This document shows, in pieces, positions 1-64,000 of a DNA stretch of 64,000 nucleotides; position 1 is the first letter of the stretch, and each line of letters starts with the position of its first letter. The translations under genes were made by a program, and so were the position numbers. Under the pieces are notes generated by a model. It was not told the origin of the DNA. It saw only the letters and a program-made list of their open reading frames with translations, and searched no databases. This DNA is from an uncultured virus (IMG/VR IMGVR_UViG_3300025603_000008) (Duplodnaviria > Heunggongvirae > Uroviricota > Caudoviricetes), in IMG/VR virus record IMGVR_UViG_3300025603_000008. The stretch is one strand, 5' to 3'.

Positions 1-125
1 AATATATGCGTTTAAACCAAAAACATCAAGTCTTTATCAAAAACAATTGTTATATTTGCTGAATAAGGTCGCTTTCATCCCATCCACGCTGCGCGATGAA
101 TGGGTTTTACGCTCCGTCTTATAAA
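1..125 (-). mobile_element. End of an IS200/IS605-family-like element that extends beyond the window start
   Basis: 71-125 (GCTTTCATCCCATCCACGCT..GCGATGAATGGGTTTTACGCT-N7-ATAAA) closely matches 8824-8881; subterminal hairpin flanked by TTTAT on the minus strand. Confidence 0.6.
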
Positions 126-149
126 AACAAATTTAACAAAAAGTCAGCT

Positions 150-602
150 TCAAGCTGACTTTTTTGCTTCAGAAGTGTTGAAGTTTGTAAGTATTTGTCG
201 GTCAAATTTATCAAGAGAGTTAATTCCACCAATGTAAATTTTTTCAAGAACCTCGTCGCATTTAATGTGCTTGGAATAAAAGTCTGAAATGAAATCACTG
301 GGACTCAGTGTGTCATTGCTATAAACAAATTCACATAATCTTCCGCTTCTATATAGCTCTTTAAAGTTCTCGGTGAAGTCAACATCCTGCTGAACATTTA
401 CTTGGAATTCCAATAAAGTTTTTTTAAGTATTTCAAAGCACGACTCATTCATGATAGTGTACACACATTGAGCCCCATTTTCCTCTCTGACTATAATGTG
501 CTCGTAAAGCTCAATCCCTGACTTAGCTTTAAAGGTTTTTGTGAAATCCATTTGGACTTCATTATCACGATTGGGTGTTATGACTATTTTCCTTACCATC
601 AC
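150..602 (-). CDS. Hypothetical protein
   Basis: 150 aa ORF directly downstream of a GTAAC-N16-CGTATATT motif (607-635, minus). Confidence 0.6.
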   Translation of the reverse strand: MMVRKIVITPNRDNEVQMDFTKTFKAKSGIELYEHIIVREENGAQCVYTIMNESCFEILKKTLLEFQVNVQQDVDFTENFKELYRSGRLCEFVYSNDTLSPSDFISDFYSKHIKCDEVLEKIYIGGINSLDKFDRQILTNFNTSEAKKSA

Positions 603-606
603 TTAC

Positions 607-635
607 AATATACGCAGGAAATAAAGAAATGTTAC
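607..635 (-). promoter_or_regulatory. Class A bipartite promoter GWAAC-N16-CGTAYATT
   Basis: Minus strand reads GTAAC-atttctttatttcctg-CGTATATT; one of 11 copies with identical spacing. Confidence 0.75.
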
Positions 636-660
636 ATCTACGCATTCATAAATATCCCAG

Positions 661-668
661 CTATTTAT
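661..668 (+). promoter_or_regulatory. Class B (putative late) promoter CTATTTAT
   Basis: Motif 20 nt upstream of the endolysin ATG; recurs upstream of many genes on the coding strand. Confidence 0.65.
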
Positions 669-688
669 AAACCAACAACACTAATGGC

Positions 689-1600
689 ATGATTTTAAAG
701 GTAGGAGATAGAGGTCAGAAAGTAATAGAAGTGCAAAAAATGCTGTCGGTTCTAGGTTACGACTTGGTTATAGATGGCGATTATGGTGCAAAAACGCAAC
801 GTTCAGTAAAAGCTTTTCAAAAGAAAATTGGATTGATGAATGACGGTGTAGTTGGTCAGTCAACTGCAGACGCTTTAAAAGCACATGCATCAAGAAAAAG
901 AACATGGAAGCCATCAGTGACTAATGAAGCTTCAAAACAAGAATATCCAATGCCAGTAGATAAAAGTCACAGACTGTCTACGGGGCAATACATCAAGCAA
1001 ACTACGTCAAAAACTCAAATCTTTCTTCATTTTACAGCTGGAGGGCCAAGTGCGAAAAACGTAATAGATTATTGGGATTCTAATGAGCCTAGAGTTGCAA
1101 CGCCATTTGTCATAGATGGCGACGGTGATGTGTTTGAATGCTTCAATCCAGACTACTGGAGCTATCACTTAGGCATAAAAGGCACTAAGGGCAGGTTAGA
1201 TAAATCATCATTTGGAATTGAAATCTGCAATTATGGGCCCTTAAAGTTAAAAGATGGAAAATACTACGCTTGGCCAAAAGATTACTCTACAAAAGTAATA
1301 CCTAAAGATGAAGTTTACAGCCTACCTAGAGGGTTTAGAGGTTTTCAATATTACCAATCATTTACTGATGGGCAAATCAATGCCACAGAAAAACTTTGTG
1401 AGCATTTAATTGAGAAATATAATATCGAAATCCAATACGAGTTTGACTATTCTTGGTTTGACTATGATAGCGAAGTTATTCGACAAACTCTTCCTGGAAT
1501 TTGGTCACACTCCACAGTTAGAAAAGATAAACTTGACTTGTATCCAGACCACAGAATTCTAGAGATGCTTAATCGATTAGCAACAAAGTATGGAAAATAA
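689..1600 (+). CDS. Endolysin: N-terminal peptidoglycan-binding domain plus N-acetylmuramoyl-L-alanine amidase (Amidase_2-like)
   Basis: LKVGDRG..V..VQ..L..LGY..DGDYGAKT..VKAFQ..GL..DGVVG (PG_binding_1); IFLHFTAG, GIEIC, WSHS..RKDK.D zinc amidase motifs. Confidence 0.9.
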   Translation: MILKVGDRGQKVIEVQKMLSVLGYDLVIDGDYGAKTQRSVKAFQKKIGLMNDGVVGQSTADALKAHASRKRTWKPSVTNEASKQEYPMPVDKSHRLSTGQYIKQTTSKTQIFLHFTAGGPSAKNVIDYWDSNEPRVATPFVIDGDGDVFECFNPDYWSYHLGIKGTKGRLDKSSFGIEICNYGPLKLKDGKYYAWPKDYSTKVIPKDEVYSLPRGFRGFQYYQSFTDGQINATEKLCEHLIEKYNIEIQYEFDYSWFDYDSEVIRQTLPGIWSHSTVRKDKLDLYPDHRILEMLNRLATKYGK

Positions 1601-2498
1601 AACATATCCAGTAGAGATACTTTTTAAATATCTGACAAGGGATGAAACTGCTGCGGATATAGCTAAGGAAGTTGGTGTTGACTTAAGTGTTGATAAGTCG
1701 TGGTTTGTACGAACGTATAAAGCTACTGTAGAATTATTTACTCAGTCAGGCCCTGATTTAAAGCTAAAATTTTCATCTGGCCTCAGGAGGGAAGAGATGC
1801 AGAGCTTAATCTCCACCTTTATTAGCGTTATTACTGCTAGTAAGAAAAAGTTTGACGCAGCAAAGTCTACTCCAGGGAAGAAGATGTATGCCATTAACAA
1901 TCAGGGCGACGCGCAAACTCTTGATGCGTTTAGTATGAATGAAACAGAGGATTGGGACTCTGAACAAAAGGAAGACTTTTCAAACAAGCTTTACGAAGAA
2001 GGTGTAATTACCAGAGTTCATCTTGCTTGGATTGAAGAGTACCCAGATAAAGGAACGAATCAATTTGAGCCAGCTTTGAAGATGGCTCTGGATATTCTTA
2101 TAGAACAGGTTCCAAAACAATATAACGGACCTTTAATGCCTTCTGACATAAAAGAAATTGAAGACTTTTTAAAAGAGCTTGTTCTTTCCTTTGAGCCAGC
2201 AAAATCTATTTTTAATTCAACAGGAAAATCTCAAAAAAACAAGTCAAACAAAGAAGTTGGATACGTTGACCCACAACCATTTGAAAAAGGCTCTTACAGC
2301 ACTGTCGGCTTAAACGAATCAGTTGATGCGTGGACAGAGGCCAAGCTTAGAAAGTTTGTCAAAAAAGAATTTGAAACACAAACAAAAAAAGGTGAATACA
2401 TGTCCAAGAAAGAAGTTAAGGACATGATTCGCAAGACGATTGTGCTACAGTATAAGTATTTATGGGAGAAGAGCGCGTTCTTCATAAACCAGATTTAA
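1590..2498 (+). CDS. Hypothetical protein (possible virion protein)
   Basis: 302 aa ORF overlapping the endolysin stop; C-terminal LNES..LRKFVKKEFE motif. Confidence 0.7.
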   Translation: MENKTYPVEILFKYLTRDETAADIAKEVGVDLSVDKSWFVRTYKATVELFTQSGPDLKLKFSSGLRREEMQSLISTFISVITASKKKFDAAKSTPGKKMYAINNQGDAQTLDAFSMNETEDWDSEQKEDFSNKLYEEGVITRVHLAWIEEYPDKGTNQFEPALKMALDILIEQVPKQYNGPLMPSDIKEIEDFLKELVLSFEPAKSIFNSTGKSQKNKSNKEVGYVDPQPFEKGSYSTVGLNESVDAWTEAKLRKFVKKEFETQTKKGEYMSKKEVKDMIRKTIVLQYKYLWEKSAFFINQI

Positions 2499-2499
2499 T

Positions 2500-3189
2500 A
2501 TGAACAAAGAAGATTTGAAAGATTTAATCAGAAAAGAGGTGTGGTCAGCAGCAGCATCCAAGCTAAAGCAAGAAAAAGCAGCAGCAGCCAATAAGCCTCA
2601 AGCTGATTTGCCTCCAAAGATGGACGACAGAGAATTTGAAAATATCTTGTTTAATGGCGGCTATGAAGACACGGGGTTCAACAAAATATATGGCCTAGCT
2701 GAGGGAGCAATTCCACAGATAGATGCTGGTGAAATAAATGAATTTGAAAGAAAGTTTGCCGAGACGCTTTCAAAATATCCAAACACAACTGTCACATTCG
2801 ATGAGCAGGGCAAGAACAGAAAAAGCATGTCATTCACGCAAAACCCAAAAGGGATTGCTGTAACTGCATCTGGATATATTCAAATTGGAAATGAAGGAAA
2901 TATGCGATGGATGTTTTCCATTCCCAATGGGCTAAGGATTGAAACAGAAGGGGTTGAGCTGACCCAGGAAAACAAAGAATTGTTCCCTGAGATTTACAAT
3001 TTCTACAACGAATGGCAAAAAGAATGGAGACAAAAACTTACTGGAAACGAGGAAGCCCCAGAAGACTTTGCCGATGATATGCTTCCTGGCCAAGAACAGC
3101 CAGGAATGGTTCCTGGATTAAGCTCTGCTCCTGGAGAAGCGCCTGGAGCGGTTGCAGGTGGAGGAGCTGGTGGAGCAGCAGCTGTTTAA
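2500..3189 (+). CDS. Hypothetical protein
   Basis: 229 aa; N-terminal KEDLKDLIRKEV; Gly/Ala/Pro-rich tail. Confidence 0.7.
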   Translation: MNKEDLKDLIRKEVWSAAASKLKQEKAAAANKPQADLPPKMDDREFENILFNGGYEDTGFNKIYGLAEGAIPQIDAGEINEFERKFAETLSKYPNTTVTFDEQGKNRKSMSFTQNPKGIAVTASGYIQIGNEGNMRWMFSIPNGLRIETEGVELTQENKELFPEIYNFYNEWQKEWRQKLTGNEEAPEDFADDMLPGQEQPGMVPGLSSAPGEAPGAVAGGGAGGAAAV

Positions 3190-3225
3190 GCTTTAAAATA
3201 GTTCCTTGAAAAACTATCATTAAGT

Positions 3226-3552
3226 GTGAATCATACCATTAAGCAAATCCTTATAAACCAAGACAAGTTTAAAACTGAAATTGTCACGTGGCTTAAAAGA
3301 GATTTTAAAGAGCAGAAAAAAGAACTTTCTGAGATAAAAGTGGATAACGACAAAGAAATTGCTAAATCAATAAAATCTTTGAAGAAGAAATTTAAAAACC
3401 TCAGCGTTAATTCTCTTATAGACTCTTTGCTATTTAGAGGCGGCTCAAAAAGAAGCAAATCATACTACGCTTGGTGGAGTGAAACACTAGACACAGTAAT
3501 CATTTACACTTATGGCAAAAAAACAACCAATAGAAGCATTAGTCGACCTTGA
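3226..3552 (+). CDS. Hypothetical protein
   Basis: 108 aa ORF in a co-directional run. Confidence 0.5.
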   Translation: MNHTIKQILINQDKFKTEIVTWLKRDFKEQKKELSEIKVDNDKEIAKSIKSLKKKFKNLSVNSLIDSLLFRGGSKRSKSYYAWWSETLDTVIIYTYGKKTTNRSISRP

Positions 3553-3901
3553 GTTCGATGGAAGCACTAATAAGTTTGAGGAGTTCTATGGAGACTCCGT
3601 TACTTACCAACAAGTAGAACAAGAAAGTTACATTGAGTTCAAAATAATGATGAACGATTTTGTTGGAAAAGTGAAATTCAGGAAATCTAGAGAAATATCT
3701 CGACCCAGCTCTCTCACTTGTCGTCTAACAATGAGCGACGTCCAATATTCACTATTTGAAGCTATTTACAAGGGAGAGAGTATTGACGAAGAAGAATCTA
3801 CGGAAGATAAAATAGTATATCACCGTTTTTTCTTTCTACATGATTTCAAAATTTGCAACATTCGCCTCCATGACGAAAACAACCCAGAACTACCTAGATA
3901 A
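3512..3901 (+). CDS. Hypothetical protein
   Basis: 129 aa ORF whose stop overlaps the next start. Confidence 0.6.
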   Translation: MAKKQPIEALVDLEFDGSTNKFEEFYGDSVTYQQVEQESYIEFKIMMNDFVGKVKFRKSREISRPSSLTCRLTMSDVQYSLFEAIYKGESIDEEESTEDKIVYHRFFFLHDFKICNIRLHDENNPELPR

Positions 3902-4839
3902 TGAATCAGCAGAATCATCAAACCTTACAAGACGAAAGATATAACAGACTCCAGACATTGGGGTACAAAGGACCTGTGGGAGGAGGTCTTACTGAGGGGG
4001 ATGTAAATGGGAACGCACATTCACCAGCCGTTAGAAGACAATATGGCGATGTCCTTAGTGGACAGTTTCGTCAAAAGTACCAGGAAATGTTTTCAAAAAA
4101 GTCTAAAACAGGACCATCTGGATTCAATCCTATTCCAGTAAAACCCCACAACGGAGCCCCAGTAGACGAAGACAAAAAAGTTTCGGTTGCTGATTTTTCA
4201 TCAGGAGTGGATAGAAGTAATGACTCAGAGTTGAGCGCTATCGATAAAATGTTTGACCCAGACTACGGTAGCGGTGGTGGTGCAAGGCTTTCAATGAGCC
4301 CAAGAGGAGAAATTGGAGCTAATCTTGACAATTATGGCCCAAATTGGAACGCAATGAATGTTTCCAATCAATTACAGAACAGATTGCAACAAAAACAAAC
4401 TGAGATGGAGCAGCCGCTTACTCAGTCGCCTGTTCAACAACAACCAGCTAAATCAAATGCTCTCTCATATAGAGATTTCGCTAGCGATAAACAAGGGTTT
4501 GCTTCAGAAGTTTCTCCAGTTGCAGAATCTACTCCAGAGGTGCGTAAGGACTATAAAGCGCACCAGAATTATATGTATCACATGAATGAAGCTATTATTC
4601 GTGAGATTGCTGAAGAAATTGCATCAAAAACTGTAAAATCAGTACTTGCTGAGCACATCAAGACTGAACGCAGTAAATATGTGTTTGAAAGAGTAACATT
4701 CAAGAAAAAAGATGGAACACTTGTTGAGCTGCTAAAGAAAGACGACAAATATTTCGAACTCACAACAATTGAGACAGCCAAAGGAAATTTTACAGCTCTA
4801 AAAGAACGTAAAGTTAGTCCTAAAAAACGAAAATATTAA
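3901..4839 (+). CDS. Hypothetical protein
   Basis: 312 aa ORF; low-complexity N-terminus; NEAIIREIAEE motif. Confidence 0.7.
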   Translation: MNQQNHQTLQDERYNRLQTLGYKGPVGGGLTEGDVNGNAHSPAVRRQYGDVLSGQFRQKYQEMFSKKSKTGPSGFNPIPVKPHNGAPVDEDKKVSVADFSSGVDRSNDSELSAIDKMFDPDYGSGGGARLSMSPRGEIGANLDNYGPNWNAMNVSNQLQNRLQQKQTEMEQPLTQSPVQQQPAKSNALSYRDFASDKQGFASEVSPVAESTPEVRKDYKAHQNYMYHMNEAIIREIAEEIASKTVKSVLAEHIKTERSKYVFERVTFKKKDGTLVELLKKDDKYFELTTIETAKGNFTALKERKVSPKKRKY

Positions 4840-5027
4840 CTACGCATTTTTCTAGTAAGCGTTCTAAGAAGGTCTAAAGCTTCATCATAACCCTCAGAAT
4901 CAGAGTTATATATTCCTAGATTTCCAAGAAGCCAGCGAATATTAGAGATGAAATTAAGGTCTTTGCGCTCATTTGGGATGTACATCTCCATCAAGAGTTC
5001 GTCAAGTCTCAGTTTCATCTCGTTCAT
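4836..5027 (-). CDS. Hypothetical protein
   Basis: 63 aa ORF downstream of infC. Confidence 0.5.
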   Translation of the reverse strand: MNEMKLRLDELLMEMYIPNERKDLNFISNIRWLLGNLGIYNSDSEGYDEALDLLRTLTRKMRS

Positions 5028-5037
5028 CGGCAGTTTC

Positions 5038-5604
5038 TTATTTTTGTTTAGGCTTGGGCTTAATATCCACTTTTAGTCTTTTTCCTTCGAACTTAGGTAA
5101 CGCTAACGGTATCCCATAGCTTTCAAGGGAGGACGCAAACTCTAGCATTAGCTTTTGGCCAATTTCTTTATTTGCAATCATTCTGCCACGGAAAAACATG
5201 CTTAGACGGACAATGTTTCCATCCTCCAGGAAGCTGATTGCATGAGCGCGTTTAAAGTCTAAGTCACCTGGACCAGTTGTTGGCCCTAAACGAATCTCTT
5301 TTGTTTCAACTTTTGCTATTCGCTGCTTAGCTTCTTGCTCTCGCGCCTTCTTTTTGATTTCATATTTAAATTTACCAAGCTCTATAATTCTACATACAGG
5401 AGGCTTTGCGTTTGGGGAAATCTCTATTAAATCAAGCTCAAGACTTGCCGCTATGTTTTTAGCTTCTTCGGTCTTATACACTTCTCCTGATACAAACTTG
5501 TCACTATCACCTGTTAACCGTACCTCTAGTACTTTAATCTGATGGTTGACTCTGTGTGTGAATTTATCCTGTCTCTTAGGTTGGGCTTTTTTGCCTCGTC
5601 GCAT
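5038..5604 (-). CDS. infC: Translation initiation factor IF-3
   Basis: VN..I...EVRL, LDLIEISPNAKPPVCRII.LGKFKYE, KEIRLGP..G..DL.FK, FL..G..V.L..FFRGR motifs. Confidence 0.95.
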   Translation of the reverse strand: MRRGKKAQPKRQDKFTHRVNHQIKVLEVRLTGDSDKFVSGEVYKTEEAKNIAASLELDLIEISPNAKPPVCRIIELGKFKYEIKKKAREQEAKQRIAKVETKEIRLGPTTGPGDLDFKRAHAISFLEDGNIVRLSMFFRGRMIANKEIGQKLMLEFASSLESYGIPLALPKFEGKRLKVDIKPKPKQK

Positions 5605-5637
5605 ATTGGTGTATTGAATTTGTTATAAATATGGCTG

Positions 5638-7359
5638 TTAATTCGGAAGTATACCTTTTTTTCGAGAATCTTTTTTATTTCCCGTAGGCAAGGCCGTCTC
5701 ATTACCATTATCGTAAATTACTGGATTTTTTAAATTAAACTCTAACTCTTCTTGTTTGTCGGACACTTGAATGTCTAAGTTAATGTTGTCAAAATAGACA
5801 GCCGATTCTGTTTCCGATTCAGAAGGCATAACTCCTACAACTACTGAATCCTGTCTTTCGCTTAAAAAAACCTCTTGGAAACTTACTCCATCAACAGTGG
5901 TGATTTTATCCTGACCTTCAAAAAGTAAATAGAACATCCCACTTTCAGCATCCTGCCTAATTCTTTGTATGACATGCAAAGCTAAATCTTTTTCAATGTC
6001 CTCAGATAATATAGCATCATGCATATTTCTAGTTAACTTGCCTCGGTAATCGCGCAGTGCTGAACCTATAGTCTCCCCATTTCCGACAGTATTATAGTTT
6101 TCAACGTTAACCATACAGACGGCCTTAATCATGCCTGAGGAAGCTTGCATGCCCATTATGTATGTTGGCTCCCCATTAACATTATATGTTTTAGGAAAAG
6201 TGGCTTTATAGCCAAGGTCAGCATACATATCATTAGCACTCTTCATTGCAGCGTCTTCGGTGGCTCCTGCTTTTTTGTAAAAAATGGTTTTCTTAGTTTT
6301 TGTGTTAACTTCAATAAATCCAATAGTAGCATCGTCTTTCCCAACAGAAGTTACACCTGTATAATAGTAGCAATCTCCATCGTTTCCGTAAACAACACTC
6401 ATGTCATTTGTGATTTTCTTTCTGTTTTTATCATCCCAATTAATGTAACCCATTGCTAAAGAACCCCAGTCGACCAGTTGTTCATGGATTATATGAGATG
6501 GCTGGACCCTGTCCACCCAATCAGGAGCCTCTTTAGTGGTGTACTGTTCTATTTCCCCAGTTTCAGCGTCTACAACTAAACATCCAGAAACCTCTTTCCC
6601 TGACATACCAATAGTTCTGTCATACATAGTCACAACCCAATATGGCTTTCCCATGTCGTCAATTTCAAACTGATAATCTGTCAAATAAGTTGTCGAATAC
6701 CCGCTCAACCACAGGTGCCTTTCCAAGTTCTGGTCAAAACAAGCCTTTGGTTGATACACAATGTTGTACGTGTCTATGTATTGAATATCTTTCTCATCAA
6801 CAGCATTCACCATTACATATCCTGGTGTGCCTTGTTTGTTGCTACGCCATTTCCAATAGCTTGTGTGAAGCGTTGGAGCGACATAGTAAATCCCTTGATT
6901 AACCTCCTGGAGAACGTACTCACCAATCTCAACTTGAGACCCAACTACGTTTTCAGTGGTATCTTCTGGGTCTACAAGAGACTTCTGGCCGAGTAATAAA
7001 GCAGTTGATGGCGGTATAACAAATATCTTTGACTGGTCAATTGGAGCCACCTCATCTGAATATACTTTATATTCCACTACCCCAATTAAATCTCGATATT
7101 TTTCGTCATTTAACCATCGATTCCCCCCTATCGACTGTAAAAGAAGCACAGTTATTGTTAAAACACTAATTATTACCCCTACCCAAGTGAAAGGTGTGGC
7201 TTTGCTTTTAGACCAATTTATCCCTAATACTGTGACACAAATTCCCCAAAACAAAAATGTAAGCCACATGTTGGGGTTGTCCATTTTCCAAGTTGGAAGT
7301 CCAAAATAAACACAGAAGTAAACAATACCTCCAAGTAGAATAGTCTTAACTATATTCAT
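5638..7359 (-). CDS. Membrane-anchored hypothetical protein
   Basis: 573 aa; three N-terminal hydrophobic helices followed by a large soluble region. Confidence 0.75.
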   Translation of the reverse strand: MNIVKTILLGGIVYFCVYFGLPTWKMDNPNMWLTFLFWGICVTVLGINWSKSKATPFTWVGVIISVLTITVLLLQSIGGNRWLNDEKYRDLIGVVEYKVYSDEVAPIDQSKIFVIPPSTALLLGQKSLVDPEDTTENVVGSQVEIGEYVLQEVNQGIYYVAPTLHTSYWKWRSNKQGTPGYVMVNAVDEKDIQYIDTYNIVYQPKACFDQNLERHLWLSGYSTTYLTDYQFEIDDMGKPYWVVTMYDRTIGMSGKEVSGCLVVDAETGEIEQYTTKEAPDWVDRVQPSHIIHEQLVDWGSLAMGYINWDDKNRKKITNDMSVVYGNDGDCYYYTGVTSVGKDDATIGFIEVNTKTKKTIFYKKAGATEDAAMKSANDMYADLGYKATFPKTYNVNGEPTYIMGMQASSGMIKAVCMVNVENYNTVGNGETIGSALRDYRGKLTRNMHDAILSEDIEKDLALHVIQRIRQDAESGMFYLLFEGQDKITTVDGVSFQEVFLSERQDSVVVGVMPSESETESAVYFDNINLDIQVSDKQEELEFNLKNPVIYDNGNETALPTGNKKDSRKKGILPN

Positions 7360-7383
7360 ATGCTTTTTGAGTTATATTTTTTT

Positions 7384-7462
7384 TAGTAGCGTGTGCTGAA
7401 TCGAACAGCAGCAGGGGTATCCCCCAAAGACTTAATGAGAGTCTTACTTCCACATCACGCTA
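7384..7462 (-). tRNA. Atypical tRNA-like gene, anticodon CAT, no D-stem, long variable arm
   Basis: Acceptor TAGCGTG/CACGCTA; T-arm TGCTG-TTCGATT-CAGCA; anticodon arm AAGACT-CTCATTA-AGTCTT; variable GGGG-GATA-CCCC; no encoded CCA. Confidence 0.65.
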
Positions 7463-7471
7463 TTTACTTCT

Positions 7472-7500
7472 AATATACGGAGGTTGTCTATAAAAGTTTC
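7472..7500 (-). promoter_or_regulatory. Class A promoter upstream of the tRNA-like gene
   Basis: GAAAC-N16-CGTATATT on the minus strand, 10 nt before the tRNA-like 5' end. Confidence 0.75.
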
Positions 7501-7567
7501 GTAAAAATTGAATTTGTTGTTTTCCTTGCTATTTATGAGGGAATTCTAGCAAACAAAACGAATACAC

Positions 7568-8257
7568 ATGTCTAAGCAAATCAGAAAAGAAGACCTCGTA
7601 AGATACATCCACGGACAAGCTCAAAGGCTAATCGAGGCTGACGAGATAAAAGCAGCAGGCAATCCAACTGATGTTGTTATGAACAAGATGGTTGGTGGAG
7701 CAAGCGCAAATCCAGAAGCCAAAGTTAAGAACATTGGTGGAAACGAGGAAACTAAATCAGCGAAAGTTGCTGCCAAAGACCCTATGAACGTTGCCATGAA
7801 TACAATGGACAAAGAGGCTGGCTGTGACGGAGCGGCGTCTACTGCGGTTAAAGTTAACGCAGGTGGAGACCTTTCAAGTGACCAATCGGCCACAGCTGGT
7901 CAAAAAACTGCAAACTTTGATTCAAAAAAATCAAACCCTACCAAAGAGAAAGGTGAACCATTTGATAAAGATGGCGAAGCAAAAATGAACTCTATGGACA
8001 AGGAAGTTGACGAAGGGACAAAAACTTTTGTCGGTGCAAAAGGAAATCTAAGCTCAGACCAGGCAACAAATGTCGGGATGAACGGAGCAGATGTTCACGA
8101 AGATGCACAAAATGAAGCAGTTCCAGAAGCTATAGCTAAAGCAATTGAGATGCCGAAAGAAGGGTTTACCTTCAAGAATAGAAATGAATTGCTAGAATGG
8201 ACTAAAATCCAGGCTGAGAAAGTTGCGACTCTAATGGAGTCTAAAAAAAAAGATTAA
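7568..8257 (+). CDS. Hypothetical protein, probably extended to 8508 by a -1 frameshift
   Basis: 229 aa with internal repeats (MNxMDKE, GxLSSDQ); CTATTTAT at 7529; ends TCT AAA AAA AAA GAT TAA. Confidence 0.75.
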   Translation: MSKQIRKEDLVRYIHGQAQRLIEADEIKAAGNPTDVVMNKMVGGASANPEAKVKNIGGNEETKSAKVAAKDPMNVAMNTMDKEAGCDGAASTAVKVNAGGDLSSDQSATAGQKTANFDSKKSNPTKEKGEPFDKDGEAKMNSMDKEVDEGTKTFVGAKGNLSSDQATNVGMNGADVHEDAQNEAVPEAIAKAIEMPKEGFTFKNRNELLEWTKIQAEKVATLMESKKKD

Positions 8258-8508
8258 GTGAAGGCACACTTGGAGCAGGTGAACAGGCTTTACATGCCAG
8301 CCAAGAAGGCGAGAGCGCTTTTAAAGAATACCTTGACACGCTTGAGTGGGAAGAGCGTTCAAATCCATCTGTTCTGATAGACATTGGAAAAGGATTCACA
8401 CGTGGCGTTAATGCTGCTTTAGAGTCAAATCTCACAGATTTAGCACCAAACGCAGGAGCAGCGCCTGATGAGATTGCTGGAATCAACTTTGAACAGCCAG
8501 GCTTCTAA
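8251..8508 (+). CDS. Startless 85-codon frame (RLSEGTLGAG...EQPGF), putative frameshift extension
   Basis: Open from the A9 run to TAA 8506-8508; bounded upstream by TAA 8242-8244; no in-frame ATG/GTG/TTG. Confidence 0.6.
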   Translation, partial: RLSEGTLGAGEQALHASQEGESAFKEYLDTLEWEERSNPSVLIDIGKGFTRGVNAALESNLTDLAPNAGAAPDEIAGINFEQPGF

Positions 8509-8528
8509 ACACCAATAAAATATAAAAC

Positions 8529-8563
8529 AAAAAAGAGACTAATTTAAGTCTCTTTTTTGTTTT
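8529..8563 (+). terminator. Intrinsic terminator
   Basis: AAAAAAGAGACT-aattta-AGTCTCTTTTTT then T-rich. Confidence 0.7.
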
Positions 8564-8586
8564 ATTGAAGTAACTGATTATATTCT

Positions 8587-8876
8587 GTGAACTACCCATC
8601 CACAGCAAGCTGATGGAAGGGCTTCTAAAAAAAATATAAATGCAAAGAGCAGATACATATTCAGAATTTACAGCGTTTCGTAGACTTGCCCAATGGCAAC
8701 GCCTCACCGCCTTTTTGTTTATCCTGCGAAGTTGGTCCCCAACCCACAGCTTAATATTTTGTTTCGCTTATGATTTTATGCAAACAACGAAAAAGAACTT
8801 ATTTGTAAATATATAAAAAAAACGCTTACATCTCACCCACGCTAAAAAGCGATGAGTGAGTTTTACGCTAAATCAT
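8587..8876 (-). mobile_element. Non-autonomous IS200/IS605-like mini-element (~290 bp), possibly retaining an omega-RNA-like 3' region
   Basis: Related subterminal hairpins at both ends (CCCATCCAC..GATGGAAGGG; TCTCACCCAC..GATGAGTGAG); minus-strand end GTAGTTCAC; TTTAT flank at 8877-8881; no tnpA/tnpB ORF. Confidence 0.6.
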
Positions 8877-8892
8877 ATAAAATTAAGTTACA

Positions 8893-10944
8893 ATGACGCA
8901 AATCAGCCAGCTTCCAGAGATTATAAATCTCAAAAATAAGTTCGCTTTCACATATGAAAAAGAAGAAGAAGACCACTTTCATTGCAGGTGTGGAAATCAC
9001 TTCTCATCGGATATTGATGAATTTAACTCCTTAGATAACGTTACTGATTTAGTGCAGGACGACCAGAAAGAATACTTAGAAGAGTTTTCAGAGATGTTCA
9101 ACGACATTAAAATGGCTATACACCAGGGAACAACGTGCCCTAAGTGTAAAACAAATTATGTCCACCCATTAGATAAAAAATACTTAGTGAGCGAGGGTCA
9201 AACGTTTGCATCAGGGTTCCACACGGACACCGACGCAGACAACCTCTTCATTTACTATTATCACGTGCGATTTGTAAGAGATGACGAAGGGTATGACACA
9301 GCTGTCAAATATAAAAAACTCTCATTTAGCAAAATCGATAGTTCGGCCACTTATAAAAGCATAGACTCAGACGAAGAGTTCAAAATAGACCTCAGTGATA
9401 TTACCTCAGTGTGTCAAGACTTCTTGTCGAGAGATTCCGAATACGTTATTGGTCTTCATAATCTTCACCACTTCATAAACTCTCTAGCGAACTTTGTTCC
9501 TGATGCTGATTCAATTCACGTCATGCAAGAGATTATCTCTAAAATCAGAGGAAGTAAAGACACAGGGTTCGGAGAGCTTCAGAAAGTCTTGTCGATATTC
9601 ATGGCAGTTAGACTCTATAGTAACCTGTCCACTGTGGCCATCACTAAAGGAGCCGAGTTCCTGTATGATGTAATGGTGAAATGCCATCTTCCATCGTTGG
9701 AAGAGATTCAAGCAGCAGAAGTCACATCACCATTGGCAATATTTAACTTCCTCATAAAAAACTATATCGACCAAGTCAATGACGACATATCTGGGGAAGA
9801 TAGAAACGTTAGAGACTTTATCTACAAGACAGACGTAGAAATGAAGCTTGAGGACCAGTCCGACGATAGCTCAGAACTAATTGTTTCCCACGGTGACGAG
9901 AAGGAGATGACTATAAAAGTTCGAAATCAGAGGGCTTATGAAAAAGCTCTTCAACTTGCCCGTGCACAGCGTGGACAGAAAAAAGGTGATATGAACGTAA
10001 AAGAGGCGATTGAGGATGGTGCAATCTCTAAGTTTATCTTTAAACGAATAGACTCATTTAAAGAATACGAAAAGCTTATTAGATTTTTCAAGTTCATAGA
10101 CAAGAAGAAACTAATCTCGTTGATGCAAAAGCATCCGAAAGAATTCTTAGTGGCGATTATTGACAGAATTTATCACAGAAGAGAATGTGATGAAAAAGAG
10201 ATGACTCAAATATTTAATATCGTCATTTCGTTTGTACAGGAAGAATCTAAGAAGCATGCGTTCGTTGACGAAAAAGGAGTCATCCAAGAAAGCTTGGACT
10301 ACAGAGTAGTAGAGGACTTTGATTTTGCGTTTTACGACGATGCCATTATGGCTATCGAGTATCTATACCGAATTGTAGACGAAGAACATAAGAAGAATTT
10401 TGTAAGAAGCAAATTCTTCAATAAAATAAAAAAATATGATGCGCTCGTTAAATTCCACGACGGAATTATGACTCAACAAAACTATTTCTCTAAATCAGAG
10501 GAAGGAAACAACGGCGCACTCACAGAGATTGTCGATAAGTATAGAATCTTAGAGGAGCTACCGCCAGAGTATGAAGGAAAAGTTAGAATCAAAATCCTCG
10601 ACACGTTTCATGATTTTGTTCAAGAAGGACAGGAAATGGACCATTCAGCTGGGCGATATGCACAAAAAACCCTGGATGACGAAATGCTGGTTTGCAAGTT
10701 GCTTGTATCTGGAAAACCAATTAAACAAGGGGAGCAACTAAGGTTCACTTTGGGCTTGACAATAGATTACTATGATGGAATTGTATTTGACGCCTTAAAA
10801 GGGAAAAACAATACTCACGCATCCGACAGAGTCATTAAAGAAGTGCGAGACTGGTTAGAGATGAAAGGAATAGCAATCAGACGAATCACAGACATTAAGT
10901 ATCGAGGAGATGACACTCTCGACTTATCAAATATTGAGCTATGA
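8893..10944 (+). CDS. PcfJ-like domain protein with N-terminal Cys/zinc-ribbon region
   Basis: C-terminal EGQEMDHSAGRY..RFTLGL..KGKNN resembles PcfJ-like domain; HCRCG and CPKC N-terminal. Confidence 0.6.
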   Translation: MTQISQLPEIINLKNKFAFTYEKEEEDHFHCRCGNHFSSDIDEFNSLDNVTDLVQDDQKEYLEEFSEMFNDIKMAIHQGTTCPKCKTNYVHPLDKKYLVSEGQTFASGFHTDTDADNLFIYYYHVRFVRDDEGYDTAVKYKKLSFSKIDSSATYKSIDSDEEFKIDLSDITSVCQDFLSRDSEYVIGLHNLHHFINSLANFVPDADSIHVMQEIISKIRGSKDTGFGELQKVLSIFMAVRLYSNLSTVAITKGAEFLYDVMVKCHLPSLEEIQAAEVTSPLAIFNFLIKNYIDQVNDDISGEDRNVRDFIYKTDVEMKLEDQSDDSSELIVSHGDEKEMTIKVRNQRAYEKALQLARAQRGQKKGDMNVKEAIEDGAISKFIFKRIDSFKEYEKLIRFFKFIDKKKLISLMQKHPKEFLVAIIDRIYHRRECDEKEMTQIFNIVISFVQEESKKHAFVDEKGVIQESLDYRVVEDFDFAFYDDAIMAIEYLYRIVDEEHKKNFVRSKFFNKIKKYDALVKFHDGIMTQQNYFSKSEEGNNGALTEIVDKYRILEELPPEYEGKVRIKILDTFHDFVQEGQEMDHSAGRYAQKTLDDEMLVCKLLVSGKPIKQGEQLRFTLGLTIDYYDGIVFDALKGKNNTHASDRVIKEVRDWLEMKGIAIRRITDIKYRGDDTLDLSNIEL

Positions 10945-10980
10945 TTAATTCAAGTTTTTTTTGGTTTAAATCAGAGAAGC

Positions 10981-11343
10981 ATGCAGGGAATATCTGAAAA
11001 AGACTGTGTGTTCAAGTATGATAGACAAGGAAATCTCTATGAATACATTGAATACAAGTGTGGGGAAATAAAGTACGCTTACCATTTCACAGACAACACT
11101 CTGAAAAAAGTCTATCGCAATCATGAAGACGATGGTGAGATTTACCGCGAGTTAAAATCCGTAACCATTTTTCCTGATGGAGGAGTTTTGCTCCATCAGT
11201 TTTTTGATGGAGCAAGTAGAGTGGTGGTTAGAACTCCAGAGGGAGATTACCTGCCGCCTTTGAAGCGAATGGAGAAAAGTGATGGGAATTACACTGGATA
11301 CTCAATAAAGCCTGAGTTGATTAAAAAATGGATAAACACATGA
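10981..11343 (+). CDS. Hypothetical protein
   Basis: 120 aa ORF. Confidence 0.6.
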   Translation: MQGISEKDCVFKYDRQGNLYEYIEYKCGEIKYAYHFTDNTLKKVYRNHEDDGEIYRELKSVTIFPDGGVLLHQFFDGASRVVVRTPEGDYLPPLKRMEKSDGNYTGYSIKPELIKKWINT

Positions 11344-11364
11344 ACATTTAAGTCTCTGATTAGA

Positions 11365-11604
11365 ATGACTCGAAAATACGAAGCCCAAATAGAAGCACTC
11401 TTATCCGACCTCTTCCGAGAGGGTTCGATGGATAAAAAAGATTGGGAGCAATTTCGAAGAACAATATTCACTAAAAGTGGTATAACATATGATGAGCTTG
11501 AGAAAAGCCTTGACAAAGGTGTTGAAGAAGGATTCACCCTCAAGCAGCAACTCATCATCCTCAGAAAACAGTTTGGAGACCTCAAAGATGAAACTGACGA
11601 TTGA
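11365..11604 (+). CDS. Hypothetical protein
   Basis: 79 aa ORF. Confidence 0.55.
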   Translation: MTRKYEAQIEALLSDLFREGSMDKKDWEQFRRTIFTKSGITYDELEKSLDKGVEEGFTLKQQLIILRKQFGDLKDETDD

Positions 11605-11722
11605 ACTCGTTCCATCCACTGCTTGGTTTACCAACGTTAGGAGCGAAGTGTCGAAAGCTAAGTGGGACAAGATAAGAAGAAAGTCATACAAGCATGCGGA
11701 TTACAAGTGCGAGATTTGTTAC
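11588..11722 (+). pseudogene. Truncated HNH endonuclease (N-terminal part)
   Basis: MKLTIELVPSTAWFTNVRSEVSKAKWDKIRRKSYKHADYKCEIC, then similarity ends and the frame runs into the next gene's promoter. Confidence 0.6.
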
Positions 11723-11781
11723 GCCAGTACAGCTGTTTGGTTTCATCTAATTCGCCCTATTTACTATAAAGCGCTTTATAC

Positions 11782-12249
11782 ATGGGAAAATCTATCAAAA
11801 AATTCTTGCTGGAATCTATGTCTGAATGGGACAATGGCTACAACCACATATCTGAAGATACTGTTGGAGGTGTAGAACATGTAGCATTTGACAAAGATGA
11901 TGATTACATCCGTATTGATTTTTCAACCAACTTTGGAACCAAAGCCTCTATAGTTACTTCGTTTGCGAAGTTTAAAGAGTGGTTTAGCTCTCTAGAAGGC
12001 GAAAGCAAACCTCCTTACAAAAAATTCATTAAAGATTTTTTGAAAACATCTTCCGAACAAGAAGGCGAATTAGAAGAGGTTATTGATGACAATGGGAACA
12101 TAATGGGAGATGATGACCAACCGCCTAACACCACAAACTCAATGATAGGAACATCCACCTGGGACCTTGACAAGGTGTATCAGTCCTCAATCCCTAAATC
12201 GATTAGACACTATTCAGGAAGCATGGGCATAGGGATGGTGACATGGTAA
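11782..12249 (+). CDS. Hypothetical protein (putative late/virion)
   Basis: 155 aa; CTATTTAC at 11757; N-terminal IKKFLLE. Confidence 0.7.
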   Translation: MGKSIKKFLLESMSEWDNGYNHISEDTVGGVEHVAFDKDDDYIRIDFSTNFGTKASIVTSFAKFKEWFSSLEGESKPPYKKFIKDFLKTSSEQEGELEEVIDDNGNIMGDDDQPPNTTNSMIGTSTWDLDKVYQSSIPKSIRHYSGSMGIGMVTW

Positions 12250-12941
12250 CCAAAGACATCGTCTATAACAGACTAACCAAACAGTTTGCATTAGTTAAAG
12301 AGTTTACAAATAACTTTACAAAAGGAGTCAGAACAGGCGCAGGACTATGGCCAGAGGGAGAATACATTTTACTCACTCCTGAGCATAGAAAGAAATTTGA
12401 AGAGTACGTAAATAATCTTATTACAAGCAATGAAAGTTGGAACCGCCCTAGCAAGGATTGGGTAGAGTGGGTATTTGAGGAAGTCCCATCAAGCGAAGGA
12501 TTGAGTTATGGGTTTAACGAAAGCAATATGAAAAAAAAAGAAAGAACAGAAACTCTCGCAGAGCAAAGACTTAGAGAGGAGTACGAAAAAATGAAGAAAT
12601 GTGCTGTTCATGACCCTGGGTCAGAGAATAGAGCTAAAATAGATGAATCACAATACTCGACTCCTGCATCTGTAGGCATGCACCGTGGACGTAGTGTGAA
12701 TTCTCTTGTGGACGATTACGAGCAGAAGCACGGAGGTTCTAATTCAGTTGCTACCTCAATTAAACCAGCAGAAGCATTAGACCTCGCGATTAAAAGGACA
12801 TTAGCATCTGGTGCCCCTATTAATAACATGGGTTTTTATGATGAAATAAACTGGCATCTAAAAACGCTTGGAAACCCTGCACAGCTTCCAATTGCAATTA
12901 AAGAAACATTAAACAAGCTTTTGAAAAAAGGCATTGAGTAA
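12243..12941 (+). CDS. Hypothetical protein
   Basis: 232 aa ORF overlapping the previous stop. Confidence 0.7.
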   Translation: MVTKDIVYNRLTKQFALVKEFTNNFTKGVRTGAGLWPEGEYILLTPEHRKKFEEYVNNLITSNESWNRPSKDWVEWVFEEVPSSEGLSYGFNESNMKKKERTETLAEQRLREEYEKMKKCAVHDPGSENRAKIDESQYSTPASVGMHRGRSVNSLVDDYEQKHGGSNSVATSIKPAEALDLAIKRTLASGAPINNMGFYDEINWHLKTLGNPAQLPIAIKETLNKLLKKGIE

Positions 12942-12945
12942 TTAA

Positions 12946-14721
12946 ATGAGATTCGAGAACTTATCATATGATGAACTACTTGAAGTAGCAGAGTGGGGTT
13001 TGACTGGGGTTTACGAATCTAGCGGGTGTTGGGATGAGGCTAATTCTTTGGATGAGGCAAAAGAATGTGCTGTTGAAGATTTTCATCAGTCTATAAAAAG
13101 CCTTTGGCCTCATGGGTTTGGTGACACCCCCTCAAATCCATTAATTTATCGCCTTATTGCAATGAAGCCAGGGGAGAAGTTAAATGAAACCAATTTAGGA
13201 ATCAGCTGGTACTCAAATCCTAAACAGCATGAAGAGCGTGCATTTTGGGACATGCTTACACACATTAGCCCTAGGGAGGTAAAATTAAGAGGAGATATTC
13301 TCTATCGGCTAACTGCAAAGATTAGCAGTGATGACATTGACACGGCAGTTTCTTTATGGGAGAGAAGCACGCAGTTTTGGGAAAATGAAATAGCATTAAA
13401 GCATTCAGCGAAACCTAAGCTCGTAAAATTAGAAACCTATGACCAAGTTATGTCTTTAACCGAAAATACAACAGAGTACAGTATGACTCAACAGGATTTT
13501 TATGCAAAAAACAACATCGACCCCGACTCAATCAGTTGGGCGGGTAAGGGAGATTTTGGTGAGGCATATTATGTCAATGGAGACCGAGTTTTAAAAAAAA
13601 CAACGGCTGTAAGCGAGTTTGATATAGCTAAGCGGCTTATCGGAGACACCTCTCCTGTATTTAAAGTGTTTGCAGATATTTATGCTGCCGAGCTTGTTGA
13701 AGGAGAAAAGTGGATTTTAATGGAGGAGTTAGAAATTGACTCTGAAATAGAGGATTACTACTATCAAGTCAGCAGCTACATGGAAGAGCAAGGGTTGCCT
13801 ATTCAGTATACACACTCAATGGACTGGGACGAAACAGACGCCCCAGACGATGTGAAAGAATTCGCAGACCAACTAGATGATATCAATAGAGCATTTCGCG
13901 CATTAGGCATTGAAGCCTCTGATATGCGTCCAGAAAATATGGGCTACGATAAAAATGGTAAACTAAAGGCGTTTGACCTTCATGATAGAAGTATTGGTGA
14001 AATTCGTAATTTCATCAGAGAAGCTTTGCTGGAGCGTTTTGGCTTCAATAATAATAAGTCTTTTTCTCCGCCAGAAAACGTAAAAAGCACTGTTCGTCGC
14101 GCTATCTCTAGTGGCGGCCAAACTGCTAATGGAGGTAACGAGGGTAGTGGAGTAAGAAAAGCCCAAGACCTTGCGGACGGAGGAATTCAAACGCATGCTC
14201 AAATGAAGCGTCTAAAAGCATTCTTTGACAACAATCAAGCTGGAAGTCCAGAGTGGGATTTACATGGCGGTAATGCCGCTAAAATGTGGGTAGATAGAGC
14301 TTTGGCTGGAACTCACGACAGTAACATGCGAACTAAAGAGCATATGCGAAGAGTTGGTGGTGGTGGATATGGGATGAACGATGGTATGGGCTCAATGTCA
14401 GCAACCATGATGAAAACCAATAACTCAAGAAACCACTCGGTTTGGACTAAGGCAAAGAACGCAACACAAAACAAAAAAATAATGAACAAAAAGAAGAATA
14501 TTCAAGAAACGCTAAGATTGCAGCTCTTGTCAAAGATAATTACAGAGGAGCAGTTTGAAGAGAGAATGGAAAACCTCCTCTCTGAAGATGCTCAAGTTGA
14601 AGAAAAAGTTGACTTCGTAAGATTTCCAGACAAACAACTGAGACGACAATTATTGTCTAACATCATCTCTGAAGAGCAGTACGATAAAAAAATAAGTGAA
14701 AAAGACAATTTAAACTCTTAA
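12946..14721 (+). CDS. Multidomain polyvalent-type protein: ART-like domain, kinase-like domain, further phage domain, C-terminal repeats
   Basis: IYR..GISWYS..WENEI (R-S-ExE-like); GKGDFGEAY..VLKKT..DMRPENMG..KAFD (kinase-like); two LRxQLLSxIIxEEQ repeats. Confidence 0.65.
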   Translation: MRFENLSYDELLEVAEWGLTGVYESSGCWDEANSLDEAKECAVEDFHQSIKSLWPHGFGDTPSNPLIYRLIAMKPGEKLNETNLGISWYSNPKQHEERAFWDMLTHISPREVKLRGDILYRLTAKISSDDIDTAVSLWERSTQFWENEIALKHSAKPKLVKLETYDQVMSLTENTTEYSMTQQDFYAKNNIDPDSISWAGKGDFGEAYYVNGDRVLKKTTAVSEFDIAKRLIGDTSPVFKVFADIYAAELVEGEKWILMEELEIDSEIEDYYYQVSSYMEEQGLPIQYTHSMDWDETDAPDDVKEFADQLDDINRAFRALGIEASDMRPENMGYDKNGKLKAFDLHDRSIGEIRNFIREALLERFGFNNNKSFSPPENVKSTVRRAISSGGQTANGGNEGSGVRKAQDLADGGIQTHAQMKRLKAFFDNNQAGSPEWDLHGGNAAKMWVDRALAGTHDSNMRTKEHMRRVGGGGYGMNDGMGSMSATMMKTNNSRNHSVWTKAKNATQNKKIMNKKKNIQETLRLQLLSKIITEEQFEERMENLLSEDAQVEEKVDFVRFPDKQLRRQLLSNIISEEQYDKKISEKDNLNS

Positions 14722-14731
14722 CTAAGGCTTA

Positions 14732-15319
14732 ATGGCTCAAGGCACCGTAAATGAGGTTCGACGTGCTATACGAAAAGCGCTTCTAGAGATTGAGTTATCT
14801 GATTTTTCATTGGATGACAACCTAAATCTTTATAGAGGTGAAAAACGTCTGTACTCGCCTGATTCCAAAAATGACCTTATTCGGTTTTTAGCATTTAATA
14901 TTCCTGCATTGGTGGCGCACTTTGGTTTGGACCAAGCTCCTGCTAAACGTTCACCCTCAAATCTCAACTCCAAACTTCTCAGTCGACAAGTATTTACTCA
15001 GGCTGAGATGGTAAAGCTAGGTGGAAATTATCATCTGGAGCACGGGCTTTTAATGATGATACCCGTGGATAAAATAGACGGCTTGGACCCAACTCCTGGA
15101 AGCTGGTCAGATGACGAAGGAAACGAATATGAATTCCAGAAGGGCGTTGATTTATTTGATGCGAAACCCATCGAGGTCCATTACGATTCTGACCAAGACT
15201 TGTTTATGCTCTATGATGGTAATCATAGAGTTACTCAGGCAAAATTAAACCAAGACCAATACATTAAAGCGCTTGTTCAAGCAACAAAGCAAGACTATCA
15301 AAGATGGCTTCAGAAATAA
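14732..15319 (+). CDS. ParB/Srx-like domain protein with N-terminal packaging-like motif
   Basis: KPIEVHY..LYDGNHRV; N-terminal EVRRAIRKALLE. Confidence 0.65.
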   Translation: MAQGTVNEVRRAIRKALLEIELSDFSLDDNLNLYRGEKRLYSPDSKNDLIRFLAFNIPALVAHFGLDQAPAKRSPSNLNSKLLSRQVFTQAEMVKLGGNYHLEHGLLMMIPVDKIDGLDPTPGSWSDDEGNEYEFQKGVDLFDAKPIEVHYDSDQDLFMLYDGNHRVTQAKLNQDQYIKALVQATKQDYQRWLQK

Positions 15320-17517
15320 ACTCCATACGAAAACTTATCAGAGAAGTCTTAGAGGATTATCATAATCATCCAGACATTGTTGCTATATCCAAAAGTAAAA
15401 ATGGTATTAGCCTTAGCTCTGGAGAGGTTACGTCAATCAAGTGTGATAAATCAAAGTCAAATAAGTGTGAAACTAATGTCTTTCATTACATTCACAACAG
15501 GCCTAATGAAAATCTGTATCCCGTAAAGGGATACGCTTTTGAAAACGATTTCCCCATTGAACACTGGTGGGTTTATGATGCCGATAAAAAAGAATATTTT
15601 GACCCAACCCCAGGCTCTAGCTCTTTTGGAAGGTATGTAGGAATAGTTGGTGTGGATACCAAAGACGAAATTCATAAAACAAAAGCACCTTGGCACGAGC
15701 CAGAGAGAGGCCTTAATCCATTCGATGTAGACTTCTTTAGAAGTGGAAACATTAAGTCGTATCTTCAAGAAAATACTACCCAAAACATTTATTATCATGG
15801 CGTAGGCCCTAAGGGAAAGTTTGCTTCTTTTGATAAATCACAAATAGGCTCCACCAGTGGGAATGATGGCCATTTTGGTAAGGGATTTTATTTTACAGAT
15901 ACAGAATCAAAAGCCAGAAGCTTTTCAGAATTCTTCGGAGGAACTGGTGAAGTTCTTTCTGTACGCTTGGATATGAAAAACCCTTTTTATGTCAACGAAA
16001 GCAGCCTTGTGCGTATTGGAGAAAAATATAAATTAAATCTCCCAAAAAAAACAGTTGTAGCTATTGACCTTAAAGACTTGCTTCTGCAATTAAAGACAAA
16101 AGACATTGTCGCTTTTAATCTTCTTGCATCTATCACTAAAAACAAAGACCATAGCCGTGGGTGGGAAGAGTTTAAAACTAAGCACCCTGACACATACGAA
16201 GGAGAAACAGGCTTAGACCTAAACATTGTGTCTGACTGGTACGAAGAAACTCAGGGCACCAGATACGGAAGAGGAGTAAACGATTTCTCAGTAGAAGAAC
16301 TTCGAGAGATTGGGATTGAGCCCAAACTGATTTACGACTTCGAAGAAGACGTAAGAATGGACTACCTTACCGACTTGGGCCAAAATTCAGATGATTGGAC
16401 TAACGCGATAAAACAAGAAGGGCACGATTCGATAATAGCAGGTGATGAGATTGTTGTATTTGAATCTGAGCAGATTAAAATAATCGAGGCTGAGAGCTTG
16501 TCGGAACAAACTGGGTCTGACGAAGCCATTCAGATGTACACTGATGTTGTCGACTTGAATCCAAAGGCTGAAAAAAATCAGAAGTATATCGATTTGTTGA
16601 AGACTAAATACAATTATAAATACATTCCTCCTGAGAAAAGATATAAAGAAGAAAACAATATCATTGATAAATATAATGGTATAGGATATATTGCGACAAC
16701 TATAAAAGGGACTCCAATAGCAATCTCAATATTTAAGACACCAGGTTTACATCGTTCTTTAACTATCAAAGCCTCAACTGAGAATTTAACACCCGTTGGG
16801 AGAGTTGGTTTTAATATTGACTCTAAATCAAACACATTAAGAATAGGAGGAGCTGAAGTAAATCAAAAATACCGAAGACAAGGGATATATACCCTGCTAA
16901 TTAAGGTTGTCCAAAAAATTTCATCTGACAATGGGTTTCAAATTTCAAAAGAAGGTAGAAGCGACGATGCAAAAGCTTTTTGGTCAAGCATAGACGAAAA
17001 TGTTTCAAGCAAAAGCCTAAGCAACTATAGAGGTGAAAATATTCGCATAGAAGAATTAATTGAATCAATTGAGGCAAGTTTAGGCATAACTCTAAAAAAA
17101 ACTCGCCGTACAAACGATGGATGGATAAGCGAAGGTCAAGGCTTTATGTGTAAAGTCACAATGAGCAAAATAGAAGCGGAAACCAGTAATTACTTTCACC
17201 AAAATCCTCTTCCATTTGTGGCTAAAATAATGGCTGTTTACAAAATTAATAACCCTCAGGGAAATGGTTTATACCTAAGAGACTACCCAATAGATATAGG
17301 CAATTTCTATGTCGTTATAACTCAAAAATTAAACACGGGAAAAATAGATAAAAAAGATTTCTATGAACTTAAAAATAAGTGCGATGAGATTGGGTTAACT
17401 GATACACATTACAAAAACACTGGTTATGACAGCGAAGGGAATCTTTTGGTTTTCGATTTAAAGTCAGACACCACACTAAGTCCTTTAACTAAAAGCTTAA
17501 CCTTTAATAAACGGTAG
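15304..17517 (+). CDS. Multidomain polyvalent-type protein: Cys-His-Asp domain, ART-like, GNAT, kinase-like
   Basis: KCETN..EHWWVYD..YFDPTP; YYHG..FGKGFYFT..GDEIVVF; EVNQKYRRQGIY; DTHYKNTGYD..LVFD; junctions LQE, LSE, IDE. Confidence 0.65.
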   Translation: MASEINSIRKLIREVLEDYHNHPDIVAISKSKNGISLSSGEVTSIKCDKSKSNKCETNVFHYIHNRPNENLYPVKGYAFENDFPIEHWWVYDADKKEYFDPTPGSSSFGRYVGIVGVDTKDEIHKTKAPWHEPERGLNPFDVDFFRSGNIKSYLQENTTQNIYYHGVGPKGKFASFDKSQIGSTSGNDGHFGKGFYFTDTESKARSFSEFFGGTGEVLSVRLDMKNPFYVNESSLVRIGEKYKLNLPKKTVVAIDLKDLLLQLKTKDIVAFNLLASITKNKDHSRGWEEFKTKHPDTYEGETGLDLNIVSDWYEETQGTRYGRGVNDFSVEELREIGIEPKLIYDFEEDVRMDYLTDLGQNSDDWTNAIKQEGHDSIIAGDEIVVFESEQIKIIEAESLSEQTGSDEAIQMYTDVVDLNPKAEKNQKYIDLLKTKYNYKYIPPEKRYKEENNIIDKYNGIGYIATTIKGTPIAISIFKTPGLHRSLTIKASTENLTPVGRVGFNIDSKSNTLRIGGAEVNQKYRRQGIYTLLIKVVQKISSDNGFQISKEGRSDDAKAFWSSIDENVSSKSLSNYRGENIRIEELIESIEASLGITLKKTRRTNDGWISEGQGFMCKVTMSKIEAETSNYFHQNPLPFVAKIMAVYKINNPQGNGLYLRDYPIDIGNFYVVITQKLNTGKIDKKDFYELKNKCDEIGLTDTHYKNTGYDSEGNLLVFDLKSDTTLSPLTKSLTFNKR

Positions 17518-17552
17518 TCCTTTGTTATGAATTGATGTTTGATTATATTGTG

Positions 17553-17577
17553 CAACACAACACAACACAACACAACA
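17553..17577 (+). repeat. (CAACA)5 tandem repeat in a 5' leader
   Basis: Five perfect CAACA units ending 2 nt before ATG 17580. Confidence 0.85.
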
Positions 17578-17579
17578 AC

Positions 17580-18137
17580 ATGGACACAACAGAGTCAACA
17601 CAGAGTTTTTCAGACATGGTTTTTTCTAAATTAGATAACACCGCAATTACACCAGACATTCCTTACGAAGTTCCTTACATGGATGCAGATGATGAAATGC
17701 ATGCAATTTCAGCTTTCATTAAAAGAAGATGTGCCCACAACCAAGACATTGAAATCAGCCGAATTAAGTTTCTTTACTCAAACAAACCAAAGAAAGACGG
17801 GGGCAAGTTTGTAGCGGGATACATTATCGCTCGAAGTGAAATCGAACAAGTTGTAGACGACAGATACGACTATGTGATTTGCGTATTTGCACCAGTGTGG
17901 GCAGGACTTGACAGTAAGCATAAAGTGATTCAACTAGATAAGCTTCTTTGTGGAGTTAATGTTGAAGTTGACTTACAGCAGCAGCGTAAAGTTAAAAAGA
18001 ATCAAACAGATGTTCGTGAGTTTTTAAACAATGTCAATTATTTCGGAGCAAACGAGGTGATGCAGAGTTCAGAGATTGTAGACCTGGCAACCGTACAGGC
18101 GATGGAAGCCATTAAAGAAGCCAAGAAGAATGGATAA
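17580..18137 (+). CDS. Putative phage metallopeptidase-like protein lacking HExxH
   Basis: IKFLY..KKDGGKFVAG..YDYVICVFAPVW..L pattern; LDKLLCG where DHELxH would be expected. Confidence 0.5.
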   Translation: MDTTESTQSFSDMVFSKLDNTAITPDIPYEVPYMDADDEMHAISAFIKRRCAHNQDIEISRIKFLYSNKPKKDGGKFVAGYIIARSEIEQVVDDRYDYVICVFAPVWAGLDSKHKVIQLDKLLCGVNVEVDLQQQRKVKKNQTDVREFLNNVNYFGANEVMQSSEIVDLATVQAMEAIKEAKKNG

Positions 18138-18447
18138 TATCAGAATCCTACGTCAGGTATATGACGACTGTGAAGCTGAGAGAGTCTTACACTACGACAG
18201 ACTTAGCAGAACTCTGAATAACTCCGATTTAACTAGAGACCCAATTAGAGAAGTAAAAGCTTTTATTGAACAAATTGTTCGACTGGAGCGCTCTCAAGAA
18301 GTTGCTGTTAGGTTTATGACTCAAATTCAAGAAGACACAGCGAAAGCTCAACAAAAACAAGAACAAGAACAACATTCCCATGAAGACGGCTCAGAAGATG
18401 AACTGGAAGATAATTCAGACGGAACGGAGGAAGAAGACGGAAAATAA
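18130..18447 (+). CDS. Hypothetical protein with acidic tail
   Basis: 105 aa, coupled to upstream gene. Confidence 0.65.
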   Translation: MDNIRILRQVYDDCEAERVLHYDRLSRTLNNSDLTRDPIREVKAFIEQIVRLERSQEVAVRFMTQIQEDTAKAQQKQEQEQHSHEDGSEDELEDNSDGTEEEDGK

Positions 18448-18689
18448 TGGCGTGGGTCCTGAAAATCATTTTAATACTTTTCCTAGCTGCATGTGGATTT
18501 TGTTTCAATTACATCTTTAAAGATTGGAATGGAATAAGAAAAACAGATGGCTTCGGAGAAATCACTCCTTTTGAGAGAATCAGGTTTCACTTGGTGTTCT
18601 TCATGATTTTTAGCGCCCTGTCTTCCCTGTCTGTGTTTTTGTTGCTTATAATCACTAGCAAGATTGAACTTACATTTTTGCAATGGTAA
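18447..18689 (+). CDS. Small two-TM membrane protein
   Basis: 80 aa with two hydrophobic helices. Confidence 0.6.
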   Translation: MAWVLKIILILFLAACGFCFNYIFKDWNGIRKTDGFGEITPFERIRFHLVFFMIFSALSSLSVFLLLIITSKIELTFLQW

Positions 18690-18991
18690 AATGGTGGAAA
18701 CATTCAAAACTAAGATTCTACTGGTGTAACACCAGGTGGAACTATCAATTTTGGCTTCACGCGAAGCCAATCTACAGAGAGCATAAGTACACAGTCGACG
18801 AGGGTCTGGATTTAGACCAGACCCTCAGCGACGCTGTGATGAAAGTTAAAGTTAAAAGGACAACCAAAACCCAAAGGAGGTTTATTGGATTTTTTTATAA
18901 AAACCAAATCTATCAAGACAACCCTGGGATTCAAGGTCAAGACGCAGAGACTTGGGACGCTTGGATTCAAAAAGGGCTGGTTAAAGCGTAA
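18683..18991 (+). CDS. Hypothetical protein
   Basis: 102 aa ORF. Confidence 0.55.
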   Translation: MVKWWKHSKLRFYWCNTRWNYQFWLHAKPIYREHKYTVDEGLDLDQTLSDAVMKVKVKRTTKTQRRFIGFFYKNQIYQDNPGIQGQDAETWDAWIQKGLVKA

Positions 18992-19016
18992 CTTTTTTGG
19001 TTTGCATACGTATATT
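18988..19016 (+). promoter_or_regulatory. Class A promoter
   Basis: GTAAC-N16-CGTATATT. Confidence 0.75.
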
Positions 19017-19030
19017 AACAAAATTGACCT

Positions 19031-19264
19031 ATGCCTTATTCAACACTCACACTTACTCCGCGCTACAACGTTAAGGAACATCAAATAATTGATGTGGAAA
19101 AAGTAATTAAAATTACAGTTGATAGCCACAAGCCTCTCACGTGCCATAATAAAAAGCACGAGCGCCCAGAAGAAGTGAATCCGATGAATATCTCCGTGTA
19201 TGACCACGACGTTTTTATCGATGATGAACTGTGCGTGATTATTCACATGCTCACAAAAGGGTAA
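19031..19264 (+). CDS. Hypothetical protein
   Basis: 77 aa ORF after a class A promoter. Confidence 0.55.
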   Translation: MPYSTLTLTPRYNVKEHQIIDVEKVIKITVDSHKPLTCHNKKHERPEEVNPMNISVYDHDVFIDDELCVIIHMLTKG

Positions 19265-19277
19265 AAAAAAAGATGTT

Positions 19278-19553
19278 ATGAATATCCTGGCTCTAAAAGG
19301 TTTTCGAGTTAAAGTCACAGAAAAGACCCGCCATTCAGGCTGGAGTGGCGACAAAAAAAGAGTCGCATCCTATTTAGAGATAGACAAAGAGTACGCAATA
19401 GAACGAACGGAGATTGACAGTTCAAGCTCCACAGTGATACTTCAAGATTTTCCAAATGTTAGATTCAACACAGTTAATTTCGCAGATGTTGACGTTCAGT
19501 CCGAGGAGGATGACGCAAAACACCCCTACGCAGAGCGATGGAATAAGAAATAA
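19278..19553 (+). CDS. Hypothetical protein
   Basis: 91 aa ORF. Confidence 0.6.
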   Translation: MNILALKGFRVKVTEKTRHSGWSGDKKRVASYLEIDKEYAIERTEIDSSSSTVILQDFPNVRFNTVNFADVDVQSEEDDAKHPYAERWNKK

Positions 19554-19590
19554 GTTGTTTTTGTAGCTATTTATTACAAAACCAGTATAA

Positions 19591-21888
19591 ATGGCTGAAG
19601 GTATAATTTACCCAAAGGGAGTCGTCCCTAGAAACAAAGACTTTAGAGAGGCACAGAAGATGCGAGGAGAAGTCTATAATTTCCTAAAAAACACAATGGA
19701 AGAGACTGCAGAGTTTGCTTTCAACACTCTTGGCTATAATCAAAAAGCTGCACCTGCTGGATTTTACGGCGACGGAAACGCTTATGGATATGGCGTAGAT
19801 GAAGGTGCGTACAATGTAAAAGTTGGTTCCAAAACTGACTCGTACCTCGAAAAAAGACTTTCTCTTGGCGGAAAAAGAATTGTCGTTGAAATGCATATGA
19901 CCATCCACCCTGCAACTATGACTGTTGAAATGCATTACAAAAACACAGAAGACGCTGCGTTTCGTGGATTTCAAGAAGGAAAAGGCGGATACATGATTAA
20001 CGAGAAAATAATTATGAATTGCGCCAATATGGATAAGTTTAAAAAAGAAATGACAAAGAAGCTCAAAGAGTTTTCTGAAAAAGAAATAGGATTTATAACC
20101 ATGACAAAACTTGGAAACGAAGACGGCATTGAAAAGTCAACTGCATCTGTGGTTGAAGGATTTACACTGTCAAGCCTCTTTTCTGATGATTTCGAATCAA
20201 CAGAAAAAAAGATTACAGAAAGCTTTAACATAGATGAGACAAAACCGCGTCCAATTGTGAAGCAAGAGCCTGCTGAGTATCATCAAGATACCGAAGGAAA
20301 CACTAGAGCAAACGGGAAACCACGTGTAAAAGTGAAGCAAGAGCCTGCTGAGTACCCGCAAGCTGAACAAAGAGAAGAAAAAGATGACCTCATTTTGGGT
20401 GACAAAATGAATGAATCCGAAGGCGAGCCGTATTCAGCTGAACAGGTAAAAAACACGCTTAACACCCCATACGCTCAAAGCACGTTTTTTGTAACCAATT
20501 ATGGAAATGTTTTATCTCCAAGCGAAGCTTTAGATTGGGACCACGAAGACACGATGGAGTGGATTGTAAAAGGAGAAGCTCACTGGGAAGGTGAACCTAT
20601 GTACTCTGAGTCTGGTGAAGAAATTCCATCTGCTTATGGTGAAGAAGAAGTTTCAGAAATCACATCTGCTGGAGGTGCTGGCGGAGCAGGAGGATTTGCT
20701 TATGATGCTCCCATCAACGCTACAAGAAAAAGAAACATTGCTTCATCAGCACCTTTCGACCAGCCAGTAAACGAAGGAAAAAGCGACACGGTTATGTATA
20801 AAGGTGCAAAAATCGAACCTCTCGATAGAATACCTGGATACAAATGGATGCACACTGATTACTATGACTATGCTCCCGACACAGGGCAATATGGAGCTGG
20901 AGAAGGAGATACAGTTAAAGACTGCATGAGGCAGATTGACGATTTCCTTAAAAGCCAAACCAGTGCTGGAGAACAAATGACAGAATCACAAAAGCGCTTC
21001 AACAACACTCCTTACGCACGAAGTCTTCGTGAGAATCGCAGACCAACAAACCATACCCGCATCATCCCTGAAGGGACTGACGGATTCTGGCAAGTTGTCC
21101 CTCAAGAGACGTTAGACGGTTACAAAAAAAACCACATTATGGGTGCCCCAGGCGCCGAAGGTATAGAAGTAAATTCTGACGAAGAAGAAGAGTATAATTC
21201 TGGAGGAGTTCAAAAGTACCCAGGTGGAAAATCTCATAAGCACGATTTGAAAGAAAGCGAAGACAGAGCTCGTCAAAAATACACAGCTTGGACTTATTTG
21301 AAAAACGCTCAAACTCCAGTTGTGGTAAATGAAATTGCCGAATCAAAAACATTCATTGTGTATGAAAACGCAAACCCAGCAAGCCCAGAAGTAGAGGCTA
21401 ACGGGTATAAGGTAATGGAGGTTCCTCAAGTTCTTGAGCTAATGGAAAACGGAGGATATCATGCAATGCTAGTAGGTGTTCATCAGATTCATCAAGAGTC
21501 TGTAAATGAATCCGTTTCTAAGCGATACACGAGAGTTGGGCTTACGACTCAGACTGAATTAAATGAAAGATGGAAGCGCCTTGCCACAATGAAAGATGCA
21601 GAAACTATTCATGCAGCTGAAAGCGTAATACCTGATTCAAAAGAAATTTTTTTACCAAAAAGAGGAATCACTGAATCAGTCGAAGGCCTAAACTCTCTAT
21701 CAAGAGACGGTGGAATCGAAGAAGGAGAATCAGTTGACGGAAAACTAGTAATTGAGATTGAAAAACCAATGTGCTTAGCACCTGTTTATTACAAAGTATT
21801 CAAAGAGGATTATGAGAACACAGGGAAAGCTTTCCTTTGGGATTTTAATACTGGAATGCTTGTAAACAACCCAGGGTTCAAAATTTAA
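19591..21888 (+). CDS. Large hypothetical protein (putative processed head protein)
   Basis: 765 aa; CTATTTAT at 19567; many INE/ITES/MNES/VNE motifs; repeated VKQEPAEY and NTPYA. Confidence 0.75.
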   Translation: MAEGIIYPKGVVPRNKDFREAQKMRGEVYNFLKNTMEETAEFAFNTLGYNQKAAPAGFYGDGNAYGYGVDEGAYNVKVGSKTDSYLEKRLSLGGKRIVVEMHMTIHPATMTVEMHYKNTEDAAFRGFQEGKGGYMINEKIIMNCANMDKFKKEMTKKLKEFSEKEIGFITMTKLGNEDGIEKSTASVVEGFTLSSLFSDDFESTEKKITESFNIDETKPRPIVKQEPAEYHQDTEGNTRANGKPRVKVKQEPAEYPQAEQREEKDDLILGDKMNESEGEPYSAEQVKNTLNTPYAQSTFFVTNYGNVLSPSEALDWDHEDTMEWIVKGEAHWEGEPMYSESGEEIPSAYGEEEVSEITSAGGAGGAGGFAYDAPINATRKRNIASSAPFDQPVNEGKSDTVMYKGAKIEPLDRIPGYKWMHTDYYDYAPDTGQYGAGEGDTVKDCMRQIDDFLKSQTSAGEQMTESQKRFNNTPYARSLRENRRPTNHTRIIPEGTDGFWQVVPQETLDGYKKNHIMGAPGAEGIEVNSDEEEEYNSGGVQKYPGGKSHKHDLKESEDRARQKYTAWTYLKNAQTPVVVNEIAESKTFIVYENANPASPEVEANGYKVMEVPQVLELMENGGYHAMLVGVHQIHQESVNESVSKRYTRVGLTTQTELNERWKRLATMKDAETIHAAESVIPDSKEIFLPKRGITESVEGLNSLSRDGGIEEGESVDGKLVIEIEKPMCLAPVYYKVFKEDYENTGKAFLWDFNTGMLVNNPGFKI

Positions 21889-21905
21889 TAAACGAAATTA
21901 AGAAC

Positions 21906-21939
21906 AAAAAAAACGCTGCCAATAGGCGGCGTTTTTTTT
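21906..21939 (+). terminator. Intrinsic terminator
   Basis: AAAAAAACGCTGCC-aata-GGCGGCGTTTTTTTT. Confidence 0.8.
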
Positions 21940-21982
21940 GTTTTATGGATAAATCTGATTATTATTATCAAAATAAATTATA

Positions 21983-22504
21983 ATGGCACTTTGTATCACA
22001 CACACAAATAACAATGACGCAACATATCCTATTCAGGTAATGATAAAGTATGGGTCTAAAGATGTTGAAACAATAAACTTAGCCCCTAACCAGGAGTTTT
22101 GGACCGAGTCAAACGCAATGACGTCTTCCCTTCGAGTTTATCAACGAAAAGCATTAATCAAAATTACTCAAGACGATGGAAAAATAGGGATGACATTTCT
22201 GACTCCGTATACCATTGGAGATAAAACCGAAAAACTAAAACAAGACCACGTTGCTATAGAAGCTCAGGAAAAACCCAAGCCTAACGAAACGTCTATATCA
22301 TCAATTCTTGGTAAAGCATCACAAAAAGTAGAGGAGTATACCAAAAGCGATTTAAAGACTGGAAAATGGGACGAAGAAGAACTTTCTTATCTCAAAAAAC
22401 ATTATCCAAAAAATGGAGCTAAGTATGTGGCGGAAAAACTTAATCGAGGAGAAAAAAGCGTAAGTAAGAAAGCTGAGGCTTTGAAAATTAAGAGAAAAAG
22501 ATAA
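21983..22504 (+). CDS. Protein with C-terminal Myb/HTH-like DNA-binding domain
   Basis: GKWDEEELSYLKKHYP..AKYVAEKLNRGEKSVSKKA. Confidence 0.6.
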   Translation: MALCITHTNNNDATYPIQVMIKYGSKDVETINLAPNQEFWTESNAMTSSLRVYQRKALIKITQDDGKIGMTFLTPYTIGDKTEKLKQDHVAIEAQEKPKPNETSISSILGKASQKVEEYTKSDLKTGKWDEEELSYLKKHYPKNGAKYVAEKLNRGEKSVSKKAEALKIKRKR

Positions 22505-22794
22505 TGCTTTCTCTTTCTCAAGAAGTCCATCGCCTTAAGTACATCAGCTGCAAGTGGAGATTTTTCAAAGACCTCTTTACTAAAGTCACTAAATGCTGGT
22601 ACGTGAAAAACATAGAACTTGACGAAGTCAACAATGTCGGAACGTTTAAAAAAGTATATAAAATAGGTGGTATAAAGCTGGAAAGCAAAGTCTTAATGGA
22701 AGCAATTTGGGAAGAAGAGGTTTTAGAGAACGATAAGATGAAAATAACTGTTTATGTCCAAGAGTCAAAACCTAACAAAGAGGCAGAAGTATAA
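22504..22794 (+). CDS. Hypothetical protein
   Basis: 96 aa coupled ORF. Confidence 0.55.
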   Translation: MLSLSQEVHRLKYISCKWRFFKDLFTKVTKCWYVKNIELDEVNNVGTFKKVYKIGGIKLESKVLMEAIWEEEVLENDKMKITVYVQESKPNKEAEV

Positions 22795-23551
22795 TCTGTC
22801 TTTTTTCTTCCCAAAATACTACAAAGAAGAGGAAGCTGTTGTTATTATAGAACGCATCAGTGAGCTTGGGTCCAGAATTGGTTTTATAGGCAATCAAGGC
22901 GACGACAATCGACGCGAACATAAATATGACACGTGGATAGCTAAAATAGTAAAAGACCACCTTAAACAGCTCTTTAAACAAGACCAGCCATTAAACTTAG
23001 ATATTTTAGATAAGGAACTGGAATTTCAATCTATTATGGACTGGATGATTGACGAAAAAATTGACGCATTTAAGTATAACTTTAAACAGGCGTTTCTTGC
23101 ACAAGAGGCATGGCATCAAGAAATTGCTATGCGGATGCAGATTGAGAAGATAGATAGCCCAGACCTAGACCCTGAAAGAATTGTGTATAGATGCAAAAAC
23201 CAAGAGCATTTTTTTTACATACTAGACCCAAGAGAGCTGAAGTTTGAAGGAACCCACATGGGACACTGTGTTGGTGCTATGGGATACCAGCAAAAAATAA
23301 AAAATGACCACTCAATCATTGTGTCTCTTCGAGATAAAAACAACAAGCCACACGTTACAACTGAAATTTTACTAAGAAAAAATAATGGTGTTTCCATTAG
23401 TGGAATGGTGGCTCAGTGTCAAGGAAAAATGCATGAAGGTTCAAGAATGCCTAGTCCACACTATCTAGAGATGATACAAGAGTTCGTTTTATTTGCTTCT
23501 GATTTTTACTCCGATGAAACAATGAGCTTCATGAACAAACAATACTTCTGA
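22754..23551 (+). CDS. PcfJ-like domain protein
   Basis: ELKFEGTHMGHCVG..IVSLRDKNNKPHVTTEI..QCQGK. Confidence 0.7.
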   Translation: MSKSQNLTKRQKYNLSFFFPKYYKEEEAVVIIERISELGSRIGFIGNQGDDNRREHKYDTWIAKIVKDHLKQLFKQDQPLNLDILDKELEFQSIMDWMIDEKIDAFKYNFKQAFLAQEAWHQEIAMRMQIEKIDSPDLDPERIVYRCKNQEHFFYILDPRELKFEGTHMGHCVGAMGYQQKIKNDHSIIVSLRDKNNKPHVTTEILLRKNNGVSISGMVAQCQGKMHEGSRMPSPHYLEMIQEFVLFASDFYSDETMSFMNKQYF

Positions 23552-23639
23552 TGAACTAGCAAAAATCCTGTTTGATAGAATATAGAATTAATGTTTAGCA
23601 ATTTCTTCTCTTGAGCTATTTATGATAAAGCTCTAAAAA

Positions 23640-24539
23640 ATGCCATCTGGCTGCACCATATACAACATATACCCACAAGACACGCCTAACGAAGGAAGGA
23701 ATAAAATTAACGACAATTTTATGTGCCTGGCCACAGGAAGTGTTACTGGGTTTTCAGGTAGTTTTTTCACTAACTCAGACCCCACAACGATTGATGCAGG
23801 TGGTATTGATGCAGGAACAACATTCGGGGGAAATTTCGATGTTCAACAAATGTTCGACCTTCTGTTGTACCCCTTTCAACATCCTGCTTTTTCAGCATTT
23901 GAAATAGATAGCCAAGCGGTGGTTGTAGAGGCGGGAGTGTCTATATCAGGAACAAAAACATTCACTTGGACCACAACTAACTCTGCTAACGTACTAGGAA
24001 ATACGTTATTAATCGTGGACACAACCAACACAGCCACACTTGGTTCATCTTTAGCTGATGACAGCACAGAAAACTTGGCACTAGGAGCAACGATTCAGAA
24101 AACAACTCCTGGGTCTCACGAATGGACAATAAAAGGAACAGATTCAGAGAGTGTAGATTTTTCAAAAACATTTACAATGGAGTGGAGATGGAAGATGTAT
24201 TACGGAACCTCAACAAACACAGCTTTAAACGAAACGCAAATTGAAGCTCTTTCAGAGGATTCTTTAGTTGTTTCAATTGCTGGCACATGGACACTTGCTG
24301 CTGGTGGATATAAATACTTCTGTGTACCTGACTCATTTGATGCAATAAACACAATCAAAGATGACCAAACAGGGTTCAACTTGGTAATGGCAGGCACAGC
24401 AGAGGGGTATGCAAGTTCTGAAAATGGATTCCACTATAAAACCGTATCCGTGACTAACGGGAACTCTCAAACAACAAATTACAGGATATATAGGACTAAG
24501 AATATTCTAGGCGCGGCAATTGATATAACGATTACATAA
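23640..24539 (+). CDS. Putative structural protein (Thr/Ser-rich, beta-rich)
   Basis: 299 aa; CTATTTAT at 23616; GRNKINDNF N-terminus; first gene of a structural-looking run. Confidence 0.65.
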   Translation: MPSGCTIYNIYPQDTPNEGRNKINDNFMCLATGSVTGFSGSFFTNSDPTTIDAGGIDAGTTFGGNFDVQQMFDLLLYPFQHPAFSAFEIDSQAVVVEAGVSISGTKTFTWTTTNSANVLGNTLLIVDTTNTATLGSSLADDSTENLALGATIQKTTPGSHEWTIKGTDSESVDFSKTFTMEWRWKMYYGTSTNTALNETQIEALSEDSLVVSIAGTWTLAAGGYKYFCVPDSFDAINTIKDDQTGFNLVMAGTAEGYASSENGFHYKTVSVTNGNSQTTNYRIYRTKNILGAAIDITIT

Positions 24540-25978
24540 TGGGAGCAATACCAGGAAGTGTTAGAGTAACAGGGTTTATAGCCCCTACGGACAGTGAGGA
24601 TACTTATCCAGTAACCGACACAATTTATGGCGTTGATGGATTAAGAAATTTCTCAGGAGACAGTTCTGTCCTCTCTGGAATTACAGTTCAAAGACGTAGA
24701 GCTGGTATGATTGCTGGAACCATTTCTAATGGTGTCCGAATGTATTATAGACTTAATTCGACGCCCTGGGACTACACTTCAAGTGATTGGGCGCAGTTAA
24801 CGCTATATGATTACACAGGGCAAACAAACTTTACAAGTGTTGAGTCTGCATATTGGAAATCTGGGTCCACAGCCACATCGTTGCTAACAATCCAGGGAGA
24901 TAATACAGCAACAAGCCCATATTCATTTGTGGGTGGAGGTAGTGGGAATACTGCTTCAGCCTTATACTCATCAGCTGGAGGACTCTCAAACACAGCCTCT
25001 GGAAACTCTCAAGTGGTTATTGGCCGATATGCGCAGCCACAAGGGACTAATTCTTTTACAGCAACTGACTACGGGATGATTCTTGGGGGAGGAACAGGAG
25101 CGGGCGAACGAGCCAACGCTGCGGCAATCACTTGGGAAGGTATGATTCAAATGCGAGGATTTTCTGGAGCAACGCTTCCCTCAACAAACACTTCTGACGG
25201 AGCCATAGCGTATTCTGCAAACACAGGCCTTTTTCAATATATAAATGGAGCATGGACTGGGCTCACATCAGGAGGTGGAAATAAAAGCTGGCAAGAAACC
25301 ATTATTCAAAACAACATAGTAACTGAGGGCTCTCCAACAATTTCTGGCGAATCCCTAACTTTTAGAACATCTTCTGGCGCCCGTGATTGGTGCGTTCGCG
25401 CTGATTCAGACGACATCTTCATGATTACAGGAGATACTTATGGAGCTCTTAGATATGTTGGGAAAACACTTGACATCCTTAGAGAAGATGGCGTATTCTT
25501 TAAATCAGGAAGTCAAACAAACGGAAATGGTTTTATATCAGCTTACAATGGAACACGAATGGCTGGGCTCGACTTTAGTTCATTACTCACAGCTGATAGA
25601 AACTGGAGTCTTCCAGATGCTTCTGGGACAATAGCGCTAGTATCTCAATTAACAGGAAACACAGGTGGAGCACCACAGACTCTTGCATTCAACACGACCA
25701 CTATTTGGAATTTAGAGTTCGGACATAATGCTTTCTTAATCCTTACTGCAGATACCACTTTAAATGTAAGTAACGTATCTGCAGGAGACTACGGCACCCT
25801 TCTAGTGAAGCAAGATGCTTCAGGCGGACACGCCTTAGCTCCTCCAGGGAGCTCAGCTGTTGTTAATGGAGCAGGAGGGTTGCTTAACATCACTTCAAAT
25901 AGCGGTAGTGAAGATATTGTTACATTCTACTACACAGGAACCAAATACTACTGGACCATAGGTGGAGATTATACTTAA
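24539..25978 (+). CDS. Putative tail fibre/structural protein
   Basis: Gly/Ser/Thr-rich with GxxNTAS repeats; RNWSLPDASGTIAL. Confidence 0.65.
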   Translation: MGAIPGSVRVTGFIAPTDSEDTYPVTDTIYGVDGLRNFSGDSSVLSGITVQRRRAGMIAGTISNGVRMYYRLNSTPWDYTSSDWAQLTLYDYTGQTNFTSVESAYWKSGSTATSLLTIQGDNTATSPYSFVGGGSGNTASALYSSAGGLSNTASGNSQVVIGRYAQPQGTNSFTATDYGMILGGGTGAGERANAAAITWEGMIQMRGFSGATLPSTNTSDGAIAYSANTGLFQYINGAWTGLTSGGGNKSWQETIIQNNIVTEGSPTISGESLTFRTSSGARDWCVRADSDDIFMITGDTYGALRYVGKTLDILREDGVFFKSGSQTNGNGFISAYNGTRMAGLDFSSLLTADRNWSLPDASGTIALVSQLTGNTGGAPQTLAFNTTTIWNLEFGHNAFLILTADTTLNVSNVSAGDYGTLLVKQDASGGHALAPPGSSAVVNGAGGLLNITSNSGSEDIVTFYYTGTKYYWTIGGDYT

Positions 25979-25984
25979 TAACAC

Positions 25985-27523
25985 ATGTTCAATAGCTTTT
26001 CATTTTCACAAGGACAGTCGTCTAAACGTATTGGCTTCACTTATTCAGGTGAGGCAATATATTACAGGGTTAATAACAATTTGTTTTCTACAAACAGAAG
26101 AAGTAGAACAGAGTTTTCAACACTGGGATATGCCGTTGCTGGGGACGATGTAGACCTCCGACCCACAACAACTGGATACACAGGAGCAATCGTGTTTGAC
26201 AGAGACAACATGATGCAAGATATTTTTTGGACTACAACTGGAGCAACAGATAGCTTAATCGGAACTTTTGATTTATCTTCTCAATCACAACTAAGGGGTA
26301 GTGTTCAAATTGCTGGACACCATAATCTTACAAAGATAATTTTTCCTAGTGATGTAAATCCAGTAGATAAATCAAATAGTGCAATAACAACTTTTTCTGT
26401 TTTTGCAAACGATTTGAGAAACTTAGACATATCTGGTTTTCACAATATAGGTGAAGACTCAGACAATAGCTTTGTTAGAGTTAGGACAAATTTTAATTTA
26501 ACCGCTGTCACATGGCCAAGCACAATTTACCGCGTTTCTTTATCTATACGTGATACAATGTTAACAAATGAAAATTTAAGCCCCTTTTCCGCTCTTACAG
26601 CGCTTGATGCATATCCGCTGTCGACACTATCTGCAATAACATTTCCAACGAATATAATCAGCGCAGCTACAGGGGTTTGGCAATTTCAGTCTACAAAGTT
26701 AACCGATTTAGACATGAGCGTAATGGGACCCAATTTTGGCGGCTCTATCAACTTATTTGGAAATACGTCACTCACCGCAGTAACTTTTCCGAGCTGTTCA
26801 AATAGTGTAAGCACAGTGTTTATGCAATCAAACGGATATAATGCCACTGACACAGTCGACCTAAGCCCTATGAGTGGGATAGCAGGAAGTATAACCATTA
26901 GAAACCAGTCAAACGGAAGTGTATTATTTGGACCATCCTCTAGGTCTATTGTTTTAATGTCTTTAAATAGTAACTCAAATTTACAAGATTTAGATTTCTC
27001 TATGCTCAGTAATGTTAATACTGATTTTAGGATTAACAACAACAGTGTCTTATCTGGGATGACATTAGGAGGTTGGAGCAACAGTATTTCTTTATTTCAA
27101 GTGTTCTCAAACCCTCTTTTAGCAACCTTAGACATTTCTAACGTTACTGGGTTAAGAGGGTTTATCAGGCTTCATTCAAACGCCTCCTTAACTGCCACAA
27201 CACTTCCTACCATAGCAAACACAGTGACAAACCTCGAATTATATAACTGCCCTGAGCATGGATATTTAGATATGAAGCCAATATCAGGAAGTTCAAGCAA
27301 CGATATTACTCTCCAGTTTGATGACAACTCGAATTGGGATGAAACAGTGTCAAATCACATACTTCACGACCTTGATAACTTCGGGTGGACTGGAGGTTCT
27401 TTATCTATGTCAGGCACAACAAGTGGGTATGATACATCTAGTGGTGGCATTAATGGGTTTAGTCATTATCAAAGTTTAACGGGAAAATCTTGGACCATTA
27501 TAATGAGCGGTTTAACAAGCTAA
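25985..27523 (+). CDS. Leucine-rich-repeat-like structural/receptor-binding protein
   Basis: Repeated LTAVT(W/F)P and LDxS units. Confidence 0.6.
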   Translation: MFNSFSFSQGQSSKRIGFTYSGEAIYYRVNNNLFSTNRRSRTEFSTLGYAVAGDDVDLRPTTTGYTGAIVFDRDNMMQDIFWTTTGATDSLIGTFDLSSQSQLRGSVQIAGHHNLTKIIFPSDVNPVDKSNSAITTFSVFANDLRNLDISGFHNIGEDSDNSFVRVRTNFNLTAVTWPSTIYRVSLSIRDTMLTNENLSPFSALTALDAYPLSTLSAITFPTNIISAATGVWQFQSTKLTDLDMSVMGPNFGGSINLFGNTSLTAVTFPSCSNSVSTVFMQSNGYNATDTVDLSPMSGIAGSITIRNQSNGSVLFGPSSRSIVLMSLNSNSNLQDLDFSMLSNVNTDFRINNNSVLSGMTLGGWSNSISLFQVFSNPLLATLDISNVTGLRGFIRLHSNASLTATTLPTIANTVTNLELYNCPEHGYLDMKPISGSSSNDITLQFDDNSNWDETVSNHILHDLDNFGWTGGSLSMSGTTSGYDTSSGGINGFSHYQSLTGKSWTIIMSGLTS

Positions 27524-27537
27524 CACTATTTATAGAT

Positions 27538-28284
27538 ATGGAACTCAAATTAAAAAAAATAGATTGGAGATTACCTCCACACGAACTTAAAGCTAATATT
27601 GATGGCAATTTCACACAACTTACTTTTGCTTTCAAATCTCTGCTAAAAGAGCTAGATTCTAATGCTTCTAAGCTAAAGTGTGAAGATGATAACTTCGTGG
27701 TTTCTGAGCCAAAAGGAGAGAGTCTTACTTATGGTTTAAAACTGAACCACAAGCTTAATATAACTAACATAGAAGGAGATGAAGCTAGTTTTAAAAAAAT
27801 TGATTCACTTCTATTAAAGACTTCCTCAATAGAGGCGGGCTTGATTAAGTCTGATTCGAAAGAGCTTTCCATCGATGGAACTCTAAATTACAACAAAGAG
27901 CACGCTGCTGTTACTTTAGGGGTAGAACACGAGTTCACAACTGGACCTTACCAGAAAACAAGGCTTAGAATAGCTCCGAAAAAAGATACGCCTGCATATC
28001 ACAGTTTAGTAATACAATCAAAAGCAGGAGAAAAAAAGAATGCTTTTCAAGATTCAACCACACACTTGGTTGTAAAAGGCGATGGCAGTGTCGGCATAGG
28101 AGCCTTTCATAAGCTAGGCGCCAAGCTAACATTAAGCGGAGAAGGCCCTCTTCTTTGTCTAAGAGACTCAACAACTCCAACGTCAAAAGACAAGTCTCCA
28201 ATCGGAACATTTGCTTGGGATGATGTTTTCTTCTACATCAAAACAAATACAGGATGGAAGAAAACTAAGCTTGACAATCTGTAA
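27538..28284 (+). CDS. Putative structural protein
   Basis: CTATTTAT at 27526; GDGSVGIG..AKL and GTFAWDD.FFYIKT..GWK fibre-type motifs. Confidence 0.6.
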   Translation: MELKLKKIDWRLPPHELKANIDGNFTQLTFAFKSLLKELDSNASKLKCEDDNFVVSEPKGESLTYGLKLNHKLNITNIEGDEASFKKIDSLLLKTSSIEAGLIKSDSKELSIDGTLNYNKEHAAVTLGVEHEFTTGPYQKTRLRIAPKKDTPAYHSLVIQSKAGEKKNAFQDSTTHLVVKGDGSVGIGAFHKLGAKLTLSGEGPLLCLRDSTTPTSKDKSPIGTFAWDDVFFYIKTNTGWKKTKLDNL

Positions 28285-28314
28285 TTCTCTTATCATTTTT
28301 AGTAAAACACAATC

Positions 28315-28494
28315 ATGACAGCAAACGACGCAATTATCAACTTGGTAAATTACCTTGAGATGGCTCAATCCAGAGGGACTTACACCCTTCGAGAAGCAAG
28401 AGAAATCGCGAACACTATAGACTTTCTGGCGCAGCCACTTCCTGAAGCAAAAAAAAGTCAGAACTCTGGCGAGCCTGACTTAAAAGTTGATTAA
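28315..28494 (+). CDS. Small hypothetical protein (59 aa; not in ORF track)
   Basis: MTANDAIINLVNYLEMAQSRGTYTLREA...KVD*. Confidence 0.6.
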   Translation: MTANDAIINLVNYLEMAQSRGTYTLREAREIANTIDFLAQPLPEAKKSQNSGEPDLKVD

Positions 28495-28508
28495 AATTCT
28501 TTACTCTA

Positions 28509-28868
28509 CTAAGTATCTAAGGAGGAGATAAATTTTCTAATTAAACCCTTAGCTTTCTTCGTTGAAATATTTTCGTAGTCATCACTTGATTTAAACTCAC
28601 TGTGCCCCTCGCTAATTAGTTCGTCTACAACCATGATTTCAAATGTTTCATTTGTAAGGTCATAAAGCACGGAGTCTTCTTCGCGTGATTTAAAACTTTT
28701 TTGCTCAAAATCTTCAACAGTCATCCCTTCTTTATTAGCTTCGTCACTCTTTTGTTCCTCATAGGATTCACTCAAATGCTTAAATGAATCGTTTTGAAGC
28801 GACTTTAGATTGACCCCCTCGGAAAGTCCGAGCAGCTCCATGTTGCGTTGTTTGGTTGACTTATTCAT
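28509..28868 (-). CDS. Hypothetical protein (putative late)
   Basis: 119 aa; CTATTTAT on minus at 28886-28893; RNMELLGLSE. Confidence 0.65.
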   Translation of the reverse strand: MNKSTKQRNMELLGLSEGVNLKSLQNDSFKHLSESYEEQKSDEANKEGMTVEDFEQKSFKSREEDSVLYDLTNETFEIMVVDELISEGHSEFKSSDDYENISTKKAKGLIRKFISSLDT

Positions 28869-28928
28869 AGCCGTTGTTGTTTCCTATAAATAGGCGAGAA
28901 AAACACCTATCAATAAGCGTTTATATTG

Positions 28929-29237
28929 CTAAATAAATCCTTCGGATTTAAGCCTTGCAGCGATGCCTGACAACTTGGATTGAACTCCCTCCATTTTATC
29001 GTCTTGTTCTGTACCTTTAACATTTTTCTTTTCCTCTTCGTGAAGATTTATCCCTATTTCAGAAAAAACAGTCTTGATGATTTTAAAGCTTGCGGCTTGC
29101 AAGCGAATTTTGTTTTCTTCTTCTTGATATTCTGAAGTCTCACCGTGCCATGTTGCAATTTGGAAATATATTTTCCCAACCAGTTCTTCTATATTTATCT
29201 CTTGTTTTGCCATCTTTACATTTTCTTGTTGTGCCAC
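28929..29237 (-). CDS. Hypothetical protein
   Basis: 102 aa ORF. Confidence 0.6.
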   Translation of the reverse strand: MAQQENVKMAKQEINIEELVGKIYFQIATWHGETSEYQEEENKIRLQAASFKIIKTVFSEIGINLHEEEKKNVKGTEQDDKMEGVQSKLSGIAARLKSEGFI

Positions 29238-29267
29238 TATAATAATTTAATAAAATGAGAAAATCAA

Positions 29268-30209
29268 ATGTCTTCAAAAAAAGATAAAGTCAGACACATA
29301 GCTGAGGCATTTACATACTACTTCATAGAAAACTGTTGGGAATACTTTGAAGAAGGCGAAATGAGTCACTTGATGTCAAAAGTAGATATTGAGAGGTTGA
29401 GTGATAAAACTATTTGTGATTGCTCTTATGTTCGAGACAAAGTTCTCTGGAATAGTATGCCTGTACGAAAATTAGTTCGCTGTGTGGTCAGGCTAATTGA
29501 CAATCAGGAAACAGAGTTTATTGAAAGCCACATTAAGCTAAAAGAAAGAGGGCTTAGAGTTGGCGATGTTATGCACATCTTAAAACGAAGGCCAGATTTA
29601 CTAAGCTTTTTAGGGATTCAGATATCTAGCATCAATCAAGAAGAAGCCCACTCCTTACTGCTTATGGGACTTAAGTATTTTTTGGATAAAATAGACATTC
29701 ACAAATACAACTTCTCTTACATCCAAGGGTTTCAGATTGCAAAGGCATATGGGTTTCAAAAAAAAGTAGTGATGAGTGTTCCGTATCAGAAGTTCAACAA
29801 TCTTCAAATAGGAGAGCTGCTTGCAGCAACGGGAGAGGTGTTTATACACCTAGTGAGTTTATCAGCGCTTAAAACAACGGACTGGAGGTTTATATTAGAG
29901 AGTCAACCGCAGATGTATGAACACATGGACCCAGTTATATTTTTAGATGCGGACGTGTACGAGTTAGTGAAGCTTATGGCAAACTTTGACTATGAAGAAC
30001 TACATTTGGCAATGAGAGCGAGAATAAAGGAATTAACTCCATACGGAATAGAATTGCTGTTAATACATTATTTAAAAAACTACAAAGCCCTTGTGGACCT
30101 GTCTCAATTAGATGAAAACAACGTAGTCAAGATTCAGGAGCATCATCCTCATTTCGAGCTTCCTCCACATATATCAGCCATTCCCTCCAACAGCCAGCAC
30201 TGTGATTAG
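29268..30209 (+). CDS. Hypothetical helical protein
   Basis: 313 aa ORF. Confidence 0.7.
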   Translation: MSSKKDKVRHIAEAFTYYFIENCWEYFEEGEMSHLMSKVDIERLSDKTICDCSYVRDKVLWNSMPVRKLVRCVVRLIDNQETEFIESHIKLKERGLRVGDVMHILKRRPDLLSFLGIQISSINQEEAHSLLLMGLKYFLDKIDIHKYNFSYIQGFQIAKAYGFQKKVVMSVPYQKFNNLQIGELLAATGEVFIHLVSLSALKTTDWRFILESQPQMYEHMDPVIFLDADVYELVKLMANFDYEELHLAMRARIKELTPYGIELLLIHYLKNYKALVDLSQLDENNVVKIQEHHPHFELPPHISAIPSNSQHCD

Positions 30210-30478
30210 TTCAGGTATTTTTTTATTTTGTTTTTCCAAGATTTCAATTTAGAAGTTACTCGGTCAATATTTTCAACTCCATCTTGGTACTCGTCATCCT
30301 CAATATGTTGTAATAGTTGAGTCATATCAGTCCTCAGGTCTGCTACTTCGTCTTTCCAATGCTTAGGCTTAGTGTATAAAGCATCATGTTCACCCAAGTC
30401 TTTGACCATGAGCTCACGAATGTAATTTCTCAGAGCTTCTTCTTCAGTTTCGCTTAGGTTTGATTTTTTGTTTTCCAT
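30206..30478 (-). CDS. Hypothetical protein
   Basis: 90 aa; EEALRNYIRELM motif. Confidence 0.65.
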   Translation of the reverse strand: MENKKSNLSETEEEALRNYIRELMVKDLGEHDALYTKPKHWKDEVADLRTDMTQLLQHIEDDEYQDGVENIDRVTSKLKSWKNKIKKYLN

Positions 30479-30481
30479 CTC

Positions 30482-31108
30482 TTATTTTTCTTTTTCCACC
30501 ACCTCTATAGACATCTGGTGCGGAGCACCAATAGACCCTCCAAAGTAAGGAAACAGTTTGTAAGTAAATAGTCTACCAAAGAAGAAACCCGTTCGTCTTG
30601 GCATAGAAACTCTGGCTTTCTCACCGTCTTCGTTTTCGCCGACAAACACATACTTACCTTTTTCAATGTACAAATCCAGTTTTAACCATTCATTAGTGGA
30701 GCAATCCATAAGCTTTCTACTTTGTCTTTCGCCTCTAACGTAGCAGTAAGCTATAATCTCGATACTCTTACCGTCTACACATCTCCAGCCGAATCTTGCA
30801 GAATCTTTGTGGTGCACACCCTCCCCTAAGCCATAAAGCTTGTTTATTTGGTCAAAATTAGTATCTAGAGTGTAAAGACACTCTGGTGAGAATCTAGCCA
30901 ATATCTCAAGGTCTAACAGTTTCCATTTTGCAAATCCATATAATATCAACGAAGCCCCTAATCCTCCCCAGACGAAAGTAGATTGAACAAAAGAAGATAT
31001 AGATAATCCAAATGTAACCACAAGCATAAGGATAGGGTAAAATAATTCTTGGAATTTTAATCCTTTAAAATAGTGCTTGCCACTAGCCACTGTGAATGTT
31101 TTTGTCAT
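30482..31108 (-). CDS. Membrane-associated hypothetical protein
   Basis: 208 aa; two N-terminal hydrophobic helices. Confidence 0.7.
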   Translation of the reverse strand: MTKTFTVASGKHYFKGLKFQELFYPILMLVVTFGLSISSFVQSTFVWGGLGASLILYGFAKWKLLDLEILARFSPECLYTLDTNFDQINKLYGLGEGVHHKDSARFGWRCVDGKSIEIIAYCYVRGERQSRKLMDCSTNEWLKLDLYIEKGKYVFVGENEDGEKARVSMPRRTGFFFGRLFTYKLFPYFGGSIGAPHQMSIEVVEKEK

Positions 31109-31139
31109 GATTTAAAAGTGTTTACCTATCAATTTGATG

Positions 31140-31156
31140 CTATTTATCATAAATAG
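31140..31156. promoter_or_regulatory. Palindromic pair of class B promoters between divergent genes
   Basis: CTATTTAT-C-ATAAATAG. Confidence 0.65.
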
Positions 31157-31164
31157 AAAGGATT

Positions 31165-32256
31165 ATGAATAGCAATATTAAACTTGGATACTGTATAATA
31201 AAGAACCCTTTCTCAGAAGAAAGGGAAACTATGATTTTCATAACTTCACCAAACTCTCCTACACTTAATACAGAAATTATGGACCAACCCTCTTTTGCTA
31301 GGGCGTGCAAGCTGTTGAAAAGGATGGGGTTTGTTCAAACAGAGCCCCTTACATTCGAAAACGCTAAAAGTGTGAAGGTCAGCAACAAGATGATTAGAAG
31401 CACTCTTGACGAAACTGGTATGAGTTATAATAAAAGCCTGGAAGAAGCCATTCGAAAAGAGCTAAGCACCATATCTCAGGAAGTAGAAGATGAGATGGCT
31501 CAAGAATCAACATCACAAGAAGATTTTCTATTAGATGTCTCTCACTCCACATTGCCATTGGGGAGCAAATTTAGAATTCCACCAGTAGGAGAAACAATTG
31601 AATTATACTTTTACCTTTTCTTAGAAGGAGCGCTCCTCAAAGATGGAGATGTTATTTATAACCTCAACGGAGATTTTTACACAAAAAAAGGAGACGCTGG
31701 AAAAAGATTTATTAAACCAATAGGAGCGAAATTTAGAAGAATCGACAGAGGAAACACGAAAGAGCTGTATTTTGAGAGTGTGTCAAATTATAAAGAATTT
31801 ATTAATGACATAGACTGCTTATACACGGCAACTTTTCAATTTGAAACAAAAGAAGCGGTGGACCACGATAAATATTCTATCAAAAAAGTGGTGTCTATTT
31901 TGGAGATATCAGCTGATATAAATCTTGCTAACTACATCACGATTAATCTGGAGTCTCCTCGACATTTTAGTCAATTAATTAGGTTGAGCAACGAAATAAA
32001 GCAAGAAATGATTGATTTAAAAGACAAAACTATACCTATAAATTTTCTTTTAGAGAAATCAAAGAGCCTTGTAAATGATTTAAGTGAGAAGATGTTAGAA
32101 GCTGCAGACACAGAAGCATACGAGAAAGCTGCGTATTTTAAAAAGTCAATCAACTCGATTAATGACCGAATAATGTGGATGAATCAAAGCAATAAGACAG
32201 AAATTACACTGATGGAATACGACATTCACTTGGCCATTGGAAGCGTTTCTGAGTAA
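31165..32256 (+). CDS. Hypothetical protein with C-terminal UVR (UvrB/UvrC)-like motif
   Basis: KMLEAADTEAYEKAAYFKKSI. Confidence 0.65.
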   Translation: MNSNIKLGYCIIKNPFSEERETMIFITSPNSPTLNTEIMDQPSFARACKLLKRMGFVQTEPLTFENAKSVKVSNKMIRSTLDETGMSYNKSLEEAIRKELSTISQEVEDEMAQESTSQEDFLLDVSHSTLPLGSKFRIPPVGETIELYFYLFLEGALLKDGDVIYNLNGDFYTKKGDAGKRFIKPIGAKFRRIDRGNTKELYFESVSNYKEFINDIDCLYTATFQFETKEAVDHDKYSIKKVVSILEISADINLANYITINLESPRHFSQLIRLSNEIKQEMIDLKDKTIPINFLLEKSKSLVNDLSEKMLEAADTEAYEKAAYFKKSINSINDRIMWMNQSNKTEITLMEYDIHLAIGSVSE

Positions 32257-32284
32257 AGGGTGATAAAATCAATTATATCATAAT

Positions 32285-32560
32285 ATGGAAATACGAAAAT
32301 TTATAGCAACAACTATACGTGAATATTTGAATGAAAAATCACAATATAAGTTAGATGGTGATGATAAAATTGGGTATATTGAATATTATTATGACGGTGG
32401 TCAATTTTCAGAATATTTACCAAATCTCGAAAAAGAGTTTTATTTGGCGATGATTAGTGTTGATGGAGAATTTAGAGGGAATGACTATTCAACACAAATG
32501 ATAAATTACATAAAAAATTTCGCTAAGGAAAAAGGTGCTATGTTTTATGAAACTAAATAG
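32285..32560 (+). pseudogene. Truncated GNAT acetyltransferase with N-terminal packaging-like motif
   Basis: MEIRKFIATTIREYLNE; YLAMISVDGEFRGNDYS..I..FAKEKG, then abrupt end at a TGCTA junction. Confidence 0.6.
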
Positions 32561-32601
32561 TGTGTGAGTAAAATAAAACAAGAAAAAATAAAACAAGAAA
32601 A

Positions 32602-32907
32602 ATGAAAACAGGTAAGATTATTTTAGGTGACATAATATGTCAAATAAGTTTTGAAAAAAACCCTTCAATTTACTTAGAAGAAAAAACAAATGAAGATGGT
32701 TCAAAATCTTTAACTGGTTATCAAAAATGGAATCCATTCAAAATTAATTTCACATCTAAATATGGTTATGATTTAGTAAGTGGAAAATATGATTCAATTT
32801 TTGTTGTTCCAAGTAACGAAACAAATGTGTGGAAATTATTTAATTGTGTTGTTAATTTAGAAAAAAATGAAATTGCTTTTGAAAGTGGTGTGTTATATCA
32901 AGAGTAG
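32602..32907 (+). CDS. Cassette ORF, hypothetical protein
   Basis: 101 aa ORF followed by attC-like site A. Confidence 0.65.
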   Translation: MKTGKIILGDIICQISFEKNPSIYLEEKTNEDGSKSLTGYQKWNPFKINFTSKYGYDLVSGKYDSIFVVPSNETNVWKLFNCVVNLEKNEIAFESGVLYQE

Positions 32908-32965
32908 TGAAATTTTTAAAAGGTTTTTACACAGAACTTAATACGAAGCAGAAACGTAGCATTGC

Positions 32966-33024
32966 ATATAACGGTTTGTATAAGGTGCGTAGCTTTTCGC
33001 TATGCAATTTACACAGTGTTAACT
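32966..33024 (+). repeat. attC-like site A (59 bp)
   Basis: ATATAAC-ggtt-TGTATAAggTGCGTAGC-ttttc-GCTATGCAaTTTACACA-gt-GTTAACT. Confidence 0.75.
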
Positions 33025-33122
33025 ACTGGCGGATTAATGACCCACCAACGCTAGTACGAAGCACGAAGCACGAAGCACTAAAAAATAAAAAGAAGGGTGG
33101 GTAAAAATAAATTAATAATAAG

Positions 33123-33626
33123 ATGAAAGAAGATGTTAAGTCGGGCAAAAATGCCCCCGAAAAAACAGATGCTCATCCACAAGTGGAAAGAGTAGAAACA
33201 AATGAAGAATACAACCAAGAATTAAAAAGAAGGTTGAGTGAGAAAAACAATTCAACATTGATTAAGTACGAAGAACTTATTGATATTGCTCCTGAGTTTG
33301 CCTTATGGTTAAAAGAACTTGTGCGATATGGAAATGTTGACTCGCAAGCATTAATTTTCCTTGACACTAAAGAGGCAGGAAAAAACAAGTTTATTTGCAG
33401 ATTACATACAAACGACCACTATTACTCAATTTCTGGATATAAACCAACAGATAAAAGTAGTGGATACCTAGGCTGTATTGCATCAACTAGAAAAAACAGA
33501 GTTGGTGAAGACTGGAATAGAGGTAGTGATTTACCTGACGGTAAATACAGTAAAAAAACATTTGATGCAATTGTTAGAAGAATTGTAGCATATGAACTAA
33601 AAACACTCCAATTGTGGAGAACCTAA
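33123..33626 (+). CDS. Cassette ORF, hypothetical protein
   Basis: 167 aa; GYLGCIASTRK..GEDWNRGSDLPDG. Confidence 0.7.
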   Translation: MKEDVKSGKNAPEKTDAHPQVERVETNEEYNQELKRRLSEKNNSTLIKYEELIDIAPEFALWLKELVRYGNVDSQALIFLDTKEAGKNKFICRLHTNDHYYSISGYKPTDKSSGYLGCIASTRKNRVGEDWNRGSDLPDGKYSKKTFDAIVRRIVAYELKTLQLWRT

Positions 33627-33712
33627 TTGGTTGGTAAAACCAAAAGCGGGTGGCTTTTATTTTTTCTTCTGATTACGCAGAAAATTAAATACGTGCCACT
33701 ACACCCGCTTGT

Positions 33713-33771
33713 AGTTAGCGTTTTGGCTATGATACGTTGCTTTTCGCAATGGATTATAGGTAGTATTAGGC
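33713..33771 (+). repeat. Degenerate attC-like site B (59 bp)
   Basis: AGTTAGC..CTATGATacGTTGC-ttttc-GCAATggATTATAG..ATTAGGC; core AAC/GTT changed to AGC/ATT. Confidence 0.6.
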
Positions 33772-33795
33772 TTAGTACGGATTTAAATTACAAAT

Positions 33796-34020
33796 ATGGG
33801 AAAATCATGTAAGTGTACTCTTTGTGTAAATTATGAGTTTTATAAGTGGGCAGTTGTAATGGAGTGTAAATGTGGATGCCATACAGGTGATGGCATGACA
33901 GGACATGATGGATTATGTTGTTCGTTGCCGAATGGATTAAAGAAAAATAACCCACACAAAAACCTAAAAGAATCTAAGTATTACAAAGAAATATTAGATA
34001 AATGGGAAAACGAGGGCTAG
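33796..34020 (+). CDS. Cassette ORF, small Cys-rich protein
   Basis: 74 aa; CKCTLC, CKCGCH, CC. Confidence 0.6.
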   Translation: MGKSCKCTLCVNYEFYKWAVVMECKCGCHTGDGMTGHDGLCCSLPNGLKKNNPHKNLKESKYYKEILDKWENEG

Positions 34021-34026
34021 TATTAC

Positions 34027-34043
34027 ACACAGCGGAATGTATA
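34027..34043 (+). repeat. Left-half remnant of attC-like site C
   Basis: ACACAGC-ggaa-TGTATA resembles site G (ACACAAC-aat-TGTATA); right arm absent. Confidence 0.4.
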
Positions 34044-34057
34044 TATAAAGAAATGTT

Positions 34058-34498
34058 ATGAGTAAAGAAATGAGAGAACAAATAAATAAGGTTAAGAACT
34101 TTGGTAAGTTCTTGAATGAGAATAAATATTATGATGAAGAAAGTGACGAATATTATGATTTATTAAAGATTAACATAAATGAATTAATATTGAGTAAAAG
34201 AAGTTTAATGGGGGTTTTTAATAATTTTATTGATGGTAAAAAATCACATAGTAATAAAGAACCTTTAAATGTTTGGAGAACTGATAATAATTTATTGTTT
34301 TTAGTTGATGGTTATCATAGAGTTTTTGATTCATTATTAAATAGTACTTTAATTAATGATGTTATTGTGGTTGGTGAAGGTTATACTGATTATTATTCTG
34401 AACCATCTAATGGTAATGTTTTTAAAATTGATACTAATTTAGAATTTAATGGTTTGGAAAATATTATAGAAAAAGGTTATTTGGAATCACTAATGTAA
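34058..34498 (+). CDS. Cassette ORF: ParB/Srx-like protein with N-terminal packaging-like motif
   Basis: MSKEMREQINKVKNFGKFLNE; EPLNVWR..LVDGYHRV. Confidence 0.7.
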   Translation: MSKEMREQINKVKNFGKFLNENKYYDEESDEYYDLLKININELILSKRSLMGVFNNFIDGKKSHSNKEPLNVWRTDNNLLFLVDGYHRVFDSLLNSTLINDVIVVGEGYTDYYSEPSNGNVFKIDTNLEFNGLENIIEKGYLESLM

Positions 34499-34505
34499 CA
34501 CTTAC

Positions 34506-34599
34506 ACATAACGGCTGGGTGTATGAGAAGGTTTGCTTAGATAAACTATCAAATTACCACAAATGCTGATAGCAAACTTTCTTATACACCTTGTTATGC
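34506..34599 (+). repeat. attC-like site D (94 bp)
   Basis: ACATAAC..GGTGTATGAGAAGGTTTGCT..AGCAAACTTTCTTATACACC-tt-GTTATGC. Confidence 0.8.
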
Positions 34600-34707
34600 T
34601 CTCGTGCCGATTTATTAACTGATAATGTTGATTTGAAACACGAAAGAAAAATAAAAAGAATTTTAGAGTGGAGTTTTAAAAACCGAATATTTATATATAA
34701 AGAAACT

Positions 34708-35196
34708 ATGAGTGAAGATATGCGTAAAATAATTGATAAAGTTAAGAACTTTAAGCAGTTTGTGAATGAAAATCACACAATAAATGAAAATGATATTGAA
34801 CAATGGATGAGTGGTGAATGTATTCCATTTTGTGTTGCGTTGAATGAAATATTTCCACAATATCAAATAGCGGTAATTAACGATGAATTTGAAGATGTTG
34901 ATGAAGATGCTGAATATAATTTCAATTTTGTTCATGCCTTTTGCTATCATCCAAATAACCATAATATTATAATTGATGCAAGAGGTGTTAGAAAACTTAA
35001 AGATTTATATGAAGATTTTTATGATATAAATCCAGTTATTGATTGGGACATAACAAACTCTAAATATTTGATAGATAATTATGCAGGTAAAGAGTTTGCA
35101 TCTGAAGAAAGTTTTGAATATGATATTAACGAATACCAATCAGCAAAAGATTATATAAGTAAAAATATTCAAAAATATAGTATTAATTTGAAATAA
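34708..35196 (+). CDS. Cassette ORF: Cys-His-Asp (papain/transglutaminase-like) protein with packaging-like motif
   Basis: MSEDMRKIIDKVKNFKQFVNE; GECIPFC..VHAFCY..IIDARG; TATTTAT at 34688. Confidence 0.65.
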   Translation: MSEDMRKIIDKVKNFKQFVNENHTINENDIEQWMSGECIPFCVALNEIFPQYQIAVINDEFEDVDEDAEYNFNFVHAFCYHPNNHNIIIDARGVRKLKDLYEDFYDINPVIDWDITNSKYLIDNYAGKEFASEESFEYDINEYQSAKDYISKNIQKYSINLK

Positions 35197-35281
35197 TTTT
35201 ATTATCTTTGTTTTGCGTTGGCGAAATTCTTTTTGTTTTTCATTACAAATGTTAAATCGAAGAACTGAACTAAGGCATGGA

Positions 35282-35344
35282 GCATAACGTTTAGTATAAG
35301 ATTAAGCGATAGCGACCGTAGGTTAATTTTATACATTGTTACCT
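35282..35344 (+). repeat. attC-like site E (63 bp)
   Basis: GCATAAC-gttta-GTATAAGATTAA..TTAATTTTATAC-att-GTTACCT. Confidence 0.8.
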
Positions 35345-35379
35345 ACTGTGGCGATTTTATAAACTAAAAACTTTGATAA

Positions 35380-35631
35380 ATGACTGAAATAAAAAATAAA
35401 TACGAGCCAAATGGAACTGAAGAAGAAGAAGTAAAGCTTGGAATATTACATAATGTAAATGGCTATTATGTAAGTAATGAAGGAACTAAACAAAAACCAA
35501 ACTATCACGTATGGGTTCCAAGCGTTACGCACGCTGATTGTGATAGTGCCTATGATGATATAACACTTGCTGTTTGTAGATGCGATTACTTGGCGAAACA
35601 TAAGGTTAAACTAAAGTATCAGCCATTGTAG
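35380..35631 (+). CDS. Cassette ORF, hypothetical protein
   Basis: 83 aa; its TAG stop overlaps the start of site F. Confidence 0.65.
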   Translation: MTEIKNKYEPNGTEEEEVKLGILHNVNGYYVSNEGTKQKPNYHVWVPSVTHADCDSAYDDITLAVCRCDYLAKHKVKLKYQPL

Positions 35632-35771
35632 GTAACGGTAAGTATAAAAACAGTACGACAATGACAGTACGACAATGACAGAAATAGATAATATAAAAGA
35701 CCAACACCAAAGATTAGAAATAGGTAGTGAAGAGGCACTAGAGCGAGTATTGTATTTATACAATGTTGGGC
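35630..35771 (+). repeat. attC-like site F (142 bp; contains start of next ORF and a 14-bp tandem duplication)
   Basis: AGGTAAC-ggtaa-GTATAAAAACAGTAC..GTATTGTATTTATAC-aat-GTTGGGC. Confidence 0.7.
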
Positions 35772-35962
35772 GTAGTTTTATTCACGAACTTATTAAAAAG
35801 GAAGAAACCCTTAAAGCTAAATTGAGCGAAAACTTAGACTTGTATAAGAGCAAGAACCTTATGAATGATTACGACAAAACATTTAGCCAATGGAACAAGT
35901 GCAATTTAGTTTTATGGGATTTAAAAGATATACTTTGTAGAATGGGCGAAGACTTAGATTAA
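35675..35962 (+). CDS. Cassette ORF, hypothetical protein (starts inside site F)
   Basis: 95 aa; codons LYNVGRS span the GTT crossover point. Confidence 0.6.
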   Translation: MTEIDNIKDQHQRLEIGSEEALERVLYLYNVGRSFIHELIKKEETLKAKLSENLDLYKSKNLMNDYDKTFSQWNKCNLVLWDLKDILCRMGEDLD

Positions 35963-35967
35963 ATTAC

Positions 35968-36017
35968 ACACAACAATTGTATATGGTTAGTGGCTTTTTA
36001 GCCATTAATTATATACA
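35968..36017 (+). repeat. Terminal attC-like site G lacking the final GTT box
   Basis: ACACAAC-aat-TGTATATGGTTAGTGGC-ttttta-GCCATTAATTATATACA. Confidence 0.65.
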
Positions 36018-36097
36018 GCGAGCTGGTTTTGTTTTATTTTTCAAGGGATGGCGGCGTATTATCCTGCATTCTTTCGGGGTCAATTTTATAATCTAAT

Positions 36098-36128
36098 TTT
36101 GAATTATAGACAACTTGTTGTATGTTTG
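36098..36128 (+). promoter_or_regulatory. Bacteroidota housekeeping-type promoter
   Basis: TTTG-N19-TATGTTTG; similar at 56819-56849 (N19) and 60978-61007 (N18). Confidence 0.6.
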
Positions 36129-36154
36129 CGCTTGCAACACAACAACATTTTCGA

Positions 36155-36703
36155 ATGAAATTCAAAAAATACCTCAAGAAAAGCGAGGCCTTTGTTAGCG
36201 GGTCATTCGGCCACGACACAGAAGACCCATTGTACCAAAGAGAGCTTCAGCTCAAAGGAGCAATCGAACAATTCCTCAAAGCAACAGAGGATTTGGATAT
36301 AATGAAGAAACACAAATATTACGGCAAAGACCTTCCTGAAGGATTTAAAACTCCTGTTCAAACAGCAGGTTTAAACGAAGCCTTCACACCATCAGTGGAT
36401 GCAGAAGAATCAGATATGCACGCTGTCATAGGAGTGTGCACAGAAGCAGGAGAACTTCTAGAGGCGATGTACAATCACAAGTGGAAGCAGAAAGAATTTG
36501 ACTTGGTCAACGCCAAAGAAGAAGTAGGTGACATCTTTTGGTACCTAGCCATCTTGTTTAGAAACCATAAATGGAGCATCAAATCCATTTGGGATAGAAA
36601 CATCGAGAAACTCACTAAGCGTTATGGTAAAAAGTTCTCCAGTGAGAAAGCTATAAACAGAGATACCGACGCAGAGCGGATAATCTTAGAAAAGAAGGAC
36701 TAA
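36155..36703 (+). CDS. MazG-like nucleotide pyrophosphohydrolase
   Basis: HAVIGVCTEAGELLE..KEEVGDIFWYLA..NIEKL.KRY. Confidence 0.8.
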   Translation: MKFKKYLKKSEAFVSGSFGHDTEDPLYQRELQLKGAIEQFLKATEDLDIMKKHKYYGKDLPEGFKTPVQTAGLNEAFTPSVDAEESDMHAVIGVCTEAGELLEAMYNHKWKQKEFDLVNAKEEVGDIFWYLAILFRNHKWSIKSIWDRNIEKLTKRYGKKFSSEKAINRDTDAERIILEKKD

Positions 36704-37830
36704 TGAAACAGTTTAACGACCTCGTATCACACATCTTGGAGAAAGGAAGATTAAAAGGCGACAGAACTGGAACTGGAACCTACTCTATCTTCGGATACCA
36801 GAACCAATACGACCTTCTAGACGGATTTCCACTTCTGGGACTCAAGAAAACATTTACTCGCGGAGTATTTGTTGAACTCTTATGGTTTATCAAAGGAGAT
36901 ACCAATATAAAGTATCTTGTCGACAACAAAGTTCACATCTGGAATGAATGGGCATATAAGACGTTTCTAACGCATGCAGAGAGCCTGGATGAGCCAGACT
37001 ATGAATTCCATACAGAAGACCCTCAAAACAACTGTACAAGACCTTTAACACAGGCTGAGTTTATAAGTGAGATTAAGCGCCGACCACACAATGACTCTTG
37101 GGTGCTTAAATGGGGAGAGTTAGGCCCTGTCTATGGTAAGCAGTGGGTAAAGTGGGTTGGAATTAAAAATGGCACCTCCAATCAGCTTGAGAGTCTTATT
37201 GAGGGCTTAAAGAACAATCCAGACTCAAGACGGCACATCGTAAACTCTTGGAATGTAGATGATTTACCAGACATGGCTTTATCTCCGTGTCACTGTATGT
37301 ACCAGTTTAACGTTGTAGATTTGAGCTATGAAGAAATAGAAAAAGCAATCGAGCTAGGCTACGACCGAGAAAGCCTCCCAACAAAGAGGCTTGATTGCCA
37401 ACTCTATCAGAGAAGTGCCGACGTATTCCTCGGAGTGCCCTTTAACATCGCGTCATATGCTGTGTTCACACACATGATTGCCCAGGTCACTGGAATGCTC
37501 CCAGGAGTGTTCACACACACTTTTGGAGATGCACATCTTTATGTGAACCACAGAGACCAAGTGAACTCATATTTGAATCGCACCCACTTGAACCAAGAGG
37601 ATGTCGATAAAATGATGGAGGTGAAAGATTTCAAAGAGCCAATTCTTGGAGATGACTACTTTATAGACCGCCAATCAGCAAAAAATAGGATTGGCAAATA
37701 CGAAGGACCCAGGCTTCCAACGTTGGAATTGAATCCTAACATCAAGTCTATATACGACTTCACTCTGGATGACATCAAAGTGAAAAACTACAACCCGCTA
37801 CCAGCGATTAAAGCGCCGATAGCAGTGTGA
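36703..37830 (+). CDS. thyA: Thymidylate synthase
   Basis: DRTGTGT, ELLWF, LGPVYGKQW, DSRRHIV, ALSPCH, LYQRSADVFLGVPFN, GDAHLY, IKAPIAV. Confidence 0.97.
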   Translation: MKQFNDLVSHILEKGRLKGDRTGTGTYSIFGYQNQYDLLDGFPLLGLKKTFTRGVFVELLWFIKGDTNIKYLVDNKVHIWNEWAYKTFLTHAESLDEPDYEFHTEDPQNNCTRPLTQAEFISEIKRRPHNDSWVLKWGELGPVYGKQWVKWVGIKNGTSNQLESLIEGLKNNPDSRRHIVNSWNVDDLPDMALSPCHCMYQFNVVDLSYEEIEKAIELGYDRESLPTKRLDCQLYQRSADVFLGVPFNIASYAVFTHMIAQVTGMLPGVFTHTFGDAHLYVNHRDQVNSYLNRTHLNQEDVDKMMEVKDFKEPILGDDYFIDRQSAKNRIGKYEGPRLPTLELNPNIKSIYDFTLDDIKVKNYNPLPAIKAPIAV

Positions 37831-37913
37831 AAAGCACAATTATAAAGCTGCATACATGTAGAAGAAAATGGCTCTGAACCTTATCTGCGACCAAGTCAAA
37901 TTTATATATTTCA

Positions 37914-38417
37914 ATGAAAGTAGTAATAAACGCATGTTACGGAGGATTCAGCCTCTCACCAGAAGCTGTCAAATGGATGGCTGAAAAACGAGGTGTTCCT
38001 TGCCATTTTTATGTCGAAAACTTAGAAGATGAAGATGGGAACTATCTTCCTTATGGGGACGCAAAGCGGAAGTATAAAAAAGTGACCACAAACAAAGTAA
38101 AAGACAGCTTTATATGGAATGCCACCACCATCAAGACAGCTAAAGAGTACAACAAGTTTATGAGTTTTGATTGGGGCGCTGCAAACACCGAAGAAAAAGC
38201 TGCTCGCAATGAACAGCACAAAAAAGTGCATCATGATTTCAGAATAATAAAAAGACACGACGAGTTGCTTGTGGAGATGGTTGAGACTCTTGGGTCCGAT
38301 AAAGCATCTGGGAGTTGTGCTAAACTAAAAGTGCTCGAAATTCCAATCACAGTATACATTGTTGATGATTATGATGGATTTGAAAGCGTATCAGAGCCAC
38401 ATCAAACATGGTCCTAG
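37914..38417 (+). CDS. Phage hypothetical protein
   Basis: MKVVINACYGGFSLS..RHD..LV..VE.LG..ASG....LKV.EIP..DYDG.E pattern. Confidence 0.7.
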   Translation: MKVVINACYGGFSLSPEAVKWMAEKRGVPCHFYVENLEDEDGNYLPYGDAKRKYKKVTTNKVKDSFIWNATTIKTAKEYNKFMSFDWGAANTEEKAARNEQHKKVHHDFRIIKRHDELLVEMVETLGSDKASGSCAKLKVLEIPITVYIVDDYDGFESVSEPHQTWS

Positions 38418-38478
38418 CAGAAAAATGAGTTATTTTAACCACTCTCTGAAGGACACCCATGGTAAAATATAAAAAACA

Positions 38479-39858
38479 ATGCAATTAGACGAAACAATTT
38501 TAAACGGTGTTGAAATATACGGCTTCGCAGGAAAGTTAGGTAGCGGTAAAAATTATTTGGCAGAAAAAGTGTTCAGCAAGATGCTTGAACCAAAACCAAC
38601 GGTATTCCTATGCTTCGCCGACCAAATAAAAATAGATGGGATTTACAAAAAAGGCCTTGACAGAAATAAGTGCTGGATTAAGAAAGACGAAAAAACAAGA
38701 AGGACACTCCAAACCGTAGGAACAGAAGAAGGGAGAGATGTGTTTGGGAAAGACGTCTGGATTAACAATGCCAAAGAGTGGATGATTATGCATGCTTTTA
38801 GAGGCATAAAAAGAATCATTATCACAGATATGCGTTTCAAGAATGAGTTTGATTTTATTGAAAATCTTGGAGGGACAAACATCAACGTTATTTCTCCAAA
38901 AAGAAACAAGCAAGCCCTTGACAGAGAATCTGGAGGAGATGCTGAAAAACGAGCAATACTAGCTGGTCACTCTTCTGAAACTGAACTGGACTCAGGAAGA
39001 ATATTTGCCTACACCATATTCAATGATTTTGGAGATGAGATAAAAGCGGTAATAGAGTGCCGTGACATTGTCAGAAATATCGTTTCAAAAAACAAAGAAA
39101 ACAGGGTTATATTTACTGACCTCGATAATACCATTTGTAAGTGTAATGAGTATTACACCATCCAAGCAAATAGCGTGAAGGCTCTTATCAAAAGTCAGTT
39201 GTCGGAACCAATTCCAGACAAAGTGTTGGGAGTGATGTTCTCTGATTTTGTAAACAAACACAATGGGGCTCATTTTACCACACACTTTAGCCTTAACAGC
39301 TTTGCAAAAAGCCTGCTTATGGTGCTTGGGGACTTCAGACAGTTTATGACCCCAATGTCAGATGACGAATACGAAAATCTGTGTCTGGAAGTTGTGGAAC
39401 TAGGCAATGGAGTCTACGACCATCAGTACGCAGAAATTCCAGGAAGAATCAAAGAACTTGAGGAACTCAGCAAACACGGCAAGGTTGTTATCTACACGAT
39501 GGGAGAACGCTTGGAGCAGGTTAAGAAGATTGCGTCTTTGGGGCTATCGGATTACGACTTCGAGATTTATGATTTCAAAGATGAAACAATCTACCGAAAC
39601 CTAAAGCACAGATATCCAGCTCACCACTATGTGATGGTTGGAGATTCTTATACAAGAGATATTGAGCCAGCGATGAATGTAGGCATGGAGGGGTTTCATA
39701 TCACAGGACACGCAGAAGGATATTGGTATCTAGGGTCTAAAGGGAAAGAGATGTCTCACAAAGTATCAAGTATTCAAGAGGTGGTGGATTTCCTTAAAAA
39801 AAGAGATTCACAGATTTTTTCACAGAAGCACCCGATTAGCCAGGAGGAACTGAGCTAG
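38479..39858 (+). CDS. Deoxynucleoside monophosphate kinase fused to a HAD-family hydrolase
   Basis: GKLGSGK, FADQIK, RRTLQTVGTEEGR, ITDMRFKNE, HSSE; then FTDLDNTI and MVGDSYTRDI.PA. Confidence 0.85.
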   Translation: MQLDETILNGVEIYGFAGKLGSGKNYLAEKVFSKMLEPKPTVFLCFADQIKIDGIYKKGLDRNKCWIKKDEKTRRTLQTVGTEEGRDVFGKDVWINNAKEWMIMHAFRGIKRIIITDMRFKNEFDFIENLGGTNINVISPKRNKQALDRESGGDAEKRAILAGHSSETELDSGRIFAYTIFNDFGDEIKAVIECRDIVRNIVSKNKENRVIFTDLDNTICKCNEYYTIQANSVKALIKSQLSEPIPDKVLGVMFSDFVNKHNGAHFTTHFSLNSFAKSLLMVLGDFRQFMTPMSDDEYENLCLEVVELGNGVYDHQYAEIPGRIKELEELSKHGKVVIYTMGERLEQVKKIASLGLSDYDFEIYDFKDETIYRNLKHRYPAHHYVMVGDSYTRDIEPAMNVGMEGFHITGHAEGYWYLGSKGKEMSHKVSSIQEVVDFLKKRDSQIFSQKHPISQEELS

Positions 39859-40234
39859 AAGGAGGGGGAGTGGCATCATTTATAGTAGAAGTACTAGCGT
39901 TGTTTCCTGACCTTCTTGTTCTATCCAGGATGACTTTTATATCTCCCCTGATGGTCCCAATATCGTCTTTAATAGCTTGTTGCCTTTCTTCAAACTTTTC
40001 AAGCTTCTCAGAAACAGTTTCTTCAACTTCTTCTTCTAGAAGCTCAGCAGTCTCTTTCATTTTATCATTGGTCGCAGCATCTCTGGAGCGCATGTCAAAG
40101 TAAAAAACGGTGAACATTGACATCAACAAGCTAAACAACCCGATAGAAACCCATAACAAAGTCTTCACGTTAGTTTTTACCACTGTGTCTTCGCTTAGAG
40201 CTGTATTCCCTATCACTCCTTCATTGTCTGCCAT
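39836..40234 (-). CDS. Single-TM coiled-coil protein
   Basis: 132 aa; one hydrophobic helix then a coiled coil. Confidence 0.6.
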   Translation of the reverse strand: MADNEGVIGNTALSEDTVVKTNVKTLLWVSIGLFSLLMSMFTVFYFDMRSRDAATNDKMKETAELLEEEVEETVSEKLEKFEERQQAIKDDIGTIRGDIKVILDRTRRSGNNASTSTINDATPPPSSSVPPG

Positions 40235-40295
40235 TATAGTTGTTCTAGTGTTTTGTATTCAAAAATATAGTTATAATCATTGTGGTTTTGAAGTG

Positions 40296-40736
40296 CTAAT
40301 AATTGTCAAGATAATCAAATTCTAAAAGGTAGTTTTGATTAGGATTTGGGCTATATAGATAAAACATTAGGCTCCAACCATTAAAAGAAGGTGTCTCAGG
40401 GCTTGCTAAATGATACTCCATCGTGATTATAGGGTTTAATATTTTTCTCCCATAAGCATCAACTCCATAAATTATTGGTCTACTAATGTATGTGGTTACT
40501 GAATTTCCATAACCATCAAAACTGTTGCTCCAGGCATATACGTAAGCCTCATATTGCCCCGAAGCACTTGGAATAAGGCTTCTGTAAATCATAAAGAAAG
40601 CAGAGCCACAATCAGTGCACTTCTCCCCGATTTGCTGCCACTGAGGTGTCAAAATAACTTGCTGCTGTGCATGAGAATCGAGTAAAATCCCAATTGTAAA
40701 TAAGAGTGCTAGCAATAAACGTTTAAATGACTTCAT
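40296..40736 (-). CDS. Signal-peptide-bearing hypothetical protein
   Basis: MKSFKRLLLALLFTIGILLDSHA; CTATTTAT on minus at 40751-40758. Confidence 0.65.
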   Translation of the reverse strand: MKSFKRLLLALLFTIGILLDSHAQQQVILTPQWQQIGEKCTDCGSAFFMIYRSLIPSASGQYEAYVYAWSNSFDGYGNSVTTYISRPIIYGVDAYGRKILNPIITMEYHLASPETPSFNGWSLMFYLYSPNPNQNYLLEFDYLDNY

Positions 40737-40845
40737 AGTGATGCTTTTCTATAAATAGCCGATAACATCGCTTCTTAATAGTCTCAACTTTAAACCCCTC
40801 TACTTTTTCTGCCATGGTGGTTTTTTTAAATACTTAGTAAAAAAC

Positions 40846-42237
40846 TTAGTACATTTCGTGAATGTGTTCGTATCCATGATTATCGACAAAGTCTTTAATC
40901 AAGATTCCAGCAATAGAATTTGCTTGGTCCTCAATATGGCCTCCAATGTTTTGCACATTATCGCCTGGGTCAAATATGCCTATCTCTCGTTGTCTATTGT
41001 GCGTAAGCTCGTGCCCTATGCTTCTAAGGATATCAACAAGGGCTCTACCTTCGCAACGAACGTAGTTCTCGTTCTCAAACGGTAAATACGATGCCGTAGT
41101 CTTAATGTACTCGTCTCTTCCTTTTCTAAGTCCAACCTTAACTGGTGCCTTAAGCCCTAGCTTGTCTCTGGTAAAAGAGATAAAGTCCTTAATTATGTTG
41201 ATTTTATCATCAGACATATCTTCGATACCATCTTGGACCATCAGAGTGTTTATGTCTTTTCCACCTTCTGCTCCTTCTCGTGTTGAAACTGGAATCTCAC
41301 CAAACTGCGTGCTGGTGCTGGTGGTTGCGGCATCCGCAATTCTTGGATTTAATTCCCCAGGTAAACCGTGTTCGTTTGTGCGTTTCTCATCTAAAGACAG
41401 TTCAGAGTCTGTCGCGTACAATTTGGCATCAGACAACTTTTGAAGATAGCCAGTGTTTCTAAGTATCTTAAACACAATGTTCTCTACAGAAAACTCCTGC
41501 GCCGATGAATTGAGTCCCGCCTGGCGCAGTGTTTTCAACTTCTCCTTCATAGCTCTGATTGTTTCAATCTGAACCTGAGAAGGAGACATGTCGACAATGT
41601 GGTCTATCTTGGTCATCATGTCTGCAGCTTTTTTTCGAACTTGTTCCGCATCCACCTTTAAAGAGTCCTGACGATTAGGCTTGAGATTCCATTCGTTTTT
41701 GACCAGTGAAAAAACACCAGTAGAATGATGCTCTTGGTCAGAGTCCTGGGCATAAAACTCTAGGTCGTGTCCTTTTATTTTAATGTCGTGCTTGATTTCC
41801 CAAAAAGCTTTCTTGGCAGCGAAAAACTCACCTACAAACTCTACATTATCATCGACATCAGCATAATCTAGAATTAAATGGACATCGATGTCTGATAGGT
41901 CGTGGTAATTGTAGTTTGCCATTGAGCCTGTGATTGTAATATCTTTAAGCTTTACTGGCTCAATGTCTAAGTAGTCGTAATATGCTTTTGCTGCTTTGAG
42001 AAGTTTTTTTCTTACTTCTGGTTTAAGCTTTCCGCTCTCCCACATGCTTGGGGACAAAGTTGCTTTAATGACATCAGAATCAAACTCTACTTGGTCAATC
42101 TCTACTTCTCCCAAAGTCTTGCGTAGGCGAGCTGGGGCCGAATACCTTACGGCACCCTTTGAGTTCTGGGCTCCTAATGAATGGCGGGTAGATTGCGTAA
42201 GGTTGCGCGGGGTTTCGTTCTGAGTATAATTTTTCAC
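40846..42237 (-). CDS. Pol-beta-like nucleotidyltransferase fused to an HExxH metallopeptidase-like domain
   Basis: ITITGSMANYNY..SDIDVHL; C-terminal ILRSIGHELTH..EDQAN; CTATTTAT on minus at 42254-42261. Confidence 0.7.
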   Translation of the reverse strand: MKNYTQNETPRNLTQSTRHSLGAQNSKGAVRYSAPARLRKTLGEVEIDQVEFDSDVIKATLSPSMWESGKLKPEVRKKLLKAAKAYYDYLDIEPVKLKDITITGSMANYNYHDLSDIDVHLILDYADVDDNVEFVGEFFAAKKAFWEIKHDIKIKGHDLEFYAQDSDQEHHSTGVFSLVKNEWNLKPNRQDSLKVDAEQVRKKAADMMTKIDHIVDMSPSQVQIETIRAMKEKLKTLRQAGLNSSAQEFSVENIVFKILRNTGYLQKLSDAKLYATDSELSLDEKRTNEHGLPGELNPRIADAATTSTSTQFGEIPVSTREGAEGGKDINTLMVQDGIEDMSDDKINIIKDFISFTRDKLGLKAPVKVGLRKGRDEYIKTTASYLPFENENYVRCEGRALVDILRSIGHELTHNRQREIGIFDPGDNVQNIGGHIEDQANSIAGILIKDFVDNHGYEHIHEMY

Positions 42238-42796
42238 AAAAAAGCTCTTTGTGATAAATAGTCTGCGCTTTTGCTCCTGTAGGGGTTGACCAATAAACTC
42301 TCATAAATTCACTGTCAATCTTCTTATATATCTTAAATTGACCATGAAAACAAGCTCTCTTTAGGAAATACATCCAGGTAGCTCCGTGGTCTCCACCTCT
42401 TCCTCTCCAAAAAACGTTCTTTTTCTGTCGCTGACTGTTGAGAAGCCTTCTTAATTTATTTGTTTCTATTATCCAATATTCCTGTGTGTCTTCGAAGAAT
42501 TGAACCCAAAAATGAGAAAGAGTTGTACTTATTCCAGACGGGCCCCACTTTCCTGAGTATTCGACAACCATATTGCCAGATTCGTAACGGTCTCTTTTCA
42601 CTTCAATCCACAGCGTGCTGCCGAACTTAGGCTCAACCATTTCTAAATCGTGTGTTTTAGAGTCTTCATAGTCAATAAAAGCCATCCCAAATTTCTGCTG
42701 TAGAAATTTGACTGTCATTGCTTCTCTTTCTTTTCCGAAAGGAAAGTCAACATCCCAGTTGTTCAAGCCACAGTCTACACCTCTAATTTGAGCCAT
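42095..42796 (-). CDS. PD-(D/E)XK-like nuclease
   Basis: HDLEM..WIEVKRD..SGNMVVEY..PSGI.TT. Confidence 0.6.
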   Translation of the reverse strand: MAQIRGVDCGLNNWDVDFPFGKEREAMTVKFLQQKFGMAFIDYEDSKTHDLEMVEPKFGSTLWIEVKRDRYESGNMVVEYSGKWGPSGISTTLSHFWVQFFEDTQEYWIIETNKLRRLLNSQRQKKNVFWRGRGGDHGATWMYFLKRACFHGQFKIYKKIDSEFMRVYWSTPTGAKAQTIYHKELFCEKLYSERNPAQPYAIYPPFIRSPELKGCRKVFGPSSPTQDFGRSRD

Positions 42797-42810
42797 AAGG
42801 GTTGTTTATT

Positions 42811-43362
42811 TTATAATTCGTCTCTCTTAAAGCTATAAACTAAAAAATGATTCCTGTGCTGCTCGCGAGGGATTAAATATGAAAGCGACCTTAATCCATC
42901 GCCCATCCATTTATGTTTTTTGGACCCTGGTTCACCAATCTCTCGACTATTAACCATGCTACGAATAAGTTTTCTCAGTTCTGGGGTCTTAATCATCCAG
43001 AGCTCATTCAGATTCCAAAAATAATAAATGTAGTAGTGAGACTTAGATTTTCTAATGCCCGTTTTTTCAATTAAAGTTTCGTCTTTATACCCTTTTCTCC
43101 TGTGCTCAATCGCAATGTTCCCAGTGTCTCTGCCAGGTTTGCAATACAAGTCAGTTTTAACTTCGTAAGTGACATTTTTATCATAAATGTCCTTGAAAAG
43201 CATATCATAGTCCGAAGGGGTTTCCCCTTCTCTAAACTCACTGCTCCGAACATATTTAAGATTAAACTGCTTTTCTAGAAATTTAATAATCGTCTTCTCT
43301 CCTTTGTCCCCACTACTCTTGTCCAACTGGTAGTTGTAGGCGCCTGTCATTTGAACGTCCAT
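42811..43362 (-). CDS. PD-(D/E)XK-like nuclease (paralog of neighbour)
   Basis: YDMLF..TYEVKTD..DTGNIAIE..TGI. Confidence 0.65.
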   Translation of the reverse strand: MDVQMTGAYNYQLDKSSGDKGEKTIIKFLEKQFNLKYVRSSEFREGETPSDYDMLFKDIYDKNVTYEVKTDLYCKPGRDTGNIAIEHRRKGYKDETLIEKTGIRKSKSHYYIYYFWNLNELWMIKTPELRKLIRSMVNSREIGEPGSKKHKWMGDGLRSLSYLIPREQHRNHFLVYSFKRDEL

Positions 43363-43464
43363 TAAATGTTAATTTAAGGAAATATGTATAATTATAATCT
43401 GTAAACCAAATTATAACCACAAAAAACTAGCATAAACCGATATTATCTCTTTAACTAGTTTCTT

Positions 43465-43779
43465 TTATGATACACTTTTCGCGTCAAAATGAACTTTAAC
43501 GGTTTTTCCTTCTTTTTGGATATACGCCATGTAGTCACGCTGCTCCCCTTTTGATGGAGAATTTAATTGCACATTTTTTCCTTGGAAATCGGCGTATTGG
43601 TCATCCGACTCAGACTGAAGATGTGGGATATTAGAAAAAGCCTCCTTAGCAATGTTTAACTCAGCTTCTGAAAGTTCTCCTACGCTACCATTAATAGTTT
43701 CCAAGTCTTTTACGACGTCTGGGGATAAATGCTCTTTTATAACCTGGTTGACTAGGTTTCGAATAGATTGATAACTCAT
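43465..43779 (-). CDS. Hypothetical protein (putative late/virion)
   Basis: 104 aa; SIRNLVNQVIKE; TATTTAT upstream. Confidence 0.65.
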   Translation of the reverse strand: MSYQSIRNLVNQVIKEHLSPDVVKDLETINGSVGELSEAELNIAKEAFSNIPHLQSESDDQYADFQGKNVQLNSPSKGEQRDYMAYIQKEGKTVKVHFDAKSVS

Positions 43780-43801
43780 TTTACAGAAACATTTTTAATA
43801 A

Positions 43802-43846
43802 ATAAGCACAAAAAAAGGAGCGAATCGCTCCTTTTTTTGTGCTTAT
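43802..43846. terminator. Perfect 22-bp inverted repeat, likely (bidirectional) terminator
   Basis: ATAAGCACAAAAAAAGGAGCGA-A-TCGCTCCTTTTTTTGTGCTTAT. Confidence 0.8.
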
Positions 43847-43852
43847 AAGTAT

Positions 43853-44263
43853 TTAGTCTTTTCCTAGTCTTTTATAATTTACAAGATGATTCCATTTGTC
43901 TTCCGACGTAGAATCTTTGTTGATAACCTTCTTTTGGTCATTGTAATTCGTCATTGTCTCACTAATACTGTCTTTCAAGTCGATATTGTATTCTCTTCCA
44001 ACTGGAGTGGTGAGCTTACGAACTTCACTTTTTCCAACAATGTCATCGACAATGTTCCCTTCATAAATCAAAGGATTATCCATTGCAAGTGATTTGTTGA
44101 TAGACTTCATCTCTTGAGCTAGTTTAAAAATAGCATCCGAGTCAATGTATTCCCCATCAGCCCCTTCGTTTATAACCTGTGTATTAGGCGCAGAATTCTG
44201 TTCTTTCGCTAATTGCTTCTTAGCTTCAGCTAGAACATATCTCTTAAATTCTTCTTTAGTCAT
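43853..44263 (-). CDS. Hypothetical protein (putative late/virion)
   Basis: 136 aa; KEEFKRYVLAEA; CTATTTAT on minus at 44290-44297. Confidence 0.7.
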   Translation of the reverse strand: MTKEEFKRYVLAEAKKQLAKEQNSAPNTQVINEGADGEYIDSDAIFKLAQEMKSINKSLAMDNPLIYEGNIVDDIVGKSEVRKLTTPVGREYNIDLKDSISETMTNYNDQKKVINKDSTSEDKWNHLVNYKRLGKD

Positions 44264-44378
44264 GGGCGTTTTGTTGTGCTTATGCTCTAATAAATAGAAA
44301 GAAAAAGTAAGTTTTTAACAAATGCTAGTCATTTGGAAATAGGTTGTATATTTACGACGATACAACTAACGAAGCAGG

Positions 44379-44645
44379 ATGACAGAACAAGATAAAATGG
44401 AAGCCCTTACCGATGTAAGAGAAGACATGGTTATATTTCCAGATATAGCTGCCGCACTAATAGGATACGCAGAACAGTTTGGACAAGAAACTCAAGCAGT
44501 ATACGACAAAGAGAAAGTAATAAAAATATTTAAGTCCCAGGGGATGACACGAGAAGACGCTTTAGACTACTTTTATTTTAACACTCTAGGCCTGGGGTTG
44601 TCGGAGGGGACTCCAGTGTTTGTGACGAATTTTGATGACTTTTAA
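44379..44645 (+). CDS. Phage hypothetical protein
   Basis: ALIG..AVYDKEKVI..MTREDALDYF.FN..G..TPVF pattern. Confidence 0.7.
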   Translation: MTEQDKMEALTDVREDMVIFPDIAAALIGYAEQFGQETQAVYDKEKVIKIFKSQGMTREDALDYFYFNTLGLGLSEGTPVFVTNFDDF

Positions 44646-44859
44646 CCAATGCACCTCTCTGCTCAACACTCGCCTGGATGTCTTTATAGATATCTGTGGC
44701 TGAGCGCAGCTTATCAGTAACGTTTAGCATCCACGATTCTAAATCAGGAACATTTTTCCCATCAATGTTGTGGTCGAAGCCAAATCCTTCATAAAAATGC
44801 TTTTCTATAAGTATCTCACGAACGATTTTTCTGATAGCAAAAGCATTGGTTGCGTACAT
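44578..44859 (-). CDS. Hypothetical protein (putative late)
   Basis: AIRKIVREILIE; CTATTTAT on minus at 44874-44881. Confidence 0.55.
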   Translation of the reverse strand: MYATNAFAIRKIVREILIEKHFYEGFGFDHNIDGKNVPDLESWMLNVTDKLRSATDIYKDIQASVEQRGALVKSHQNSSQTLESPPTTPGLEC

Positions 44860-44910
44860 GTTAAGTGTTTCTTATAAATAGAAAACAATTTGCTTGTTTC
44901 ACAACCAACA

Positions 44911-46401
44911 CTATAATAGGTTTAGGAAGTGTTTCACCTCAACCGCCTTCATTGCTTTCCCTAGCTCCTGGCCTTTAAAGCCTTGAGCCATCAGCTCATC
45001 TGCGTCAGCAATTGGGGCGAACTCAAAGAACGCCGAAACCATTTTGCTATCGTATCCAAGAATCTCCCCTGCTCTCACCAAATCTTCCTCAGACACATGT
45101 GCTGTAGCTTGATTAAGCTTGTAGAACTCCATAATTCTTCCTGGCTCAAAGTCTATAAATTTTACAAAAAACATAACGCGCTTTGCAAAGTCATCAGAAT
45201 ATTTCAACCTTGATTTAATCGCATCTCTCAATTTTCCTGGGTCTGAGTTTCTAAAGAGAGAAGCATACAGCAAAGTCGGGTCCCTTTCCTCAATAATTCC
45301 TCTTGGGTTTGTCTTAATCCCCTTAAAAACAAACTTGTCTAAACCAAATTTGAATACCATGCTCATAAAGTGCTTTACACTTTTAGCTTGCTCAATACCT
45401 TTTAACACCTCTGCCATAATAGCCTCAGGAGCCTCCTCATCCAAAGAAGGGTTGGCAAGCAAAGAGTCTTGAATGCTCTGGTCCAGTTTGCTTCCAATTC
45501 TAGCTGTGAATCTTAATGCTCGAAGCTTTCTTATCTGGTTCTCGGCAAATCTTTGAGTTGGGTCTCCCACTGTCCGAACCCTTCCAGCCTGGATATCAGC
45601 GATTCCGCCCACCAGGTCAACAATTTCCTTTGTGTCTAAATCGTAGAACAACGCATTCATTGTCAAGTCACGACGTTTAACGTCCTGGTCGATTGTAGAG
45701 AACTGAGTTTCTGGTTTACGGTGGTCCGTTCCGACATCAACACGGAAAGTGGCAATCTCGTATCTCCCATTTTCTGGAGTAACCAAGTGAACAACAGGAA
45801 AAATATTACCAGCCTCTAATATTGTATAGATGTGTTTTGGGATAAATTTAATCATCTCTTCTGGAGTGGCATCAGTCGCCAAATCGTAATCCTTTATCTG
45901 TTTAGCAGTTAAAACATCACGCACGGCACCGCCGACCACATATAGCTTCTTACCTGCTGCATCAAAGTATTTTTTAAGCTCCCAAATGTCCTCTGGGATT
46001 GACATGTCAAAAGGCATCCTTATTTCCTGCTTCCCAAGCATTTGTTCAGCTAGTATCTTACGTATTTGCTTCCTAATCATTTCGTTTTCTCTTAAATGTG
46101 ATTGGTTTGAAGGGTAAGGGTTGATTCCTATTTTTTTTAGACCCTCAGCAGCGATTAAAGTAATTAACGACCCGCCTGGGATAATAAACAAACCAAATAA
46201 CGCAACCATTTTCCCTATATCAACAGACTGCGCTTTTAGAAACTGCATTTCACTTTTCTCTAGTTTTTTTCCTACTCCCAGCTTCAACAGCAATTTAACA
46301 GCGTGTACTGTTTCTGGTCCTTCGTTTTTTAACACATCCAATGCAGCACGTCCTGCGTCGCGGAAATTCTTATAAGCTTTATTTATCTTGCTCTCTTTCA
46401 A
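44911..46401 (-). CDS. cca: CCA-adding tRNA nucleotidyltransferase (class II) with N-terminal extension
   Basis: LYVVGGAVRD..KDYDLATDATP, EIATFR.D, DVKRRDLTMNALFYD, VDLVGG..DI, GDP..RF.E..RKLRALRF. Confidence 0.85.
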   Translation of the reverse strand: MKESKINKAYKNFRDAGRAALDVLKNEGPETVHAVKLLLKLGVGKKLEKSEMQFLKAQSVDIGKMVALFGLFIIPGGSLITLIAAEGLKKIGINPYPSNQSHLRENEMIRKQIRKILAEQMLGKQEIRMPFDMSIPEDIWELKKYFDAAGKKLYVVGGAVRDVLTAKQIKDYDLATDATPEEMIKFIPKHIYTILEAGNIFPVVHLVTPENGRYEIATFRVDVGTDHRKPETQFSTIDQDVKRRDLTMNALFYDLDTKEIVDLVGGIADIQAGRVRTVGDPTQRFAENQIRKLRALRFTARIGSKLDQSIQDSLLANPSLDEEAPEAIMAEVLKGIEQAKSVKHFMSMVFKFGLDKFVFKGIKTNPRGIIEERDPTLLYASLFRNSDPGKLRDAIKSRLKYSDDFAKRVMFFVKFIDFEPGRIMEFYKLNQATAHVSEEDLVRAGEILGYDSKMVSAFFEFAPIADADELMAQGFKGQELGKAMKAVEVKHFLNLL

Positions 46402-46408
46402 TTACTAT

Positions 46409-46446
46409 AATGTACGTTAAGCCCCTGAATAGGTTACCATAAATAG
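46409..46446 (-). promoter_or_regulatory. Tandem class B and class A promoters upstream of cca
   Basis: CTATTTAT (46439-46446) followed by GTAAC-N16-CGTACATT (46409-46437). Confidence 0.7.
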
Positions 46447-46490
46447 AGATGATTGTGATTAAAAACAAAAGCAGTGTTTTTGCTTATAAT

Positions 46491-46519
46491 GAAACCTTTT
46501 CACTTTGTCCACGTATATT
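46491..46519 (+). promoter_or_regulatory. Class A promoter
   Basis: GAAAC-N16-CGTATATT. Confidence 0.75.
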
Positions 46520-46554
46520 GGACACTAATACAGTAATTTATTAAAACACAGCGT

Positions 46555-47439
46555 ATGAATAAGATTAGTTTGCCTATCGGAATTATATCTACAATGATTG
46601 ATGGGAAGAATTCCGACACAATCAAAGTGGGAGAGACTTTTGAATTAACAATTACCCCTTCACTTGCTCGTGAATGGTTAAAAACCAACGTAAGCAATCG
46701 AAACGTTGCAAAACAAAACCTGGATTTTCTGGTCCATCAAATTAAGGATGGCAAATGGAAGCTTAATGGAGACACCATTGTTTTTGATGAGTATGGCAAC
46801 TTGCTTGATGGCCAACATCGATTAGAAGCGGTTGTTATAACAGGGAAAGAACTGCAGTCTAATGTGACTTTCGGAATCCACCGAGACACATTTCACACAA
46901 TTGATACTGGCAAAGGCAGGAACAGTGCAGATGTCTTGAGTTCTCAAGGCTATAAGAACGCATCTGTCGTATCCGCTGCTGCTAAAATGGTTATGTCATT
47001 GGAGTCAGGATTAAAAGGAGTAGCAACGGGTAGCATGAAAAGCTCTCGCTACGACAATTTGGATGTTCTCAACTTTGTGAAATCTAGAACAGACTTCGTA
47101 GACGTGATTGGGGAAGCTCATAAAATCTGGCAATCAATGCCTCAGCGATTTGTTTCAGGTCGCATCTTTTGTGGCATGTATTACATGTTTTACAGAAAAC
47201 ACACATCCCAGACTCGCACTTTCATGCAAAGCGTAGCGATTGGAACAGGCATGGAAACAGACTCGCCAGCGTTTCACTTGAGAAACAGATTGATTCGTAT
47301 GCACGGTGATAAATTAAACACATTCACTGTTTTTCATAAGTGCGCAATTATCGGGAAAGCCTGGAATTTCGCTCGTGAAGGAAAGAGAATTGAGCGTTTA
47401 AATTTTAGACGCGATGAGAATTTCCCTAAGATTCTTTAA
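46555..47439 (+). CDS. ParB-like N-terminal domain protein
   Basis: ITP.LA.EWL..N..NR..WKLNGDTIVFD..G.LLDGQHRLEAV..IDTGKGR. Confidence 0.75.
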   Translation: MNKISLPIGIISTMIDGKNSDTIKVGETFELTITPSLAREWLKTNVSNRNVAKQNLDFLVHQIKDGKWKLNGDTIVFDEYGNLLDGQHRLEAVVITGKELQSNVTFGIHRDTFHTIDTGKGRNSADVLSSQGYKNASVVSAAAKMVMSLESGLKGVATGSMKSSRYDNLDVLNFVKSRTDFVDVIGEAHKIWQSMPQRFVSGRIFCGMYYMFYRKHTSQTRTFMQSVAIGTGMETDSPAFHLRNRLIRMHGDKLNTFTVFHKCAIIGKAWNFAREGKRIERLNFRRDENFPKIL

Positions 47440-47460
47440 TAAGATTGATTTATCGAAAAT

Positions 47461-47497
47461 AAGAGGGACTTTTCTTCGGAATGAGTCCCTTTTTTTG
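47461..47497 (+). terminator. Intrinsic terminator
   Basis: AAGAGGGACT..AGTCCCTTTTTT. Confidence 0.6.
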
Positions 47498-47530
47498 TAC
47501 TTTTATGTATTAGTTATAAAAAACAACACC

Positions 47531-48586
47531 ATGAACAGCATCATAGAACAAATTCACTACGAGGCTTCTACAGCCGAAATGAAACTCTTGGAAAATGCCA
47601 AGCAAATTCTCTCAGATGCTCAAGACACAAAAGTGATTGAAAGTGTAGAGGAACTCAAATCTCTTGGGTTCACCAGTTTCAAGCAAGCTCGTCAACTTGA
47701 GCCAAAAGAACTGGAGAGAGTAAAAGAATTGCAAGCCATCATTACCAAGTATCGAGAGATAGCTTTCAACTATAAATTCATGACCGAGGACGCAGTTTTT
47801 GAGTTGTGTAAAAAGTTCGGCCTCGTACAAGCCCCCGTGAACATATACATTGACAGCATCCCTGTCAAGAATCAAAAGGATTTGATAGCATTCTCTAGAG
47901 ATGAAAAAGTTAAACCATTCTTGGAAAGCCTTTTTATGGAATCACTAGACGTGACTGAGTTCTCTATCAAGGTTGATGGTGAAAATAGAACATGGGACTT
48001 CGCAAAAGCCTATGGAAACAAAAAGCTCACCAAGAAAGCCGCTTGGGAACCAATTAAGACTGTAATTGCAAAATGGGAGTCTTACCAAAGAAGCGCAGGA
48101 AGTCGGTCCACTGAGGGAATGACGGGTATTTTGGAGCACGAAGGCGGAAAGCTTAACAAGAAAGTACTAGACAAGTACGCAGAAATGTTCTTGTCTGCAT
48201 TTAAAGTGCTACACGCACACAAATTTATAAATAACTCAGATGTTATGGGATTCGCTAAAAAAGAAGGCGCCATTGCCAAAGAAAGCTTGGGTATGCACCC
48301 AGTTCTAATTGAAGCTGTCGCTCGCCTGCAAAAGGGAATGACCGAACACAAGATTGAACTCAAAATCATCGCGCCAAAGCACATGCTAAAGCTTGAAGGG
48401 TTTGAGATTGACCAAAAGTTTAGAGTTGTCCCAGAAGGATTTCGAGTTGAAGCACCAGCTGTCGATAAATGGTTTAGAGATGATGACCCAATCATCCAGG
48501 CCAAAGTAAACGGCGGATGGCTCAACGTAACAGCGTGGGGAGACGAGGCAAACATGCCAGGAGTCGCCAACGAGGTACTGAATTAA
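47531..48586 (+). CDS. Hypothetical protein
   Basis: ATG 47531; C-terminal DDPII..GGWL.VTAWGDEA. Confidence 0.75.
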   Translation: MNSIIEQIHYEASTAEMKLLENAKQILSDAQDTKVIESVEELKSLGFTSFKQARQLEPKELERVKELQAIITKYREIAFNYKFMTEDAVFELCKKFGLVQAPVNIYIDSIPVKNQKDLIAFSRDEKVKPFLESLFMESLDVTEFSIKVDGENRTWDFAKAYGNKKLTKKAAWEPIKTVIAKWESYQRSAGSRSTEGMTGILEHEGGKLNKKVLDKYAEMFLSAFKVLHAHKFINNSDVMGFAKKEGAIAKESLGMHPVLIEAVARLQKGMTEHKIELKIIAPKHMLKLEGFEIDQKFRVVPEGFRVEAPAVDKWFRDDDPIIQAKVNGGWLNVTAWGDEANMPGVANEVLN

Positions 48587-48622
48587 AGGTGAGGCCTAGT
48601 CTGACTAGGTCTTTCCTTTTTT

Positions 48623-48651
48623 GTAACCTTTTTTTCGTTTCACCGTATATT
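48623..48651 (+). promoter_or_regulatory. Class A promoter
   Basis: GTAAC-N16-CGTATATT directly after a terminator-like hairpin (~48586-48622). Confidence 0.75.
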
Positions 48652-48669
48652 GCGCAACAACAGCAAATC

Positions 48670-49263
48670 ATGAATAAATACAGTCTTGAGTCTCAAGTGG
48701 ACTCACTATTGAAGCAGCTTGAGGTTGAAACTGGTACAAAACCAGAAGGAATCAAATCTCTTCAAGATGTCGTTGAAGCAGTCAAGCGAAGCGGAAAAGT
48801 AGTAAAATTTGTCTTTGATTCCATCTCCAACATAGAAGAGATAAAGGATTCAGTAGCAAAACACACCGAGCAAGTAGAGTTCGTTGACTCAGGCTTGTTA
48901 AAAGCTTTGTTTAATTCTAACTTCTGTGAAAAAGACGAAGATGACGACGGAAAGGAGATTGTGCAGGAAATCGACTTCTATGAAATCGAATACTCTGGAA
49001 AGACATTCGCCAAAAATAAAGAAGGAGAAACTGAATCCCTGGATTATGAAAACTGGGATATCGTTCAACTCAATGATAAGAACCTTATATTCATGGCAGG
49101 TGGGGATAGGCAAATGCCTTCTTACGTAAAGCTTGGTGTGACAAAAGGAGAATACCTCAAAGTTATTGAGTGTATATCTTCTCAAGACCAACCAAAACAC
49201 GAATACACCAGTCTTAAAAGCATAGACGAGGATGAAATAGTGAAAATGATTAACAACCGATAA
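48670..49263 (+). CDS. Hypothetical protein
   Basis: ATG 48670 after a class A promoter. Confidence 0.65.
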   Translation: MNKYSLESQVDSLLKQLEVETGTKPEGIKSLQDVVEAVKRSGKVVKFVFDSISNIEEIKDSVAKHTEQVEFVDSGLLKALFNSNFCEKDEDDDGKEIVQEIDFYEIEYSGKTFAKNKEGETESLDYENWDIVQLNDKNLIFMAGGDRQMPSYVKLGVTKGEYLKVIECISSQDQPKHEYTSLKSIDEDEIVKMINNR

Positions 49264-49266
49264 AAC

Positions 49267-49295
49267 GTAACTTTTTGGGCGAATATGCGTACATT
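49267..49295 (+). promoter_or_regulatory. Class A promoter upstream of pncB
   Basis: GTAAC-N16-CGTACATT. Confidence 0.75.
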
Positions 49296-49318
49296 TGTAT
49301 AACCACAAATCTTAGCAT

Positions 49319-50554
49319 ATGAAACCAAAGATTAATCAAGGAAAGTATACGCAGAGCACATTTGACTGCGATTTTTACAAAATTAATATGCAATGGGCAT
49401 ACATGATGAAGTTCCCTGATTCACGTTGCAGTTTTGAATACACTCTTAGAAGCGATGTTCAGTGGCCAAAAGGATTTGGCGCAGCGCTCCAGTATCTTTT
49501 CAACCAATACGGAGAGCTTCGAGCTCCAGATAACGCAGAGAAATACCTTCTTGACAATGCTCCTCACTTGCCTTTGGCGGCAATCGATTACCTAATCAAT
49601 TTTAGGTACAATCCAGCAGAGCTACAAATATTTCACGACGAAAAAGAAAATACACTTCGCATAAAAGCTGAGGGTCCAACCGTAAGCGCAATGCGATGGG
49701 AAATTCCTGTCCTATCTACTGTTTCTGAATTGTTTCACGAAATGACTGGAAACGGGCTAGATGATATTAATGTCCAAAAGGCAACAACTGTTGCAGCAGA
49801 GAAAGGGACTCACCTAAACATGAAAGTTATCCCTCACGTTGACTTCGGAAGCCGCAGACGACATAGCTACCAAATTCACGAACAAGTCACTAAAGCTTTA
49901 AGCCGTGCAATTGGTAATGCTTTTATCGGAACCTCAAACATGCACATTGCGATGAAGCACAATCTCAAAATGATTGGCACAACTGGTCACGAATGGCATC
50001 AGTTTCACGCAGGTGTTTATGGCTACAAGATGGCGAATTACCGTGCGATGGAGAATTGGAACAGCGTATACCAGGGGCGAATGGGAATCGTCTTACCAGA
50101 CACATTCACAACAGATTCTTTCCTTGCGTCATTTGACACTTATTACGGACGCCTTTACGACGGCGCTCGTCAAGACAGTGGAGACTGGAAAGCGTGGACT
50201 CTAAAGTTCTACAACAAATACAAAGAACTCGGAATAGACCCGACATCGAAGAATTATGTTTACAGCGATGGAATTAACTCAATGAAGCTGTGCGAAGAGA
50301 TGCGAGACCACTCAAAGAATTTAAAAATTTCTTTTTCTTTAGGAATAGGAACATGGTTTACTTGTGATATCCCAGAAGTGAAACCAATGAATCAAGTCAT
50401 GAAAATGACAAGTATGTCTGTGAATCGATATAGCGATTGGGTATACGTGATTAAGATAGCCGATGGTGTCGGTAAAGAGATAGGGGATAAGCATGAGATT
50501 AAGCTTGCTAAGTTGACTCTTAAAATTCCACAACAAAAACCAATTATAACATGA
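49319..50554 (+). CDS. pncB: Nicotinate phosphoribosyltransferase
   Basis: DCDFYKINMQ, WEIPVLS.VSE, DFGSRRR.S, GTSN, GTTGHEW, DTFTT, GARQDSGD, GIDP..K..VYSDG, GIGT. Confidence 0.9.
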   Translation: MKPKINQGKYTQSTFDCDFYKINMQWAYMMKFPDSRCSFEYTLRSDVQWPKGFGAALQYLFNQYGELRAPDNAEKYLLDNAPHLPLAAIDYLINFRYNPAELQIFHDEKENTLRIKAEGPTVSAMRWEIPVLSTVSELFHEMTGNGLDDINVQKATTVAAEKGTHLNMKVIPHVDFGSRRRHSYQIHEQVTKALSRAIGNAFIGTSNMHIAMKHNLKMIGTTGHEWHQFHAGVYGYKMANYRAMENWNSVYQGRMGIVLPDTFTTDSFLASFDTYYGRLYDGARQDSGDWKAWTLKFYNKYKELGIDPTSKNYVYSDGINSMKLCEEMRDHSKNLKISFSLGIGTWFTCDIPEVKPMNQVMKMTSMSVNRYSDWVYVIKIADGVGKEIGDKHEIKLAKLTLKIPQQKPIIT

Positions 50555-51036
50555 GAGAGAGACGAAAAATACCGCAAGGAAAACTCCCTGAAGACTACAC
50601 TAAAACAAGAATCTGGAAGCAGCTATGTCTCCAGAAAGAACTTGGTTTCGGAGACGCCCTTTTCGGAGGAGAGATGATGGCGTGGGTGGATAAAGCCGCA
50701 GCTATGCATCTTATGGAGAAATCTGAAACTAAGCTCCTTAGAACTGTTCACACAGAAACTGGATTTATATCAAAGGTGAATGCTGGTGATGTAATTCATT
50801 TCTTTGGAGAGGTAATCAACATCGGAAACACATCTATCACTCTTGAAATGGATATCTTTAAAGTAGATGTGGAAAATGGCGATGTATCTCCAGTTGGAAC
50901 TGCCACAACAACGTTTGTCAGAGTTAATGAAGATGGAACAAGCAAGAAAATTCATCACATCGTAAGAAAGAGGATTAAAAAAGAAATTGACGAGAGAAAA
51001 TGCACAATCCCAGAACCACAAGTTATCCATGAATAA
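50551..51036 (+). CDS. HotDog-fold acyl-CoA thioesterase (YciA-like)
   Basis: LFGGEMMAWVDKAA..F...V..GD.I..GNTSI.L..TTFVRV. Confidence 0.8.
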   Translation: MRERRKIPQGKLPEDYTKTRIWKQLCLQKELGFGDALFGGEMMAWVDKAAAMHLMEKSETKLLRTVHTETGFISKVNAGDVIHFFGEVINIGNTSITLEMDIFKVDVENGDVSPVGTATTTFVRVNEDGTSKKIHHIVRKRIKKEIDERKCTIPEPQVIHE

Positions 51037-51673
51037 AATAAAACCAGTAGGCAAAACAGGAAACATCGGAATCTTTTTTGGAAGTTTTAATCCTATAACA
51101 TCTGGACATATCCACGTTGGAGTTGCTTCTGTTGAAGCTAAGTCAGATGGTGTCTCGTTGGATGAATTATGGTTTTGTGTTTCACCACACAACCCACACA
51201 AATGGAAGAAGGGCTTATTGGCTCTGGAGAACCATCGTTGGGATATGGTTGAAAAAGCAATCGAAGAATTGGGAAACCCAAATGTTCATGCGACCAACGT
51301 CGAGTTCTTCCAGGAAACAAAACCAAGCTTCACTCACCACACTCTACAAGAGCTGCAGGAAGATAACCCTGATGCCCAGCTGTTTATTGTGTGTGGAACA
51401 GATACTCACCACAAGATTCAAATTTGGAGAAGTGGGAAATGGATTCACAAGACGTTTAAGTTTTGGGTATTTCCGAGAGACGGAAAACACAAGCCTGCTA
51501 CAAATGAAATCTTGCACAGCAACTCTTACTATCTAGATGCCATTACAACGGAAGCATCTTCCACAGCAATAAGAGATGCAATACGCGATGGGAACTCTAT
51601 CGATGACATGGCACCAAAATCTGTTGTAGATTACATTGAAGAGCACGGTGCATACGACTTTGTGAAAAAATGA
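51029..51673 (+). CDS. nadD: Nicotinate-nucleotide adenylyltransferase
   Basis: GIFFGSFNPITSGH, SPHNPHK, PSFT..TL, GTD, W, SSTAIR. Confidence 0.9.
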   Translation: MNKIKPVGKTGNIGIFFGSFNPITSGHIHVGVASVEAKSDGVSLDELWFCVSPHNPHKWKKGLLALENHRWDMVEKAIEELGNPNVHATNVEFFQETKPSFTHHTLQELQEDNPDAQLFIVCGTDTHHKIQIWRSGKWIHKTFKFWVFPRDGKHKPATNEILHSNSYYLDAITTEASSTAIRDAIRDGNSIDDMAPKSVVDYIEEHGAYDFVKK

Positions 51674-51703
51674 GACATGGCGCACCATGAAAATAAGGAG
51701 TTC

Positions 51704-51799
51704 TTAAATTCTCTTCGATAATCTATTTTTTGTTTTCCCCACATATCTCGGTTTTTGCGTCAAGGGGTCAATTAATTCATAAATACTCACTTTGCTCAT
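51704..51799 (-). pseudogene. GIY-YIG endonuclease N-terminal fragment (31 aa)
   Basis: MSKVSIYELIDPLTQKPRYVGKTKNRLSKRI*; CTATTTAC on minus at 51814-51821. Confidence 0.6.
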
Positions 51800-51844
51800 G
51801 GTGTATTTTTTTAGTAAATAGTTTGAAAAAAAGACACCATCATC

Positions 51845-51873
51845 GTAACTTTAGTAGCTTGTTTGCGTATATT
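51845..51873 (+). promoter_or_regulatory. Class A promoter upstream of nadE
   Basis: GTAAC-N16-CGTATATT. Confidence 0.75.
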
Positions 51874-51892
51874 CGTAAAAAGGAATCACACT

Positions 51893-52738
51893 ATGGAAAC
51901 TGCGGTCAAAACCAATAGCACTCTTGATATCAAAAGCGCCAAGAATCATATCGTCCAATGGATGAATGATTACATGGAAAAGAGTGGTCAAAAAATATGG
52001 ATACTTGGCGTATCTGGCGGTGTGGACTCAGCGTTAGCATCCGCTCTTTGCGCAGAAACAAATTATCCTCTTTTTTGTGTAAGGATGCCAATTCATCAAA
52101 ATGATGAACATGTATCAAGAGCTAACGAACAAATTACTTGGCTTAAAAAAAACTATGACGACGTAGACTCTATAAAACTTGAACTCACTCCCACTTTCGA
52201 CACAATGGTCTCAGACTTTGAAAGAGGTGCTTCTCAGATTCCTTTTGAAGTTGATGAATCCACTGATGAACTTGCTTTAGCAAACGTTAGAAGTCGGCTT
52301 AGAATGATTGGATTGTATTACTATTCAAACAGATTAAGTGGGCTGGTTTGCGGAACTGGAAATAAAGTTGAAGATTTTGGCGTTGGCTTCTTCACGGTCG
52401 GAGGGGATGGTCAAGTTGATTTGTCCCCAATCGCTGACTTGCTCAAAAGCGAAGTTAGAGAGATGGCTAGAGTGATGGGGGTTTCTGAGAACATCCTCAA
52501 CGCAGTTCCTTCTGATGGTCTCTGGGATGATACAAGAAGCGACGAGGACCAGATTGGAGCCGCATACGACGAACTAGAGTGGGCAATGGCCTACTTGGAT
52601 GATGAACCTGCTGGAAACGCAAGAGCACACCTAAGTGAGCGTCAAATAGAGGTTTTGGAGATATTCGAGCAAAGACACAATGCGAATAGACATAAAATGG
52701 ACTCTATCCCAGTGTGCAGCGTATCTGAATTTAGATAA
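51893..52738 (+). CDS. nadE: NH3-dependent NAD+ synthetase
   Basis: GVSGGVDS, ANVRSRLRM, GTGNKVE, GDGQVDLSPIADLLKSEV, PSDGLW, DEDQIG; no glutaminase domain. Confidence 0.95.
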   Translation: METAVKTNSTLDIKSAKNHIVQWMNDYMEKSGQKIWILGVSGGVDSALASALCAETNYPLFCVRMPIHQNDEHVSRANEQITWLKKNYDDVDSIKLELTPTFDTMVSDFERGASQIPFEVDESTDELALANVRSRLRMIGLYYYSNRLSGLVCGTGNKVEDFGVGFFTVGGDGQVDLSPIADLLKSEVREMARVMGVSENILNAVPSDGLWDDTRSDEDQIGAAYDELEWAMAYLDDEPAGNARAHLSERQIEVLEIFEQRHNANRHKMDSIPVCSVSEFR

Positions 52739-52743
52739 CAACG

Positions 52744-53082
52744 ATGTCAGAAGAACTGCTAACAGAAGACGGGAAGTTTGCATGCACTAGATGCAAAGGA
52801 AAAGGATATTCGATACTTAATGATGAAGCCTCCAAGTTTAAAGATGAAAAATGGAGGTGCGCAGCCTGCCGAGGCACTGGCCACGAGATTGAGAGCGTAA
52901 GACTCGATATGGACGTTGCAGAAGGAGGCAGAAAACGGGCAAAAAAGGAGCTGGATGAACTACGTGAGTGGATTAAGAAAACATCCACCTGCAAAACCTG
53001 CGAAGGAAATCAAATGAAAACTTGGGGTGGGATAGGCTGCGAAGAATGTGGGCTTGAGGGCACGTGCCCTTGGCCAGGATAA
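52744..53082 (+). CDS. DnaJ-type CxxCxGxG zinc-finger protein
   Basis: CTRCKGKG, CAACRGTG, CKTCEG, CEECG. Confidence 0.7.
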   Translation: MSEELLTEDGKFACTRCKGKGYSILNDEASKFKDEKWRCAACRGTGHEIESVRLDMDVAEGGRKRAKKELDELREWIKKTSTCKTCEGNQMKTWGGIGCEECGLEGTCPWPG

Positions 53083-53092
53083 AGAGATTACA

Positions 53093-53503
53093 GTGAACAG
53101 CAATAAGCAACAAAGTGGAAGATTAAGATTTGGCGTGGTAGGGTCTAGGGAGTTCCTAGATTACCAGTTGCTTTCAGGCATTTTGAGTCAATACAATATT
53201 GGCCACATCGTGTCTGGTGGGGCAGCTGGTGCCGATACACTTGGTATAGATTATGCAAAGGAAAAAGGAATCCCGTTCGATGAATTTGAGCCCGACTGGG
53301 ATGACTTAACAACCGAACCTTGCAAGATTAAATACAACAAATTTGGCAAGCCATACAACGCTCTGGCGGGGTTCAGTCGGAACCAAACCATAGTGGACAA
53401 CTCTAATTTCATCATTGCGTTCACAAATGGTTCCAGCGGGACAGCAGACACAATCCAAAGAGCCAAAAAAAAAGGAATACCTGTACAAATTGTTGGATTC
53501 TGA
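53093..53503 (+). CDS. SLOG-family (DUF2493/YspA-like) protein
   Basis: GVVGSREF.DY, IVSGGAAGADTLG..YA, AGFSRNQ.IV, IAF..GSSGT. Confidence 0.8.
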   Translation: MNSNKQQSGRLRFGVVGSREFLDYQLLSGILSQYNIGHIVSGGAAGADTLGIDYAKEKGIPFDEFEPDWDDLTTEPCKIKYNKFGKPYNALAGFSRNQTIVDNSNFIIAFTNGSSGTADTIQRAKKKGIPVQIVGF

Positions 53504-53768
53504 TATATACATCGATACGCCCAGAAAGTATGAGACAAAGAGTGGGAAGTGGTCACACATGATTTGTGAGAACCCAGAGAAGCTGCATCTGTTTGCAAAA
53601 TTCTTAACCATATCTAGAAGTCGGTATGAAAACAAAAAAGGAAAAGGCAGGCCACACTACGATATAAAATCGGGAAAGGAATTTGATTCCGCATTGTTAT
53701 CTGGCGCAAAAGAAGTCTCCTCAAAAGAGATAGTCAAGTTATTAAAAAAGCTGAATAATGGGATATAG
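53490..53768 (+). CDS. DUF4031-like protein
   Basis: IYID..KWSHMI..EKLHLFA..PHYDI; probable TTG start. Confidence 0.65.
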   Translation: MLDSDIYIDTPRKYETKSGKWSHMICENPEKLHLFAKFLTISRSRYENKKGKGRPHYDIKSGKEFDSALLSGAKEVSSKEIVKLLKKLNNGI

Positions 53769-54276
53769 AAATTACATAGGGAGCATTCCCAATGAGAAAT
53801 ACGAAGAAGGAAAAGACCTCACACAAGAAGAGTCTGAAAAACTATACGGGGAAGACTTCTTCTCGGCGCGGGACCTGGAGGAATTTAAAAAGCTCCATTG
53901 TTTTGGAAAATACCGCGAGCTTGGCATTGAAAAGCACTTGGAGAAATTTTACACAAACAACGAAAACATATACGAGGATTGCGATTTTCATCTAATATCT
54001 AAAGAAGGATATCTGGAAATTATTGAGTGGCATAGAGCTAAAATCTTAGCGTATTACAAAAGCCTTTTAATCAGAGATACGCAAGCCACAACCATACACA
54101 TCGGGCTCATTATTGGGGAGTGGGAAAAAGGCAATCCCCCATACAGTCTAGATGAAGATGAAGATAAAGACGAGATTGTTTCGAGTTGGAGGTACGAATA
54201 TTCTATATTTGAACTGGTCCGCATTTTTAAGACATTCGATTGGGAAAATAGCAAAATGGTCTGGTATGGATTCTGA
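53758..54276 (+). CDS. Hypothetical protein
   Basis: 172 aa; MGYRNYIG..SWRYEY.IFELVRI.KTFDWE. Confidence 0.7.
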   Translation: MGYRNYIGSIPNEKYEEGKDLTQEESEKLYGEDFFSARDLEEFKKLHCFGKYRELGIEKHLEKFYTNNENIYEDCDFHLISKEGYLEIIEWHRAKILAYYKSLLIRDTQATTIHIGLIIGEWEKGNPPYSLDEDEDKDEIVSSWRYEYSIFELVRIFKTFDWENSKMVWYGF

Positions 54277-54325
54277 TTGTTGTTTTATAAAAAAACTTTA
54301 TGTTTAAACTTTAAACTACCTTTGC

Positions 54326-54868
54326 ATGAATACGAAATTATACAAAGAAGCTTTCTTAGACGTTCGCAGAATTAACACTCTGGACCCTGTTACGCCTGAA
54401 TTAAGATTATGCAAAGTCTTGGAGGAGATGGGTGAACTAGCTCAGTTGGTCAATAAGAGACTGGGGAGAAAAGTGGCTAAAGAAACTGAAGAGGAGCTAA
54501 ACGCCCGCGTCCATGAAGAATTAGCAGACGTAGTTCAATGCGTTTATTCATGGCTAGACTCATCTAGTATAAAAACACAAGATTGTGAAAAAGTTCTAGA
54601 GCACATCAACATCCCAATGAAACACAACAGGACTCTCTCTGAGCTGTTGATATCGGTCTTCAAAAAAACTACAGAACTATCTCCAGACCGCATAGGCTGT
54701 TCCAGCACAGCAGGAATCTTGACGGATGCGATTCTTATTGCGAAAGAATTCGGTCTATCATTTGACGATATCAACACTATGGTGTTGATAAAGAATAAAA
54801 AGTGGGAAAAGATAGCTGGAGAGCGCCAAGAGAAAGAAAAGACTGGCTTGTGGCCATTCTCACGATGA
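54326..54868 (+). CDS. MazG-like protein
   Basis: KVLEEMGELAQ..HEELADVVQC..K.KKW. Confidence 0.65.
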   Translation: MNTKLYKEAFLDVRRINTLDPVTPELRLCKVLEEMGELAQLVNKRLGRKVAKETEEELNARVHEELADVVQCVYSWLDSSSIKTQDCEKVLEHINIPMKHNRTLSELLISVFKKTTELSPDRIGCSSTAGILTDAILIAKEFGLSFDDINTMVLIKNKKWEKIAGERQEKEKTGLWPFSR

Positions 54869-54895
54869 AACCAAAGTATAATCTAAACGTACATT
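54867..54895 (+). promoter_or_regulatory. Class A promoter
   Basis: GAAAC-N16-CGTACATT. Confidence 0.7.
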
Positions 54896-54898
54896 AGA

Positions 54899-55177
54899 AT
54901 GAAAGCAGAGAATTTTGAATATTGGTTGCAAGGGTTTTTTGAAATTAGTGAATCCAATTCACTGACAGCCAACCAAACCGCTTTGATAAAGAAGCATTTG
55001 GAGCTTGTAACCGAGACAAGCGTTTTCATAGAGACGATAAGGGATTTCTTATCACTCAACTTTGGAGCCCTAGGGGAGCCATCGACCAAAGAAATTAGGA
55101 CAATGTTGTCCGCTCAATTTACAGAAGAAACCAAAGGGAAAACAAAGCAAGGCTCTAGCCTTCTTCGTTCCTGTTAA
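54899..55177 (+). CDS. Phage hypothetical protein
   Basis: F.YWLQGFFEIS..LT..Q..IKKHL.LV. Confidence 0.65.
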   Translation: MKAENFEYWLQGFFEISESNSLTANQTALIKKHLELVTETSVFIETIRDFLSLNFGALGEPSTKEIRTMLSAQFTEETKGKTKQGSSLLRSC

Positions 55178-55183
55178 AAAGCA

Positions 55184-56341
55184 ATGTTTAAATTTCCATT
55201 CTATACCGATAACGCAGACGACCTCAAGTGGGACGAAATCACTGCTGCATTCCCGTGGGTAAAAGACATGGTGGATGTGGAACAAGACTCTATTTGGCAT
55301 GCCGAAGGGAATGTGAACATCCACACTAGAATGGTTACGCAAGCACTCCTGCGTCTTCCTGAGTTCCATCTGGAATCAGAACAAGACCGACATATCCTAT
55401 TTGCGTCAGCCTTACTTCACGACGTTGAAAAGCGTAGCACCACTATCAGAGAGTGGAGCGAAGAAGAGAAAAGAGAGGTTGTTGGGGCCCCAAGACACGC
55501 CAAGAAAGGCGAATACACCGCCAGAGACATTCTTTACAGAGAATTCGACTGCCCATTTGAGATTCGAGAGAAGATATGCAAGATGGTTAGGTGGCACGGA
55601 GTCCCGCTTTGGGCAATGGATAAAAAAGACCCAACAAAGACAGTAATAGATTCTAGCCTTCACATCAAAAACCGATGGTTAGGGATGTTTGCCAAAGCAG
55701 ATGCAATAGGAAGAAGCTGCGCAGACCTAGACAGTCTTTTATTGAGGATTGAAATATTTGAAGAGATATGTAAGGACCATAGCGTGTGGGACGAGCCGTA
55801 TGAATTCAAAAGCGAACTCGGACAATTCCTATACTTCTACGATGAAGACAAAACATACCCAGACTACGAGCCATACGATGACTACGTAGGCGAGGTCACA
55901 ATCCTCTGCGGTTTGCCTGGGGCTGGAAAATCAACCTACATCAAAGATAGACACGGGAGTGCTCCTGTTGTGTCTATGGATGCCATTCGAAGGGAAAGGA
56001 AAATAAAGCGTGGAGATAAGAAGGCGGAAGGCCAGATGCTTCAGCACGTAAAAGAACTTGCCAAGACTTACTTGAGAAAAAGCACGCCCTTTATTTGGGA
56101 TGCCACAAACATCACAAGGAACGACAGAGGCAAGTTGATAGACATGGCTGTCACTTACAAATACAAAGTGAAGATTGTCTACATTGAGCCAGATTACAAA
56201 ACACTATTACAGCAAAACAGCGATAGAGAATACAAGGTACCAGAATCTACTATCAAAGGATATTTGAGGGGCCTAGAAGTTCCCAGTCCATCGGAGGCTT
56301 ATGTTGTTAAATACATTACGCCCGATGCCAAAAGAACTTAA
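55184..56341 (+). CDS. HD-domain phosphoesterase fused to P-loop polynucleotide kinase (HD-Pnk-like)
   Basis: QDSIWHAEGNV..HT, LLHDVEK, HAKKGE, VRWHG, AD..GR; GLPGAGKST, S.D.IR, WDATN. Confidence 0.85.
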   Translation: MFKFPFYTDNADDLKWDEITAAFPWVKDMVDVEQDSIWHAEGNVNIHTRMVTQALLRLPEFHLESEQDRHILFASALLHDVEKRSTTIREWSEEEKREVVGAPRHAKKGEYTARDILYREFDCPFEIREKICKMVRWHGVPLWAMDKKDPTKTVIDSSLHIKNRWLGMFAKADAIGRSCADLDSLLLRIEIFEEICKDHSVWDEPYEFKSELGQFLYFYDEDKTYPDYEPYDDYVGEVTILCGLPGAGKSTYIKDRHGSAPVVSMDAIRRERKIKRGDKKAEGQMLQHVKELAKTYLRKSTPFIWDATNITRNDRGKLIDMAVTYKYKVKIVYIEPDYKTLLQQNSDREYKVPESTIKGYLRGLEVPSPSEAYVVKYITPDAKRT

Positions 56342-56533
56342 ATACCCAACTCAAGCTCCAGCATCAACAGCAAAACGCTGCTCGGACTTTGATGAAGAAT
56401 GCAAAAACGTTGAGAACCACACCTCATGTTGGTTTCACAATGGATGCGCAGACGGATACTGCCCTTTTCTCCAAACACTAAATTAAACAAAAGTGAGCCA
56501 TGACTTTTTATGGCTTGAAGAAAAAGTAGCAGA

Positions 56534-56800
56534 ATGAGTACAGAAGATGTAAAAGTAAAAATGAGCACATGCCAAACTTGTCAAGGAGTGGTGAGAGCTG
56601 CAATTGAACACAAGATGAATGTCAAATCTAAAAACAGTTTTGCCAAAGAAGTTATGGAACACAATTTATCGGTAACCTCAATTACACTGTTGGAATACAA
56701 AAAGGGAGTAGCGTTCTGTGAATGCCCATTGCAATCTAAAAAAGGACCGCTAGGCCTGCCTCCAAAATCAGCGATTGATACAAGAGGGAGCGCTAAATAA
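56534..56800 (+). CDS. Hypothetical protein
   Basis: 88 aa with CxxC and CxC. Confidence 0.55.
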   Translation: MSTEDVKVKMSTCQTCQGVVRAAIEHKMNVKSKNSFAKEVMEHNLSVTSITLLEYKKGVAFCECPLQSKKGPLGLPPKSAIDTRGSAK

Positions 56801-56876
56801 TTTACCTCCAAAGCAGAGTTTGATTTAATAAGAATTATGATTATATTTGCTGTGAGTGTATATAAAGCACAGCAAA

Positions 56877-57923
56877 ATGAACTCAAGAGAGCAACTCTTA
56901 TTCGAAACAATTATTGGTAGTCAAGCCTACGGCACAGCTGTTGAGGGCTCCGATGTTGATATGAAGGGAGTTTATGCTCAGCACCCAGAAGACTTAATGA
57001 GTTTTGGGTATCGAGAGCAAAAGCGAGTGAGCAAAGACGAAGAGTACTTTGAGCTTAAAAGATTCGTACAACTAGCCCAATCGGCAAATCCTACAGTGAT
57101 TGAATTGCTGTGGATGCCTGAGGACTGTGTGAAACACGTACACCCTGCATTCCAACATCTTATTGATAATCGAGATGCTTTTCTAACAAAAGCATGTCGT
57201 CATAGCTTTGCTGGATATGCAATCCAACAAATCAAAAAAGCGCGTGGCTTAGAGAAAAAGATGAACTGGGAACGAGATAGAGTCTCAAAGAAGTCTTTGA
57301 TTGACTTCTGCTATGCATATGATGGCGGTAAATCAATTCCACTGTTGGAATACCTAAGTTCTATGGGAATGGACCCAGACAAGTGCGGCCTGGTTAATCT
57401 TCCTCACTTCAGAGACGGATACAATATGTACTATTCCGAGAACCCAGATTTGGTTTATCGAGGAATAGAAGGGAAGAACTATGCTTTGAAATTAAGCAGT
57501 GTGCCCAAGGGAGAAATCCCAGCTACAATGGTTCACTACAACAAGGATGGGTTCATGCAACACTCAACTGATTACAAATCGTATGAAGTTTGGTTGAAAG
57601 AACGCAACACCCAAAGATACGTTGACCTTAAAAATCATGGTCAAAAGATTGATGGGAAAAACATGCTTCACTGCATGAGGCTTATTGATGAAGCTGTAGA
57701 GATTGCAGAACAAAAGACAATCAATATCAAACGGCCAAACGCTGAATACCTTATTTCTATCCGAAAAGGGGAAGTGGATTTGGAAGAAATTCTAACCCAA
57801 GCCGAAGCGGGAATCGACAAGATGCGACAAGCCTTTGCTGACTGCGACTTGCCAGATAGTATTGATGCGGAACACGTAAACCAACTTTTGATGGAATCCA
57901 GACGTCTTATCGACTGGGAATAA
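56877..57923 (+). CDS. Pol-beta superfamily nucleotidyltransferase (RlaP-like)
   Basis: IIGSQAYG..SDVDMKGVY, ANP..IELL, FAGYA.QQ, DGKNMLHC.RL, L.SIRKG. Confidence 0.8.
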   Translation: MNSREQLLFETIIGSQAYGTAVEGSDVDMKGVYAQHPEDLMSFGYREQKRVSKDEEYFELKRFVQLAQSANPTVIELLWMPEDCVKHVHPAFQHLIDNRDAFLTKACRHSFAGYAIQQIKKARGLEKKMNWERDRVSKKSLIDFCYAYDGGKSIPLLEYLSSMGMDPDKCGLVNLPHFRDGYNMYYSENPDLVYRGIEGKNYALKLSSVPKGEIPATMVHYNKDGFMQHSTDYKSYEVWLKERNTQRYVDLKNHGQKIDGKNMLHCMRLIDEAVEIAEQKTINIKRPNAEYLISIRKGEVDLEEILTQAEAGIDKMRQAFADCDLPDSIDAEHVNQLLMESRRLIDWE

Positions 57924-58002
57924 TTAAAAGTTATTTACAAAAACACGGTTAGGTGCGCGAGAGAATAGCGGCAGGACGGCAAATTCTTGGTTTTAATTTT
58001 AG

Positions 58003-58158
58003 TCCCTACTTAAAATTAAAAAACATGATATCTCCTATATGATAAAGAGCTATAAATGGAAAAAAGTAATGGAAGAAATAAAGAAATGTGAACCAGTTTG
58101 TGCAAATTGTCATACAAGAAAAACAGCTCAACAGTACAACTGGTGGAGACTGGATTAA
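58003..58158 (+). pseudogene. C-terminal remnant of an HNH endonuclease
   Basis: KKHDISYMI..KKVMEEIKKCEPVCANCHTRKT; N-terminal part missing. Confidence 0.6.
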
Positions 58159-58179
58159 TAACCTTTTTATTTTAACACG

Positions 58180-58611
58180 ATGACAGCATTTGATTTTTTA
58201 AAAGCATTCCTAAAGGGAATAGACCTCAAGACAATCTTGATTCTACTCCTGGTGGTTATGGTTGGAGCGTTTTTGCTTTTCAACACAAGCAAACCAGGTT
58301 CGAATGCTTTGGAGCTGAGTCTTCTAAAGAAACAGCACAAAACAGAAATGAGAGAAGTGGAAGATGCCAACAAAGAGCTTGAGTCAAAAATTGCAAACTA
58401 TATGGGTATCATCGAAAACAATAATGCTGAAATCATTGCAAATATAGAGGAGATTGGTAAACTTAAAAAACAGACATACGAGCGTCGTAAAAAAGTAGAA
58501 GAACTCAAAGAGGAAATGAGAGCCATAGACGAACAATTCGAAGACATGGGAGAAGATGAGCTCCTGGATTGGGTGAGAAATTTTCTTAAGTCAAGAGGAA
58601 TAAAAGAATGA
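58180..58611 (+). CDS. N-terminal TM plus coiled-coil protein
   Basis: ILILLLVVMVGAFLLF then long heptad region. Confidence 0.7.
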   Translation: MTAFDFLKAFLKGIDLKTILILLLVVMVGAFLLFNTSKPGSNALELSLLKKQHKTEMREVEDANKELESKIANYMGIIENNNAEIIANIEEIGKLKKQTYERRKKVEELKEEMRAIDEQFEDMGEDELLDWVRNFLKSRGIKE

Positions 58612-59105
58612 AACAGATAATTATGATAGTTGTTGTGCTACTAAGCTTCACGGCTAAGTCACAATACACCTTAGACACACTTGTGAATGGTAAAATACCA
58701 GTAACAATTCACATTGACCCTTCTGAGTCGTTTCCCTATAAAGTCGTCCTGTTTAACAAGACAGCATATGTGCTAACGTATAATCAATTAATAGGGATAT
58801 CAAGCTCCGCTGCTATAGACTCAACAGCGCTAATCACTATTAGAGAGCTTGAAGAAACTGATTCTTTAAACGTCAGAACAGTAAGCGAGTTAGAAGCTAC
58901 CAACCTCAGGTTGATTCAAAATTATGAAGCTGCAATGCTAAGCTATGAAGCAGAGCTGGAACGGGCCAACAATAATCAAGGATTAATGGACACCAAAGAC
59001 TCTATGATAACTTTGCAAAAAAAAGAAATTAGAAGGCAAAAATTTATGAAGTGGTCCGCCATAATTGGAGGAGGAGTACTTTTAATCCTGTTATTATTAA
59101 GATAA
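58608..59105 (+). CDS. Signal peptide, coiled coil and C-terminal TM protein
   Basis: MKQIIMIVVVLLSFTAKS; WSAIIGGGVLLILLLLR. Confidence 0.7.
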   Translation: MKQIIMIVVVLLSFTAKSQYTLDTLVNGKIPVTIHIDPSESFPYKVVLFNKTAYVLTYNQLIGISSSAAIDSTALITIRELEETDSLNVRTVSELEATNLRLIQNYEAAMLSYEAELERANNNQGLMDTKDSMITLQKKEIRRQKFMKWSAIIGGGVLLILLLLR

Positions 59106-59564
59106 ATGGAAAATCCAAAAGAAATAATTCAAGCACTGTTATTATCAAACAAGCAAATGGCAGCAACTCTTGATATATATACAGAATATCACCTCACAAA
59201 AGAGGAGAAAATAGAAACAGCATCAGCCATCCAAAAATCAAGCAACGATGAGCAATTGGAATCAATAGTAAGCAAGCTGAAGAAGGTCTATGATAGTGCC
59301 TACCAGTTCTCAGAAGAAGACTCAAAATGGAGCCCTGGATTCATTAGAGAGCTTCTTAAATATTATGAAAACCAAGCTGGATTCAATCCTATAGAGCGAC
59401 TTAGAATGCCTTTTTCTATAATCAAGGCATTTTTTGAGTATAAAGCGAAAGAAGAGACTTTGGATGAAGTCGATAAGGCTCAACTTGCAAGCGTTGAGTC
59501 TCGACTTCCACATGCAATGTCTGAAATAAAAACCGTATACGAAGAGCTTGAAAAATTAGCGTAA
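59106..59564 (+). CDS. Hypothetical protein
   Basis: 152 aa ORF. Confidence 0.65.
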   Translation: MENPKEIIQALLLSNKQMAATLDIYTEYHLTKEEKIETASAIQKSSNDEQLESIVSKLKKVYDSAYQFSEEDSKWSPGFIRELLKYYENQAGFNPIERLRMPFSIIKAFFEYKAKEETLDEVDKAQLASVESRLPHAMSEIKTVYEELEKLA

Positions 59565-59685
59565 AACCTTTTTTATGCTTCCTAAGCAGATTTTGCTCAC
59601 TTATCAACGGGATGTCTAAATCACTGAATAAGTCAGTGCTTCTTATGTCTCCAACGTTCACACTCAATGTATTGATATTACATTA

Positions 59686-60300
59686 TTATAGAGAGCTGTG
59701 AATCCATTCCTCAATGCTCATTCCAATTTTATTTTCGTCGTCTGGTGCGAAGTGCTGGCTTTTAGCTATTACAAACCCATAGTCTTCCAAGTTCATGTTT
59801 AACAGCCTTACATCTGCCTTATGAAAGCTATCATGGACGACAGTCCTGTGTATAGTTTTTACAAGACTCTTGCTTAGAGCGTACTCATAAACACTTCCTC
59901 CTCCAATGATAATGTTTTTCTTGTCGAAATAATCAGGGTTATCTGCTTCTGAGACAGCTTTTGTAATCGCTCTTTCTAAAGAACGCTCTGCATTAAATAA
60001 ATGCTTAACTTTTTGACTCTGCTCGCTTTTTAGCTGAGCAATATTTTCTAATGCTCTTGAATCATACTCCTGTTTTACTTTGCCAGGATTAGATGAGATA
60101 ACAAAATTAGACCTACCAGGAAGCGCTGCAAGCTCTTTTGGCAGACTTTCGTATGTCTTTCTGCCCATGAACACATTTGCCCCTCTTGTGGTCTTAACAA
60201 AGTGCTTCATATCTCTTGGAAGCTCCCAAAGTAAATCGTTTAAAAACCCAAGCTCGCCATTATAGCCGCAAGCCATTATCATTGAGCATGTTCTTTTCAT
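59686..60300 (-). CDS. folA: Dihydrofolate reductase
   Basis: IMA..NGELG..N.L.W.LPRDMKHF..TT, MGRKTYESLP, LPGR.N.VIS, IIGGGSVY. Confidence 0.92.
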   Translation of the reverse strand: MKRTCSMIMACGYNGELGFLNDLLWELPRDMKHFVKTTRGANVFMGRKTYESLPKELAALPGRSNFVISSNPGKVKQEYDSRALENIAQLKSEQSQKVKHLFNAERSLERAITKAVSEADNPDYFDKKNIIIGGGSVYEYALSKSLVKTIHRTVVHDSFHKADVRLLNMNLEDYGFVIAKSQHFAPDDENKIGMSIEEWIHSSL

Positions 60301-60863
60301 ATTCCCAACGCAGTTTTAAGCTTTATGTAATGTTCAGCAGCCGTCCCGCTTGAATCAACTCGAACGAGCTTTTTCATGTCGTCAAAAAACTTCACTAAAG
60401 GCAAAGTCATTTTTTTATATAATTCAACTCGATTTTCAATAACAGGCTTCTTATCGTCTTTTCGGCCTTCTATCTTTGCTCGCTTTAAAATTCGCTCTAC
60501 CGCCTCCATTTTCTCTAATTCTAAGTACACAGCAGCAGTCAAAGGCATTTTAGATTTCAGTAGAAACGCGTGAAGATTCTTGGCCTGGTCTTTTGTTCTT
60601 GGGTACCCATCAAAAACATACCCTATACTTGTTGGGTTGTCATAAATAAACTTCTGGAACATTTGAATAACAACTTGGTCTGGAAGAAAATTTCCCTGGT
60701 CGATTAGTCTGTCAGCCAGTAGACCTATTTTGCTTTTCTTTTCCTGCTCAGCTCTAATTAGGTCTCCAGTAGATAAATGTATAAACCCAAACTCTTCAAC
60801 AAGCATCTTACCCATTGTTCCTTTTCCTGAGCCTGGCATCCCTAATAATATAATATTTTGCAT
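60297..60863 (-). CDS. adk: Adenylate kinase (short LID)
   Basis: GMPGSGKGT, HLSTGDLIR, G..LPD, FDGYPRT..QA, GRKDD. Confidence 0.93.
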   Translation of the reverse strand: MQNIILLGMPGSGKGTMGKMLVEEFGFIHLSTGDLIRAEQEKKSKIGLLADRLIDQGNFLPDQVVIQMFQKFIYDNPTSIGYVFDGYPRTKDQAKNLHAFLLKSKMPLTAAVYLELEKMEAVERILKRAKIEGRKDDKKPVIENRVELYKKMTLPLVKFFDDMKKLVRVDSSGTAAEHYIKLKTALGI

Positions 60864-61029
60864 TTTTTTATTTTTTAAAAGTAAATCTATCCTCTCCGTG
60901 TCTCTTGCTTGCACGTTTCGCAAATAGCTCCAAATATCTATATCTTCACTCCATCAACAAAGATAAGCAATTATAGTTTTGATTAAAACTTATAATAACT
61001 ATTTTTGCAGCGTACCAACTTATATATTA

Positions 61030-61323
61030 ATGGAATCAATACGTGACACAGCCTCTAGAATTACAACAGCGGTTAATGAGCAGACAAATCTTTACGATGC
61101 AATAGATGCGGTAATGGAGATGTTAAGTCCTGAAGTGAAGCCTGAAATTAGACACTACAAAGGCAACTCCTATGAGGTAATATCTGAAGGCAAAATGAAA
61201 AACCCAGAATGCGGCGCGTGGCAAAAGTGTGTTAACTATAAGTCTTTGAAGGATGGAGAATTATACACGAGAGACAAAAAAGACTTTGAAAAGAAATTTA
61301 CTTTAAGCGAAACAAAAAGCTAA
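61030..61323 (+). CDS. DUF1653-like protein
   Basis: RHYKGNSYEV..V.YKSL..GELYTR..F..KF. Confidence 0.65.
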   Translation: MESIRDTASRITTAVNEQTNLYDAIDAVMEMLSPEVKPEIRHYKGNSYEVISEGKMKNPECGAWQKCVNYKSLKDGELYTRDKKDFEKKFTLSETKS

Positions 61324-61337
61324 ATTCTACGTATATT
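61309..61337 (+). promoter_or_regulatory. Class A promoter
   Basis: GAAAC-N16-CGTATATT. Confidence 0.7.
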
Positions 61338-61354
61338 CTCAAAAAAGAGCCTAA

Positions 61355-61720
61355 ATGGATTCACAAGAGAAAAAAGCAAAAATAGAAATCATTTCTAAAA
61401 TGACTTCTGATATGCCCGAAGAGACTAGAATTGGAATTATTAAATCCATATTTGAAAACACATCCGATGATGCCAAAGTCGATATCACAGACTGGTGTAA
61501 CAATCAGATGGGTGGGGTGGCCGCACGAAGACTGGGTAGAGTTGCAGTTAAAGCTGGAGACAAAATCGGAGATATCTTGAAAGACAGCAAGAAATACACT
61601 GAAAAAGGAGCAAGAGGAATTTCTAGAGAATTTAGTGAGATTTTTAAAAAGTTTACTGACGAAGATGGTAAGTATACTGGCGAGAAAAATGCTTACAACA
61701 AAGATGATGAACCCAATTGA
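61355..61720 (+). CDS. Hypothetical protein
   Basis: 121 aa ORF after a class A promoter. Confidence 0.65.
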   Translation: MDSQEKKAKIEIISKMTSDMPEETRIGIIKSIFENTSDDAKVDITDWCNNQMGGVAARRLGRVAVKAGDKIGDILKDSKKYTEKGARGISREFSEIFKKFTDEDGKYTGEKNAYNKDDEPN

Positions 61721-61983
61721 TTAAGCCATTGCTTTTATGGTTGATTGTTGGAGTGGTTGTTAGTTTTGTTTTTTTTAAGTTCTTCGACAGAATGAGCAAG
61801 AACAAGCCTGAAAAGTACCTATCAGTCCAGGACATTATAAAAAAAAGTGCTAGAGTGCACTCAGAAACCCCAGACGGAGAAATTCTTCTAAAAATAGTTA
61901 TATCATCCACAATAGCCGTGGGCGGTGTAGTCGTTTGGCCCTTAGTTTTCATACCGCTTTGGCATCTAATTCGCCTCCGATGA
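61717..61983 (+). CDS. Small two-TM membrane protein
   Basis: 88 aa with two hydrophobic helices. Confidence 0.6.
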   Translation: MIKPLLLWLIVGVVVSFVFFKFFDRMSKNKPEKYLSVQDIIKKSARVHSETPDGEILLKIVISSTIAVGGVVVWPLVFIPLWHLIRLR

Positions 61984-62276
61984 TATTTAAAAAAAACGCA
62001 TTCCCGATTATCAATGTTATGCCAAACCAATATAGCACCACCGAAAACGAGTGGGACTCTGTTGGAGACCAAATAAGGGCTAAAATCCCAATGAATGACC
62101 ACGGTAAATTTCACGGAACCGTGCAAACTTTTTCAAATGGCAGACTCTTAGAGGAACGCCAGTACAAAGACGGAAAAAGTTATGGGGCAGCAGTCTTCTA
62201 CGACATCTGCGGAAAACCTATGAATTTACGCATCCTGACAGATGTGGGCAATTTCGCCAACTTTAAATTCTCATAA
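61980..62276 (+). CDS. MORN-like repeat protein
   Basis: GKFHGTVQTFSNGRLLEERQYKDGK. Confidence 0.55.
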   Translation: MIFKKNAFPIINVMPNQYSTTENEWDSVGDQIRAKIPMNDHGKFHGTVQTFSNGRLLEERQYKDGKSYGAAVFYDICGKPMNLRILTDVGNFANFKFS

Positions 62277-62295
62277 AAGCATACACTCAAGCGAA

Positions 62296-62324
62296 GAAAC
62301 TTTTTTCGTTTATCACCGTATATT
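62296..62324 (+). promoter_or_regulatory. Class A promoter
   Basis: GAAAC-N16-CGTATATT. Confidence 0.75.
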
Positions 62325-62340
62325 GTTATAAAAACCTAGA

Positions 62341-62802
62341 ATGAATTATTACATCCCATTTGTCCTGCTTATTATGATTCTATTATCTTCCTTGATTTAT
62401 TCTTTTTTTGAAGATAAATCTAAGAAGAAATCAATTATTTGTGCGGTTGTATCTTTGGGCTCAATATTATTACTGGGCCTGATGAGCATATTTGTGCACC
62501 CAATGCTAGAGTCCAGCGCCAGATATAAACTAAGCGGAGAACTTAAAATTACATGGAATCAAGCAGATTCGGAATACTACATCAACCATTTAGGTCAACC
62601 CATCAGGCTTAGAGACGCCTGCCCTGAGCAGGTTGGAGACTACATCTCAAAAGACAGAATCAAAGACATTCCATATGTCAGTGTCTATGAAAAAACTTAC
62701 ATAAGTCAGTGGGGATTAATTTTATCTAATGAGCCCAAAACTCACTTTGTTCATGGAGCAGATGCAAGAATCAACCAATCAATAAAAGTAGAAATAAAAT
62801 GA
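62341..62802 (+). CDS. Two-TM membrane protein
   Basis: 153 aa; N-terminal hydrophobic helices. Confidence 0.65.
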   Translation: MNYYIPFVLLIMILLSSLIYSFFEDKSKKKSIICAVVSLGSILLLGLMSIFVHPMLESSARYKLSGELKITWNQADSEYYINHLGQPIRLRDACPEQVGDYISKDRIKDIPYVSVYEKTYISQWGLILSNEPKTHFVHGADARINQSIKVEIK

Positions 62803-63350
62803 TACTCGAAAAAATAACAGAAGAAATTCTATACGGCCCTGCTGTTTTGATTATATCCACTATTCTAATAATAGTGGGAGCTATTATTTATTTTTCAGAT
62901 AATCCTTTTCCTTCCTCGTTTAAATCAATGTGGAAGTTTATACCAGTTGTTTCCTTTTTAATAGGAATAGTCGGCGTAGCTGAGTGCATACACTCAGCTT
63001 CAAAAAAGGTTGAAATAAAAAAACGCCCAATCATGCGGATAGAAACTTTTCCTGTGGAGTTTCGCTCTGAAAACAACAAATTGTACGTATTTAAAAACGA
63101 AGCATACACTAAGGTTTCCCAACTAACCTCCGAGTTTGTAGCAAAAGACGACACATTGTTTATCTACCACTATGAAACAATAGGAGCAAAAATGTCTTGG
63201 GGCACAGACAGCTACATAGTCTTAAAAAAGCGACAAAACATTTTCTTGATTGACTCTCTTCAAGCCGTTAACGACAAAATAATGCTGGATATAAACCCTG
63301 CAGGAGGATTTATTGCAAGAAAAGACTCCACAGATAACGAAAATCATTGA
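62799..63350 (+). CDS. Two-TM membrane protein
   Basis: 183 aa; N-terminal hydrophobic helices. Confidence 0.65.
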   Translation: MILEKITEEILYGPAVLIISTILIIVGAIIYFSDNPFPSSFKSMWKFIPVVSFLIGIVGVAECIHSASKKVEIKKRPIMRIETFPVEFRSENNKLYVFKNEAYTKVSQLTSEFVAKDDTLFIYHYETIGAKMSWGTDSYIVLKKRQNIFLIDSLQAVNDKIMLDINPAGGFIARKDSTDNENH

Positions 63351-63351
63351 C

Positions 63352-63828
63352 ATGACAAACACTTCACAACCCAAAAAGTCAACAGGTAAAGCAATTTGGG
63401 GAGGAATAAAAGATTTCTTCAGATTTCTGTTCTCAATAAAAACTCTTAAAGCAGTGGGTAATGGTATCTCCTGGTTTCTTCGAGGAGTATTCAGAGTTCT
63501 CGGTATAACCTATAAAGTAGGGATGTGGGTGTTCGGAATCATGACAGCGTTGTTCGGTTACGGAGTCTACAGCAGCGTCATGGCAGTCATAGGCATGGAA
63601 GGGTTGATTGTGTTCCCTCTTGCTTGGGGAGTTATCAAACTAGCTTTCTTCATAGCTGTGGCATACGGATGGTTTAGTTTCTGGATGGTCTCTCGACCTT
63701 ACCAAAAAGTTAAAGACATCAAAGAAAAGTCAGACATAGCTTTCACTGTTGGAAAAGCAGCTACTGAGATGGGAGTGAATGCGTACTCTAAATTTAAAGA
63801 AAAGAATAAAGTAAAAACGCCAAAATAG
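63352..63828 (+). CDS. Membrane protein
   Basis: Central hydrophobic helices. Confidence 0.65.
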   Translation: MTNTSQPKKSTGKAIWGGIKDFFRFLFSIKTLKAVGNGISWFLRGVFRVLGITYKVGMWVFGIMTALFGYGVYSSVMAVIGMEGLIVFPLAWGVIKLAFFIAVAYGWFSFWMVSRPYQKVKDIKEKSDIAFTVGKAATEMGVNAYSKFKEKNKVKTPK

Positions 63829-64000
63829 ATGAACAAAAAAGAGACAGCAGATGAGGGTCGAGACCACACCTGGAAGACCGCAGATGGGGCGCTTATTAAG
63901 CTTATAAATATGGATGCGTCTCATGTTCACAACTGTATTGGAATGATTAGAAGACGCGTGCGAAGAGAGATTGAGTCAGTCTTTAAGAACGGAAACGCTT
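63829..64000 (+). CDS. Hypothetical protein, truncated by window end
   Basis: MNKKETADEGRDHTWKTADG..NMD.SH..NCI.MI.R. Confidence 0.55.
   Translation, partial: MNKKETADEGRDHTWKTADGALIKLINMDASHVHNCIGMIRRRVRREIESVFKNGNA

Follow-up and report, generated by a model that had tools for sequence, protein, structure and literature searches.

Clusters of attC sites without an integrase are termed CALINs (Cury et al. 2016). In the accessible parts of the IntegronFinder papers, almost no integrons are reported in Bacteroidetes, i.e., In0 elements only and one complete integron in Salinibacter. With canonical attC tools, 17 attC clusters were detected among 10,705 phages (Qi et al. 2023, PMC9892861). For phage P12002L, the accessible part of the same paper lists attC1 as predicted by HattCI and attC2 as predicted by HattCI and INFERNAL, reports divergent site directions, and gives no verified recombination of P12002L_attC1 with IntI1.

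Here, we describe a locus from an uncultured virus of the Caudoviricetes (IMG/VR record IMGVR_UViG_3300025603_000008), a large flavobacterial phage, analyzed as a window of 64,000 nucleotides within a 109-kb record that comprises about 31% of the phage genome. In a preliminary description of this DNA, the locus was interpreted as an array of integron-like cassettes carried by a large phage, and this interpretation is supported by the site family, by arm pairing and by recombinase linkage in relatives; the cassettes themselves are presumed to be mobile. Together with covariation within the sites, breakpoints in other phages and a fixed polarity relative to the recombinase gene, these observations lead us to conclude that the region is very probably an integrase-less cassette array of an integron-like site-specific recombination system, which is common to Bacteroidota chromosomes and flavobacterial phages. 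We found no description of this system in the literature; phage attC clusters as such are already published (Qi et al. 2023, PMC9892861).

Layout of the array

The island at 32.26−36.02 kb of the window is AT-rich (GC 0.27−0.35 vs 0.35−0.44 in the flanks) and harbors eight short co-directional ORFs, all found on the + strand between 32285 and 35962 as originally described, with seven imperfect hairpin sites between them. ORF1 (32285..32560, 91 aa), which contains a weak GNAT acetyltransferase fragment (Pfam PF00583, E 9e-5), and ORF2 (32602..32907, 101 aa) together form one unit, located farthest from the expected integrase side and lacking a hairpin core of its own. No family match was obtained for ORF2, for ORF3 (33123..33626, 167 aa) or for the Cys-rich ORF4 (33796..34020, 74 aa). 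ORF5 (34058..34498, 146 aa) is a paralog of ORF6 (34708..35196, 162 aa) in the leader and the N-terminus, and ORF6 resembles viral hypothetical protein clusters; an alternative TTG start at 34591 would give a longer ORF6. The last two, ORF7 (35380..35631, 83 aa; phrog_20712) and ORF8 (35675..35962, 95 aa; phrog_31081), match families of unknown function. The cargo of the array is composed of small phage accessory genes of unknown function, and the eight proteins gave no tblastn hits in the other loci compared.

All seven hairpin sites (A−G) that had been proposed are present on the + strand, C as a half-site and B and G in degenerate form. Site A (32957..33033) consists of a flanking arm ending in TAAC (C at 32972), a hairpin core, GTT at 33018 and the following arm; its fold has an energy of −9.6 kcal/mol. 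In site B (33704..33778; hairpin −9.4 kcal/mol) AAC is replaced by AGC (C at 33719) and GTT by GTA (33763); its core from 33722 onward is shared with a metagenome contig in which the upstream sequence differs. Site C (34018..34057) is a left half-site alone, i.e., an arm, AGC (C at 34033), GGAAT and GTATAT, which continues into the ORF5 leader; the region 34037−34082 is 94% identical to locus L059. The long hairpin of site D (34497..34608; −20.6 kcal/mol) lies between the C of AAC at 34512 and GTT at 34593, and the corresponding positions are 35288 and 35338 in site E (35273..35353), and 35636 and 35765 in site F (35621..35780), which is 142 nt long and contains the ORF8 start codon. Site G (35959..36016) has an arm, AAC (C at 35974) and a hairpin core (−9.7 kcal/mol) that matches sites in loci L010 and L080, and its GTT end is missing. 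This site is the edge of the array on the side where related phages hold a docking motif and an integrase, and G-like cores with full ends are found in other contigs from the same metagenomes.

When each site was folded, as the preliminary description had proposed, imperfect hairpins were obtained for A, B, D, E and G. With the exception of the half-site C and the degenerate B and G, the sites display the attC architecture, in which outer AAC/GTT boxes enclose inner boxes, a spacer that stays unpaired and a variable loop, all within an imperfect hairpin, at lengths of 58−142 nt. Read along the + strand, a unit comprises the C of TAAC, a 5-nt spacer, GTATA, a variable covarying stem-loop, TATAC(A), a 2-nt spacer, GTTA with a variable arm, the ORF, and a complementary arm ending in TAA. 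A search of the 109-kb record by pattern and covariance model revealed this architecture nowhere else. Seven co-oriented sites are thus packed into 3.1 kb with no integrase in 109 kb, which fits the definition of a CALIN (two or more neighboring attC sites in the same orientation, no integrase nearby).

Pairing between the ends of a unit

As in integrons, complementarity is found between the two ends of a cassette, and the ends of one site match only in the core. The claim that the start of each unit pairs with its end was evaluated by counting Watson−Crick matches between anchored arms of 16 nt, in a row of seven columns per site. The arm after a site and the arm before the next site match at 12 (A to B), 10 (D to E), 13 (E to F) and 12 (F to G) of the 16 positions, which is the highest value of the row in all four testable rows (same-site arms of A, D, E and F: 7, 9, 8 and 5); the pairing of B to C fails, with 3 matches. 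Family-wide, 18/45 adjacent pairs show pairing at 9 or more of 13 positions, compared with far lower frequencies in random pairs (253/19746) and within the same site (4/168). If a 6-nt box is considered, at least five positions are paired in 10/18 bacterial, 19/45 viral and 5/10 integrase-locus adjacent pairs vs 2.5−4% of random pairs. The claim therefore holds for the testable units.

The folding of circularized junctions in silico, which had been suggested as a check, gave a divided outcome. For cores A, D and E the predicted partner arm yields the most stable fold, at rank 1 of 7 (−17.9 vs −9.0, −28.9 vs −19.5 and −16.6 vs −6.6 kcal/mol, respectively); for cores B and F, i.e., the junctions B to C and F to G, it does not.

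Inverted-repeat ends, one hairpin per unit and GTAG-like words in several arms would also be expected if the units were small transposon-like elements (MITE, IS200/IS605-like or REP/RAYT-like) mobilized by an HUH or other transposase. Pfam scans of 127 ORFs of the record revealed no HUH/Y1 or other transposase, the units abut without target duplications and with a single shared box per junction, and the arms vary between units with compensating changes, as opposed to the conservation that a transposase would need. Because, in addition, the enzyme linked to these sites is a tyrosine recombinase (see below), we regard a transposon origin as highly improbable.

A site family in Bacteroidota and phages

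A search pattern taken from site E matched at least 121 viral and at least 122 genome loci in the respective scans, where the counts are lower bounds; among the matches listed, 69 of 80 titled genome loci belong to Bacteroidota. RNAalifold analysis of 104 sites identified six inner pairs with compensatory changes. The custom covariance model called for in the preliminary description, here denoted R1, was built from other phages and includes no window sequence. Applied to the 109-kb record, R1 recovered site A (36.8 bits, E 4e-6, 32966−33023), site E (52.6 bits, 35282−35343) and site F (25 bits, 35630−35770), with a partial match to B (10.5 bits) and nothing else, i.e., neither D nor G was matched.

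In viral loci R1 gave 134 hits across 78 loci, many of them co-oriented (seven in locus L025), and in bacterial loci 103 hits across 72 loci, with a diverse array cargo. Cultured flavobacterial phages that carry such sites are Peternella_1, a Winogradskyella phage with a site 93% identical to site E, Cellulophaga phi13:2 and phi19:3, and Polaribacter P12002L, where five co-oriented R1 sites were found and sites flank methyltransferase genes. The P12002L_attC1 oligonucleotide of Qi et al. is itself a member of this family (NC_028924, 30006−30059, 25.3 bits). The sites thus belong to a very large family of Bacteroidota and phages and are not idiosyncratic to the present phage; their initial characterization as unlike canonical proteobacterial attC agrees with this distinct sequence family.

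The recombinase

The recombinase had been expected elsewhere in the phage or the host. No tyrosine recombinase (PF00589) and no docking motif were found in the 109-kb record, the window included, i.e., the array in this phage is integrase-less; the expectation holds in part, in that relatives of the enzyme are seen in phages and in likely hosts. A protein adjoining a Polaribacter array (P0001) contains PF13495 and PF00589, and scores 213.9 bits against TIGR02249 (integron integrase, cut-off 265) and 237.5 bits against NF040815 (cut-off 220); 11 bacterial loci have one of its homologs at most 6 kb from a site. In a set of 80 viral loci encoding recombinase relatives, 22 contain R1 hits, of which 34/34 are on the integrase strand and 33/34 upstream of the integrase gene. 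A short phage form of the recombinase is found directly downstream of the array in 22/80 viral loci, mostly behind a conserved docking motif, TAAC-TAnnATATAT; in 17/21 such loci the motif precedes the integrase start by no more than 120 nt. The gene context of these loci resembles that of phages (Erf, DnaB, RNA ligase, homing endonucleases, methyltransferase cassettes). A longer form of the enzyme stands at the head of the arrays in Bacteroidota chromosomes, and the ORFs there are reversed relative to the sites.

Classical integron integrases use an IntI-specific insertion to read extrahelical bases, and the recombinase sought had been assumed to carry such an insertion. This assumption did not hold: the array-linked enzymes align to VchIntIA residues 11−206 and 247−317 only, such that about 40 VchIntIA residues, i.e., the insertion, have no counterpart, and no IntI with the insertion was found beside the array in the window or beside related arrays. 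A search based on the insertion would consequently have missed the enzyme. The partner is probably an Xer/IntI-like tyrosine recombinase without the IntI-specific insertion. Since the insertion is missing, single-strand recognition by this enzyme is proposed by analogy. A precedent is the integration of CTX phage by XerCD, where an Xer-type enzyme without the IntI insertion recombines a single-strand hairpin.

The lack of both integrase and docking motif across 109 kb, the decay of sites B, C and G, and the fact that 18 of the 24 runs listed each contain 97% or more of the sampled array words would also fit a dead relic, which was assembled elsewhere, in another phage or by a host enzyme, and is now fixed, with exchange ended. 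This scenario is possible, yet we consider it unlikely, because strong arm pairing is retained by the units with cores A, D and E, the record represents no more than about 31% of the genome, and contigs from the same metagenomes branch at sites, with B-like and G-like cores in other contexts. The branching is a weak indication, seen in contigs only and with joint sides of 21−29 nt.

Crossover point and polarity

The unit boundary had been placed at G/TT on the + strand, which requires correction. Loci L044 and L080 are 99−100% identical in the flanks and differ by a block swap of 4889 bp vs 371 bp, where both breakpoints are found directly after TAAC and the hairpin cores differ. Likewise, 22 of 75 internal HSP ends are within 12 nt of the AAC landmark vs 6 near GTT. 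These comparisons of other phages point to the TAAC end, as read along the coding strand, as the place of strand exchange; on the opposite strand this equals G|TT. With the boundary at TAAC, each hairpin core would travel with the ORF downstream of the core.

The + strand of the site is the more stable in 120/129 bacterial and 83/103 viral sites (G·T pairs in the strand comparison: 195 vs 14 and 118 vs 7, respectively). In phages the ORFs are on the site strand (131/142 upstream neighbors), and in bacteria on the opposite strand (123/132 downstream neighbors), i.e., the strand asymmetry is a property of the site and not of mRNA sense. With the crossover at the TAAC end on the coding strand, phage cassette ORFs run antisense to the bacterial ones. 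The cassette ORFs do not run in the direction of the attC top strand, in which classical cassettes are expressed from Pc; their strand carries the 5' crossover box, and by analogy it would correspond to the bottom strand of attC.

PeSL of T4-type phages reportedly are promoter-plus-terminator repeats that recombine by homology. Similarly, the hairpins described here could be transcript-level elements (terminators, processing or stabilizing elements, or PeSL-like), with shuffling through homologous recombination between repeats. The phage sites are intergenic and on the coding strand, where the G·T wobbles of the folds would be tolerable in RNA, and one L044/L080 indel is bounded by a 14-nt leader repeat instead of a site, i.e., homology-driven exchange does occur there. 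However, none of four terminator-like sites coincides with A−G and promoter-like matches are not enriched (23 observed vs 27.7 expected), and a PeSL-type regulatory cassette, with a sigma-70-type early promoter and a terminator per repeat, was rejected on these grounds. Furthermore, the bacterial strand asymmetry sits antisense to the ORFs, and homologous recombination leaves unexplained the unit-specific complementary arms, the TAAC-focused breakpoints with differing cores, and the fixed polarity to a tyrosine recombinase gene (34/34). The transcript-level interpretation is therefore improbable.

Proposed mechanism

For the favored integron-like system, we infer that the substrate is a folded single strand and that exchange proceeds through circular intermediates. 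An excised unit would circularize and its two arms would pair, thereby closing a long imperfect hairpin on one strand. By analogy, the folding strand would be the + strand of the window, the counterpart of the classical attC bottom strand, and an Xer/IntI-like tyrosine recombinase would exchange strands in the 5' TAAC box. The enzyme acting on the present array would be supplied in trans, i.e., by a co-infecting phage, by the host or by the two thirds of the genome that lie outside the record. An integron-like gene-capture system of Bacteroidota and phages appears to be widespread and to operate without a classical integron integrase.

Comparison with known systems

Classical integrons and CALINs share with the present system co-oriented one-gene cassettes and imperfect palindromic sites with AAC/GTT and inner boxes, a spacer and a loop. 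Further features in common with integrons are cassette ends that pair once circular, a better-folding strand whose 5' AAC box is the place of exchange and, as in complete integrons, a tyrosine recombinase gene at one end of the array (here in relatives) and a diverse bacterial cargo. In contrast, the recombinase lacks the IntI insertion and scores below the integron-integrase cut-off, the sites form a distinct family, the phage cassette ORFs are antisense to the canonical direction, and the window has neither an integrase nor the docking site. A small Xer-type integrase downstream, behind a docking motif, is found in relatives and not in the window or record.

The clusters of Qi et al. (PMC9892861) are similarly integrase-less and found in virulent phages, including P12002L with its methyltransferase cargo; the accessible part of that paper does not include the site family, the Xer-like partner enzyme, the docking motif or the inverted ORF polarity. 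In the CTX/XerCD system a whole phage is inserted into dif, and gene-cassette arrays are not involved. PeSL resemble the array in that repeated stem-loops flank small accessory ORFs, which lie in the hyperplastic regions of large phage genomes and are presumably shuffled between phages. The difference is that the sites described here carry no promoter or terminator signal, and are distinguished by unit-specific complementary arms and by a link to a tyrosine recombinase.

Array and Genomic Setting

The observation in the preliminary description of a row of attC-like hairpin sites between short ORFs is confirmed, and the array belongs to an integron-like branch of gene capture that is apparently undescribed and in which some phages encode the recombinase. 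Bases 9453-73452 of a 109,119-bp IMG/VR virus record with an estimated completeness of 31% make up the window, read on the reverse strand, and its gene content marks it as large-phage DNA (including endolysin, translation factor IF3 and CCA-adding enzyme by Pfam, NAD synthesis genes, thymidylate synthase, DHFR, PARG and ADP-ribosyltransferase). The IF3 is full-length, with both Pfam domains (5038-5604, - strand), and an NAD-related cluster (49319-52738, + strand) encodes nicotinate phosphoribosyltransferase, a thioesterase, a cytidylyltransferase-like protein and NAD synthase, beyond which lie an HD/AAA kinase and an RlaP-like nucleotidyltransferase. Outside the window, in the same record (L003:906-3923, - strand), a LAGLIDADG domain interrupts an SNF2-family helicase gene and is probably an intein or an inserted homing endonuclease.

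The array is flanked upstream by a gene for a UVR-motif protein (31165-32256) and downstream by a MazG-like gene (36122-36703). The eight co-directional ORFs were seen again, and the region is indeed an AT-rich island, with a GC fraction of 0.27-0.35 vs 0.35-0.44 in adjoining DNA. In a protein atlas, ORF3 had no match, and the matches of ORF6 were all to clusters of viral hypothetical proteins. ORF5 and ORF6 share the leader TATATATAAAGAAA and N-terminal residues (34037-34120 and 34686-34770) and, judged by this shared sequence, look like paralogous cassettes; the leader and start recur in a viral locus (L059) with 94% identity over 47 nt. Short tandem repeats are also present in intergenic DNA of the array, i.e., ACGAAGC three times after site A (33056-33078), a 17-nt A-rich unit twice before ORF2 (32568-32601), where metagenome contigs branch, and CAGTACGACAATGA twice within site F (35661-35688).

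Hairpin Sites and Start/End Complementarity

All seven sites, A-G, are present in intergenic stretches as originally described. Sites A, B, D, E and G form imperfect hairpins (-9.4 to -20.6 kcal/mol) on the + strand, i.e., the coding strand, which reads TAAC, core, GTT, and this strand always folds more stably than the - strand. Several sites are irregular: B has AGC for AAC and GTA for GTT, C is a left half only, F extends over 142 nt and includes the start of ORF8, and G has no GTT end. The architecture was not found elsewhere in the 109,119-bp record, an Rfam scan of 30-38 kb gave only two sub-threshold chance matches, no terminator score was obtained for any window site, and promoter-like matches are no more frequent than expected.

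The start of each unit had been reported to be complementary to its end. In an anchored matrix that set the 16 nt following each GTT against the 16 nt preceding each AAC, A, D, E and F each paired best, among seven candidates, with the next downstream site (12, 10, 13 and 12 matches, respectively; same-site values were 5-9), but the relation did not hold for B to C. When circular junctions were built in silico and folded, the predicted partner ranked first of seven for cores A, D and E, where its arm contributed a gain of 9-10 kcal/mol, but not for B and F.

A Site Family in Phages and Bacteroidota

A degenerate pattern derived from site E matched at least 121 viral and at least 122 genome loci in the respective collections. 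Among the matches listed, Bacteroidota account for 69 of the 80 titled genome loci, and a few of the others look like chance matches. The aligned sites share a layout of TAAC, a 5-nt spacer, GTATA, a stem-loop (e.g., CGTTTTAATG), TATACA, a 2-nt spacer and GTT, with compensatory changes at six inner base pairs. A covariance model trained solely on sites of other phages recovered window sites E (52.6 bits), A (36.8 bits) and F (25 bits), and B partly. Among the matches listed, this model hit 78 viral loci a total of 134 times and 72 bacterial loci 103 times, and the hits frequently stand in co-oriented rows. Because family sites are also found in cultured phages of Winogradskyella, Cellulophaga and Polaribacter, the host of the window phage is most likely a flavobacterium.

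The start/end signature was also found in this wider set. At the viral loci listed, the arm that follows a site is complementary to the arm that precedes the next one at 9 or more of 13 positions in 18 of 45 adjacent pairs, compared to 253 of 19746 random pairs and 4 of 168 same-site pairs. On the six core-proximal positions, pairing at five or more was seen in 19 of 45 viral and 10 of 18 bacterial adjacent pairs at the loci listed and in 5 of 10 adjacent pairs at integrase loci, while random pairs reached 2.5-4%. A two-base mismatch, TG opposite TT, recurs after a 9-bp box. The integron-like signature is thus general across the family loci.

Crossover Point and Unit Boundaries

Two near-identical phage contigs, L044 and L080, have 99-100% identity in the flanks of a swapped block (4889 bp vs 371 bp). 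At the left breakpoint identity stops directly after ...CCTAACG, with the hairpin cores already different, and at the right breakpoint it resumes directly after TAAC. High-identity matches between loci have 75 internal ends, of which 22 are no more than 12 nt away from the AAC landmark and 6 are close to GTT, and in a contig from a salt-lake run the core of site B is shared from 33722 onward, while the sequence upstream is different. Taken together, these comparisons indicate a unit composed of a core, the GTT arm, an ORF and an arm ending in TAA, and place the predicted crossover in the 5' TAAC box on the + strand. In the classical attC the bottom strand is cleaved in the 5' AAC, and the geometry of the + strand is that of this bottom strand. 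Units starting from GTT on the + strand, as first proposed, are rejected by the L044/L080 comparison and the breakpoint tally; the complementarity itself is unaffected by this correction. The integron-like reading of the array is therefore largely right, with the strand and unit boundaries revised to a crossover at TAAC.

The same two contigs also differ by a 1.9-kb insertion, at about 1051-1064 of L044, which was considered as a site-bounded event and rejected; its ends are a 14-nt direct repeat of a gene leader with no hairpin site, and a second, homology-based route of gene gain is therefore at work in these phages.

Polarity of the Cassettes

Among the loci listed, neighboring ORFs in viruses lie on the strand of the site (131 of 142 upstream and 106 of 115 downstream), whereas bacterial loci have them on the opposite strand (76 of 97 and 123 of 132, respectively). 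The bacterial cassettes are thus canonical, i.e., an ORF followed by a site, with the crossover at the far end, and the phage cassette ORFs are antisense to this arrangement. At the loci listed, folding nevertheless favors the + strand in 120 of the 129 bacterial sites and in 83 of the 103 viral ones, and the numbers of G.T pairs are likewise unequal, at 195 vs 14 for bacteria and 118 vs 7 for viruses. Because this asymmetry is the same in both groups despite the opposite ORF strands, it is a property of the DNA site rather than of a transcript.

Recombinases of the Family

The recombinase had been expected to reside outside the array, and a tyrosine recombinase is indeed absent from the entire 109,119-bp record. 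A candidate enzyme of the family, P0001 (402 aa), adjoins a three-site array in a Polaribacter genome. It contains domains PF13495 and PF00589 and an additional N-terminal region of ~95 residues. With the integron-integrase model its score is 213.9 bits, below the cut-off of 265, and with the XerA/integron-integrase model it is 237.5 bits, above the cut-off of 220. Its alignment to XerA-type structures is unbroken, while VchIntIA aligns only over residues 11-206 and 247-317, which indicates that P0001 does not harbor the IntI-specific insertion. In a search of 122 genome loci (80 with long flanks), 11 bacterial loci had a homolog with 38-54% identity no more than 6 kb from a site. The ORFs beside bacterial sites encode diverse accessory functions.

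Using an alignment of six array-linked enzymes as query, 242 relatives were found in viral contigs, of which 80 were kept; 22 of these 80 loci contained covariance-model hits. All 34 model hits at these loci are on the integrase strand and 33 are upstream of the gene. The phage enzymes are shorter (266-286 aa) and reside among phage replication and recombination genes and methyltransferase cassettes. A docking motif (TAAC-TAnnATATAT), in the form YAAC-N-A-N2-4-WTATAT, was found within 120 nt upstream of the integrase start in 17 of 21 loci with model hits, and was not found in the window or the whole 109,119-bp record. In one integrase-bearing phage contig, L298, ORFs 81-1559 and 8750-9127 match consecutive parts of nuclease family phrog_13933 (profile positions 65-542 and 554-674), and the array and integrase lie in the ~7 kb between them; this element may be inserted into, or split, a phage gene.

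No tyrosine recombinase was found in three complete site-carrying phage genomes; Cellulophaga phage phi13:2 gave one weak match. Because such genomes carry sites but no recombinase, arrays served in trans seem to be common.

Cassette Movement and a Proposed Model

The runs that contain the array are labeled as salt-lake metagenomes, with no RNA run among the listed holders. Contigs of four runs contained weak joints only (sides of 21-29 nt) and no firm excision junction. In searches for close relatives of this phage, the upstream UVR-domain protein retrieved one distant locus and the downstream MazG-like protein no relatives, and the window cassette proteins were not found in the compared loci. 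The window array is integrase-less and partly decayed, and its recombination activity is putative.

On balance, we lean toward a model in which integron-like gene capture is operated by flavobacterial phages themselves, across the range from 38-kb siphoviruses to jumbo phages. Its parts would be a docking motif, a short recombinase of Xer type that lacks the IntI insertion, and hairpin sites that are shared with Bacteroidota chromosomes. Because phage cassette genes run opposite to those of bacterial cassettes, phages would maintain their own pool of accessory and counter-defence genes, swapped from phage to phage and separate from the bacterial one, and the array of this jumbo phage would be a client of the system, using a recombinase in trans.

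Relation to Known Systems

In the usual view, integrons depend on the IntI-specific domain, are rare in Bacteroidota and enter phages only as stray fragments. The present results suggest a large parallel branch with the same cassette logic and an Xer-like enzyme, common in Bacteroidota and their phages, some of which encode the enzyme themselves. If so, this branch would explain the exchange of small accessory genes, e.g., methyltransferases, among unrelated marine phages, provide a setting in which hairpin-site recombination by enzymes lacking the IntI domain can be tested, and imply that standard integron finders undercount gene-cassette systems.

In the literature outside subscription journals, no description of this site family, or of an Xer-like cassette system in Bacteroidota or phages, was found. 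According to the available part of Cury et al. 2016, recombinases near attC sites without the IntI C-terminal signature were counted as not IntI; Smyshlyaev et al. 2021 noted that the insertion is incompletely conserved within their integron-like subgroup. The available part of the IntegronFinder 2.0 preprint lists for Bacteroidetes only In0 elements and one complete integron, in Salinibacter. The closest link is to Qi et al. 2023 (PMC9892861), who, in the portion of the paper available, screened 10,705 phages using IntegronFinder and HattCI and found 17 integrase-less attC clusters. Their oligonucleotide P12002L_attC1, as given in that portion, is a member of the window site family, and it is there the sole site without verified IntI1 recombination. 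In Polaribacter phage P12002L (L249, 30006-38939), five family sites flank three DNA methyltransferase genes and a Mom-like gene; all five are co-oriented on the gene strand, in contrast to the divergent directions in the available part of the published description (Qi et al. 2023, PMC9892861).
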